Assembly (NCBI RefSeq): GCF_006345805.1
Contig: NC_043007.1
Location: 74,400,001 to 74,464,000, forward strand
Direction of reading: 5' to 3'
DNA length: 64,000 nt
Source: Octopus sinensis
Taxonomy: Eukaryota
The position numbers and the translations under genes are program-made. Each line of letters begins with the position of its first letter. Position 1 is the stretch's first letter. This document shows positions 1 to 64,000 of the stretch, piece by piece. A model generated the notes under the pieces. The model searched no databases. It saw only the letters and a program-made list of their open reading frames with translations, and was not told the origin of the DNA.

Positions 1-385
1 TGCCCCAGCATGGTCAAGAATCCAATAATACATTTTCTTCCTTGGACACTGACTTAAAATTCAAACTTTTAATCCCACCAAAATTTATCTAAAAACGATT
101 TTCTCCCTTACAGTAACTGGCCATAAGGCACATCACATGTTCAAAATAATCCTTTCTACTATAGGCACAAGACCTGAGATTTTTTGTGGGGAAAGAAGCT
201 AAGTCAATTATATCAGCCCCAGTGCACAACTGGTACTTATTACACTGACTTTGAAAGGATTTAAAGCAAAATTGACTTTGACAGAGTTTGAACTCAAAAT
301 GTTGAAACGGTCAAAATACTGTTTAAGCATTTTGTCCGGCATGCTAACAATTTTGCCAGCTCACCACCTTACATGATAAAATGTT

Positions 386-792
386 TACTCTCTTTCTCTC
401 TTTTACTCTTTTAGTTGTTTCAGTCATTTGACTGCGGCCATGCTGGAGCACCGCCTTTAGTCGAGCAACTCGACCCCGGGACTTATTCTTTGTAAGCCCA
501 GTACTTATTCTATCTATCTCTTTTGCCGAACCGCTAAGTGACGGGGATGTAAACACACCAGCATCGGTTGTCAAGCAATGCTGGGGGTACAAACACAGAC
601 ACACAAACATATATACATATACATATATATGACAGGCTTCTTTCAGTTTCCGTCTACCAAATCCACTCACAAGGCATTGGTCGGCCCGGGGCTATAGCAG
701 AAGACACTTGCCCAAGATGCCATGCAGTGGGACTGAACCCGGAACCATGTGGTTGGTTAGCAAGCTACTTACCACACAGCTACTCCTGCGCC
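386..792 (-). mobile_element. tRNA-derived CORE-like SINE (family A), young full-length copy
   Basis: A box TGGCTGTGTGGTAAG-like, B box GGGTTCAGTCCC, CORE-like CTTGGGCAAGT, internal AT/GT microsatellite and a (AAAGAGT)-type tail. Nearly identical to 9688-10068, 26054-26459 and 60645-61040. Confidence 0.92.
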
Positions 793-1662
793 AGTTTAGG
801 ATATAATTCAGAAAGAAGTCCTCCCTTACCTTCTCGAGCAAAACTGAAAAAAAATTTAGTTTAAGTCTTTTACATTAACACAAACTTAATTTAGAGAGTC
901 AAGACTATTGAAAAGGTTGCAAGATGCAACGAAAATTTTAAGAAAATAAAAATAAGAAGTAAGTGGAAATTTTACCGGTGAGTGTGTTACATTATAAGGC
1001 ACAAGAAGAAAATGACTCTCTCCAGACACAACTTAATTTACATTTTCGGTGTAAAGTTACAATGATAAAGAGTGGAATTTTAGTATTTAAGACAATATCA
1101 TTTTTATTTTAACAATGTAGCTTTAAAAAATATATATGTGCAGGTGTGGTTTTGTGGTAAGAAGTTTGCTTCTCAGTTCCAGGTTCAATCCCACTGTGTG
1201 GCACTTAGTGGCAGGTGTCTTATGCGATAGCCTTGGGTTGATCAAGGCCTTCCATAATAATGAAATAATTGGTAGACAGAAACTTTTAGAAGCCTGTCAT
1301 GTGTGTGTGTGTGTGTATATATATATATTCTTTTATTCTTTTACTGGAGCACCGCCTTTAGTCGAGCAAATCGACCCCAGAACTTTTCTTTGTAAGCTTA
1401 GTACTTATTCTATCAGTCTCTTTTGTCAAACCACTAAGTTACGGGGATGTAAAAACACCTGCATCAGTTGTCAGGTGATGTTGGTGGGAGAAAAACACAC
1501 ATGTGTGTATGTATATATATATACATTATCAGCTGTAGAAACACTGCCAGATCTGACTGGCCTGGTGCAGCCTTCGGGCTCCCCAGACCTCAGTTGAACC
1601 GTCCAACCCATGCTAGCATGGAAAGCGGACGTTAAATGATGATGATGATGATGATGATGATG

Positions 1663-1699
<37 letters not shown>

Positions 1700-2453
1700 A
1701 TATATATATACACGATGGGCTTCTTTCAGTTTCCTTCTACCACATCCACTCTCAAGGCTATTGTAGAAGGCACTTGTCTAAGGTGCCACACAGTGGGACT
1801 GAACCCAGAACTATGTGGTTGGTAAGCAAGCTACTTAGCATACAGCCACTCCTGCGCCTATGAAATAATTGGTAGACAGAAACTTTTATATATATATATT
1901 ATATATATTGTATGTATGTATATTTATGTGTGCCTTGGTTTTTGTCCCCCCCCCCACCACTTGACAACTGATGTGAGTGTATTTATGTCTCTGTAACTTA
2001 ATGATTCAGTGAAATCAGGCTTCAAAAAGAAAAAAGAAAGAAAAATGTATTGGGGCCAATTTCTTTAACTAACATTCTTCAAGGTTGTACCCTAGCATGG
2101 CCGCAGTCTATTGACTGAAATAAGTAAAACAAAAGATATCTATTTTTGTTGATATCTCGACTAACACACAACTTATTGCTTGCAGCCAGCTATCAGGACA
2201 TATTGAAATCAACTATGTTTGAGGGTTTAATAATTATTCCTGACCTCATTCTTTTAATTGCCTTACATACTGGCATCTCATTAATTTCTATGGTTATCCT
2301 TTATTTATTTATTTATTTATTCATTTATTTATTTATTTCCTATCACAATTGGAGAACAAAAAAACCTCATTGGTCACAGGTTTTGATTGGACCACTCACT
2401 GATTTACTGCATTTCTGGGTGCAAAATAAACAGTGCAAATGATTTTGTTTTTG

Positions 2454-2484
<31 letters not shown>

Positions 2485-2511
2485 CGCACACGCACATGTG
2501 TGTATACATAC

Positions 2512-2730
2512 ACATGAGCGGGTACTGAGTAATTCCTGGATTTAAGGGTATCTCAGAAAGCCTGGTTGGAGACCCAACCTTCTGAGTTCTTTTACATGGC
2601 TTAGAAAAACTGAAGGACTGCTACAATAAGTAAATATGACAGGGGAATATGTATATGTTAACTAAAATCATAATTAGCTGATCTTCCTGTATTTTTTTAT
2701 ACTCAAAACGAAGAACTTTTCATCACCTCC
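2512..2730. mobile_element. Degenerate mariner-derived MITE
   Basis: The ends resemble a gagggggtgctgaaaagttcctgg-type TIR (left tgagcgggtactgagtaattcctgg, right gaacttttcatcacctcctc). The interior resembles a mariner 3' end. Boundaries approximate. Confidence 0.5.
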
Positions 2731-3380
2731 TCTTATATACGAACAGGCATGACTGTGTGGTTAAGAAACTTACTTTGCTAATATTTGGTTTCAGATTCAG
2801 TCCCACTGCATGGCACCTTTTCCAAGTTGTCTTTTCCTGTAGCGCCAGGTCAACCAATCCCTTGTGAGTGTGAATTTGATAGATGGAAACTGTGTGGAAG
2901 CCTATCATGTATGTGAGTGTTTGTGCATGTGTGCATTCATATGCATGTGTCTTTGTCTTTGCCCTTCCGAAAGACCTATAGAATAAGTACTGGGGTCAAT
3001 TTGTTCAGCTAAACTTATCAAGGTGATGCTGTAGCATGGCCGTTATTCAATTACTGAAACAAGTAAAAGATCCAAGATACTCCCACAATTTCTTTCTACC
3101 AAATTCCTTTCCCTAAGTATTGGTCAACCTGAAGAAATGGTAGAAGATGAATCTCCATAGTGCTGCACAATAGGATTGAAACTGGGACTTCATGTTTGGA
3201 AGCTAACTTCTAAACCAAAATCCTATTAGAATTGATATGGTGAATTTAAAATGTGTGACAATGTGTTATGTTTTTCCAGAACATTTGCTAATTTTTATTA
3301 ACGTCTATTGTTAAATGCAGAATTTAACAAAACATCATAAAATAAGTGCAGGCATGGCTGTGCAGTAAGAATCTTGCTTC

Positions 3381-3599
3381 TGGCAGAAATGTTAGCACAC
3401 TGGGCAAAATGCTTAGTGGTATTTCGTCTGTTTTTACGTTCTGAGTTCAAATTCCGCCGAGGTCGACTTTGCCTTTTATCCTTTCGGGGTTGATAAATTA
3501 AGTACCAGTTATGCACTGGGGTCGATGTAATCGACTTAATCCCTTTGTCTGTCCTTGTTTGTCCCCTCTATGTTTAGCCCTTTGTGGGCAATAAAGAAA
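3381..3599 (+). mobile_element. SINE family B inserted into a family A SINE
   Basis: 15-bp TSD taagaatcttgcttc (3366-3380, 3600-3614); family A sequence resumes on both sides. Confidence 0.93.
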
Positions 3600-3801
3600 T
3601 AAGAATCTTGCTTCCGGCCCATGTGGTCTTGGGATCAGTCCCACTTCAAATGTCTTCAGCTTCACCTCGGGCTGACCAAAGCCTTGTGAGTGGATTTGGG
3701 AGATGGAAAATGAAAGAGACACATTGTGTGTGTGTTGTGTGATATACTGTCTTGATACTATGTGAAGGTTGTAAGCAAGTGTCACTGTCATGCATACAGT
3801 G

Positions 3802-4075
3802 TCCTTCATTTCCATGCAAATGATCTTATGGTCTGTAATACTAACTTCAGGAAACCTACCAGTCACCTATTCACCTACTGGCCTGGTGGAGACACTAGTC
3901 AGATTGACTACATCTTCACCAGGAAACGGGAAAGATGGCTACTTATAAATACTAAAACCTTCCCAGGTGAAGAATGCACCCCACAACATAGTTTAGTAGT
4001 TAGTGACTTCAGGATCAGGGCTAAATGGATGCCTAGAAGATGACCAGCATGAAAAAGAAGGGTCTGGAAGCTTGA
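3802..4075 (+). mobile_element. RTE LINE apurinic endonuclease fragment
   Basis: ORF 3762-4043 contains NTNFRKPTSHLFTY, SQIDYIF and PGEECTPQHSLVVSDF, typical of the AP-endonuclease C-terminus. Confidence 0.85.
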
Positions 4076-5829
4076 GGGGAGCTAATATTCAATTGGGTAT
4101 GCAACAAAATTTTGATATAGAAGAATTGTGCACATCACTAGATCATCAGTTGAGAAGACCTGTTGAACGAAGTGAAATCATTGTTGTGGCTGATGCCAGT
4201 ACTGCCGCCTGACTGGCCCCCTTACTGGTGGCACATAAAAAGCACCATTCGAGTGTGTTCGATGCCAGTGATGTCTGACTGGCTTTGATGCTGATGGCAT
4301 GTAAAAAGCACCATTTGAGCGTGGTTGTTGCCATTTCTGCACCCATTATGCTCTCGGAGTGGTTGGTGTTAGGAAGGCCATGTAGAAACCTTGCCAGATC
4401 AGATTGATGATGATACTTCTTATAATGGGGAAATATTACCTTATTTGGAAACAGATGAGAGTTGGCAACAGGAGGGGCATCTAGTCATAGAAAATCTGCC
4501 TCAAGAAATTCCAGCCAACCTATGCAAGCATGGAAAACTTGAGGTTAAGTTGATGATGATTTGTTTGACAGTTACAATAAATAATAAACGAATAATGTGA
4601 ACAAATAAACTCTTCAAGATGAATTTGTGACTGTTTAATGCAAGCTAGGAATTGGATATCCGGTTTTCTGGGTGAGTCATAAAGTAAGGCAATTTTATTT
4701 GCATTACTTTCCGGCTCACCCTTGTATTAATTGGTCTTTTATAGGAATATCTATCATTTGAGAGTTATGTGCAACACAAATGAATGTGTTGATTCACAGC
4801 TCTACACTCTGCCAAAATAATACAGTAATTACTCTTTTACTCTTTTATTTGCTTCAGTCATGCTGGAGCACCGCCTTTAAATTGATGTCATTGTTCACAT
4901 AGACAAGTATTCAAACATGTTTTTCTTTAGATATTTGACTGGGATAGTTTTGAAATACAACTTTAGATCATTATTTTCTGAAAAGCTCAATAAATTCCAA
5001 TCAATCCATTACTAACCAGGTTATTTTTATCCCAAGGTCAGTCCTGATTGAGAAGACTAATCAGAGACATTCAACTATGATTGTCCCATTTTTATTTATC
5101 CTTTTGCCTCACCAAATCATTTTCATAAGATTCTCCTAAATACCCACAATTGTTGTCAAAGTTTTAGTTAGGCCTTATTTTATATGTTCCAAGTAATATA
5201 AAGCTTTCCTTTCATATGTCCCAAGTGGCTCTAGTGGTTGAAAAAATTGTGAGGAGTGTGTACCACATATGATGCATGGATGGCAGCAAAATGTGTTCAG
5301 TGTATCACACAGGACTGGTAAAGGATTAAGAAACAACATCTCCTGAATTAACCCCGATAAATGTTTCCTTCTTTAATATCACACAGTCTCTTAAGGCAGT
5401 AAGCTGGCAGAATTGTTAGCACTCCAGGTAAAAAGCTTAGCAGTATTTCATCCATCTTTACATTCTGGGTTCACATTTACCTTTCATCCTTTCAAGGCCG
5501 ATAAAATAAGTACCAGCTGAGCACTGGGGTAAGTGCAATCAACTTACCCCCTCTCCCCAAATTGCTGGCCTTGTGCCAAAATTTGAAACCAGTGTCACTG
5601 GGTGTGATTTGAAGGAAATTTGGTTGTTATTTCTAGCAGCTTGCATGTTTACATAGAGGCTTCCTTTTAGTTTGTAAACTCATCAAGATATCAATAAGGT
5701 GTAGTTGAAAAGCTAGTTTCTGTGTGAGAACTGGTTTCTCAAAATATACTAACTTTTCAATCAAGAACTCCAGACTAACAGTGCTGTCTTTCATTTCCTA
5801 TTTATATAATGATTTGATTGTATTGTTTA

Positions 5830-5857
5830 TTAATTATCTTCTCCGTTCTAGGTAAGT
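5830..5857 (+). other. Candidate recursive (zero-length exon) splice site, TAG|GTAAGT
   Basis: TTAAT branch-like motif at 5830-5834 and pyrimidine tract tatcttctccgttc, then TAG (5849-5851) abutting a perfect GTAAGT (5852-5857). There is no other AG in the preceding ~68 nt. Confidence 0.5.
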
Positions 5858-6218
5858 ATTCACCTGAAACATTTTATAAAGCAAAGAGAATTTTGAAATA
5901 TCCATTTACCTCACAACTCTTGAAAAGTTTTGAGTTTCAGTCACATATGTATGTATATTGATTTAACTTCGTTTACTTTTCAAATGAAAAACAACAATTA
6001 GATTGTTTTATATTGATATTGCATCACACAAAAATACATTATTTGAGTAGAAATGTTGTTTTTGGTATTTCACACGGCTGATTAAGTTTCTCAAAACATG
6101 TTTTGACTAGTGTGACATAAATATTTGTCCTTGTGGTAACTAGCTCACTTCAGGTATTCACACATGAGAGATTCACATTGAGATTCAAGACAAAACACAT
6201 TAGCATACAAGTATATAT

Positions 6219-8070
6219 ATCATCATCATGATCATTTAACATCTGTTGTCCATGCTGACATGGGTTGAACGGTTTGACTGGGCTGGCATGCTGGAAGGCT
6301 GTGCCAAGATCCAGTCAGATTTGGCATGGTTTTCTATGGTTGGATGCCCTTCCTAACACCACCCACTCTGAGAGTGTAATGGATGCTTTTACGTGCCATT
6401 TACATGACACCAGTGTCTGCCATGACTGCGATTTTGCTCAGCTTGATGGGTCTTCTCAAGCATGACATAATGCCAAAGGTCTTGGCCATTGCCTCCGTGA
6501 AGCCCAACACTAGAAATGAACTTGGCCACTTTGCCTCCATGAGGTCCAATGCTTGAAAGGAACTCAGCCACCTCGCCTCTGTGAGGCCCATTCAAAAGGA
6601 ACTCAGCCACCTTGCTTCTGTGCTAACACTTCAAAAAAAATCAGCCACTTTGCCTCCATGAGGCCCAATGCTCGAAAGAACTCAGTCATTTTGCCTCCGT
6701 TGGGCCCGATGCTCAAAAGGTACTCAGCCACTTTGCCTCCATGGGGCCCAATATTGAAAGGTTGATTTTACTCTTTATATGCCACCAGCACAGGTGCACT
6801 TGGCTTGATGGGTTCCCATAAGTAGAGCATATTGTCAAAGGTCTCGGTCACTAGTCATTGCCTCAAAGTTCAAAGATCATGCTTCACTGCCTCATCCCAT
6901 GACTTCCTGGGTCTACCTCTACCACAGGTCCCTCACAGTTAAAGATTGGTACTTCTTTACACAACTGACCTTGTCCATATGCATCACATGACCATACCAG
7001 TGCAGTCTCTCTTGCACACCACATCTGGTTCCTCTTATGCCTAACTTTTCTGTCATAGCCCCATGTTTCACTGCCATGCAGCATAGCTGTTTGCACACAG
7101 GCATCAATCTGCTTTTCACTCTTAGAAAGAGGCCCTTTGTTGCTAGCAGGGGTAGGAACTCTCTGAACTTTGCCCAGCCTAATCTTATTCTCACAGCTAT
7201 GCTCTCGGAACAACCATCTCCACTACTAACCTGGTCAGCTAGATACTGGAAGCTATCTACTACCTCTGACTTGCCCCCCCCCCCCGGTAGTTGATGGAAT
7301 CTATTTTCCACACTTGTTCAGCATTTATTATGCCTGTGCATGTTCCACATATAAAAGTTAGTTTTTCTGCTAAACTTCCTTTGATGTTGCTGCATCTTTT
7401 GTGTGTCCAAAGCTTACAAAGGGTGCATCTTATGGAGTTTCTACCTACACCTTTTCTACAGATTGACCAGGACCATCTACCTGAGGGGATTTGTGATTTG
7501 TCTGCCTTCCTACTTACTATGACTTTGGTTTTTGCTAGGTTAACTCTAAGGCCCTTTGATTCTAGACCTTGTTTCCATACCTGGAACTTCTCTTGTGATT
7601 CAGCTATAAGAGCAAGGTCATCAGCATAGAGGATTTCTCAGGGGCAGCCTGTCTTGAATTCCTCCGCTATTGCCTGGAGGACTATGATGAACAAGAAGGG
7701 GCTGAACACCAATCCTCTACTTGTACCTCGAATTCTTTGCTGTACTCATTGCCCACCCTCATCTTACTGGTAGCGTCCTTGTACAAGGTTTTTACAGCTC
7801 TCACCAACCACTCGTCTATCCCTAGTATCTGCATTGACCATTGGATAATGGATCAGAGGACTCTGTCAAAAGCTTTCTCCAAGTCAATAAATGCCAGGTG
7901 CAGAGGTTTATCTTTGGCTAGGTATTTTTCATGCAGTTGCCTTACCAGAAATATAGCATCAGTGGTGCTTCTACCTGGCACAAACTCAAACTGTATCTCA
8001 TCTAGTCTAACTCTTTCCTTGGTTAGTTGGGCTATAACTCTCTCTGCAACTTTCAGCACATGGCCACAGT
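6219..8070 (-). mobile_element. 5'-truncated RTE-clade LINE (RT domain to 3' tail), decayed
   Basis: RT motifs QFEFVPGRSTTDAIF and AFIDLEKAFDRV (ORF 7853-8086). YADD lies at 7617-7628 in SPFLFIIVLQAIAEEFKTGCP*EILYADDLALIAES. Post-RT FQYLADQVSS...LRWYGHVMHM-like region and a (GAT)n tail near 6219-6235. Confidence 0.92.
6484..6770. repeat. Minisatellite, ~41-bp unit x7
   Basis: Units similar to cagccactttgcctccatgaggcccaatgctcgaaaggaact start at about 6485, 6523, 6564, 6604, 6642, 6683 and 6725. Confidence 0.88.
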
Positions 8071-9687
8071 CTAATGACTGAAACAAGTAGAAGAAACCAT
8101 TTACAGTTCACTTCTCTCTACTTGTGTGGATCTTGAACAGTCAATGTCCATATCTCACTTATCATTTGGTTTCTCGTGGTCTTCTCTTCCCCTCCAGAAT
8201 GCCAGTACTTTTCTGTGATTATAAAAGTCCATTCATAACATACATATACACAGAAAAAGTCATACCTGCATGGATTAATCCAAAGTAGTTTATATGATAA
8301 ATATCACTTTACCATATCACTTGTAATAAATCAGTGTTGGCTATACTTTCACCATAACATTTCATATTCGAGTCTGTTTAATGTAAACAACAAGATAGAA
8401 GATGAAAAATGGGCAGTGGGTGCGTATGCCATATTACAGGAGTTCTTGCTCCTTCATCAGCACCCATCCAACCCATTAACCATCTACGAACTCATTGCTT
8501 AAATAGCCATTAAATGTAGCAGTGTAACATTATTGGATACACCAGTTTTATGTGTTAAACACATTCCTAGAAGCTGGTACATAAATATTAATGACTTGTG
8601 GGGACACCATATTTCGTTATGCAACCATAATATACTACAATGTATATTAGCACTTTTATAAGTCAGTACTCTGTTCTACTGTGTTAGTGCTATTAAATCA
8701 CTTGTTAAGGTTAGCTCTACAGGTCTTCTATAGAAATTCTCTATAGAAAATACAGCCAACACTGATTTGTTACATTTCGTATCTGAGTATGCCTAATGTA
8801 AACATCAATGAGATCAGAAAATGAAAAATGGGTAAATGAGCAATATCAATATTCACGTAGCAGCTGCCAGGAATGGCAAGTCATCAATACTTTATCATAT
8901 TTTACGAGGTTGTTCTCTGTTCTCTTTTATCTTTAATTTGTTTTTGTCATTGGACAGCAGCCATTTTTTGGGTAATGCCTCGAAGGATTTAGTTGAGCAA
9001 ATTGACTCCTGTTTTTATATTCTTAAAGCTTGATACTTACTCTATCAATCTCTTTTGCTGAACTTCTAAGTTACAAGGGTGTAAACAAACCAACATGGGT
9101 TGTCTTGCAGTGGTGGGGGTTATAAGCACAAAGACATATGCACATCACACACATACACACACACGCCATCATCATCATTTAATGTCTCTCTTCTATGCTG
9201 GCATGGGTTGTTGGCTTCCATATAGTTTCCATCTAAGGTCACTCAAGGCATTGGCTGTTCTTTGGTTATAGTAGAAGGTGTCATGTAGTGGGACTGAACC
9301 CAAAACCATGTGGTTGTAAAGTTTTTGGGGAGAGGTGGCAAATTAGTTACATCCCACTACTTGACTTGTATTTTATTTTATCCAGCCCCACCCCCACAAA
9401 AAAAACAAATAAAAAACAAAATTAAAGTTGACCTCACTGGAGTTTGAACTCAAAATGTGAAGGACCATATGCAAGACATTTTTAGTTGATGCTTTAATGA
9501 GTCTGTTAATCACCACACTGTATCTTAACACTACAGTGCAGGTGTAACTGTTTGTGGTTAAGAAGTTTGCTTCCCCTACCACATGGTTTCAGGTTCAAAC
9601 CCATTGTGTGTCAGCTTTGGCAAGTGTCTTCTATCTAATCACAGGGCTGACCAAAGCCTTGGGAGTGGATTTGGTAATGAAGAAACC

Positions 9688-10068
9688 CAGGAGTGGCTGT
9701 GTGGTAAGTAGCTTGCTAACCAACCACATGGTTCCGGGTTCAGTCCCACTGCGTGGCATCTTGGGCAAGTGTCTTCTGCTATAGCCCTGGGCCGACCAAT
9801 GCCTTGTGAATGGATTTGGTAGACGGCAACTGAAAGAGACTCGTCGTATATATATATATATGTATGTGTGTGTCTGTGTTTGTCCCCCTAGCATTGCTTG
9901 ACAACCGATGCTGGTGTGTTTATGTCCCCGTCACTTAGCGGTTCGGCAAAAGAGACAGATAGAATAAGTACTAGGCTTACAAAGAATATGTCCCGGGGTC
10001 AATTTGCTCGACTAAAGGCGGTGCTCCAGCATGGCTGCAGTCAAATGACTGAAACAAGTAAAAGAGTA
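9688..10068 (+). mobile_element. SINE family A, young copy inserted after an older partial copy (~9540-9687)
   Basis: Same sequence as 386-792 in the opposite orientation. Confidence 0.92.
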
Positions 10069-10074
10069 ATATAT

Positions 10075-10124
<50 letters not shown>
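10068..10124. repeat. (AT)n microsatellite; many other (AT)n, (CA)n, (ATT)n, (GAT)n and (GTA)n tracts occur, e.g. 1636-1710, 18826-18899, 19430-19455, 41925-41978
   Basis: Read directly from the sequence. Most are tails or internal tracts of SINEs and LINEs. Confidence 0.97.
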
Positions 10125-10125
<1 letters not shown>

Positions 10126-11948
10126 TAGCAGAAGGACCCAGTTTCACTCGGGTTATAAACTCTTAGCCATAACACAGTAATGTTTGCTTGTAGTATAAGA
10201 TTAGTGTATTTTTCAGAAAGTAATACTTTTAATACTCTAGAACACAGGTTCCAAAATGAAATAGAAGCATTATGTTTCTCCCATGAAATGTTGTGCTCAG
10301 GAGATTTGCTTGTGATTACAGTGGGAAATTTAGACATTGAGGGAATGCTGTGAAGATGTGTAGTTTGAGTTTGTGGAAACTTGTAGTGAAATTATATATT
10401 ATCTACACACACAAACCCCCACACATACACTTGTGTGTTTGTTTTCATGTTAAGCTATAATTAAACAATTTTACATTAAACTGAAAGATTTCTGAATGGT
10501 TTTTGTAGAGTACATATTTATTATACACTTATGTATTTTTGCAAAATTCTTGATGTGAAAATCTGTGTTGAAACAGATATTGTTATATTTGGGATTTTTG
10601 CCAATTAAACACACTAGCAGAAAGACTGCCCTCTGGGTGGTTTTCTGCAAGTCAAACTTGGAATGTGTGTGTGTGTGTGAGGAGGAGAGAGAACATTGCA
10701 AACAATGAATGAAATAAACATGAAATGAAAATTTCATATAAATAAAAACTCGTGTAAAATTATTGACGTTCTTTTGTTTGAGCTCTCAGAAATACCAAAA
10801 TGAACAGCTGGTTTTGTTTGTTAATTTCTGTATAATTTTTTTGTTTATCTACTTTTGTTTGAAAGTGAAAGAGAGAAGGAAGTGAAAGATGTATGTGTAT
10901 ATGAAATGAATGTGTGTATGTGTGCGAGAGAGAGGGAGTGCCAGACATCACTCTCTCTCTCTGTCTGACTCACACACATGCACATTTATATACAAAAAAT
11001 GTATGCATATGTATGTACATATACATGATAACATACCCCTTCACTATCTCACTCTCTCTCTCTCACACACACACACGCAAACACAAATGTATACAAACAT
11101 ACATGCAAAAACGTGTGTGCATGTGACTGCAAATACATAGAGCTGAACATGTTGCACAAAAAGTAAATAAATTTTTATGAAAATTAACGAAGTGTGAGGG
11201 ATCAAGCGAAAGAATGCCAAACTATCTTGTACCGAACATTTAAATTTGTGAACTTGAAATATTCAATAATAAAAGGAAATTCAGAAAATAAATTTTCCTG
11301 AAAACTTCAATTTATAAAAAATCTCTCTCAATAAATATTTCTTTCAGTAATTTATCATAGTTGTAATAAATCTGTAATTTAAACAAACTTCAAGGTTTAG
11401 TGTGCTAGAGACAGCAGTGATCACATAGTTATTATTGTAAGGTTTATAGCTTTCCAAAAAGCCATACCAGCAAAATTACTTCTTAATTTTGTTTTTAAAG
11501 AATTATATCAGTATATTAAAAAAAATTAATTTTATTGAAAATAAGCCTGAAGGTTATACAGCTATTTTGTCTTATAACATTCATTCAATAAATAATTTTT
11601 TACATTACATATATATAATAAACTGTAGGTTTTGCAAATAATGAATTAAAACTTGAAATGAATATATATTAAATTATTAATGAAAATAGAGGTGTGAGAG
11701 AGTGAGTGATTGTTGCAAATGAAAATGCAAAATTTCACCAGCATCGAATTAATATTGTTTATAAAATCTACTCAGCAGTGAATGCCATGAATATTTAAAT
11801 TTGTAGTTCAAATATTCAATGAACTTGAGGAATCGAAATTACAGGAAATTTCTTGGAACATGAATTTATAAAAAAAATTTCCAGTGAAGCCTTTAATAAT
11901 TGCTTTCTTTTAGTAACTGTTACATACCTTTCTCCATTATAATATAGA
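10125..11948 (-). mobile_element. Non-autonomous Helitron (~1.8 kb)
   Basis: On the minus strand the 5' end is A|TCTATATTATAATGG (11948) and the 3' end is hairpin acccgag-tgaaa-ct-gggt followed ~7 nt later by CTAG|T (10125). It is inserted between A and T with no TSD and contains internal CA/GA microsatellites. Confidence 0.75.
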
Positions 11949-12824
11949 TACACTATTTATTTTATCTTCATTTCAGCCTTATTAAGTATTATTTGTAGTG
12001 TATTTCACAAATAAACTGAAAATAGTAATCCTTTCTACAAGGCCTGAAAATTTGGTGGAGGGGGGTAGTCGATTACACCGACCCCAGTGCTCAACTGATG
12101 CTTATTTTGTTGACTCCGATAGGGATGAAAGGCAAAGTTGACCTTGGTGGGATTTAAACACTGAAGATAAAGACGGACGAAATGCCGTTAAGCATTTTGC
12201 TTGGCATGCTAACGATTCTGCACGCCTGGCAAAACTAAAGTGAAGATCAAATAAATAGTGCATCTGTTTAATTGGCAAAAGATGACCATCTCCAAATATA
12301 ACAATATTTATTATACTTTTACAAGAAGAGTGGTGACAGTAACTTTGAAGTTTTGGCCTGCTAGAATTCATTGTCTGTCTGATAAATGCTATAATTAACA
12401 TATAAATAAACTATTGATGTCATCAGTAGTTTACAATTACAGTCTTTGTTTTTGTTTTCTTAATTTTGGTATTAAGTTTGGTCTTACTAATGTGTTGCCT
12501 GGTATCTTTCTGAGAGTTTGATCAAGTGTTTGGACACAATGCAGTTCTATAATTATGTTATGATGTATCCAATACTATTATTATTATTATTAAGGTGGCG
12601 AGCTGGCAGAATCATTAGCATGCCAGATGAAATGCTTAGCGGTATTTTGTCTGTCTTCACATTCTGAGTTGAAATGCTGCTAGGGTTGACTTTGCTTTTC
12701 ATCCTTTTGGGGTCGATAAATCAAGTACCATTTACACACTGGGGTCAATGAAATTGACTGGTCCCCTCCCCAAAATTTGAGGCCTTGTGCCTATAGTAGA
12801 GAAGATTATTATTATTATTATTGT

Positions 12825-13150
12825 TATTATTGTTGAGTGAAAGAGCAGCGCATGCCATCAAAGTAACACTAGAGTACAAATATACAAAGCCCAATACGCC
12901 CATCATGAGTACCTATCCGATAAAGACACACCAGGCACATACTTCACAATCATATGTGCGTGATTTTGTAATCTCATATCCAGATAAAAAGCACATGACC
13001 TTGCAGGTGGGCCCCAGTTAAAATTTTCTTCAGGTCTAGTAGCCCATTCCACTCATATGGTCCCTGAATAAGAGTTGTTAAAGCATGATGAGCAAAACAC
13101 TCATGTTTCCAGAGGTGAATTATTCAAACGCAATTACCTTCATGTCTAGT
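12825..13150 (-). repeat. Unclassified interspersed retroelement 3' tail ending in (AAT)n
   Basis: I recognise the sequence as a common octopus repeat. It abuts an (AAT)n tail at ~12810-12835. No coding motif is visible. Confidence 0.4.
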
Positions 13151-13189
13151 TACGTCAATCTTCATATATTATTGTTGTTGTTATTATTG

Positions 13190-13221
<32 letters not shown>

Positions 13222-13580
13222 GAGGCAGCAAGCTGGCAGAATTGTTAGTATGCCGGGTGAAAGGTTTCGTGACATTTCATCTGTCTTAATGTTTTGAGTT
13301 CAAATTCTTCTTGGCTTTCCATCCATTTGAGGGTCGATGAAATAAATACCAGTTATGTACTAGGGTCAATATAATAATCTAGCCCCCTCCCCCAGATTTC
13401 GAGCCTTGCACATATAGTAGTAAGGGTTATTATTTTGCTGGAAAAAATGCATAGCAGCATTTCATCCATCTTAATGTTCTGAGTTCAAATTCTGCTGAGG
13501 TCGATTTTGCCTTTCATCCTTTCAGGATGAGTACTGGGGTTGATATAATCAACTGGTCTCCTAGCCCAAAATTATTATTA

Positions 13581-13615
<35 letters not shown>

Positions 13616-15002
13616 TTTGTCTTCTTTCCTTTCTGAGAATTGTGCTTCTTATGGCTTTATTTCTTGCGTGAATGAAATGTAGATTTTACAATTGTTTGAT
13701 ATTGTATGAAAGTTTTTTCCTACTGAGTACACAAATGCTAGATTCTTTAGTTTTGTAAAAATACATTAATTTTTATATCATCATCTTGAGGGCTGCCATG
13801 TATTAGTTGTATTGTTTTATCTAGCTGCTCTTTTTCTATATTCATTGGACTGACTCCTGTGCAGGTGGCACATAAAAAACACCATTTGAGCGTGGCCGTT
13901 GCCAGTACCGCCAGACTGGCCCTTGTGCCGGTGAAACGTAAAAGCACCCACTACATTCTCGGAGTGGTTGGCGTTAGGAAGGGCATCCAGCTGTAGAAAC
14001 TCTGCCAGATCAGATTGGAGCCTGGCACAGCCATTTGATTCGCCAGTCCTCAGTCAAATCGTCCAACCCATGCTAGCATGGAAAGTGGACGTTAAATGAT
14101 GATGATGATGATTGTCAATTGGTGCAGATGTGACTGTGTGGTTAATGAACGTAATTCATGTGAGTCCCACTGTGTGGCATCTTGAGCAAATGTCTTTTAC
14201 TATTGGCCTAGGCTGACCAGAGCCCTGTTAGTGGATATGGTAAATGAAAACTGAATGAAGCTCTTCATGTAAGTGTGTGTGTGCTGAGAGTGGGGTGTAC
14301 CCTTGTCTTGACATCACATGATGGTTATAAATGACCATTGCTGTCATACAAATGATGTTATTTGTTTCTAGTCTTGCTTGGAAACAGATGAAGGTTGGCA
14401 ATAAGAAGGCCATTTGGCCATAGGAAATCTGCCTCAATGTATTCCCTCTGACTCATGCAAGCATGAAAAAGTGGATGGTGAATCATGATGATGAGGAGGA
14501 GGATGATTATCAAATATGTGTCTATTTTGCTGGAATTCTACCTATCCAAAGGCAGGCATCATTTCTCATATATGAGTGTTGGTTTCTTTATCTAAATTTC
14601 TCACATACCTCACTTCTTTCAGAGTTTTACCTGTTTGGCAAGTGACTTCATGTAAGATTGTGAAATTGCATCATGTTAGTTTTGACAGATATTCAAAATT
14701 CATGTTTTTTTTGTTTTTTTTTTGTTATTTCATTGACTATTATGTCCTTATATGGCATGCTGTCAGAATTGTTAGAGCACTGGACAAAATGCTTAGCTGC
14801 ATTTCTTCTGGCTCTTTATATTCAGATTTCAAACTCCACCAAGGTCAACCTTGCTCTTCATCCTTTCGAGGGTCAATAAAATAAAATACAAATCGAGTAC
14901 TGGGGTTAATGTAATCTACTTGCCCTCCCACTTCAAAATTACTGACCGTATTACATAATTAGAATTATTATGTCTATTTTTCTATGCTAGCATGGGTTAG
15001 AC

Positions 15003-15098
15003 TGGTGGTTCCCAAAGTGAGTGGTCCTGCTCTCTTGGGGTAGGAGAAAGATCTGGTGGGAAAGGAGGCAGCAGCCTGAAGAAATTTGGGAACCACTG
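15003..15098. mobile_element. 96-bp hAT MITE
   Basis: TIR (tg)gtggttcccaaa / tttgggaaccactg with a perfect 8-bp TSD ggttagac (14995-15002, 15099-15106). Confidence 0.85.
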
Positions 15099-15829
15099 GG
15101 TTAGACAAACTTGTTGAGGCATTGTTTTACAAGTGAGATGTCCTTCCTGTCTCTAACACTTCCATATTAAAATTTATAAAAAGTTATATTAAGATTTGTT
15201 TTATTTTGTAGTAGTATGGATGTATTTTTAAGCATCAGTGGTATAAGGGTCAGTCATCAGGTCATTTGTAATATTTGACAAATGAGTTTGATACTTATTG
15301 TTATTCTCTATACTTCATTTAAAGTACAGGTATGGCTATGTGCATCCACACGGTTTCTGATTCTATCCCACTGCATGGCATTTTGGGCTAGTGTCTTATA
15401 CTGTAGCGCTGGAGTGACCAATGCCTTGTGAATTTGATTGACAGAAACTATGTGGAAGCCTATTGTGTATGTGTGTGTTTATTTGTTTGCCTCTCTTGAC
15501 AAGTATTGGTTTATTCATGTCCCCATAACTTAGCAATTTGATCAAAGAGACCAGTAGAATAAGTATTGACTTCAATTTGTTTAACTCTTTAATATTTAAA
15601 CCAGCCTTGTCCGGCCTAAGTATTCTACCAGTTTTATGTCCAAACTGATCAGATTTAGCCTCTCACACCTACTCCACATTGTCATTAAAAAAATAACCAA
15701 TCACATCATTGAAATCTCAAAGCTGCAAGGTTAATGCACAATTCAAAAGAATGTGGATAAATAGACATTATACTTGACTGAGTAATCTGAATGCTAAAGG
15801 GTTAACTTCAAGATGGTGTACCAGAGTGA

Positions 15830-17050
15830 TTGCAAAGACAAACTAATAAAAGAAAAAAGATGGTCCACACTACAGAACAATCCCTTCATAAGCTATTGAC
15901 CAGAGATCACCACAGTGTTCCACACTTCCCAGCTGTCGTTCCCTCTGGCAGTTCTGAGCTGCATTGATAGTACCAGGAAATATTCGAGTTTCTTTTTCTA
16001 TCCCGCATCTTAAGCATGTTTCTCTTGCCTCTCAGTCATCCATGCAGTTACCACACCAAGCCATTGAAGTAATTGTAACCACTCAAACTACACAGCACCC
16101 ATTTTGTTCTTTGCTCTTTTGCATTAGGCTTTCTTTTATATTTGTCTGCCATATCCAAAGTGATGCACTCTCGGCAGTTCACTAATCACTATTATCCTTC
16201 TCAAATCCTTACTGAACCACAACAGCTTATCTTTATTTGAAATATTGTATACTCATATTCTCAAACCACAGACAATTCCTTTAACCACACTGCCTACTTC
16301 CATACTTTTGACAATTCCCTTCATCTACCCAACCATATTATCTTCCTGAAGTACTTTTAACTCAATGATTAGAACATTTTTGTCAACTTGGACCAGGTTA
16401 GATGTCACTTTGTCATAGCCATGTAGCTTGGGAAACAAGTGCTTTCTCTGGTTCTGTATGCACTTCCGAGTCTATTGCATCATTTAGAAATCTGAATCTT
16501 GGTTTATTTTAGCTTATTTTGTTTATACATCGTTTTTTTCTCCCCTTCTTTGTGCAAAACAGCAAGATGCACCTTGGTGCTGACATACTTTAGGTGCATT
16601 ACTGTTTTAGTGCAGCATCAAGGATGTTCAGAACTGGGTTATTCTGACAGGATATACTGCAACAATGAATAGCTGCCTCTCTGATGACAGTAATATCCTT
16701 GTAGCCCCACCAATTAAGGTTGACTGGGGAGGGAAGCACAATTGTACATTAGTCTCAGGAGAAATCTTTCTTCATTCTCCACAATATGTCCCACACTAGA
16801 TTTCTTAAATCAGCTGTCTCCAATGCTAATCATATAATTAGTTTTCCACCCTTGTATTTGTTATACATTCTTCCTCTTCAGTCTCATTATTCCCCTGGTC
16901 ACAGTGTGTTGCCATATTATTATTCTGGTGAGATATTTCATTTGCTTTGCATCCTCCCACCTCAATCCATCCAGTGTGTCTTACACAACTCCTGTCATCT
17001 CTTTCATTTTCAAGTTGGACTCAGCCAACCTCAGCAATGTCCTTTCATCA
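15830..17050 (-). mobile_element. Highly decayed LINE remnant, possibly RTE endonuclease/linker region
   Basis: Non-simple sequence with scattered minus-strand peptides such as LLWFSKDLRRII, which resemble RTE linker motifs. Many stops. Confidence 0.3.
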
Positions 17051-18444
17051 CATTCCATTTCTTTTCTGTCAGCCATAAACAATAGTAAAGATGACAACCC
17101 ACACACAATAAGAGTAAACAAAAACCTCCTCTCCCTCTATTAAAGATGTTGAGAAGTTCAAAGTCATCATCATCATCATTTAACATCTGTTTTCCATGCG
17201 GGCATGGGTTGGATGGTTTGACAGGTTTCAGTAAGCCACAGGGCTGCATTGAGTTCCAGAGTCAGCTTTGGCATGGTTTCTATGGCTGGATATCTTTCAT
17301 AATGCTAAACATATTCCAGTTTATATTGGTAACTTTTTTCATACCACTGGCACTATTGAGATTGCCAGATGACTTGCAAGACAGGAAAAGAACAAGAAAA
17401 ATCGCTCTTGACTATGTCTGTCTGTTTGTGTGTGTGAGGGAGTGGTTTTATGTCAGGCGTTTAGGGGCTGAAGTATGGTGAAGGGAACATTCCAGGTGTC
17501 TTGTTACAGAGGAGATACCTGGCTGCCCCACATTATTCATGGGTGGATGGGAGTCACTAAGGCAGGTGATCTGTTGACTGGAGAAATGCCAGCAAAACAC
17601 TGTATGAATATCATGACATTTTAACAAGTGAGTGCCAGATGTACACAAACACACCCCACATGTACACAGCCTGTATGGTTCTCACAAGTTATTAATCTAC
17701 TTCTAGCTTCCTCACCAATCACCAGGTCACAGAACAAGGGACCCTGTTGAAGGATTTCTCCAGACTGTTGAATGTTAAAATTCAGTGGCTTACTTTTAGC
17801 TCGGTACTTCTCCTGTGTTGCCTACCATTGACTCTGTGTACTCCCTATCCTGAATATTCAGTACTGAATTCCTGTACCCTACATTCCTGCTTAATTTCCA
17901 GGCCGTTCCAAGGCCACTTCTAGATGGCTCTGATTTTTATGTTCTTTGTCATTGAAACTTGTTATTTACATTCTGTTATTTAAACTTTACCATGTTGACA
18001 TTTTCTATAGCTCTGTACATGTTCATATTGAAAAGCAAGAGAACTAGGATGTTAATATATCAAATTTTCCAAGGTGGTCTGGTTTAGAAGTTGTATCAAG
18101 AGAAAAAATACACTTTGTTTTGTGTGTCGTAATGAATCCCAGCTATAAATAGTTATACTCTGTGTATTATATTCCATACTCTGTGTACGTATTCCAGTTT
18201 CAATATAAGTGCCTTTGTATTCATAGGTGTTGTGAGACAATATTAGAAAACTTTTTAAATACTTTAGCTGGGGAAAATGGACATGCTGCATAGAGAAAAA
18301 CCCACCTAGTATTTTTAACACAGAATAACCTAAATATTCCAAATAAATGGCCTCCTCTATACAAAACTCAACTTTAAGTCTTTTAGCTAATTCAGATATT
18401 GCTTTTGCCTTATCTTAAAATTAGCCTCTCATTTTCATCTGGCT

Positions 18445-18822
18445 TCCATGCCGGTGGCACATAAAAAGCACCATTCAAACAGGATCGTTACCAACGTCAC
18501 CTCACTAGCATTTGTGCCAGGGGCACATGAAAAACATTCGAGCGAGGTCATTGCCAGTACCGCTGGACTGGCTCCTGTGCAGGTGGCACGTAAAAAACAC
18601 CACTTGAGCGTGGCCGTTGCCAGTACTGCCTGATTAGCCCTCGTGCCAGTGGCACATAAAAGCACCCACTACATTTTCAGAGTGGTTGGCGTTAGGAAGG
18701 GCATCCAGCTGTAGAAACTCTGCCAGATCAGATTGGAGCCTGGTGCAGCCATCTGGTTCGCCAGTCCTCAATCAAATCGTCCAACCCATGCTAGCATGGA
18801 AAGCGGACGTTAAAGATGATGA
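18445..18822 (+). mobile_element. RTE-type 3' UTR/tail element (family C) with internal tandem subrepeats (copies at ~1531, 4190, 13850, 17165, 23700, 26500, 38130, 50980, 51640, 56640 and 57170)
   Basis: Conserved end gagtggttggcgttaggaagggcatccagctgtagaaac...aacccatgctagcatggaaagcggacgttaa(a)(GAT)n, the same as the 3' end of the RTE LINE copies. Confidence 0.85.
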
Positions 18823-18832
18823 TTTTATATAT

Positions 18833-18905
<73 letters not shown>

Positions 18906-20629
18906 CTTTGCATCTGTTTGTTTCTTACCCCTTCCCTGCTGCTGCTTGACAACCTATGTTTGGTTTGTGTTTTTATTTCCTTAACTTAGTTCAGCAAAAG
19001 ATACCACACTAGGCTTTTACAAAAGAAAAAAATAATCAGTACTTGGATAGACTCATTCAACTAATGCTCCCTCAAGGCGGTGTCTCAGTACGGCTGCTGT
19101 CTAATAATTGAAACAAGTTTAAAGATAAATGATGAAATAATTTTGTGTACTTTGTTTATTTACTAAAGAATCTTTTTATCTCTTCTATAAAGCCAGATAT
19201 ATTTTTATAACATCTTGTAAACCTTAGGAAGTGAACAGTAAGACTGTTTATACATTAGAGAAAGTAGCAAAGCCAGTTTTTTATTGAATGAATTTGATTC
19301 TAATCAGCTCTTAATCCCCTTCTAAAGAAGTAGATTATTACTATAACAGAGATTGAGTTTCTCCCTTGGTTTCAACTGGAACATCTTGAATATTCTATCT
19401 TTTTACACTGACTGATAAAAATCCTCAGTAGAGTAGTAGTAGTAGTAGTAGTAGTATTTTGAGGAATGACTACGACTACTAGTAGTAGTGGAGCCATTAT
19501 GTATGCTATTGGCATGGTCTCAGCAATTGAAACTGATAAAAAATAAAATAAAAAAATAATGAAATAAAATGTGGAAAAAAAAAAAAAATGAGTCAACACA
19601 CACCGTGGCTTATCATCTCAGACTGCTTTAAATAGCAATACAGCATGCTGTTAGTGTAGTGCTCTGAAAAGTTCACTGCAACAGATAATGAGTAGTTATT
19701 GTTAAAGTATAAGGCGAGTGGCAGAGGGAGGAGATGAAAGACCTTGCTGCTGTTTCAGTTTATTAGTTATGAATCTCAATTAAACATGTTTTTTTTTCTT
19801 CTGATTCATTGCATGTCAAATATGTTTGTTTTTGAGCAAAAGGGTTATTGCATTGTATGTTTTGTTTCTTTTTGTCCCCCTTTCTCCTCCCCTCCTACCC
19901 CTGCGTCTCTCTCTCTCTGTTAGTGAAAGCATATTTTCATCTCAGGCAGTTGTTCCATCATCCCCATTAATGTATAACACAAAATGGAACATGAAAGATG
20001 AGTGTACGCCTAATTATATTCAATTAATTATGTTTATACACAGGCATTGCTATTTAAAAACATCTACAAATCTAGTTTCATTCAGTTAGGAATATTGGAA
20101 CAGGAATAGGTTCCTGTTGTTTTCAGTAACCTTTGACTTAGAATCAGTCCCATGTTTTTATCATCATCATCATCATCATGAAAGTGCTTAGCTGCATTTT
20201 GTCCGTCCTTATGATCTGAGTTCAAATTCCACCCAGGTTGACTTTACCTTTCATCCTTTCAGGGTCGATGAAACAAGTACCAGTTGAGCCCTGGGATCAA
20301 TATAACCGACCACCCCTCCATCCCCCAAATTTCAGGCCTTGTACCTACAGTAGAAAAGATTATTATTATTACTATCGAGGTTGTCTTTGCTTTTCATCCT
20401 TTCAGGGTCAATAAATTAAGTACCAGTGAAACACTGGGGTTGATGTAATCAACTAGTCCCCTCCACCCCAAATTTCAGGCCTTGTGCCTTTAGTAGAAAA
20501 GATTATTATTATGGTGATGAGTTTAGATTCTACCAAGGTTGACTTTGCTTCTCATCATCTTCAGGATTGATAAAATAAGTACCAGTCAAGCCCCCTAGGC
20601 CCCCTAGGAAAAATTGCAGGCTTTGCATA

Positions 20630-21740
20630 TCATCATCACCATCATCAGTATTGTTTAATGCCTGGTCTCCATACTGGCACAGGTTGGATGGTTTGACATG
20701 GAGCTGGCTAGCAGGGAACTGTCTGGACTCCAACTGTCTGTTGCAGTATGGTTTCTACCGCTAGATACTCTTCCTAATGCCCACCACTTAATTGTGTGTG
20801 CTGGGTGCTTTTTACGGTGCATTTATGCATTTACGCAGTGTCACAGGTGCATTTACACAACACTGGCATGGGTGCGTTAATGCAGCACTGGCACCTGAAA
20901 GGAAAAGCTTCTATGTGTGGAAGACGACAATTTTACTTAGCTTGACATGTCTTATCAAGTACAGCAAATCATCACATCTTCTGGTCCCTTTTCATTACCT
21001 CAGTGAGGCCCAGTGTCCAAAGATCCTTTCTCCCTGGGTCTACTCCTTCCACAGGTACCCTCCACAACTAGACAACTAGGGCTTGGTACTTCTTTATGCA
21101 GCTGTCCTCATCCATGCGCATCACATGACGAAACCAGCACACAAAATCTGATGCCCCTTATGCCCAGTTTTCTTCTTAAATCATTTTACATTCTGTCATG
21201 CTTGCATGCTGACATTAGTCATCCAGTGGAGCATGCTAGCTTCATTTCTTTCAAGCCTTTGCAAGTCCTCTGTAGTCAAAACCTATGCTTCACTGCCATG
21301 TAAGATAGCTCTATGTACACAAGCATCATACAATCTGCCTTTTACTCTAAGGGAGAGGCCCTTAGTTACCAACAAAGGTAAAAGCTCTCTGGACTTTGCC
21401 CAGCCTGTTTGTATCCTAGCAATTACACTTTCAGAACTCCTTCCCCTACTGCTAACTTGGTCCCCTAGGTAACAGAAGTTGTCTGCTACTTCTAATGATC
21501 CACCTGAGGAATTGAGGGAGCATATTGTCTGCCTATTTTTAGTGCTTGTTGTACCTGCACATTTGCCATACACAAAGACTATATTCTCCATTAACCTTTT
21601 GATACCACTGCACCTCTTTTGTGTTCAGACATCACCCGTCCAGCTGAGCATGTCAGCTTCATTTCTTTCAAGCCTTTGCAAGTCCTCTGTGATCAAAGCT
21701 CATATTTCACTGTCATGTAACATACCTGTATGTACACAGG
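20630..21740 (-). mobile_element. RTE LINE 3' fragment(s)
   Basis: ORF 21283-21591 (LEVADNFCYLGDQVSS...LRVKGRLYDACVHRAILHGSE) is homologous to the 6.9-7.3 kb copy. The same 3' UTR and (GAT)n tail are at ~20630. Confidence 0.85.
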
Positions 21741-22094
21741 AGCACCTATAGTAGAAAGGGTTATTATTAAGGTGGTGAGCTGGCAGAATCATTACCATAT
21801 CAGGGTTGACTTTTTCCTTTCATCCTTTTGGAGTCAATGAAGTGGGTACTAGTGAGCACTGGGAAGGAAGGGTCGATGTAATCAATTTCTTATCTCCACT
21901 CCAAATTGCTGGCCTTGTGCCCAAATTTAAAATTATTATCATTGTTATTTAAGGCCGTGAGCTGATAGAATTGTTACCGCACCAAGCAAAATGCTTAGTG
22001 CCATTTCATCTGTCATCACGTTCAAATTCCACCAAGGTCGACTTTACATTCAGGCCTTGTGCCTATAGTAGAAAGAATTATTATTATTATTGGA

Positions 22095-22470
22095 AGTGCT
22101 GTCTGATAGCAAAGTTTACTGAAAGGTGGGTAAATGTCGCAAGAATGGCCAGTATAAATGGACCAATTCTGAGGATACACCTGTAGTATAAAAAGGTATT
22201 ATAAAAGGAGAAAGGGGCTCTCTACCCCACTTTTGACCAGGCTCCCATGGCTTTTATGGGTTTTTCCATGAGTAACCTTTCGAAGCGCCTCCCCCTATTG
22301 CGAATTTCAATTGTTATATTTTCGTTGTTATCTCTGGAATTTTTACACGGTTTTTTGCATTTGGACAAAACCCTTTGTAACTTTCATTCTGTGTTTTGTC
22401 CCCTTATGTTTTAATTAATTTTTGTCAGCCCTTGTGGCCAATAAACAAATTAATTATTATTATTATTAAC
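22095..22470 (+). mobile_element. Tx1/L1-like LINE 3' end
   Basis: C-terminal peptide KFTERWVNVARMASINGPILRIHL* (end of ORF 21971-22186), a T-rich UTR, then gcccttgtggccaataaa and (ATT)n. Clade assignment is by recalled resemblance. Confidence 0.55.
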
Positions 22471-23134
22471 ATTGATGTAACTCCTCATGAAGGTAAAATA
22501 TACAATAAGAAGATTGCAATATGACCTGCAATAAAATTCAGATTGACTTTGTTTATTGAGCTGAACAATCAGAATTTTAACTGGACTGTCCTGCATTCCC
22601 CCACTAGTGGAAAAAGGTGTCAACCTACCCCTTCCTACTGAAATTGCTGATCTTGGGCCAAAATTTGAAACCATTACTATTATTAATAAGACGGCAAGCT
22701 GGTAGAATTGTAAGCATGGCAGGTGAAATGCTTATCAGTATTTTGTCTGTTGTTACGTTATGAATTCAAATTCCAGTGAGGTTGACTTTGCCTTTCATCT
22801 TTTCGGGGTCGATAAAATAAGTACCAGTTGAATAATTGATTAGCCCCCCTCCCCCAAATTCCAGGTCTTGTGCCTATAGTAGAAAGGATTATCATTATTA
22901 TTTTTATTATTAAGGCGGTGAGCTGGCAAAATCGTTAGCATGCTGGACGAAATGCTTAGCGGCATTTTGCCTCACTTTACATTCTGAGTTGAAATTCTAC
23001 CAAGGTTGACTTTGCCTTTCATCCTTTTGGGTTGATAAATTAAGTACCAGTTGAGTACTGGGGTTGATGTAATCAACGAGTCTCCTCCCCCAAAATTTCA
23101 GGCCTTGTGCCTATAATATTATTATTATTATCAT

Positions 23135-23445
23135 TCAGTAGTCTTATTTTTATCACATGCTTTCATCGCACTACCAAGCACATCTCTGTGTGCCTTGGTT
23201 ATGTGCTGTGGTTTGTTATGATGCTCTTATTGTTATTGTATTGAAAGTGTTTTACGTAGGATGTGTGCGGTGCCTAGTAGTGTTATTTTCTGTAATATAT
23301 ATTTGTTAGTCTTGGTGTTTTTGTTATTTATTTCTTTTATCATACCTAATGTGCCTATTATGATAAGAATTGTTTCAGTTTTTAGACTCCACATTCAAGT
23401 CACCTCTATTTCCAGGTCTCAGTATTTTGAAAATTTCTCCATTTC
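23135..23445 (-). mobile_element. R4/Dong-like (restriction-like endonuclease) LINE 3' end
   Basis: Minus-strand translation EKFSKY*DLEIEVT*MWSLKTETILIIIGTLGMIK ... LQKITLLGTAHILRKTLSIQ* matches the RLE C-terminal pattern. It ends in an (AAT)n tail. Confidence 0.85.
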
Positions 23446-26053
23446 TTTTTATTATTATTTTTATCATTGTCATCATCATTTCTGAGATATTTTGTGAGGA
23501 ACCTGTTCTTTTACTTTTTAAATTACCATCAAACAAAATATTCAAAAAATTACTTCAAAAATAGAAGTTATTTGTTCTTTTATCATAAAAAAAAATTACC
23601 AAATCACTATTTTATGTTTACTAGGTGCTTTACTTGTACCGTCAGCACTAGTGAGGTTACCAGGTTACTTGTGAGACAGAAGAAGGAAAAAGAAAAAGCC
23701 TCTTTGACTAACTAGTCGTGGTGGTGGGTATTTGGGAGACGGGTGTGGTTTTATGCCAGGTGTTGAAAGGTTAAGATATGATAGAGAGACAAATAGAGGT
23801 GCCACGCAGCTACCCCACATTTTATATGGTTGAGTAGGGGTAACTGTGAAGATAAGATGGTAGTGTTGGGGTGCCAGAGCAAATTGTCAAGGTACAAGAA
23901 GGTGAGTATAAAAGAGGATACAGACAGTGGATTTGTGGTGATGGTGGTGGTGGGGTTCCATAAGATTATGAGAGGAGAGAGATAGATAGTTGGAGATAGT
24001 TGGGGTTGGGGGTGGGGGGTGGCGAGTGATGAACAAAAGTGGAGCTGCAGTTGATGGGAAATAGCAGAATGAGGTGGGGATAAGGTGGGAGAGACAAGGA
24101 AGTAGGGGAATGATGTGCAAGATATAGGAGTGGTGAGGTGGGAGATGTACAGGTACATAGAGGTAGCTATAGTGGGTGGAGTGTGTTGGAAGATAGTTAA
24201 TCTTGTATGTAATGGTTTGGGTTGTATATTTGCAAACTCTGACCAAAATGTAGCCTTAAATTGGAGATTTACTATATAAATGTGAAAAAGATGATTTATT
24301 TAATTGCATATGCTTCTGTCTAAGCAGGCTATGGGGTTTGATTACCTCCTAATAATTATCAAAGCAGCAGTGAAAGTCAATCATTATTTAATTCTCGGAA
24401 AGAAACAAGCTGTATCATATTTCCTCTGTTTCATGAATAATTTACCTGTTGTCAGCCTACAATATTAGATCTAACTGTTCCAGATGACCTCTCCTTGAAT
24501 GACGACAACCTTGTACGTTGAGACGAGATGTACATGGAGGAGAGACACAAAATCATTTAGTCTTGATCAGCTCCTGATTTAACCAATATACTAGCAAGTC
24601 TTTGGCATATTTCTCCTCAGTATGGAATGATTTATTTACTTCAGTTGCTGAATTATTGATTCCACCCCCCACTCTTTCACCAGGCATAATGCCAATTGGC
24701 TATAAGCAAAGGGGGGTTATAAGTTGATTGAATTGATCCTAGAGTTATTTTGGTGTTCATTTTATTGTTCTCAGTTATAAAAGACTAAGTTAACTCAGGT
24801 GTGGTTTGAATTGTAAATGTAGTATGATGAATTGAAGTATGGTGTCTGACAGACATTGAATGAGTTTTTTTCTCACTTCCAAACATGTTCAATCATACTC
24901 AAGATAAAACTGACTGACAAAATTCTTCATCTTAATTAATTAGAAGTGCACTAAGCAATGCTGAATGAAATATAATTATGTACAATCATTATTGTAATAT
25001 GTTCACCCACATTCAGATATGGAAAGACAATACAATATGTTGTACAAGTTGTCTCAAGAGAAGTTCTCCTTAGAGATAATAGTCATCCATGGCCTAATGG
25101 TATGTTTACACTCATATTGTCTGTAAGGAGAATTTCTTCTCTTGAGACAACTTGTGCAGTATACAAACATGTTAGATGTGACTGTACATTACTATATTCA
25201 TCATCAAAGTATTTAACTAGCTGTCGTTTTGTGTTTTCTTTCTTTTTTTGTTTGTTTTTTCCTTTCTTGGTTGCATTTACACACCAGGCGAAATGCTTAA
25301 CGGTATTTCATCTGCCACTACGTTCTGAGTTCAAATTCCGCCGAAGTCAACTTTGCCTTTCATCCTTTTGGGGTCGATTAAATAAGTACCAGTTACGCAC
25401 TGGGGTCCATATAATCAACTTAATCCGTTTGTCTATCCTTGTTTGTCCTCTCTGTGTTTAGCCCCTTGTGGGTAGTAAAGAAATAGGTATTTTGTCTGTC
25501 TTTACATTCTGCGATCAAATTTCGCCGAGGTCGATAAATTAAGTACCAGTTGCGTACTGGGGTCGATCTAATCAACTGGCCCCCTCCCCCAAAATTTGTG
25601 CCTAGAGTAGAAAAAAATTAGTAGACTTTGTTCTTATGAACAACATATTTTTACAGGAAGAAAAACAAAAAAAAACATTAAAAATATAAAAGATAAAATT
25701 ATTGGGAACCCCTACCCTATAACTATCTCACCAAGGGAACAAAGAAAAAAAAAATGGAGGTAGATTAACTAGCAGAAGGTGGTGGGGAATCAAAACAACA
25801 AACATCATGCTGTAGTTCCCTTTCTGTGTAGTCAAAAATTTCTTCAGTAGTTCTTGTTCTTATGAACACCTCCTACATGTCTTTTTTTTCCTCCATAGTC
25901 AGCAAACTGTATCTTGCTTCCCAGATCTGAGAACAGAATACTTTTCTCTGTCATCTGTCTGTAGAAAATTACATCTTTTTAAACTACCTTGGCCCCACAT
26001 CCTTTGCAACATTTTTTTGGCAATTATCCATAACGTAAGTATTTTATTTCACA

Positions 26054-26459
26054 GGCACAGGAGTGGCTGTCTGGTAAGTAGCTTGCTTACCAACCACATG
26101 GTTCCGGGTTCAGTCGCACTGCATGGCACCTTGGGCAAGTGTCTTCTGCTATAGCCTCAGGCTGACCAAAGCCTTGTGAGTGGATTTGGTAGACGGAAAC
26201 TGAAAGAAGCCTGTTGTATATATGTATATATATATGTATGCATGTGTGTTTGTGTGTCTGTGTTTGTCCCCCCAACATCACTTGACAACCGATGCTGGTG
26301 TGTTTATGCCCCCGTAACTTAGTGGTTCGGCAAAAGAGACCGATAGAATAAATACTAGGCTTCCGAAGAATAAGTCCTGGGGTTGATTTGCTCGACTAAA
26401 GGCGGTGCTCCAGCATGGCCACAGTCAAATGACTGAAACAAGTAAAAGAGTAAAAGAGA
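26054..26459 (+). mobile_element. SINE family A, full-length
   Basis: Head ggcacaggagtggctg, CORE-like motif, tail gaaacaagtaaaagagtaaaagag. Confidence 0.92.
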
Positions 26460-26594
26460 ACCACCCAACTCTTATTCATGAGAATTGTTCTTCTTTGTTC
26501 ATTATCTTCATTATCATTTAATGTCCACTTTTCCATGCTTGCATGAGTCAGATAGAATTTGTTGAGGCAGGTCTTCTATGACCAGATGATATAT

Positions 26595-26630
<36 letters not shown>

Positions 26631-26884
26631 AGCACTTGTATGGGTGCCACGTGAAAAAGACCTGTGCAGGTGTCATGTAAAAAGCACCTGTGTCGGGACC
26701 ACATAAAAAGCACCTGTGCTGGTGCCACGTAAAAAGCACCCTGTACACTCTGTAAAGTGGCTGGCATTCAGCCATAGAAACCTTACCAAAACAGAATGCT
26801 GGGGCTGCTCTCTGGCTTGCCAGTTCTGGTCAAACCACCCAACCCATGCCAGTATGGAAAACAAACATTAAACAATAATGATGA

Positions 26885-26929
<45 letters not shown>

Positions 26930-28136
26930 CATGCGTCTTTCAGTTTCCATCTACCAGATTTACACACAAGGCTTTGATCAGGGCTATACTAGAAGTTAGT
27001 TACCCAAAGTGCCATGCAGTGGGACTGAATCCTCAACCACATGGTTGGGAAGCCAGCTTAACCACATAGCCATGCCTATGCCTCTTTATGCCTTGTTACA
27101 TAAATTATTGAAAGAAGTATTCTTAGCATTGCATTTTAAATTGATATCTATAATCTTTCCCTCTGCTAAAATTTTACACATATCAGAATATTATTTGAGA
27201 ATTACTGTATTTCAAGGCATTGATGCACTTTTTTTTTCCTAAAAAAAAATGTCTAAAAATCACCCCAGGTCCTATATATATGAAGTTGGGTCTCCTCCAA
27301 GCTAATTTTGTCCTGACACTCGCTACAGTAGGCTAATTTTAGTCCAGACAGTTCTTTTCTATCTAGTTTGATTCCATAACAATATTTGCTTAAAATCTTA
27401 TTAATGTTTAAATAATGTTTTGTAATATTCTGCTTGATTGCTTTAAATATTACATGCTTTAATGTACTAAAAACTATTTTTCCTCAATGTGTGCTGTTGA
27501 AAATGAGATGTGTCTAATCTACTTGTGCCTCACTTTTATGCCATCAAATATAGTAGGAACCAACAATGACAGACCTAAATAATCTAAAATGTCAGTACAT
27601 ATATATTATTACCAACTTAATGCCAATATACTAGTAATTATTTTATCTTTTATCTTTTGCTTTTTTCAGTCAGACTATGGCCATTCTGGGGCACTGCCTT
27701 GAAGAAATTGTTTTTTAATCGAACGATTTGACCCCAGTACTCATTTTTGTAAGCCTGGTGCTTATTCTGTTGGTCGAACCGCTAAGTTACAGGGATGTAA
27801 ACATGTCAACACTGGTTGTCAAGTAGTGGTAGTGGTGGTGGGAGGGACACACACACAATGGCTTCTTTCAGTTTCTGTTTACCGAATACACTCACAAGGC
27901 TTTGGTCTGCATGAGGCTATAGTTGAAAAACTTGCCCAAGGTGCCATGTGGTTGGGAAGCCAGTTTCTTAACACACAGCTGCACTTGTGCCTATTTGTGT
28001 AGTTATTTTCTGAAAGTATTCTGTAAATCAAAATATTTTCTATTGTTTATTGCAGGTAAACACTGAGTCTGCTATATAAACCACCATAGATTTATTGGCC
28101 ATCTGCTTAAAGGACCTTTCTACAAAATAAGGAACC

Positions 28137-28148
28137 ATGGCAAGTCAG
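28137..28148 (+). CDS. CCDC9: CCDC9-like gene, first coding exon (exon 28056-28148; CDS encodes MASQ)
   Basis: Acceptor tattgtttattgcag ends at 28055 and donor CAG|gtaatg starts at 28149. The ATG sits in an ACCATGG context with an in-frame TAA 6 nt upstream (28128-28130). It joins in phase 0 to the exon at 41296. Confidence 0.7.
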
Positions 28149-28154
28149 GTAATG

Positions 28155-28384
28155 TTAATCCTTTTGTAACCATATTTCTATTTAAAAGCACTGCCACTAT
28201 TTCAATAATTTTGAAAATAATGTAAAATTTAGTTATTTCACATTGTCAGTACTAAGCTAATGTTTGGAACATAGATTAAGCTGAAATTTTGAGCAAAAGT
28301 TTTACTTCAGATCACTTTAAATCATGAAATTCATACCATAGAACCAAGGATGGTCTTGAATAGGTTGGTATGAAAAGGGGTTAA
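28155..28384. mobile_element. piggyBac-like MITE (family P1), directly after the exon donor
   Basis: TTAA at 28155-58 and 28381-84 flanking (t)ccttttg...aaaagggg ends. The interior is homologous to 31148-31376. Confidence 0.75.
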
Positions 28385-28482
28385 GTATAACAAGATTTTC
28401 AAACTATATGGAGATCATTAGGAGAATAAAAAAAATTTCGTCTTTTTAATGTCTTTTTATTTCTGATTTAGTGGTTAGAATA

Positions 28483-29771
28483 TCAGGTCAGGTCATCCCA
28501 TAAGTTCTGTCCGAATTTTGAATAAAGAAAACAAGTGATCAAATGTTATATTTAATTCAAATTTAATCATCAATGTACTTTCCTTGATCATCTATTACTT
28601 CCTTCCATCTATTTACAAGCTTTTTAACCCCATCAATGTAAAACTCTTTTGGTTTCAAAGCGAAGAACTCTGAAATGTCGGTTTTTACCTCCTCTTGGCC
28701 TGAGAAAGTTATGTCCCCCAAATGATTCTGTAAACTATGAAACAAATGGTAGTCTGAAGGAGCAAGGCTAGGAGAATAAGGTGGATGAGGAATTTTTTAT
28801 AACCTAGCTCTTCGATCTTCTGTGATGTGATCTTTGCAGTGTGGGATCGCACATTGTCCTGATGAAACATAACTCCTTTTTGATTCACTAAAGCGGGTCA
28901 CTTTTTCTTCAAAGCTTGGTTCAAACGCTCTAATTGCTGACAGCAGACTTGAGCATTGATTGCTGCATTAGATGGTAACAATTCAAAGTGAATTACTCCT
29001 TTGCAATCCCACCAGATAGAGAGAGCCTTTTTTCCATGAAGTTCTTTTCTCGATTGTGGTTGAGCTTTTTTCCTTTCACCAAGCCACTGTCTACAACATT
29101 TAACATTTCGATAGAAGATCCATTTTTCATCACTAGTCACAAGTCTATCCAAAAAGGGTGAAATGAGTTCATGAGAATGGAGAGAAGAGCAGATGTCAAC
29201 TCAGGATTTGCAGTTGCTTTCAGACAATTCATGAGGCACCCATTTTCCAAGTTTAGGAACCTTTTGAAGTTGTTGAAGATGACGATGAACAGTTGTATGG
29301 TTTGATCCAAGCTTTATTGGCAATTCTTCAACTGATGAGGCCGGATTTTCTTCAAGCAATGCCTCAAGGAGCTTGTCATCAAACTCAACTGGATGTCCTA
29401 TTTGATCTTCATCTTCAAGGCTGAAATCTCCACTTCTGAATTTTGCAAACCATCTTCTGCAAGTTCTTTCATTCAAGCATTCTTTCCCATAAGCTGAGTG
29501 TATGTTTCGAGTTCCTTTGGCTGCAGAGTTTCCTTTTTTGTACTCATAAAGCATTATGTGCCTCAAATGCTCTTTGGACACTTCCATGTTAGAAAAGGTT
29601 TTAATCAAAGAAATTTTAATTCTATTATTCTATAAAATAATATTTAATTAGTTTAAATGTACACAAATGCATAAAAATAATTTTTAATTCCATTAGACAT
29701 TCTAAAATACTATTAAATTTCATTCAATTTTGAAAAAGGTAAAATCGGACAGAACTTATAGGATGACCTGA
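28483..29771 (-). mobile_element. Near-full-length decayed mariner transposon (D,D34D; mellifera-subfamily-like)
   Basis: TIRs tcaggtcatcc(c/t)ataagttctgtccga at both ends, TA target sites (28481-82, 29772-73), 1289 bp. Transposase pieces in ORFs 29201-29608, 28898-29152 and 28563-28745 carry WVPHEL, TSDEKW, HQDN and YSPSLAPSDY. There are two in-frame TGA stops and one frameshift. Confidence 0.95.
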
Positions 29772-30164
29772 TATTTTGGCTCATGGTCATGAGTTTGATA
29801 GCCAGCAGCATGTTCTATCCTTGAGCAAGTCCACTCAGCTGGCAAAAATTAGTTGCACCTGTATTTCAAAGGGCTAACCTTGTCACATTCTGTGTCATGC
29901 TGAATCTCCTAAAAAACTATGTTAAGAATACATGTCTCTGTGGAGTGCTCAGCCACTTGCACATTAATTTCATGAGCAGGCTGTTCTGTTGATTGGATCA
30001 TCTGGAGCCCTTGTCTTAGCCAACGGAGTGCCAGTTTAAACAGTAAATTATTTTGTTTAGTGTTGGGAGGATAAACAGGGCTCACTTTTAGTTTTCTTGC
30101 TCCTTTCAAAACTATGTTTATATTGAAATACACTGCTTGTGTTTGAATTAATTTTGAAACTAAT

Positions 30165-30750
30165 CATCATCATCACCATTTAATGTTTGCTTTCCATGCT
30201 GGCATGGGTTGAACAGTTAGACATGTAGCTGGCTAGCAAATCTGTCCAGGCTCCAATTGTCTGTTGTGGCATGGTTTCTACGGCTGGATGCCCTTCCTGA
30301 TGCCATCCACTTAACAGAGTGTACTGGGCGCTTTTCATGTGTCACTGGCACAGGCGTATTTATGTAGTACCAGTATGGATGCATTAACGCAGCACCAGCA
30401 TGGGTGCTTTTTACGCGACACTGGCACTTGAAAGGACAAATCTCTGTGTGTAGAAGACAGCAATTTTACTTAACTTGACACAACTTATCAAGTACAGCAA
30501 ATTGCCGCATCTACCGGTCCCTTGTCATTCCTTCAGTGAGGCCCAGTGTCTGAAGATCCTTTCTCACTACTTTGTCCCATGTCTTCTCAGGTCTACCTCT
30601 TCCATAGGTACCTTCTATAATTAGAGCTTGGCACTTCTTTCTGCAGCTGCCCTCATCCACACGCATCACATGACCAAACCAGCATGGTCTTCCCTCTTGC
30701 ACATAACAATTGATGCCTCTTCTACCGAGTTTACCTCTTAAATCATTTAA
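30165..30750 (-). mobile_element. RTE LINE 3' end
   Basis: ORF 30511-30702 WFGHVMRVDEGSCRKKCQAL...GRGRPEKTWDKVVRKDL, followed by the family 3' UTR and tail. Confidence 0.85.
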
Positions 30751-30759
30751 AAACTGGGT

Positions 30760-31376
30760 ATAAGAGGCACCTGTAGATTATTTCTCATTAATTAATCTGG
30801 AGTTTGGAACATAAATTAACCCTTCTGTTGCCATGTTTCTGTTGAGATATTCTGTGTTTACTTCAATCAACTTTAAATATAATGAAGAGTTTAGTAAAAC
30901 AACTTTGTTATTATTAAGCTAGTCTTAGGAACATAAAATATGGACTAAATTTGGGTGAAAGATTTTAATTCTGAACGTCTGAAAGCAAAACATTTGTTGC
31001 AGGCAGTCTCAGGATGGATGATATAAAAAGGGTTAACATGGAATTTTGATGGAAGGTTTTACTTTAGATCACTTTAAAACAAGAAGTTTGTACCATGGAA
31101 TTATAACCTTGGCTTTGGGTGAATTGGTATCAAAAGCATTAAACCCCTTAACCCTTTCGTTACTGTATTTATTTTGAGATGCTCTGTATTTCTTTCAATT
31201 ACTTTAAATATGACAAAGAATTAAGTAAAATAACTTAGTTTACCATTAAACAAGTGTTAGGAGCATAAATTGCGACTAAGGTTTGGTGGAAGGTTTTAAT
31301 TCAAAACTTATGAAAACAAGACGTTTGTACTCAGAGCCGGAGCCAGTTTCAGCCGGGTTGGTAACAAAAGGGTTAA
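30760..31376. mobile_element. Cluster of three piggyBac-like P1 MITEs, one nested in another
   Basis: TTAA-CCC...GGG-TTAA units at 30816-31036 and 31148-31376. The flanks of the first are two halves of a further P1 copy. Confidence 0.8.
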
Positions 31377-31712
31377 TAGCTGTGTGAGGCTGATATGATT
31401 CTGCTTAAATTTGTGTAATTTGATGACTGGAAGAAAGATGTGGCCACTGGGTGAATCAAGTGGGGTGACCAGAATAAAATCATCAAGTATATCATGTAGG
31501 TCTAAGTATATCTGGTCCAGAATTAGAAAGTCCAAAAGAGTTCAAGCTTTGTTGTAATTTACTTATGTTTTCAAAAATTATTTTTTTTAATCTGAGAAGG
31601 AAGGACAAGCTCCATGTCCATTTTACAGGGATCCATAGAATGGTGGAATAAAAATAACTCCGAAGTTTCTCTTGTAGAAAACAGTGTATCAATATATTAA
31701 GTTATCTTTAGA

Positions 31713-31939
31713 AGGCGGCGAGCTGGCAGAAATGTTAGCACGCCGGGAGAAATGCGTAGCCATATTTCGTCTGCCATTACGTTCTGGGTTCAAATTCCGC
31801 CGAGGTTGACTCTGCCTTTCATCCTTTCGGGGTCGATAAATTAAGTACCAGTTACGCACTGGAGTCGATGTAATCTACTTAATCCGTTTGTCCTTGTTTG
31901 TCCCCTCTGTGCTTAGCCCCTTGTGGGTAGTAAAGAAAT
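31713..31939 (+). mobile_element. tRNA-derived SINE family B, young full-length copy
   Basis: Head ggcggcgagctggcagaaatgttagc, B box GGGTTCAAATTCC, tail gccccttgtgggtagtaaagaaa, and a 21-bp TSD atatattaagttatctttaga (31692-31712, 31940-31960). Confidence 0.95.
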
Positions 31940-32417
31940 ATATATTAAGTTATCTTTAGACCAGTGACCTACACAGAATGCTTGCAACTGAGCAGAGTCC
32001 AGTAAAGACACCACAGGTGAAGTGGTGGTAATGGACGGTGGATTGTGTCTGGTTATTTGACCAGCCTGACCCACTCCAGCATGCCAGGTTTGCTATAAGT
32101 AGCACTGAGTGGCTGCTTTAACTCACGTTAGCTGTGTTGTATTCTAGTTGTCTGACTCTTGACTGCCAAATAAGCAGTTGTAATAGCTGTAGCCCACAGT
32201 GGCTTATATAAATTTAACTGGAAGTTTACATATGTGTATGTGTTTCACTCACACACACACACGTGCATATATATACGTACACACTCAGACATTTATTCAT
32301 TAACAAGTTCTCAATATATATTTGTCTCTCAAAGAATGTTATCACCCCTGCTATACTCTCTGACAATAAACCATGTGTATGCACTTCAAGAACCAATCTA
32401 TTTCCCCATCAAATATG

Positions 32418-32700
32418 TTTCTTTATTAGTCACACAGGCGGGACAGATTGCAAAGTAGAGCTTTTCTTTTTGGGGGAGAGAAAAAAATATAAAGGTGGGG
32501 TAGGTTTTCGATCAAAAGGGATCGTAAAAGGGATAGCAGAAAAAAGAAAAAAGGAAAAGAAACAAAACAAAAAAAAAAACGATCAATAGGGATCGTGTAT
32601 CACAGTGTCATGATGTAAAGGGGGAAGCAGATAAGGTTTATCCATGGGAAGAAAAGCCTACGGAAAAGACCATGGTAACCTCGGTCAATATTGTTACATG
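32418..32700 (-). mobile_element. Tx1/L1-like LINE 3' UTR fragment
   Basis: The reverse complement contains gaggttaccatggtcttttccgtaggcttttcttcccatggataaacc, similar to 22238-22280, and ends ...cctgtgtgactaataaagaaa. Confidence 0.45.
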
Positions 32701-33533
32701 TTACCACATTTGTTTGCAAGTAGGTAACCCTCTGTTTTAAATTTCCGGGTTCATAGGATTATGCTCAAGGTGACTTCGTCATTCATATGTGCCATCCTTG
32801 CTACATTCACCCATCTTTTTTTAAAACATTCAAATAACTATGATAGTGACTGTTGAAATGACAGGACTGGGTGAATCATGCTGCTAAGCCCTGATCTTGA
32901 GATCACTCCCTTTTTTAAATTTGAAATAAACATTGTCTATCAGATATTCATTGTCATTATCATCATCAACCCCTGGACATTAGGATTTGTAGGGCAGATT
33001 ACCTGGTTTCCTTGGTGTGTAAGTGACTGAGGTCACGACATTCCCCCTAAATAGGAAGCCATTTCATTGCAGTGTTATTCATTTACAGTTGAATGAACTG
33101 GAGCAATGTGATATGAAGTGTTTTTGCTCAAGAACACAACTATCACCCTGACTGAGAATTGAAACTTCAATCTTGAAATTGCGAGTGTAACAACTGAACC
33201 ACTTGGCCATGTGCATTGTAGATGTATAACCAATTTTTTGCCCGTAAATTTAAACAACAAAATCTTATGTGGACCCTGGTTGTGAACTGCTGGTGTAGAG
33301 AAAGCATAAAAGCAGTTGATGTAGCCCTGAAACTGCTTGCTATTCAGTCAGCCAAACTGGGAGTAATGTTTATCAGGTCAAATTTTGTCATTTGATAAAG
33401 TTGTGCCCCTTAATGAACCTTATTCAGTTTTGTGATAATGTTTTATTGATTGCTGTGAGAGCCAGGGTGTTCATCTATATCAACATATATTTATCACAGG
33501 CCTTCTTCATTGTTCTCTTGAGCCTCTCCTCTG

Positions 33534-34282
33534 TTGTTCACCACCATGCATTTTGGGAGAAAAAACCCTGCATCCAAATACTCCCTCCACAACACTGATA
33601 TCAAGAAATCCTCTTGCGAGCGTGACCTAGGCATCACTGTCAGCAGTGATTTGCGTTGGACAAAGCATATCTCTAAAATTGTCAAGAAGGCCGAGGGTGT
33701 CTTGGCATCACTCAGCAAGACTTTTGTTAGCCGCTCTCCAGCCATCTATTTAAAACTGTATACAGCTATGGTACGACCACACTTGGAATTCGCATCATCA
33801 GTTTGGAATCCCTATCTTGCTCAGAACATTGACCTCCTGGAATCTGTCCAGAGACGTGCAACCAAACGCATACCCTCCATCAGACACCTACCATATTCTG
33901 AGCGCCTTGTTTCCCTGGGCATGGATTCACTGAAGCTCCGGCGTCTAGCGACGGACTTGGTAAACACCCACAAGGTTATCAACCACCTCACCAACAACAA
34001 CACTGAACACCTTTTTGATCTCCATGTGTCTAACACACGTGGACATGCCTACAAAGTCAGAAAACAGCACAGCTCCCATGACTTTCGGAAACATTTTTTC
34101 ACGCTCAGGGTTGCTGAAGCGTGGAATAAACTGCCTGCATCAGTTGTTGACTGCCATGACACTGCATCCTTTAAGGCCCTCATGCTTCCCGAAATCCGTC
34201 GAAACTACACCTGATTATATATACACTTTAGATGAGTTGTAGTGCACCTGAGCACTGTACACAATTATTATTATTATTATAT
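33534..34282 (+). mobile_element. CR1-clade LINE 3' fragment, young
   Basis: Open 226-aa frame with ERDLGI, LYTAMVRPHLEFASSVWNP, LESVQRRATK, ERL..L...L..RR, TRGH and RKHFFTLRVAEAWNKLP. It ends at a natural stop, then a short UTR and (ATT)n tail. More GC- and CpG-rich than the flanks. Confidence 0.93.
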
Positions 34283-35105
34283 CATTCTGAGTGAGCTTGC
34301 AAATATTTTAAGGCAAATGAGGCACAAATGTGGCTGTGTGGTTAAGAAGCTTGCTTCCTAATCATGTAGTCTTGGGTTCAGTTACACGATTCAGCCCTTG
34401 GACAAGTGTCTTCTCTTTAGGCCCCAGCTGACCAAAACATTGTGAGTGAATTTGGTATGGGGGAAACTGAAAGAGGCCTGCTGTGTGTGTATGACTTTTC
34501 CATCTTGCATGGAAAAGTAGATATTAAATGATGATGATGATGTTGATAATTAACTTGAAGATCAATACAGACAAAACTAAGATTCTTTCAACTAGTTTCA
34601 TAAACAAATATAAGTGTGATATCACAGTTGGTGATGCTGTTACAAATGTGTGAATGCGTCAATCTGGATTCACCCTTTTCTGTCTACCATTCAACCCAAA
34701 ATGGAAAGTAAAAACCTTGTTTATGCTGCCAAGATCAGAGAACAATCTCATCAGAAAATTAGATTTTTCCAGGCACTTGTACAATGTTTTCTACTGTTGT
34801 TAAATTTGTGCCCCTATGTAGTCAAGTTCTCTGTTTCTTAGAGTTATTTTGACAGCTGATCCTTGCAAGAGTTACCATCTATTTGACAAGCCAGTGAAAG
34901 AGCTTCTGTGTGATCACACAATCTTTTAGAAATAGCAGTTTTCTCAGATCACAACTTGTTTATTAGAAAAGGGAGGTCACATTGAATAATGTATTTCTGA
35001 GGACCTTATAGTGCTCTTCTTAGTGAAGGCATATATGGCTTAGTGGTTAGGGTATTCTGCTCATGGTCATAAGGCCATGAGTTTCATTCTAGTAGTACAT
35101 TGTAT

Positions 35106-35462
35106 CCTCTAGCAAGGCAGAGGTATTGTTTTTAGTCATATTTGTTTTTTTGTCTGTAGACAAGATATCTCAAGAACTGCTGGATGGATTTGGATGAAAC
35201 TTTCAGGGATGTTTGGCCTTGTGACTGGCATGAACTGATTAGATTTTAGGATCAATCCGGTACCAGACAAGGATTCTGGATTATTTTACCTGTTTTTTTT
35301 TTTTTGATTTATTTTTGAGAGCGGTTGGGTTCATTTTTAGTATTCTCGTTTGTGAGAGCAGTTGAGTTTATTCCAGATATTCTCATTTTAAAAATCATCT
35401 CAGGCTAATCAGTGAGAGGACATTGGTGTTGCCTTGGGGGCAGGTTTGCATTCTCTGAGTGC
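35106..35462 (+). mobile_element. Helentron-associated non-autonomous element (HINE/DINE-1-like), inserted in a SINE
   Basis: 5' palindrome cctct(a)gc-aag-gcagagg, internal core caagatatctcaagaactgctggatggatttggatgaaactttcagg, 3' sub-terminal repeat gccttggggg-cagg, and terminal hairpin gcattc-tct-gagtgc followed by a T-rich flank. Confidence 0.7.
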
Positions 35463-36654
35463 TCGTTTCATGTTACTTCCATCCACTCATCTAGCAAGAA
35501 TGTTTTACCTGTAATTCAAAAAGGCCAGCCATGCTACAATCTGTATCATGTTCTACGAGCTACACTAAGGATACATATGTCTGTGGAGTGCTCAGCCACT
35601 TGTACATTAATTTCACAAGCAGACCATTGCGTTGATTGGATCAACTGAAACCCTTGTCATTGTAACCAATGGTGTGCCAGTATTTTTTATAGTGCTCTTC
35701 CTAAAAAGACTGGATGGTCATAGCCTTTTCATCTTAGAACTGCTTTGCTAAGACTGAGCTGGAGAAAAGGAACATCATCATCATCATATTGCCAAACGTT
35801 TTGTTTCTTAAATTGAAATTGAGATATTTCTGATATTTAACCATCTGTGATTCTTTTCTCTCAAAGAATATAAAATTTGTACAATATTCCCTGTAAAAAT
35901 TTTATCTTGGAACTACTAAATTGCTATCAATATTTGGCCAAGGTAAAGCAACAAGCTGACAAAATTGTTAACCTTAAGTTCTGAGTTCAAATTCCGCTTA
36001 GATTGACTTCACTTTTCATCCTATTGGGTCAGTAAATTAAGTACCAGTTGAACACTGGGGTTGATGTAATCAGCTTGTCCACTCCTCTGAAATTACTGGT
36101 CTTGTGCCAAACTTTGAAAACAAAATTCGGTTGGGGTAAAGTGGCTAGATCGCTGAATTCTTAGCATTTTCTCCGTCCTTATGTTCTGAGTTCAAATTCC
36201 ATTGAGATTCACTTAGCCTTTCATTCTTTTGGGATTGGTAAAATAAGTACCAGTTGAACACTGGGGTTGATATAATCAACTTATCCACTCCCCTGAAATT
36301 GCTGCCTTGTGCCAAAATTCAAAACCAATATTTGGCTGGAGTCAATTACAAAACAACGTTTAACTGTTTGGTTTTTTTTTCCTGCTTGTTTTGTTTTTAT
36401 CATGAGCCTCAGGAATGATAAGGCTGAAGTTTAACCTGGTTTTCAAGGCATATAAAAGACTGAAATTACAACACTACCTCCTGAACAGGCACTGGTTTGT
36501 CATGAGGTTAACTTCCTGGCTATTACTGGAGCTCATCTATAGCTGAGTGATCTGGAGCAATGTGAAAGCAAATATTTTGCTCAAGAACACAATGCACTGC
36601 CTGGTCCATGAATTGAAACCATGATCTGACAATCATGAGTGTGACACCCCAACC

Positions 36655-37819
36655 CAGTGGTTCTCAGCCAGAATCCATATTATCTCATGGGGTCCCAATA
36701 AGGTTTTTAAAGGGTCCATGCAAGTAAATTAGTAAATTGGGGATCCACAGTATTATTTTAAGTGTCCATGGCAAAACTTTGATTCAGATGTATTGGGTTG
36801 TCCGGAAAGTTCATGCCGATTTATAGTAGCTTACCTTTCGACTTATTTTAGAACATGGTTGAATCCATAAAATAGGATTTGACTACACTTCCATTTAGAG
36901 CACAGTTTAAGCTATGTTTTCGTGATAGAAGGTTTATGTTCATATAACCTGTGTTAATTCTGTAACCCTTTAAATTGGAAGATAAGAAAGTTCATTTTCA
37001 GCACTTGATGCTTTGGGAACCAGACAAAAATTGCTGCAGCCCAGCTGGGATGTGTTACCCCGCCCTCCATATTCACCAGATATTGCTCCTTCAGATTTCC
37101 AGTTATTCAGGTATCTGCAGAATAGTCTTAATGGTTAAATTTTCAATTCCTAGGATGACGTAAAAAGATACCTTGATGAATTCTCTGCCATGAAACCACC
37201 TCATTTCTTGGAAGTGGGTATTTTCAAGTTAAAGGAAAGATGGAGATGCATTGTGCAACAAAATGGTTCATATTTGGTTGATTGAAAATGTAATGGCAAA
37301 TATTTATTAACCTTTTTCTTTCCTTTAAAATCGGCATGAACTTTCCAGACAACCCAATATTTATTGCATGAAATGGTTTGGTTTCTTTCTCCATGTTTTA
37401 CATAGTTTGATATATTTCTGGACACTGAAACATGTTTTCTCAGAAATTTGCTATTGCAAGTTTACACAAGTTACTGTGTGAAAAACAAAATAGGAATTTT
37501 GAAAGAAGTATCTAATAACCCTTTAGCATTCAGGTTATTCTGCCAAATGTAACACTTGTTTATTCACATTGTTTTGAATTAATCATGTATTATCTCACAG
37601 CCTTGAGCTTATGATAGTGTGATTGTTTATTTTTAGTGTGCCATTGTAGGGTAGATGTGAGGGGCTGGATCTGGCCAGTTTAAGCATAAGACAGGTAAAA
37701 TATCTCTTTAAGTGCTAAAGGTATAAACTAGTTTTTAAACATTGGATGGCTATGGGGGTCCACCAGAATAAAATAGTAATCAAAGGAGTCCATAGGTAAA
37801 AATTGGTTGAGAACCACTG
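36655..37819. mobile_element. hAT-family MITE carrying nested insertions
   Basis: Termini CAGTGGTTCTCAGCC / GGTTGAGAACCACTG, with a decayed 8-bp TSD (ccccaacc / ccctaact). Confidence 0.85.
36791..37359 (+). mobile_element. Internally deleted mariner, second family
   Basis: ~30-bp TIRs (tattgggttgtccggaaagttcatgccgattt) with TA ends. The transposase start MEDKKVHFQHLML is fused to the C-terminal WDVLPRPPYSPDIAPSDFQLF...ERWRCIVQQNGSYLVD*. Confidence 0.92.
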
Positions 37820-38762
37820 CCCTAACTGCTTGGTTACATACCTTTGCACTCTTCGTGACATTGGCAAACTTTTCCATATTAAGCTCCTCTTTGGTTTTGT
37901 TGCCTAATTTTGGTCAGGTCTGTTGCTAAATTTCTTGAACTGCACTGAAATTGCATATTTTCTGACTTTAGCTGTGGAGTGGTTGAAATTTTAGTGTTAG
38001 TGGATTTTTACTTAGGCTGTTCTTTGAATGTAAAACTACTATATTTAATGACATATAAGACACTTGAAAAAAAAAATGTCACCTTAGCTCCTGTATGCAG
38101 AGTTGCTTTAAATATTACATGCTTGGGCCTCACAGGGGACTAAAACTCCTGATGGTTTGCTGTGCTTGAGAAGACATGTCTAGTTAAGTAAAAACATGGT
38201 TGTCTGCATCCTTTTCCGGCTGGGCATTCCTAATCTTGTGGGATTGTGGGTGCTGGTGCCATGTAAAAAGCAGCTGTACCGGTATTATGTAAATGCATCT
38301 GTGCTGGTGCTGTATAAAAGTACCCACTACACTCTGTAAAATGGCTGGCATTAGGAAGGGCACCCAGCCGTAGAGACCATGCCAAAACAGACATGATGCC
38401 TGAGCAGTGCTTTAGCTGGCCAGCTCCTATCAAACCATCCAACCCATGTGAGCTTAGAAAACAGATGTTAAATGATGATGATGATGCTTTAAAATAAAAA
38501 ATAAATGCTCCCTTTTAGAGCATAGCCAGGCTCATGGGCTCGGTTTCCCGGTTTCTATGGCATATCTATTCCCCAGCTGGACAGGACACCAGTCCATCGC
38601 AGCATTACTCATTTTTGCCAGTTGAGTGAACTGGAGCAACATGAAATGGAGTGTTTTGCTCAAGAACACAACGCGTCGCCTGGTCCAGGAATCGAAACCA
38701 CAATCTTACGATCATGATGCTGACACCCTAACCACTAAGCCACAAGCCTCCACGATGATGCT

Positions 38763-38989
38763 TTAACCCTTTAGTATTTAGATTACTCTATCCAATGAAA
38801 TACTTTTTTTATTCACATTTTTTCAATTAATCATTCATTATCTTGTAACTTGTAGATTTCGATAGCATGATTGTATGGTTTTGGAATGACATTGTAGGGT
38901 GGGTGTGAGATGCCAGATCTGGCATGTTTCAACATAAAATGAGTAGGATATTAAACCAGACATGGCCAGTTTAAATGTTAAAGGGTTAA
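38763..38989. mobile_element. piggyBac-like MITE (family P2); further copies at 15581-15805, 37515-37727, 39524-39747 and ~54470-54682
   Basis: TTAA-ccctttag(c/t)att ... aatg(c/t)taaaggg-TTAA ends and a shared interior (aatgacattgtagggtaggtgtgag...). Confidence 0.85.
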
Positions 38990-39010
38990 TTTTGTCTAAA
39001 ATCTATTTTG

Positions 39011-39549
39011 CCTGAATATGCACTACTGCAATTGAGGTGCATCTAATATGCCTGTGTATCTTTTATGCCTTCAAATACAGTAATTTTATAAAAATAAAGA
39101 GAAATAATCTAAGCAAAGGATCTAAATTGATGAGAAAAATGCAAGTTTCAAATATTATTTATTGGACTCATTAATTCAAATATAGTAGGGTCTCACACAT
39201 ATTGAAATGAGATTATTCAACCATTTAGTATATAAAAACTCCCTTACAAGTCTTTAGCTCTTCAGCATTTAAAGCAGCCCTGAATATGCACTACTGCTAC
39301 TGAGGTGCATCTAATATGCCTGTGTATCTTTTATGCCTTCAAATACGGTAATTTTATAAAAATAAAAGAGAAATAATCTAAGCAAAGGATCTAAATTGAT
39401 GAGGAAAATGCAAGTTTCAAATATTATTTATTGGACTCATTAATTCAAATATAGTAGGGTCACACACATATTGAATTGAGATTATTCAACCATTTAGTAT
39501 ATAAAAACTCCCTTACAAGTCTTTAGCTCTTCAGCATTTAAACCAGCCA
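39011..39549. repeat. Recent tandem duplication, ~270-bp unit x2
   Basis: 39011-39279 and 39280-39549 differ by only a handful of substitutions and indels, with gcc microhomology at the junction. Confidence 0.93.
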
Positions 39550-41295
39550 TATCCGATCCAAATATTCTATTTGTTTATTTTCAAACTGGTCAGATTTGGT
39601 CTCTTAGATCTACCCTAAAATGTCATTCTAAACACAGACAATCACATCATTGAATTTTCAAAACTGCAAGATAATACAGGGTTAATTCAAAACTGAATAA
39701 ATAAGCATTACGTTTGACAGTAAGTAATCTGATTGTCAAAGGGTTAAAACCTGGGAAGGGCTAAGATGGGAGATAACTCCACTATTATTTAAAATTTTTG
39801 GACGTAGTTAATTATTTATTCTACTCCATAATGTAAGGTGAATTTGTATTTAAATTTAAATATATTTGTAACTAACTTAATATTCTAATTTGGAAAGTAT
39901 TAATAATAAAGTAGTTAATTTAGTCTTCTGAAATGAATTAATCCTCTCATATAAATTAATTAAAAATTGAAGTTTACTCAATTATTTGCCATTAAATTAT
40001 TTACAACTATCCACTTTTTTTTTTTTTAAAGCAATTTAATCTTTTAATATCATTGGCAAATCTTTCAGTGTTGAAGGGAGATAACTTGTGTTTCTCATTA
40101 AATTTCATGCTAAAATATTTTTTAAGTAGTGGACAATTATTGATTGAGCCAACCATTCAACTAACAGTATATTATTGATGATTTAGTTCTTGTATGAAGA
40201 GAAACATTCCAAGTTTATTCTGGATTTTGAGCTTAGAAGCACAAAACAAAACAAAAAAACAACAAAAAAATAAATATCAAATTTGAGCCTCTACATTGTG
40301 TACCAACCCCTATCACCTCACTTAGTACTAATGAAAGACTAAAGCTGTTCCATCTTTTGCACCTTTCCCCTGTGACAAGGTAAAGAAACTTGTGACTTAA
40401 CTTTTTCTTGATTTCAGTTCACTCTTCCTTCTTTTGTACTTCCTCCCTTCATGTTCTTTAATCTTTCATTGTCTTTCAAATACTTCTGGAATGACCAACC
40501 CCCTGGACATATCCTGATTTCTGTGTTATGTCTGATTGAATTTACGGAGTATTATTTCTTGACAGTACATTTATTCCCATTATTTGAACTTAGTTTGAAA
40601 GTTTCTCAAATTTCACTGATATGAGAGACAAATATTTAAAAGACAACATAGATTTATGTATACTTTTAGGAAATCAGCTGAACGTGTTACGTTCTGGTCA
40701 CCTTTCACCTGATGACATCAACATGCAGGTAGTTAATTACATCCAGTTAAAAATTGAAAATGTAAAGAAATTTTTTTTAACCTTCTTAAAAGTTGGCATT
40801 TTAAAAATATGAAATGTAATATTTGCTGTTAAGCTGTCCTCGTTAATTATGTAATTATTTGAATTAAGTTATTGTTTAGACAATTAAGTGAATATTTAAA
40901 CTTTAAAGACATTTATCGAAAAGGATGGTTTTTTTTTTAATGAAAAATATTTTTGATATGCAACCCATCCAATTTATTTATATATATTTTTTTCCTTTTT
41001 TAATTATATCATATCATAAGTGTCTTCTTATTAATATTCAAAGTAATTTTCTATGTTTTGTAATGTATTGGCAATCATAATTTCCACTTGTATGCCAAGA
41101 CATGTATTCGCATTCCTTTCATTAACTACTGTGAGCATTCTGTTCACCTACATGCCAACTCTTAGACAGACATGCATGCAGATACTTTAAATAGAGAAAA
41201 GGTATAGTTGATTGAATGATTACAAAGGTGAGCTTATTATTTCACCTGTCCATTAACTAGTTTCTTTTTTTTCCCACATTCTTTTTACAATATAG

Positions 41296-41418
41296 CACAT
41301 GAATGCCGACAAAGAACTTTTTCTGGACATACTCACCAAAGAGGAACGAGAAGCTTTATTGACTAAAAAAATGGAGGAAATTCGAAAAAAGAATGAAGCT
41401 CTTCGGAAAAGGCATGAA
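41296..41418 (+). CDS. CCDC9: CCDC9-like coding exon (HMNADKELFLDILTKEEREALLTKKMEEIRKKNEALRKRHE), N-terminal coiled coil
   Basis: Pyrimidine tract plus tatag acceptor, GAA|gtatgt donor, 123 nt open. The peptide aligns by eye with the human CCDC9 N-terminus as I recall it (KSKEEKDAELDKRIEALRRKNEALIRRYQ). Confidence 0.88.
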
Positions 41419-41933
41419 GTATGTCTTTGTAGAATTCTTCTTAATTCTTAAACTGTTTCATTTTCCTTTCTTTTTCAATTTGTTGCTAATGTGTTAGTTT
41501 GCATATTATCCTGTGTAGATATTTAATCATTTTGTTTGTATCAAACTTTTTATTTATATTTTTAATAGATTAACTTTTTCTTCATTTGGAAAAAAAAAAG
41601 AGAAATATTTAATCAATTTTACGTAATTTTAGTTATAACAATGAATATTGAAAAAAACAATTCTTAATTTAGTTAGTTTCATTTATTCATTTTCAAAAAT
41701 TTTTCCCCCCACATTTTCTACTTTATTTTTCGGAATATTAGTTCTTGAAAATTTTGTTGTTAAAAAAATGAAGGCAAGATTTGTCAAAATAGGAGAGAAT
41801 TTTTTAAACAACTGTAACAAATAATCACTTCACTTGTCTACAAATAGTTATATGGTATGCTGATGGGTATATAAAGTGATTTATATACAAGGACACCACC
41901 ATAAAATCAAATGGGTTGGCATATTTATTATTA

Positions 41934-41978
<45 letters not shown>

Positions 41979-41979
<1 letters not shown>

Positions 41980-42670
41980 GGCAGTGTACTGGCAGAATCC
42001 TTAGCACTCTAGGTTAAATGCTTAGTGGCATTTTCTCCATCTTTATGTTTTGCGTTCAAATTCTGCCGAGGTCCACTTTGCCTTTCATCCTTTTGGGGGT
42101 CAATAAATTAAGTACCAGTGAAACACTGGAGTCATTGTAATCAACTAGTCCCCTCCCACAAAATTTCAGATCTTGTGCCTTTAGTAGAAAGCATTATTAT
42201 TATTATTATTATTATTAAAGGCAGCGAGCTAGCAGAATTGTTAATATGCCAGGCAAAATGCTTAGCATATCATCCGTCATTACATTCTGAATTCAAATTC
42301 CACCAAGGTCAACTTTGTTTTTCATCCCTTTGATGATCACTCAAATAAGTACCAGCTGAATACAGGGGTTGGTGTAATTGACTTACTCCAACCCACAAAC
42401 TTGCTGGCCTTGTGCCAAAATTTGAAACCATTATTATTATTATTATTATGACAGCAAGCTGGCAGAATTGTTAGTGATTTGGACAATGTGCTTAGCGGCA
42501 TTTCTCCTGGCTTTGCATTCTGAGTTCAGATTCCACCATGATCGACTCTGTCTTTCAACTTTTTGGGGTCAATAAAATAAGTATCAATTGATTTTCTGGG
42601 GTTGATGTAATCGGCAAGCATTGTCCCATCAAATTTCAGGCCTTGTGCCTATAGTAAAGTCTATTATTAT
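41979..42670 (+). mobile_element. Three head-to-tail family B SINEs (similar runs at ~12580-12810, 13220-13620, 20180-20590, 21770-22090, 22685-23130, 25285-25610, 35930-36330)
   Basis: Each unit starts at ggc(a/g)gcgagctggcagaa-like heads right after an (ATT)n run and ends ...ggccttgtgcc...(ATT)n. Confidence 0.88.
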
Positions 42671-45600
42671 TAGTATTATTATTATTAAAAGGCAGACTAT
42701 GTGTGTGTTCTAGCATGTAGTTTGTGTTAGGTTCAAGTTGTATTGCAATCGACTTTACATTTTTATTTCTACAAAACAAGACGGGGTGGGAGAGCATTAC
42801 CTTGTAGTTATTAGTGGAAGGAAAAAACTTGTTAAAAATCATGCTGTTATTATAAATATTCACATATTTGAATATATCACTCGATGAGGAAATTGGAATG
42901 ACTAATTTAAAGAAAATTTCCTGTATGTTATTGTGTTCTTCAAGTGGAGGAAAAAAAATATTTTTTTCATACGAAATGATATATATTGCTGTGTTGTTTC
43001 ACAAATTATTTCAGGCACATTTGAGACACACTGACACACACACACAGACATACACACACTCACACATATGCACACAGTTACATACGGCTGTCAAATATGT
43101 AATTAGTATTTGTTGCCTACTTTATTTGCCCTGTCTTATGCACTGAAATACCACTTAGGTCTGTTTAACTCTTTAAGCTGCATATTTTCTCTCTACTTTT
43201 TTCCGGCCGTTTTGCTTCTTCTACCTTATTGCTTTTCATTTGTGACTTGTGTGGAAAATAGCTTTAATTGTTCCAGGCAGTCTGTGTTGCTCTTGTTAGT
43301 TATTTCATGCCATATATCCCTCTTAGTTTCCATTTTTAGCTTACTTTTATTTCACTCCCCCAACGACTCACTTTTCCTTTTAGAGAATGAGACTTGGAAG
43401 TTGCTGATGAAAAAATATATAAATAAACAAAAAGTAAAAGAAAGAAAGAAACAAGCAATCTAGCTGCTGCTGCTACTGCTGGGTCACATTCTTGTACAGT
43501 TGTTGAAAGTGACTTTCCTGCTAAGTTTTAATTAGTACTCTGTTAAGAAACCTAGTAGTTTACAATGAATTACTCATCTTGACAAAGCTACTTTAACGAA
43601 GCTAGAAGGCATAAATTAAATTTGATTTGTTTATTTATTTTTTTGGTTTTTATCTTTGTTTCATGTAGAAGACTACAGTTTTATTTTGCCGCATATAATT
43701 ATTATTATTATTATTATTATTATTCATTGTTTAGGGTTGGTTAAATTTGAATTCTTTATATTGCATTAATTCATTCATAACTGTTTTTAACAGGTATTCA
43801 TCACCTGTATTTGTATATTTTTATCAGAAACCTGCAGTCTTGTTTAAGTATATTTTCGTTAGTAAGATAGAATTTGATATTTTGAATTCCAACAAAAACT
43901 GTTCTATAATATACTTAGTCTTTTAACTTAGTAACAGGAGCAGTTTCTCAGTATTTCAGTTTTGTATTTGGTCTGCAAGTTTCTTGATGTGAACACATGT
44001 CTTGAAACATATTCTGTTGTGTCTGAGGAAGTTTGTTACACCTGTGCACAGAATTCCCTGTGCCACACAGATATACATCTGCACACACACACTTATAGTG
44101 TCTCTCTCTCTCTCTCTCTCCCTCCCTCTTGCACATACATTCTCTCTCACATCCATATATAAATATAGAACCCATAAACTAGGAGACAATCAGCAGACAG
44201 ACCTGAAGCAGACCGGGAGTAGAGAGTGCATGTCATTGATGAGGTCATGAAAGGCAATAAAAGGACTTCAACAAACCTTGCAGGTTGAATGATTGATTGA
44301 CTAACAGAACAATTAATCATACAATTGATTAGTTAATTGGTTTAATGTTTAACCAACTGACTAATAATAATAAAATAATAAAAAGAAGAAGTGAAATAGA
44401 ATCAGTGTCTGTGTATATTGGCATAACGACCCTTCCAAATAAACAGATTTTCCCAGTATTTCATACGCTTCTGTCACCTTTTTTGTTCTTCAGTAGTCTG
44501 TCCAATACAAAGTAAAGCTAGCTACAACTGGAGGCTAAGAAACATTGACTTTTGCCAATGTGCTTAGTAAACTCATTTAAGCGTTTCATTAAATTGTGTG
44601 ATTTAATAAATACTTCACCAATTCCATTGTTTCTATATTTCAAACTTACAGGCATAAAAATATCTTGGATATCATAGCAAAGTGGATTTTAAAGAACAAT
44701 GTATTCTTGCAACATAATTTCAATAATCTTGGTTGCTTAAATTAATTATAATGGATGAATAATTGGTTGCTTAAATTAATTATAATGTATGAATTATAAT
44801 AGTAACATAATTCTACCTTCCAGCTTTAGCTGAATATTGAAGAATTTATGTTAGAATTTATATCACTAGTTTTGTCAGACACTCAAGTATATTACCAAGT
44901 TGACTTGATTCTAGAATGTTTTCCTCACAGAGATTTACCAAATATTTCTCTAATTGACTGCCATACCTCAGTTCAGTTTACACTAATTTGATTAAATTTG
45001 TTTTAATTTTGCATTACTGGAAGTGGAAATTAGAGAAATACATGTATTAGTTTGGTCAGGAAGAAAGGATGGTACCAATTGTCTTTAAAACTGTTGAGGA
45101 TAGTGAGGGTGGCATTCTTCTTCAACATTTGTAAGCCGAAGGACTGGACACTGTGGATAATGCAGAATCTGAGGTGGAGTGAAGTGGAGTGGGGTGAGGT
45201 AGGGTTAGACATAAATAATATGGATGACTGGAAGAAGAGAGATTGGGGAATCAGGAATATTCGATATACAGAAGAGAAATAGAATTCCTTGTACTATAAA
45301 CAGTACGAAGAATACATGCATAGGAGATGCATCAGAATCACAGACTAACCAATGCAGAAGGACTCTGTTTGTCTGTCTGTCTGTCTGACTATATATACAC
45401 ACACACACACACACACACATTGTAATAAAGGGTAAAAATCATTAATGATCTTACCAGGTAGTCAGCATGGAAATAAAAACCTCATAGGTAAATTTTGCAA
45501 AATATTTTTCCAGTTTCCAAACTTCTTTTGCAATTCTCCTTCTTATTTCTTTCTCCATTTATTTATCCTGCGATATTTCATTGTGGCTCCAAGACCAAGA

Positions 45601-45684
45601 ACAGTAGAAATGAAATAGAATAAAGTAGATAGAGCAACCAATTAAATCTTTGTTGCATACTCTCTCTCTCTCTCTCTCTCTCTT

Positions 45685-46105
45685 TACTCTTTTACTTGTT
45701 TCAGTCATTTGACTGTGGCCATCCTGTAGCACTGCCTTAAGTCGAGCAAATCGACCCTAGGACTTAGTCTTTCTAAGCCTAGTACTTTTTCTATCGGTCA
45801 CTTTTGCCAAACCGCTAAGTTACAGGGATGTAAATACACCAGCATCGGTTGTCAAGCGATGTCAGGGGGGGCAAACACAGACACACAAACATATACACAC
45901 ACAAACATATAAACAAACATACATATATGTATACATATACACAACAGGCTTCTTTCAGTTTCCGTCTACTAAATCCACTCACAAGGCTTTGGTCAGTCTG
46001 AGGCTGTAGTAGAAGACACTTGCCCAAGGTGCCATACAGTGGAACTGAACCCAGAACCATGTGGTTGGGAAGCAAACTTCTTACCACCCAGCCATGCCTG
46101 CACCT
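45685..46105 (-). mobile_element. SINE family A, full-length
   Basis: Reverse complement of the family A consensus from tail to head. Confidence 0.9.
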
Positions 46106-48576
46106 AGATCACAACTATATTTTAGTTTTGCTTTGATAGTTTCACTTGCTCTATTCATAATTTGTGATGACATTTCAACCAACTTTTCAATGAATCTCTG
46201 TGACATTTCCCCCAATTCTTGGCTAATAACTCAATAGACATGAAACAAGGGAATTATTTTACTCTGTAGTGAACGAGGCGGTGCTCCAGCATGGCTGGAG
46301 TCAAATGACTGAAACAAATGAAAGAATGAGTTGTTGTTTTACCATGGTCAACATCTGGAACTTTGTGTGATTGTGAATCAGTAAAATACTTCATATTTAA
46401 TGCTCTTTTATTTTTACTTGTTTCAGTCATTAGACTGTGGCCATGCTGGGGCACCGTCTTGAAGAATTTTTAGTCAAATGAATCAACGTTAATACTTTTT
46501 TTTTTAAAGCCTGGTACTTATTCTATTGGTCTTTTTTGCCAAATCATTAAGTTACAGGGATGTAAACACTCCAACACTTGCTGTTAAGCAGTAGTGAATG
46601 TGCACACACACACACACACACACACACAATGGGCTTGTTTCAGCTTTCATCAGCTAAATCCTCTCACAAAGCTTTGGTTGGCCTTAGGCTGTGGTAGAAG
46701 ACACTTGCCCAAAATGCCACGCAGTGAGGCTGAACCTAGAACCATGTGGTTGGGAAGCAAGCTTCTTACCACACAGCTACACCTATGTCTTTTAGATTTT
46801 AAGAGAAAAATTGTTTTTAAGATTGGGAAATAGATCCAGTTGTTCTTTTCCTAAGTATTCTTTGGCTGGATATCCTTCCTGATGTCAATTTTTGTTTTCA
46901 AATTCTTATATTAAGCAGTTCAAGTGGTATCATTGCAATGACACGCACGCACACGCACACACACACGCGCGCGTTCCATCAATGGTAGTCATTCCTAATA
47001 TGGGAATAGAAATTACTCTCTCAATATGTAGTGTTATTGCTTTGACTGTTTAATCTTTTATCTTTTATCAGTTTTGAAGGATTTAGTTGAACAAATCAAC
47101 CTAGTACTTCTTTTAAATTCTGGTACTCATTCTATCAGTCGCTTTTGCTGATCTGTTAAGTTCTGAAGACACAAACAAACTAACACCAGTTGTCAAGCAG
47201 TGGGGGACAAACACATGCATGCACAATATACACACACATATGCACACATGCGTGCACGCACATGTGTGTGTGCACACACACAGATGCTCCAGGCTTCAGG
47301 TTTCCATACTGTTTCCATCTACTAAATTTTATTCACAAGGCTATAGCAAAAGATACACTAGATGCTACAATTATAGTATCAAGCCATATGGCTGTGAAGC
47401 AAACTTCTAGATGCCAGGAACTTCTTCAGTATTACCAGACAAAATATCTGCAATTTTTGATCAGATTTTGTTTTTAACTATGTAAGAGATCACATTCAAG
47501 AATATTTATTTCAATTTAGTCCTACATATTTCTTGTTTCATTCGTCTGTTACATTCATCATAGCCACTCCTACACTTTAGTCATGGCTGTGACATGTAGC
47601 AGTCAAATACTGACAGTTAATTGGCCTTTCTCGATGTATTTACATTGAGTTTAATCTATGCTTCTTGCTTCTGATGCACATAATAAATTTTTATTCAGCC
47701 CACATAGCTAATTGCAACATCAGTGATTTTTTTTTTTTTTAATGCTATTATTGTTTTCCTATATCAGTAACAATAGATTTCACCTTAGGATGCAGTTGCT
47801 AGCAAGTACATGCTGCTGACAAAGCCCAACAAGGCAGAAATGCACAGAAATACAAATTTAGCATTCTCATTGCCACTGCTGGACAGTTTTCAACTTCTAC
47901 TGATATATTTGTATTTTTGAAACACACTCAGTCCAGAACAAATATCATCTCTGGACAAATTATTGCAGTTAATTTGCCTTTCATGATGTATTTACATTAA
48001 GTATGAAACAGAGATTACTATTTTAATTGTCATCATTACTATAATTTGGAATTTTGCATGAACTACTGATGTTGTCCTTATCAATGCAATTTTTATCAGC
48101 ATTAAAGAAATACAGCCTCTTTTTTTATGTGTGTGTATGTATCACTGTATTTGGTTATTTTCTTCTCAATCTGAACATTTCTTAAACGCACAATATTTTG
48201 GTGCTTTGTGGGTCTTCTATAAAGATAGATTCACTAGTTAGCATGATTTCTGCTCCCACTTTTTATTGGGAATGTTTTTCAATTCCTTCTTTCCCCCCAC
48301 ATTGCTGTTGATTAGCCCCTGTTCAGGCTTGACAGAGTAGACTTATGATCAAAGGCATTCTATTCATAGCCATACCATCTGTTAAGGGCTATGTCATCTA
48401 CTATCTAATGTGTTCTTTAAAGACTGGTAAAATGATACATAAGTTGATTCAATTAAATAGATTCTCATCTTTCAAAGTTGGTTTTAGCCTAAGAAATATA
48501 AGGAAAAAAGCTGTTTACATGTCCACAATCTCAATGTTTATTACCTCAATTTTCTGAAAGTGTACCAGAATAATAT

Positions 48577-48805
48577 TTAACCCTTTCGTTACTAACCCGG
48601 CTGAAACTGGCTCTGGCTCTGTAGTACAAATATCTTATTTTCATGAGTTTTGAATTAAAATCTTCCACAAAACCTTAGTCACAATTTATGTTCCTAACAC
48701 TGGCTAAATGATAACTAAGTTATTTTACTAAATTCTTTGTTATATTTAAAGTAATCGAAAGAAACACAGAACATCTCAAAATAAATACAGTAACGAAAGG
48801 GTTAA
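48577..48805. mobile_element. piggyBac-like P1 MITE, inverted relative to 31148
   Basis: TTAA TSDs and a perfect 13-bp TIR ccctttcgttact / agtaacgaaaggg. Confidence 0.9.
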
Positions 48806-48860
48806 GTTATTATTTTCTTTGTTTTGAAGCTATTATGACTTGGAACAAATTCTATTTCAG

Positions 48861-48929
48861 GAAATTGAAGCAGATAAAAGACAAGCAGAAAAGATGGTCA
48901 AACCAACATCCCCAAAGAAAGAAATCAAG
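48861..48929 (+). CDS. CCDC9: CCDC9-like coding exon (EIEADKRQAEKMVKPTSPKKEIK)
   Basis: ttctatttcag acceptor, AAG|gtcagc donor, 69 nt, phase 0/0. EIEADKRQAE continues the recalled CCDC9/CCDC9B motif EIEEDRKKAE / EIQEDRRQAE directly after the previous exon. Confidence 0.88.
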
Positions 48930-49034
48930 GTCAGCTAGCATTTTCATTTTTTTTTTAAGGACTTTTAAACTTAATTCATATAAAGCTGACTTCTAAATCA
49001 CATATTTTGTGTTACGAATATGATTACTGTATTT

Positions 49035-49469
49035 AAGGTGGCGAGCTGGCAGAAACTTTAGCACGCCGGGCGAAATGCTCAGCAACATTTCGTCTGCCGT
49101 TACATTCTGATTTCAAATTCCGCCGAGGTTGACTGCCTTTCATCGTTTCGGGGTCAATAAATTAAGTACCAGTTACGCACTGGGGTCAATGTAATCGACT
49201 TAATCCCTTTGTCTGTCCTTGTTTGTCCCCTCTATGTTTAGCCCCTTGTGGGCAATAAAGAAATAAGAATCATTAGCAGGCCAGGCAAAATGCTTAGTAG
49301 CATTTCATCTGTCTTTACATTCTGGGTTCAAATTCTGTCCAAGTCAACTTTGGCTTTCATCTTTTCAGGATTGATAAAATAAGTATCTGTTATGAACTGG
49401 GGTCCATGTAATCAATTTACGGCCTCCTTCAAATTTGCTGGCCTTGTGCCAAAATTTGAAACTAATATT
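49035..49469 (+). mobile_element. Composite of two family B SINEs inserted in the left TIR of a MITE
   Basis: 12-bp direct repeat attactgtattt at both sides. A young copy (to ~49265) is followed by an older copy. Confidence 0.85.
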
Positions 49470-49473
49470 ATTA

Positions 49474-49850
49474 CTGTATTTGATGGCATATAAAACACAC
49501 TTCTATTTTCAAAAGAATGTTTCAAAAAGAATCACCCTGGGTTCTCTATGCAAAATTGGACTTCCCATAAGCTAATTTTGTCCCTGACTCCCACTGCTAT
49601 TGGCTAATTTTAATCCAGTTAGTTTCTTCTGCATAGCCTTAATAATATGTTTAACTGTACTGCTTACTTCTTATAGCCAGTAATCTTTTCTGCTATAGTT
49701 AAGGTTCTTTTGTAAAATTTTGTAATGTACTGATTGATTACCTTAAATATTACATGTGTTAATGCACTAAAATCTTTTTCCCTGAATATGTGCTTCTAAA
49801 ATTGGAGTGCATCTAATATGCTCATGTGTCTTTTATGCCACCAAATACAG
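49474..49850. mobile_element. Tc1/mariner-superfamily (pogo/Tc2-like) MITE; further copies at 27205-27553 and, fragmented, ~38037-39080
   Basis: TA-CTGTATTT...AAATACAG termini with ~27-bp imperfect TIRs and homologous interiors (aagctaattttgtcc..., taaatattacatg). Confidence 0.7.
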
Positions 49851-50096
49851 CAATTTTCTATTAAACATATTTATTTATCTGTCCAGTGTTGCTATTTTAA
49901 AATGTTATGATTATCTTAACCATGAACTGTGTGAAGTCTTTGAGTTTATTGGTTTAATTCTGTCTCCATGTAAATTCTTATACTAGAGAGAACAAAGAAA
50001 TTACCCAAGAAAAAGTATATTGGTATTTTATAAAGGTATTGTTTTATATAATCATATGTAGTGTATATAAAAAGGTTAAATTTATTTTTATTTCAG

Positions 50097-50186
50097 AGTG
50101 TGGATTTCAAACCTGTGAAAAAGGAAGAATTTCATCGCCATTCTGGCTCTGACTTTGATTATCTAAAATTACGGACTGACATGGAG
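50097..50186 (+). CDS. CCDC9: CCDC9-like coding exon (SVDFKPVKKEEFHRHSGSDFDYLKLRTDME)
   Basis: tttatttttatttcag acceptor, GAG|gtgaat donor, 90 nt, phase 0/0. It lies in the frame of track ORF 50061-50243. No homology recognised; assigned from splice signals and phase. Confidence 0.75.
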
Positions 50187-50339
50187 GTGAATATATTTTT
50201 GTTTGTTTTTATGAAAAAAATATGCAATAGGAATGTATCCTAGTCAATGACAGTTATTAAATACTTTTGTCATTGACAAAATTGCTGGCAAAACACAAAT
50301 GAATATTTTAATTTCTTCTTTTATTCTGTCCTGCTCTTT

Positions 50340-50785
50340 AGCTGTGAGACTGGGACATTGTTCTGGGCCTTTAGAAGCCGCCTGAACTTCTTTGGTATCA
50401 AGGTGCTTCGCAGAATTATGGGTTACCTTTGGTCAGATTTCATATCCATCCAACAACTCTACTCAGAAACTAGGATGCGTTCAGTTACTTGTATGATGCT
50501 GGAGTGCCTGCTCAGACTGTTTGGCCATGTTGCTCTATTTTCCGAGTTAGACCCTGCTTACAATGTCCTCTTCACTGAGGATTTAGCTGGGTTGATATCT
50601 GAAGTGGGTCAACTACATACCACATGGTCACAGTTGGTGAAACGGTATCTTGCGAAGATGGGAACTGACTAGGACTCTGCTTAATGTGTCACCTGGGAGA
50701 ACCATTACAAGACAAGAAAGAGACTTGGGAATATACCAACAAATGCTGAATGCAGCGACATGTTGCAATGGCACAAGCCCCCGCC
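50340..50785 (+). mobile_element. RTE-like LINE 3' end, different family
   Basis: ORF 50358-50672 LRRIMGYLWSDFIS...LRLFGHVA is the post-RT pattern LRRIxGxxWxD...LRxFGHV. Confidence 0.7.
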
Positions 50786-52374
50786 TTTGACCTGACCTGA
50801 TCTTTTATTATGTAGAGGAAGTGGGGAAATGTTTCCATAATGCCATGCCTGAAGGTAAACATCTTTCTTCTATGATAAGAGGAATTTGTGAAGGATAAGT
50901 TGAGGTATTAGGAACAACTGTGTAAATTAGAATGAGTCATCTTAATGGAAGCAAGTATAGAGATAGTGGATAACTTATTGACATCTGTTTTCCATGCTGG
51001 TATGGGTTGGACAGTTTGACAGGAGCTGGCAAACCAAAGGGCTGCACCAAGCACCAGTGTTTGCTTTTGGCATGGTTTTCTATGGCTGTATGCCCTTCCT
51101 AATGCCAACTACTTTACAAAGTGTACAGGGTGCTTTTTATGTTGCATGACCTCTTAATTGAGGGGTTGTCATATCAAGGGAGTTGGCTTATGCCAGGTGA
51201 CAAGGGGTTAGACTATGATGGGGAGAGAGAGATAAGTACAGGTGTCTTGTTGTAGGAGAGATGCATGGTTTCTCCTGTTGGAAATGAAAGAAAATGGAGA
51301 TGAAGATGTGTCAGGGCCTATACTTATGTTACAGGAAGGTGAATGTAAGAAAAAGTAGTGAAAGAGGATGGTGGTGAAGATGTCTCAGGGCATAATGAAA
51401 ATAATTCATACTAAATGCAATGCTTTATACAGATGCAAAGTGCAATATTAGAATAGCAATTAAAGCAAAACATAACATAGCTGTCTTTTTGACAGCTCAT
51501 CATCATTTTAATGTCCATTTTTTTCATACTCGTATGGCTCAAAACAAAATTGATTGAGGCAGATTTTCAAGGGCCAGGTGCCCTTCTTGTCATCAATCCT
51601 CACTTGTTTCAGAATAAGGTAATATTTCCCCACTGGCTGGACATCATCATCATCATTTAGTGCCTACTTTCCCTGCTAGCATGGGTTAGATGGTTTGACT
51701 GAAACTGGTAAACTGGAGAGCTGCACTAAGTTCCAGTCTGATTTGACATTGGCTTTTATGGCTGGATGCCTTTCTTAATGCCAACCACTCCAAGAGTGAA
51801 ATGGGTGCTTCTTATGTGCTACCGGCATGGGTGCCGGTTATGTGACACCGGCATCGACAACGACTATGATTTCACTTGGCTTGACGAGTCTTGGACATAG
51901 CTTGTATAACAGTGATGCTTGTTTACAACTGTCACTCGATGTCAAGACAGCAATACTAAAAAACATAAACATGGTATATATATATATATAATAACAACCC
52001 ATGCCAGCATGAAAAGTGGATGTTAAACAATGATATATATATATATGTGCGGGGTGGGGGGCTGAGAGACTTTTGGTTTAGTGCCCAGATTTGCATTTAG
52101 CCAGCCATAGCAAGTTGTACTCTAAGCTGTGGCGAAAACAACTAACCCACAAAATGAAGAACTCTAATAAAAAAAAATCTGTGGTGTGCCGTTAATTGAT
52201 TTTATGGTAAACTTATTTGCCAACTTTCTGCTGCTAGCGTTTCCCAGAATTATGATTGGTTCTACACAAGACTTCACCAATGTGGGTAGTCTAACTGCTA
52301 TAATATTGACTGCTTATACTCTCATACAGGGAAGCCTATAGGAGAATCCACTATGGTTTTATATATATATATAT

Positions 52375-52406
<32 letters not shown>

Positions 52407-52759
52407 GATGCAGTTAAACACTATTTGGCTTGATACTTATAAATAAACATATATACACATAGATATATATATAGAAATATATGGATACGTACAACTAAAT
52501 ATATTCAGATGAAGAAACACAGAGGTGTATATAATGTGTATATATAATATATTTAGTTATATATATGTGTGCGTATCTATATATGTATACGTATATATGA
52601 TTATTTATATGTATGAAGCCTGTTCCTGTTTATCTGTATCGGTATCTCCATATCAGCTCATCTAGATTTCTCTTATACTCAATTTTTATCTTGTGGACCC
52701 AATCCTCGATACAGATTTCAGAAGAGGTGGCTTATTAGCAATTACAACCTAATGGCAAA

Positions 52760-53227
52760 ATTAATAGAGGTCATAAAAGTGACAGACGGTGCTGTCTGTG
52801 TGTGTATATATCTATATGTGTATATGATTACTTATACATAGTAATCATATATACTTTTGTGATGTCTATTGTGTGTGTGTGTATATATACATACATATAT
52901 ATATAAAATACAAAATGGAACAAGAACGCAAAGCATCCGAACAGCTAGGTGATACAAAAAGGACAACAAAACATCCAGATAGATGATACAAAGAAAACAA
53001 GGACGGGTCATTCAAAGCCCTCTATCCCCAGTCAAGCACCAGATTATCATCACAATTTTGGCTGATTATTCTTGAGATTGCTCCAATGATACACACACAC
53101 ACACACACAATATAGATCACAAAAGTATATATGATTACTATGTATAAGTAATCATATATACATATACACACATAGATATATACACACACAGTCAGCACCC
53201 TCTGTCACTTTTGTGACCTCTATTAAT
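52760..53227. repeat. Inverted repeat, ~125-130-bp arms around a ~210-bp spacer
   Basis: 52760-52882 is the reverse complement of ~53097-53227. The spacer resembles a Penelope-like repeat tail that I recall from octopus. Confidence 0.9.
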
Positions 53228-53474
53228 ATCTGTAATATAATATGTGACAATTATTTGGTAACCATAACGAGACTCCGAGTTTCGGATGTCGGGGCGGAAA
53301 ACTGCTCTGGCATCTTGTCAGTTATCAAGGCAATCAAAAAATGCTATGATTTTCATAGCATTTTTTGATTGCCTCAATTACTGACGAGATGCCAGAGCAG
53401 TTTTCCACCCCAACATCCAAAACTCGGAGTCTTATTATGGCAACCAAATAATTGTCACATATTGTATTGCAGAT
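53228..53474. repeat. Palindrome with 122-bp arms and a 3-nt loop, probably Penelope-like, with hammerhead-like motifs
   Basis: 53228-53349 against 53353-53474 differ at about 13 positions by my count, mostly at CpG sites. Confidence 0.9.
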
Positions 53475-53538
53475 GAATTCCTCTATTTACATAATATCGA
53501 GGTCTCGTTCATTCTTTTGTTGTCTTATGATTACTATT

Positions 53539-53578
<40 letters not shown>

Positions 53579-54187
53579 GGCTTCTTTCAGTCCATCCATC
53601 AAACCCACTCACAAGGTTTTGGTCAGACCAGGGCTATACCAGAAGACACTAAAGTGCCACACAGTGAAACTGAACCCAAAACCATGTGGATGGGAAGCAA
53701 GCTTCTCAACCACACAGCCACACTTCCTTTACTTCATTATTTCCATTAAATTTATGTCTCATATCTACATTGTTGCCAGTATGTCTAAGCTATGCAGGTG
53801 GAACAGTGTTTGTCACAGTATCTTGAAAATGTGAAAAAGAATACTCTATTTATGTTGCTGTCTGTTTCATTGATAGTCTATTTGGCCATCTTATTAGATT
53901 GCTGCTTAACATTGCCACTGGCTGATGAAATGTTGGCTTGCTAATTATGTGTGTATTTACTAATTTGCTCATATTAAATGATCTTGAACACAATATTTGA
54001 GATTAGCATAAATACACAGAAATTCATAAAAAACACACATGCTCTGAATGAAAGAGTTTATTTTGAAAACTGCATTTAAAATAATTAAATTTGGAAATAA
54101 GAACTTTAATTCTAAGAATTACAGCCAAAATGCAGCTCTAAAAATATTATACGCAATTAAATCTAAATTTTACTGAAGTTAACAATT

Positions 54188-54325
54188 GCAGAGTGGAAGG
54201 TGTTTGTAAGCCATTTAAGAAACACACAAAAGCCGTTCGATTTCTTCAACATTTAAGTTTAATTTGTCAAAATATTTTCGTCGCTCTAAGACCGCGACCT
54301 GTTCACTGACAAAAATCCGTGCTGC
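54188..54325. repeat. Short unclassified MITE-like repeat
   Basis: Imperfect 10-bp terminal inverted repeat gcagagtgga / tccgtgctgc. CpG-containing interior in AT-rich surroundings. Confidence 0.4.
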
Positions 54326-55124
54326 ATCTCAGTTTTAAGTTGATGTATCTTGACATTTTGAATTTCATTATTGACAGAACAAATACTTTTATTATTATCA
54401 GGATCTCATACATTTTTTCTGTGAATTAAATCAATATATGTATATCAGATATATTTTAACTGTTTTTTTTTTTCCTTAGTATACAGTTTACTCTGTCAAA
54501 TGCAATACTTATTTATTCACATTGTTTTGAATTATCTCTTAGCTTTGAGATTTCAACGATGGGATTGTATATATTTAGAATGACATTGTAGGGTAGGTAT
54601 AAAAAGCCCTGATCTGGCTTATTTGACCATAAAGCATCGAGTATTTGGGCCAGATATGGCCAGTTTGAATACTAAAGGGTTATGTCAGACATGTTCCTTT
54701 CACCGTAGATTGATTCCTTGTCCTGTTTTGATTGGACTGTCACCCCTTTCAGTGTTGTGCCACCCTGTTCTTATTTCCAGTATTTGTCTCATGTGTCTTC
54801 CATCATTACATGTCTGAACCATTTAAAATAAACCACGATTATTTCAAATTCACCTCTCCTTTACATTTATCATTTATAGATTTCACATGATGTTTAGCTT
54901 TTGAATAAGTTTTCATTCTTTTTTTTTCTCATTTCCATTTCCATGAATGGTTGTTCTTGGAGCTAACTAATCTGTCAAGGAGACTATTTCTAATGTTTTA
55001 GACAAGACCTCTCTCTAAATTGGTTGTGATACAACAATCTGTGATAATACATCCATATATCCTGAATAGAAAATTATTGCAACAGGAATATTTTCCTTCA
55101 TCATCCGTTCCTGATGCTTTAGAG

Positions 55125-55372
55125 CAGTGGTTCTCAACCAGTGTCCTTTTGCCCCCTGGGGGTCCATACAAGGTTTTGTTGTTAAAATTTATGTGTAATA
55201 AATTATTTATATTTCTACAATACACAAAATATTTTAACAGTTTTCTTTATACAGTTCTTAATAATATTTAATTATAAAAATATAATGGGATTTTCTTAAG
55301 CATCAACTGATTATGAGGTTCCACCCAGTAAAATGGGAATCAAAGAGGTCCATATGTAAAAAAATGGTTGGG
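55125..55372. mobile_element. hAT MITE, right end truncated
   Basis: Left terminus CAGTGGTTCTCAACC. The interior is similar to the 36655 element (ggggtcc..., aaagaggtccata..aaaaaatggttg). Confidence 0.65.
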
Positions 55373-56252
55373 AGCTTTACAAGTTCTTTGAGGCAGCTAC
55401 TTTCTGGTTGGAAATTGTATTGAATGTCAATCAGGTTATTTTACTCTGAACAAAATCAGTTTCTCTCTGATAATTCATTCCATTTATGGACTATATTTAT
55501 TATGATGCTCTTTTTTGAGCTCTTTATTTTTTTAAACTTAACACTTCTCCAAAGTATTTTAAAAGTTACCAAAATGATTTGACTGGGCTCTTTTTTATTT
55601 TTTATTTATTTTTTTTTTGCCTGTTTTTCGGAGAAATGCCAGAGAACAGTCAGAGCCTGTTGCTACTGAGTTTAGACTTTTTGTTAGCTTCTCTAACTTA
55701 TCAAGGGTGTTGCACTCAAAATCAGAAAATCTTGGTTTCAATTCCCAGTTTAGGTAGTGCATTGTATCCTTGAGTAAAACACTTCATTTCATGTTGCTCC
55801 AGTCCAGTCAGCTGTATATGAGTAATGCAATGGACTAGTGTCCCTTTGAGAGGGACGGTTGTGATATCGGTCACTTATACAGACTGGAGATCCAGTTCAA
55901 ATACCTGCAACATAATGGACTCCCATGAGCCCAGTTGGAGGTCTTAAACCAGACAACTCATTAATTCTATCACCCAAAATAGGAATGGTCCCCCATCTCT
56001 CAGATGAGCTTTCACAAAGTTTATGTCTATTAAATTTCACTCACTATGTTTTGGTCAACCTGAAGTGAGTAGAAGACTCTTGTCTAAGGTACCACACAGA
56101 GAGATTGAGCCCCAAACCACATTTTTACAGAGTGAACTCCTTAACCACATACCTATTTTTCTATGCAAAGTTGCAGTCTTTCCCCTACTATTTGCATGAT
56201 TATAAGCAGGCCAGAGAGAAATACTATTGAACTATTTATTATTTCACATACC

Positions 56253-56480
56253 TTATCCCTTTTGTTACCATACTTCTGTCAACATATGTTTCAATTGTTT
56301 CAATAAATTTTTAAAATAATGAAGAATTTAGTAAAATAACTTTCTCGTTATTAGGTTGGAGTATGGAAAAAGTTAGCATAAAATTTTGATGGAAGATTAT
56401 AATTTGGGCCACTTTAAAACAGTAGGTTTATGTCATAGAACCCAGGTTAGTTTCAGGCGGGTTGGTTTCAAAAGGGTTAA
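56253..56480. mobile_element. piggyBac-like P1 MITE
   Basis: ttat-cccttttgttacc ... aaaagggttaa, with a P1-like interior. Confidence 0.7.
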
Positions 56481-56960
56481 TAGGTATGATGTAGAATCTA
56501 CTTGGGTCATAGATTGGGTTGATATTTTATCATTGGCTGTGCAATGTGTTGAGGGGATAAGGTAACAAATGAAGATCACAAACTTCATATGTGTAGTATG
56601 TGTTTTTTAGTAGAACTACTTAAAGTTACTGCCATCATCATCATCATCATTTAGCTTTCATATTCCATACTGGCATGGGTTGGATGGTTTGACAAGATCT
56701 GACAGGTCAGAGGACTGATGCACCAATATCTGCCTTGGCATGTTTTCTATGACTGGATACCCTACTTAATGCCAACCACATTAGAGAGTGTACTGGATGC
56801 ATTTTTGTGTCACTGACATGATTGAGATCACCAGATAGCTTGCAAAACAAGAGCTCTTGATAGAGAGGTGTGTAGTTTTGAGGGAGGTGGCTTATGTCAG
56901 GTTTAAGAGACTAAAGAATAATAGAGGGATAGCAACAGATGTCTTGCTGTAGAAGAGATA

Positions 56961-57165
56961 CATGCTGGTGCCATATAGAGTGCACATGCTGGTTCTACAT
57001 ATAAAGTACCCATGCTGGTGCCACATATAAAGCTCCTGTGCTGGTGTCATGTGTAAAGCTCCCGTGCCGGTGCCATGTATAAGCACTCATGCTGGTACCA
57101 CTTATAAAGCATCTATACTGGTGTCATGTATAAAACACTGGTGCCAATGCCAAGTAAAAAGCACC
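56961..57165. repeat. Minisatellite, ~25-bp unit x8 (related 26-bp x4 array at 26643-26740)
   Basis: Repeated (c)atgctggtgccac(g/a)taaaaagcacc-like units. Confidence 0.85.
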
Positions 57166-58419
57166 CAGTACATTCTGTGTAGTGGTTGATGTTAGAAAGG
57201 GTATCAAGTCATAGGAATCATGCCAAAGCAGACAATTGGAGCCTGGTGCAGCCCCCAGCCTTGCCAGCATGCAAAATGGGCATTAAATTATGATTGTAAT
57301 GATGATGACACTCTCATACATTCCAGTAATCAATCCATGTTATGCACAGACTTTCTCACGTCCTCATGCTGTCCCCTGTCACAGCTTTGTCAACCCTTTC
57401 TTTTACTATATGATTTACCCTCACTTTTTTTCTTCCCATCACCGTTATTGCTATTATTAAAGTGAACAGTAAGGCAACAAGCAAGTAGAATCATTAGCAC
57501 GTCAGACAAATGCTTAGCAGCATTTCTTCTGGCGCTCTTTACATTCTGGGTTCAAATACCACTGAGATCAACATTGCCTTTCTTCCTTTCAGGGTCAATA
57601 AAATAAAGTAGCAGTCAAGTTGATGTAATTGACTACTTACTCCCCAATTGCTGGCCTTGTTCCCAAATTTGGATCAATTATTGAAGTAAACAGTTCAATC
57701 AATAGAATGTGGGCCAGAATATATTGTAGCCTTTACTTCCATCCTTTATATCCTAAATTAAAATTGTGCCAAAGTTTACTGTACCATTGGAACCTACTTC
57801 AATGAAGTATTTACCTGGGACAGTGCAGTTGACTATACACTTTGCACCAAATTATTTGTGGGATTCTGCCAAATCAGCATCATCATCATCATCATCGCAA
57901 AAGAAAATGTCACTTGTGAGGCATATTTTCCACATCTTGTCTCTTGGATGGGGTTGCAGCTTTGGGTCAGATGGAAACCAAGATTGGGCTATTGGAATCT
58001 GACTTGTTAGGTGTTCACAGTTCTCTACCTGTCTGGCAATACAGCTGATGGTACATCAACCCTTGCCTTCTAAAGGGGGTTATTAGTGGGTAAGAGTGAT
58101 GACATACTCGGGGAAATTCTTGAAGTTGACAGAGCTCAACAGTTTATCCATGAGAGCTTCCAGCATAGGAGATATGAACAACATCCAAAAATCCCTGATT
58201 TGACAGTGCTACCTGTTAAGCTTTATGTTTGGTTTTATTGTGGAGTAGGCTTCATTTCTCTGACCATTACTTTCACTCTGGCATTGGTCTTTGTGGTGTT
58301 GTACATTGGTCACAAATCATTTTTGCAATGTCTCATCCATTGAACAGAGAAATAATCACATGAGGTACAAGGTTTGATGGAGACTCTGTGTACATCCTAC
58401 TTACAGTGACTTAGAGCTG

Positions 58420-58698
58420 TGTAGCAATATTGATATCCTCACTATTTGAGAAAAACATTAGGAATGATCTCGTTTGAGATTACAACCATCCTTGGCTAGT
58501 TTAACCCTGTTGTGTCCACTGATGTGATTGATCAGTTTACACACTGGCATGAAATAAGTAGAGAGACAGACTGCGCTAGATGCTAACCAATCAGATCAGT
58601 GGACACAACAGGGTTAAACTAGCCAAAGATGGTTGTAATCCCAAACGAGATCATTCCTAATGTTTTTCTCAAACAGTGAGGATATCAATATTGCTACA
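58420..58698. mobile_element. Ginger-like foldback MITE (279 bp)
   Basis: TGT...ACA termini, perfect 4-bp TSD GCTG (58416-19 and 58699-702), ~111-bp TIRs with 4 mismatches, and a 57-bp spacer. Confidence 0.75.
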
Positions 58699-60644
58699 GC
58701 TGCAACAGTCCTATACTTTCTCCATTTCACTACATATCCTACAGCATTCCATGTCCCTTTCAGGTATTCTTTAGTTTCAGCTGAAATGAGGTATTCTGGT
58801 TTCCTATTAATGCATCAGTATATCTCTGTTCTTCCGACGTTGTCCCTTATTTCTTTTGCCAACAACGCTCTCTACCACATTCCATAATGTCATACCTGTA
58901 TTTTTTTAATATATTTTTGTCTTTCTGAAAATGTTTGGTTCATTGGTTTGTTGTTTTGGTGAATGAGAAGGAATTCTTTGCCATTCAGTTAGTGTTGTTG
59001 TTCATGTTATATTACTTTTGTTATGTTGTTGTTCTTTGTATGTTCCTATTTTGGCCAAGGTAACATAATAGATAACCTCTGGACTATAATTCTGCTCAAC
59101 ACAAAATTAAAAATATCTTTTGCAAAGTTCTTACCAGAAGATTGGCACCTGCTGTCAGTGGTTTAGTTGGAGATGCATAAAATAATAAATAAATGCGACC
59201 TTTTTAATGCCTAGCCAGGCTCATGGGCCTGATTTCCCGGTTTCTATGGCGTATGTGTTCCTCAGTTGGACAGGACGCCAGTCCATTGCAGCGTTACTCA
59301 TTTTTGCCAGCTGAGTGGACTGGAGCAACATGAAATGAAGTGTTTTGCTCAAGAACACAACGTGTCGCCCGGTCTAGTAATTGAAACCACAATCTTACAA
59401 TCATGATGCTGACATCCTAACCACTAAGCCATTCACCTTCACAGTTGGAGATGCATAAACTTGTCTGATACCTGACAGATTTGTTTATGACAACCACTTT
59501 GTATGATACATCATAGAACTGTTTGGTGAAATTCTGATCTGTTTAAGATCAGTCTGTAGTATACATCAAGATCAGCCATTGCCATGACACTGCTGTCCTA
59601 AGAGCTGTCATTTTCAGTCCTTTCTCCGAAAACTGGACGACTATTATATAAAGACATCTGTTCAGTGATCTGGCTAAGTGACCTCTTACTAGCATTGCTT
59701 TGTATTATGGTGTTTAATCTGCCAATGATGCACTCTCCCAATCTTGTCTCACCTGTTTGTCTTAGGGCTGGAGCCGTTGTTGTGGAAGCTGAGACATTGT
59801 GGGGCATCCTACTCAGAATGGGACACAGGAAAGCCCTACCTGCATTTCTGAGCAAGGCTTTTTATGGTGCCAAATACTTAGGAAATCAGAGTGGCTGGTA
59901 ACACTTTGTATTGTGCCATTGTCTTAGACTCTTTTTGACCAATGAAAGAAATCACCATTGCTGGCCACCTGGCAGAATCATCTTTTGTTTCTTGTACTTG
60001 TTTCAGTCGTTAGACTCTGGTCATGCTGGAGCCCTGAAGAATCTTAGTTGAATAAATCGACCCCACTACATATTTTTTTTAAGCCTGGTACTTATTCTAT
60101 CAGTATCTTATACCAAACTGCTAAGTTGTGGGGATGTAAACACACACTCACACACACACAGTAGGCTTCTACACAGTTTCTGTCTGCCAGATTCACTCAT
60201 AAAGCTTTGATCAGACCAATGCATTTAGCCTCCATATTCCATACTGGCATGGGTTGGATGGTTTGACAAGATCTGACAGGTCAGAGGACTGTGAAACACC
60301 AATGTCTGCCTTGGCATGTTTTCTATGGCTGTATACCCTACTTAATGCCAACCACATTAGAGAGTGTACTGGATGGTTTTTTGTGTCACTGGACATGATT
60401 GAGATCACCAGATAGCTCTCAGAACAAGAGCTCTTGATCAAGGTGCCATGCAGTGGGATTGAAGCTGGAACCATTAGGATGGGGAGCAGACTTCTTACTA
60501 CACAGTTTAAACCCAGCCAAGGTTGATTTTGCCTTTGATCATTTGGAGTTGATGAAATAAAGCCACAGCCAAGACTGGTGGGTGATGTAAACCAACTGTC
60601 TATTTCAAATTGTTGGACTTGTGCCTAAATTAGTAACTAATTAT

Positions 60645-61040
60645 ACTCTTTTACTCTTTTACTTGTTTCAGTCATTTGACTGCGGCCATGCTGGAGCACC
60701 GCCTTTAATCGAGCAACTCGACCCCGGGACTTATTCTTTGTAAGCCCAGTACTTATTCTATCGGTCTCTTTTGCCGAACCGCTAAGTGACGGGGACATAA
60801 ACACACCAGCATCGGTTGTCAAGCAATGCTAGGGGGACAAACACAAACATACACGCACACATATATATACATATATACGACGGGCTTCTTTCAGTTTCCG
60901 TCTACCAAATCCACTCACAAAGCTTTGGTCGGCCCGAGGCTATAGTAGAAGACACTTGCCCAAGGTGTCACGCAGTGGGACCGAACCCGGAACCATGTGG
61001 TTGGTAAACAAGCTACTTACCACACAGCCACTCCTGCGCC
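60645..61040 (-). mobile_element. SINE family A, young full-length copy (older copies also near 1.1-2.1, 2.7-3.1, 14.1, 15.3, 18.9, 26.9, 27.7, 34.3, 46.4, 47.1, 53.6, 56.0, 60.0 and 62.1 kb)
   Basis: Near-identical to 386-792 and retains CpGs. Confidence 0.92.
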
Positions 61041-61329
61041 TATAACAGCCACTACCCTTAAGGCATTAAGTTGACAGAAAATTGTAGGGCACTGGATTAA
61101 ATTTTGTATACTATTTAGTTTCATCTGTGTATGTTCAAATCGTGTCAGGACTAATAAAAATATATTTCAAACATATTCTGAGGTTATTCAGCTGACTGTC
61201 TCCTTTCTAATACATTTGTGATTTTGTGATTGTATGAAATATTACTATCATCATCATCATTATCTTTGTGTATGTGCAAACGTTTCACCTCAATAGACAC
61301 CTCATTTTGTCTCTGTATATATTTTTGTT

Positions 61330-61660
61330 AGTGGAAGCATGCTCATGGCTTAGTGGTTAGGGTCTTTGGCTTATGATCATATGGTCATGAGTTCAATTCC
61401 TGGTGGTACTTTGTGCCCTTGAGTAAGACACTTTATTTCAAACTGCTTCAGTCCATTCAGCTGGCAAAAATGAGTAGTACCTGTATTTCAAATGGCCAGC
61501 CTTGTCACATTCTGTGTCACACTAAATCTCCTCCCTTAGAACTACATTACAAGTACTCTTGTCTGTGGAGTGCTCAACCACTTGCACATTAATATTTCAT
61601 GAGCAAACTGTTCCTTTGATTGAATTGACTAGAACCCTCATCATTGTAACTGACAGTGTC
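61330..61660 (+). mobile_element. tRNA-derived SINE family D (copies also at ~29775-30037, 32975-33210, 35026-35680, 36440-37840, 38505-38752, 55690-55960, 59205-59440, 62797-63190, with differing tails)
   Basis: Head atggcttagtggttaggg, B box gagttcaattcc, and a CORE-like ccttgag(c/t)aagacactt...ccagtccactcagctgg segment. Confidence 0.85.
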
Positions 61661-62340
61661 AGCATTGGACTGTTTCTAAAACTTGATTGTTTTTTTTTTC
61701 TTTTTGTGATGATTTGTACATTTTTTAATTTATTTAATGGTTTGGTTTTCTTAAGAGATAGCTTCAGTTAACTCTGCTGGAGTAAGACCTATAAATGGTG
61801 ATCAATTTTAGTGTAGACAATTAACCTTAGATCAAGCACGCCAAACAAGATATTAATTTTGTAGTCTGCATAATGACAAATGTTAACCAATATGCTTCAT
61901 TGTGTGAAGGACTAGGGCAATGAAAGCAGATTTCATACACTTTGGACATGAGTCATGTTCCAGGAGATCTTAGTTGTGATTGCAGTAAAATTCAGGGAGA
62001 TTTTTTATTGGTAATGTTTTGAAATAATATACTGAGGAAGTTCTGAATTTAGCCCAGAAACTAAACTATGTTTTAAACAGTGGTTGATGTTTTGTATTTA
62101 ATATTGGTGAGCTGGCAGAATTGCAAGCATGATCTTGTATCTTTTACTTGTTTCAGTCCTGAGCCTGCGGCCATGCTGGGGCACTGCCTTGAAGAATTTT
62201 TAGTCGAATGGATCGAGCCCCAGTACTTTTTTTTTAAACCTGGTACTTATGCTGTCATTCTCTATTGCCAAACCACTAAGTTATGGGGATGAAAACACAC
62301 CAACACCAGTTGTTACAAACACAAAGAAATATATGTATGT

Positions 62341-62382
<42 letters not shown>

Positions 62383-63368
62383 GGTGGGCTTCTATCAGTT
62401 TCTGTCTACCAAATCGACTCAGAAGGGCTTTGGTTGGCCTAAGGCTACAGTAGAAGATATTTGAGCATGGTGCCACACAGTGGGACTGAACCCAGATCAT
62501 GTGGTTTGGAAACAAGCTTCTTACTACACCATCATGCCTGATGGGCAAAATACTTAGTGGCATTTCTTCCAGCTATTTACATTCTGTGTTAAAAGCTTCC
62601 CTAGATCAACTTTGCCATTCATAGTTTTGGGGTGGATAAAATAAAGTGCCAGTCATGCACTGAGACTGCTGTAATCAACAAACCCCCCTTCCACTAACAT
62701 TGCTGGCTTTTCGCCGACATTTGAAAGAATGTTGGTTTTGTGAAAATGTTTTTTGCTTATTGAATCTAGGGTTATATACTCTTTGTTATATATGAAGGCT
62801 TGTGGCCTGTTGGTTAAGGTGTTGTACCCATGATCGTCAGATCCTGGGTTTGATTTCTGGACTGGGCAGCATGTTGTGTTGTTGAGCAAAACACTTCATT
62901 TCACATTACTCTAGTGCTGTGTGGGGATTGGCATGTCAAAGAATAGACCCCCACATTTCCTCTGCGTGTTGTGAAAGGCAACTAAAAGAGGTTGAAGTAG
63001 GATTTGCACTCTGACCTCATAAAGCCCTCTTCACCAACAATGACTACCCAAAGAGACCCATGGGTTGGAGTGTAGTCATCTGATTGGCGGAAAGGTGTCA
63101 TCCACCAGGAGTAGTAGGGAATAACCAACAAATGGTGAGTGCAGCAACATACTGTTACAGTGTATACCTCCATATTACTACTACTACTACATGTAGGGGT
63201 TATCTGCTCTTTATTGTTTTTTTTTTTATTTTATAAAGGGTTTTTCTAAGTATAAATAATACTATTTATACTTATAAATCATATTATTTCAGTTTAGTGT
63301 TATTATTTATCAATTTATTAATTTATTTTGTATTTTTTCCTTGTTATTTTCTTTTTCATTTTGTTTAG

Positions 63369-63422
63369 ATGACCCCTACTGTTGACAGCTTGATATTACC
63401 AGATGTGAAGTTTTATTCCAAA
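63369..63422 (+). CDS. Probable further coding exon of the same gene (MTPTVDSLILPDVKFYSK)
   Basis: Long T-rich tract ending ttgtttag, 54 nt open in phase 0, AAA|gtatat donor, within a TE-free stretch. No homology support. Confidence 0.5.
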
Positions 63423-64000
63423 GTATATATTTTTTAATGGATTGAAAGCATTCTTTTTTTTTTTTACCTTTTAATCTTTTATCTTTATTTGAAACTTTAA
63501 ACTGCTAACCTTCACAATTGCTATAGCTGCCCACTGTTTTGCTTTTTTTTGATTCTCTAAAACTTCTTAGAAATACATCTTCATTTATATGTCAGTGACC
63601 AAACACCAGGAGCAGATGTTAGTTTAAATCTCTGCTCCAGTTATTCCTTGTCTTTTACACAAAGTATCTCTTCATCCCTATACACTCGGTAAAGTGTTAT
63701 GTTTTATCAATACTGATCATAAGCACTTTGTGCTGATCTTAATGTATGCCATACAAATATGTAAGAGATGATGAAAAAGAAGGGCTCATACAAAAGGGAT
63801 TAGATTGTATTGAAATTTTAACTCCTTAACCATGACTTCAAGTATTTCCCTTTCTGTCTTGGTATACCTAGACTTTTATTTTGCAGTGTTGTGCTTAGCT
63901 TCACCTTTTGATTGCAAGAAAACTGTCCAACAAAATAATTTTTCATTTTTTTTTTTTGTTAAAGATTAGGATAATTAAAAGAAAATAGGAAGCAAGTTTC

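Follow-up and report, generated by a model that had tools for sequence, protein, structure and literature searches.

On the + strand of the 64-kb stretch of Octopus sinensis DNA analyzed here (in the following, the window), a T-rich, acceptor-like sequence ends in TAG at position 5851 and is followed at once by a perfect GTAAGT. A sequence-only reading had taken this junction for a candidate recursive splice site in a long 5' intron, which raises the question of whether it takes part in stepwise intron removal or arose by chance. The evidence favors the latter, at a probability of roughly 0.65: the junction is best read as an unselected pseudo-splice site, i.e., an acceptor-like stretch that abuts a perfect donor in AT-rich, T-skewed non-coding DNA, be it intronic or intergenic. 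We infer that it has no dedicated function. The parts of the site and the nearest downstream donor are as follows (window coordinates; a slash marks a splice junction).

5782 to 5849, + strand: acceptor-like AG-exclusion zone, 68 nt with no AG, 55.9% T and 70.6% pyrimidine
5815 to 5819, + strand: branch-like TTGAT (yUnAy), with A5818 located 33 nt upstream of the junction
5830 to 5834, + strand: branch-like TTAAT, the motif named in the sequence-only reading, with A5833 located 18 nt upstream of the junction
5837 to 5849, + strand: polypyrimidine core TCTTCTCCGTTCT, 12 of 13 positions (-15 to -3) being pyrimidines, with G at 5845
5849 to 5851, + strand: acceptor-like TAG, with the AG at 5850 to 5851
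5852 to 5859, + strand: consensus 5' splice site GTAAGTAT, GTAAGT at 5852 to 5857 and then AT
5949 to 5956, + strand: weak donor-like tat/GTATGTAT, PWM score of -0.8, 8 of 11 matches to the U1-complement consensus

When the sequence was read directly, the AG-free T-rich stretch, the TTAAT, the TAG and the zero-spaced GTAAGT described earlier were found to be base-exact. The + strand runs ...ccagactaacAG (5780–5781) and then tgctgtctttcatttcctatttatataatgatttgattgtattgtttattaattatcttctccgttcTAG/GTAAGTATtcacc..., with 5780–5781 being the last AG upstream of the junction. The polypyrimidine core carries TT at -6/-5 (5846–5847) and T at -3, and the sequence 5' of it is A/T-rich. On the donor side, GTAAGT is extended by AT, and AGGTAAGTAT therefore forms a full 10-nt U1 complement, which we take to be a perfect, contiguous Watson-Crick match to the 5' end of U1 snRNA. 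In a crude PWM with no octopus training set behind it, the acceptor scored 4.13 and ranked 70 of 3564 AG dinucleotides on the + strand (top 2%); about 70 unrelated AGs in the window match or beat it by this crude measure. Under similarly crude PWM scoring, the donor ranked 6 of 3790 GT dinucleotides, and the junction came top of the 422 AG/GT sites in the window. As to the candidate branch points, A5818 lies within the range of -36 to -21 reported for fly ratchet points, while A5833 lies just outside it (10.1101/006163). TTGAT is weak evidence, since such a motif is common in AT-rich DNA, and TTAAT is a putative branch motif. A perfect yeast-type branch consensus, TACTAAC, was also noticed at 5747–5753 (+), just 5' of the AG-free zone, as was CTAAC at 5775–5779 (+), directly 5' of the last AG; both are potential distant branch points should the acceptor be in use.

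The motif invites comparison with ratchet points of the fly, of which about 197 have been described (Duff et al., 10.1101/006163). These consist of AG/GT with GTAAGT-like donors, carry TT at -5/-6 in 99.5% of cases vs. 44% of ordinary acceptors, have a pyrimidine tract more prominent than that of ordinary introns, and are strongly conserved (10.1101/006163). The octopus site shares the motif features of these zero-nucleotide-exon ratchet points (Ubx, kuz, osp, fz): AG/GT is juxtaposed with a strong intronic donor (TAG/GTAAGTAT at 5849–5859), and TT occupies -5/-6 (T5847 and T5846). It departs from them in its only moderate tract and in the T at -3. Moreover, the fly sites come with demonstrated introns of >11 kb, conservation, very strong T-tracts and a cryptic downstream exon, whereas the host intron of the octopus site is a putative one and its candidate downstream donor is weak. 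Fly host introns measure 11–133 kb and are divided into segments of 2.6–64 kb, and only 6% of fly introns of >11 kb are recursive (10.1101/006163).

In the RS-exon sites of long neuronal genes in human and mouse (PMC8797253, PMC6224609), AGGTAAGT is enriched and the upstream 20 nt are pyrimidine-rich, as they are here. Vertebrate sites prefer the first introns of long genes, a placement that the sequence-only reading had assumed for the octopus site. They are found in introns of >51 kb and genes of >294 kb, are highly conserved and make use of exon definition, while the octopus site so far offers a sequence motif. In mouse brain, <0.06% of transcribed long introns are recursive, all of them >51 kb, and 84 junction-supported AG/GT candidates comprised 46 unannotated exons vs. 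19 recursive sites (PMC8797253). For a lungfish with a 40-Gb genome, no more recursion than in human is reported.

Two further classes of sites resemble the junction. The 'RS-like' cryptic exons that begin with GT (PMC8797253) likewise have an AG/GT acceptor and possibly form a short exon with a donor of its own, for which the donor at 5949 would be the counterpart here. However, mouse RS-like exons have a strong AGGTAAGT at the downstream donor, whereas the arrangement in the octopus is the opposite, strong at AG/GT and weak at the downstream donor. Pseudo- and cryptic splice sites of long introns (U1-binding or telescripting sites, decoy exons) combine consensus-grade signals with the lack of a stable product and a frequency expected from composition. 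Such sites and the octopus site may both bind U1 or U2AF if transcribed, but the latter surpasses a typical pseudo-site in its exact zero-spacing juxtaposition and its long AG-free zone. No paper linking recursive splicing to octopus was present in the literature searched, consistent with the earlier statement that the process is undescribed in cephalopods; thus, there is no prior for the mechanism in this lineage.

The expectation under chance depended strongly on how much of the site was required. AGGTAAGT occurs once in 128 kb, i.e., on both strands of the window, and 0.6–1.1 occurrences per strand are expected from Markov models of orders 0–4. For YAGGTAAGT on both strands, one occurrence was seen vs. 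1.05 expected, and 67 of 100 dinucleotide shuffles contained at least one. Thus, the 8-mer alone is no more than chance, as one copy was seen and about one was expected from shuffles and Markov models alike. The composite was tested on 64-kb strands simulated 400 times under an order-3 Markov model: AGGTAAGT preceded by an acceptor no worse than the observed one was found 0.022 times per strand, and the figure was 0.037 when every intronic donor at least as good as the observed one was admitted along with such an acceptor. When at least 30 nt without AG were also required, the simulations gave 0.005 per 64-kb strand. An analytic estimate of the composite yielded 0.02–0.035 per strand, and no second site passing both thresholds exists on either strand of the window. 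Per strand-window, a site this good is thus a 1-in-25 to 1-in-50 event, which is unusual for one window. If 0.02–0.04 such sites per 64-kb strand are scaled to the genome, whose size we assume to be about 2.7 Gb, roughly 800–1700 equally good chance sites are expected per strand. What is shown is the sequence of the site, the frequency expected under chance and the lack of a second copy in the window.

The acceptor half was also assessed by itself. A pyrimidine at -3 with a tract score at least as high as that observed was found at 3.1% of + strand positions vs. 1.7% on the minus strand. With at least 40 nt free of AG in addition, the share was 1.0% of + strand positions, and with an equal tract score and at least 68 nt free of AG it was 0.2%. 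The pattern YYYYYNYYYYAGGTAAGT, which was defined post hoc, was matched in 0 of 100 shuffles; in a relaxed form (R at +3, one mismatch), this post hoc pattern was matched in 28 of 100. When donors were scored jointly with acceptors over the full 9-mer PWM, 0.27–0.31 chance sites were obtained per strand-window. This figure is too high, as both matrices reward C at -3 and weak intronic donors such as GTGGGT pass; it was replaced by the intronic-donor test (0.037). The top plain donor of the window, AAG/GTGAGTAT at 23899–23909 (+), has a purine-rich 5' side and no acceptor signal, which indicates that consensus donors occur here without exon context.

A recursive site needs a host intron, and the sequence-only reading had placed the next exon 22 kb downstream. 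ORF, Pfam and protein-database searches of the window revealed neither a host gene nor an upstream exon nor the boundary of an intron. Specifically, stop-to-stop and acceptor/donor-bounded ORF scans of both strands yielded no coding-looking ORFs outside transposon remnants, and Pfam recognized no family in composite non-TE ORFs from 28–64 kb of the + strand and from the whole minus strand. As a positive control, Pfam readily detected transposon fragments of 70–140 aa in the window. A search of 5.8 billion proteins with + strand ORFs from 1–28 kb and 28–64 kb, among them both ORFs that span the site, returned no match at E <= 0.001. A 22-mer across the junction had 0 matches in metagenome contigs, as expected for a collection without cephalopods.

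The 'next exon' of the sequence-only reading is almost certainly 28056–28148 (+), which shows the exon-like pattern ttattgcag/GTAAACACTGAG...GGAACCATGGCAAGTCAG/GTAATG. Its acceptor is the second-best AG/GT of the window, so that this segment, too, starts with a donor-like sequence, GTAAAC. With a summed splice score of 8.7, it is only about 20th among the acceptor/donor pairs of the + strand, and only four of its codons are open. TATATAAA is located at 28073, with CCATCT 28 nt downstream, and the segment could equally be read as a TATA-driven first exon with no intron upstream.

The sequence-only reading had also placed the site outside any recognizable transposable element, and this was upheld by self-BLAST, within the reach of a self-comparison of the window: the interval 5592–6211 has no second copy there. 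It is flanked by SINE-like copies at 5393–5591 and 6212–6398. This SINE-like family is abundant, being present at about 20 other places in the window with up to 130 pairwise matches per interval, and repeats detected by self-comparison make up 35% of the window. A LINE fragment on the minus strand (6884–8107), 1 kb downstream of the site, contains RVT_1 and a PHD-like finger (Pfam), and a related LINE copy lies at about 20600–21800. A Mos1/mariner-type transposase remnant was identified at 28566–29629 (-) in three ORF pieces (HTH_48, E = 9e-23; Transposase_1, E = 3e-20). An Rfam search of the whole window gave nothing at gathering score.

Base composition offers a hint about transcription. In unique DNA, the T>A skew of the + strand amounts to -0.07 and ranges from -0.03 to -0.12 across all eight 8-kb bins; owing to this skew, pyrimidine tracts are commoner on the + strand. 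CpG depletion is strong and uniform (o/e of 0.27 overall, 0.21 in unique DNA and 0.33 in repeats) and is accompanied by a TG/CA excess of 1.27–1.34. In Octopus bimaculoides, methylation is concentrated on expressed gene bodies and low in intergenic DNA (PMC9476566). As figures for the window by itself, the depletion of CpG and the skew toward T weakly fit a germline-methylated gene body transcribed from the + strand. None of these features is at odds with an animal genome that is rich in repeats and AT and poor in CpG.

In the fly, recursive splicing depends on a cryptic exon with a donor at its downstream end (PMC8605326), and the same exon-definition logic applies in vertebrates (PMC8797253). 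Among the GTs within 280 nt downstream of the junction, the donor at 5949 is the only candidate to close such an exon, which would span 5852–5948 (97 nt), and all other GT dinucleotides in this range score below it. No PWM-positive donor is present within these 280 nt; the first ones are found at 6136 and 6154 (284–302 nt away). Upstream of the site, the acceptor ttatttctagcag/ at 5638–5639 (PWM score of 2.4) would give a 212-nt exon, 5640–5851. The summed score of this candidate exon is about 8.8 and equals that of 28056–28148 (8.7). A second upstream acceptor candidate, at 5495–5496, is located inside a SINE copy. There is no promoter-like rise in CpG or GC near the site (CpG o/e of 0.1–0.3). 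TATATAA at 5804–5810 was considered as the promoter of a first exon ending at 5851 and rejected, as such an exon would comprise only about 12–17 nt, which seems implausible.

How do these observations bear on the possible origins of the junction? In a true recursive site, an upstream exon would be joined to the AG at 5851, and the regenerated donor (exon end plus GTAAGT) would then remove the remaining 22 kb or more, giving two steps in all. We consider this unlikely, although the signature is the expected one, with AG/GTAAGT(AT), TT at -5/-6, 12 of 13 pyrimidines, a 68-nt AG-free zone and yUnAy motifs at 18 and 33 nt; the T at -3 detracts from it. The composite expectation of just 0.02–0.04 per strand-window, the location in unique DNA, and a strand skew and CpG depletion that fit a + strand gene body all argue for recursion, but the host gene, upstream exon and intron that it presupposes were not found by the Pfam and protein-database searches. 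Similarly, the distance of about 22 kb to the exon-like 28056 is within the fly segment range of 2.6–64 kb, but this 'next exon' is indistinct from about 20 equally good exon-like pairs. A cryptic exon of 97 nt could end at the weak donor at 5949, but a strong downstream donor, as exon definition requires (PMC8605326), is lacking. In addition, recursion is rare in mammals (PMC8797253), is reported to be no commoner in the giant-genome lungfish, and had no link to octopus in the literature searched. An unselected pseudo-splice site, the preferred reading, agrees with the chance frequency of the 8-mer, and, with many equally good chance sites genome-wide, scans will meet them. It also agrees with the T>A skew, which raises the frequency of pyrimidine tracts on the + strand, with the outcome of the searches above, which beyond transposon remnants turned up neither an exon nor a gene nor a protein match on either strand, with the lack of a PWM-positive donor for exon definition within 280 nt downstream, and with the low base rates of recursion (<0.06% in mouse, PMC8797253; 6% in fly, 10.1101/006163). 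Less expected of a pseudo-site is that it should be the best of 422 AG/GT junctions and the sole site on either strand to pass both thresholds, with TT at -5/-6, a long stretch free of AG and branch-like motifs suitably spaced from the junction. Its location in unique, non-repeat DNA also speaks against a pseudo-site, as do the uniform depletion of CpG and the T>A skew found in each of the eight bins, both of which fit a + strand gene body. Much depends on how dense recursion is in cephalopods. If it were as dense as in the fly, 64 kb of long intron would contain more true sites than chance ones and the site would probably be real; if cephalopods were vertebrate-like, chance sites would outnumber real ones several-fold. 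Should the + strand be transcribed, GTAAGTAT would be expected to be a strong pairing partner for U1 snRNP, and the pyrimidine tract could be bound by U2AF. In that case, the pseudo-site could be used now and then as a cryptic splice site, or could offer U1 a landing site and so help to suppress premature polyadenylation; it would not be a dedicated, conserved step of intron removal.

The junction may instead bound an unannotated ordinary non-coding exon, used in some mRNAs or in a lncRNA, which either ends at 5851 (e.g., 5640–5851) or, as a cassette or RS-like exon, begins at 5852 (e.g., 5852–5948). This, too, is an improbable explanation, on a par with recursion. The donor is among the six best of the window and, with the upstream acceptor (PWM score of 2.4), delimits a 212-nt exon that scores as well as 28056–28148 (about 8.8), but upstream acceptors are weak and the final 70 nt before the donor resemble an acceptor tract and not an exon. 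Precedent exists in mouse brain, where 46 of 84 AG/GT candidates turned out to be unannotated exons (PMC8797253). On the other hand, neither an ORF nor homology pointing to coding was detected by the Pfam and protein-database searches, a promoter-like CpG or GC rise is absent nearby, TATATAA at 5804–5810 is probably too close to the donor for a plausible first exon, and an exon starting at 5852 would have to use the weak downstream donor. Less probable than either is an origin from an old transposon or a small-RNA pseudogene, for example a U1 snRNA pseudogene on the minus strand, reading ATACTTACCT, or the 3' tail of the LINE at 6884–8107 (-). The minus strand opens like U1 snRNA, ATACTTACCT being what we take to be the exact U1 start for 10 nt, but the likeness ends there. 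A U1 gene or pseudogene was rejected since Rfam, at a permissive E <= 10, gave only noise matches in the site region, with no U1 or other snRNA at the site and no covariance-model match beyond the 10-nt end. The LINE fragment is only 1 kb away and on the minus strand, but a SINE copy separates it from 5592–6211, and this interval has no match elsewhere in the window, not even to the second LINE copy at 20.6–21.8 kb. Membership in a repeat was dismissed on the same self-BLAST evidence, which covers elements that are multi-copy within the window as opposed to old single-copy ones.

If, against these odds, the junction were a working zero-nucleotide-exon recursive site in a long cephalopod intron, it would be, to our knowledge and judging by the literature searched, the first case of recursive splicing reported in a mollusc or in any lophotrochozoan. 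Recursive splicing would then extend beyond insects and vertebrates to cephalopods, in which genes contain very long introns and show heavy expression in a large nervous system. This would point to a third animal lineage with a large genome and a large brain in which introns came to be, or continued to be, removed stepwise, and the locus would be a concrete one for testing convergent evolution in the handling of long introns. The present value of the site is methodological: a perfect AG/GTAAGT with a decent tract is to be expected about once per 25–50 strand-windows of such composition. Because of this chance rate, calling recursive sites by motif alone across about 2.7 Gb of genome would mostly return chance matches unless conservation, sense/antisense enrichment or RNA evidence were brought in.

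Several minor features of the window were recorded besides. ORFs resembling the C-terminal part of reverse transcriptase were recognized by eye at 33522–34211 (+), 50277–50669 (+) and 30514–30777 (-), with no match in Pfam. A 42-nt tandem repeat of 5.9 copies with 71% matches occupies 6514–6750 and adjoins the 3' side of the LINE. Furthermore, a 269-nt tandem duplication was observed at 39011–39548; its two copies are 97% identical, and it is therefore probably recent.
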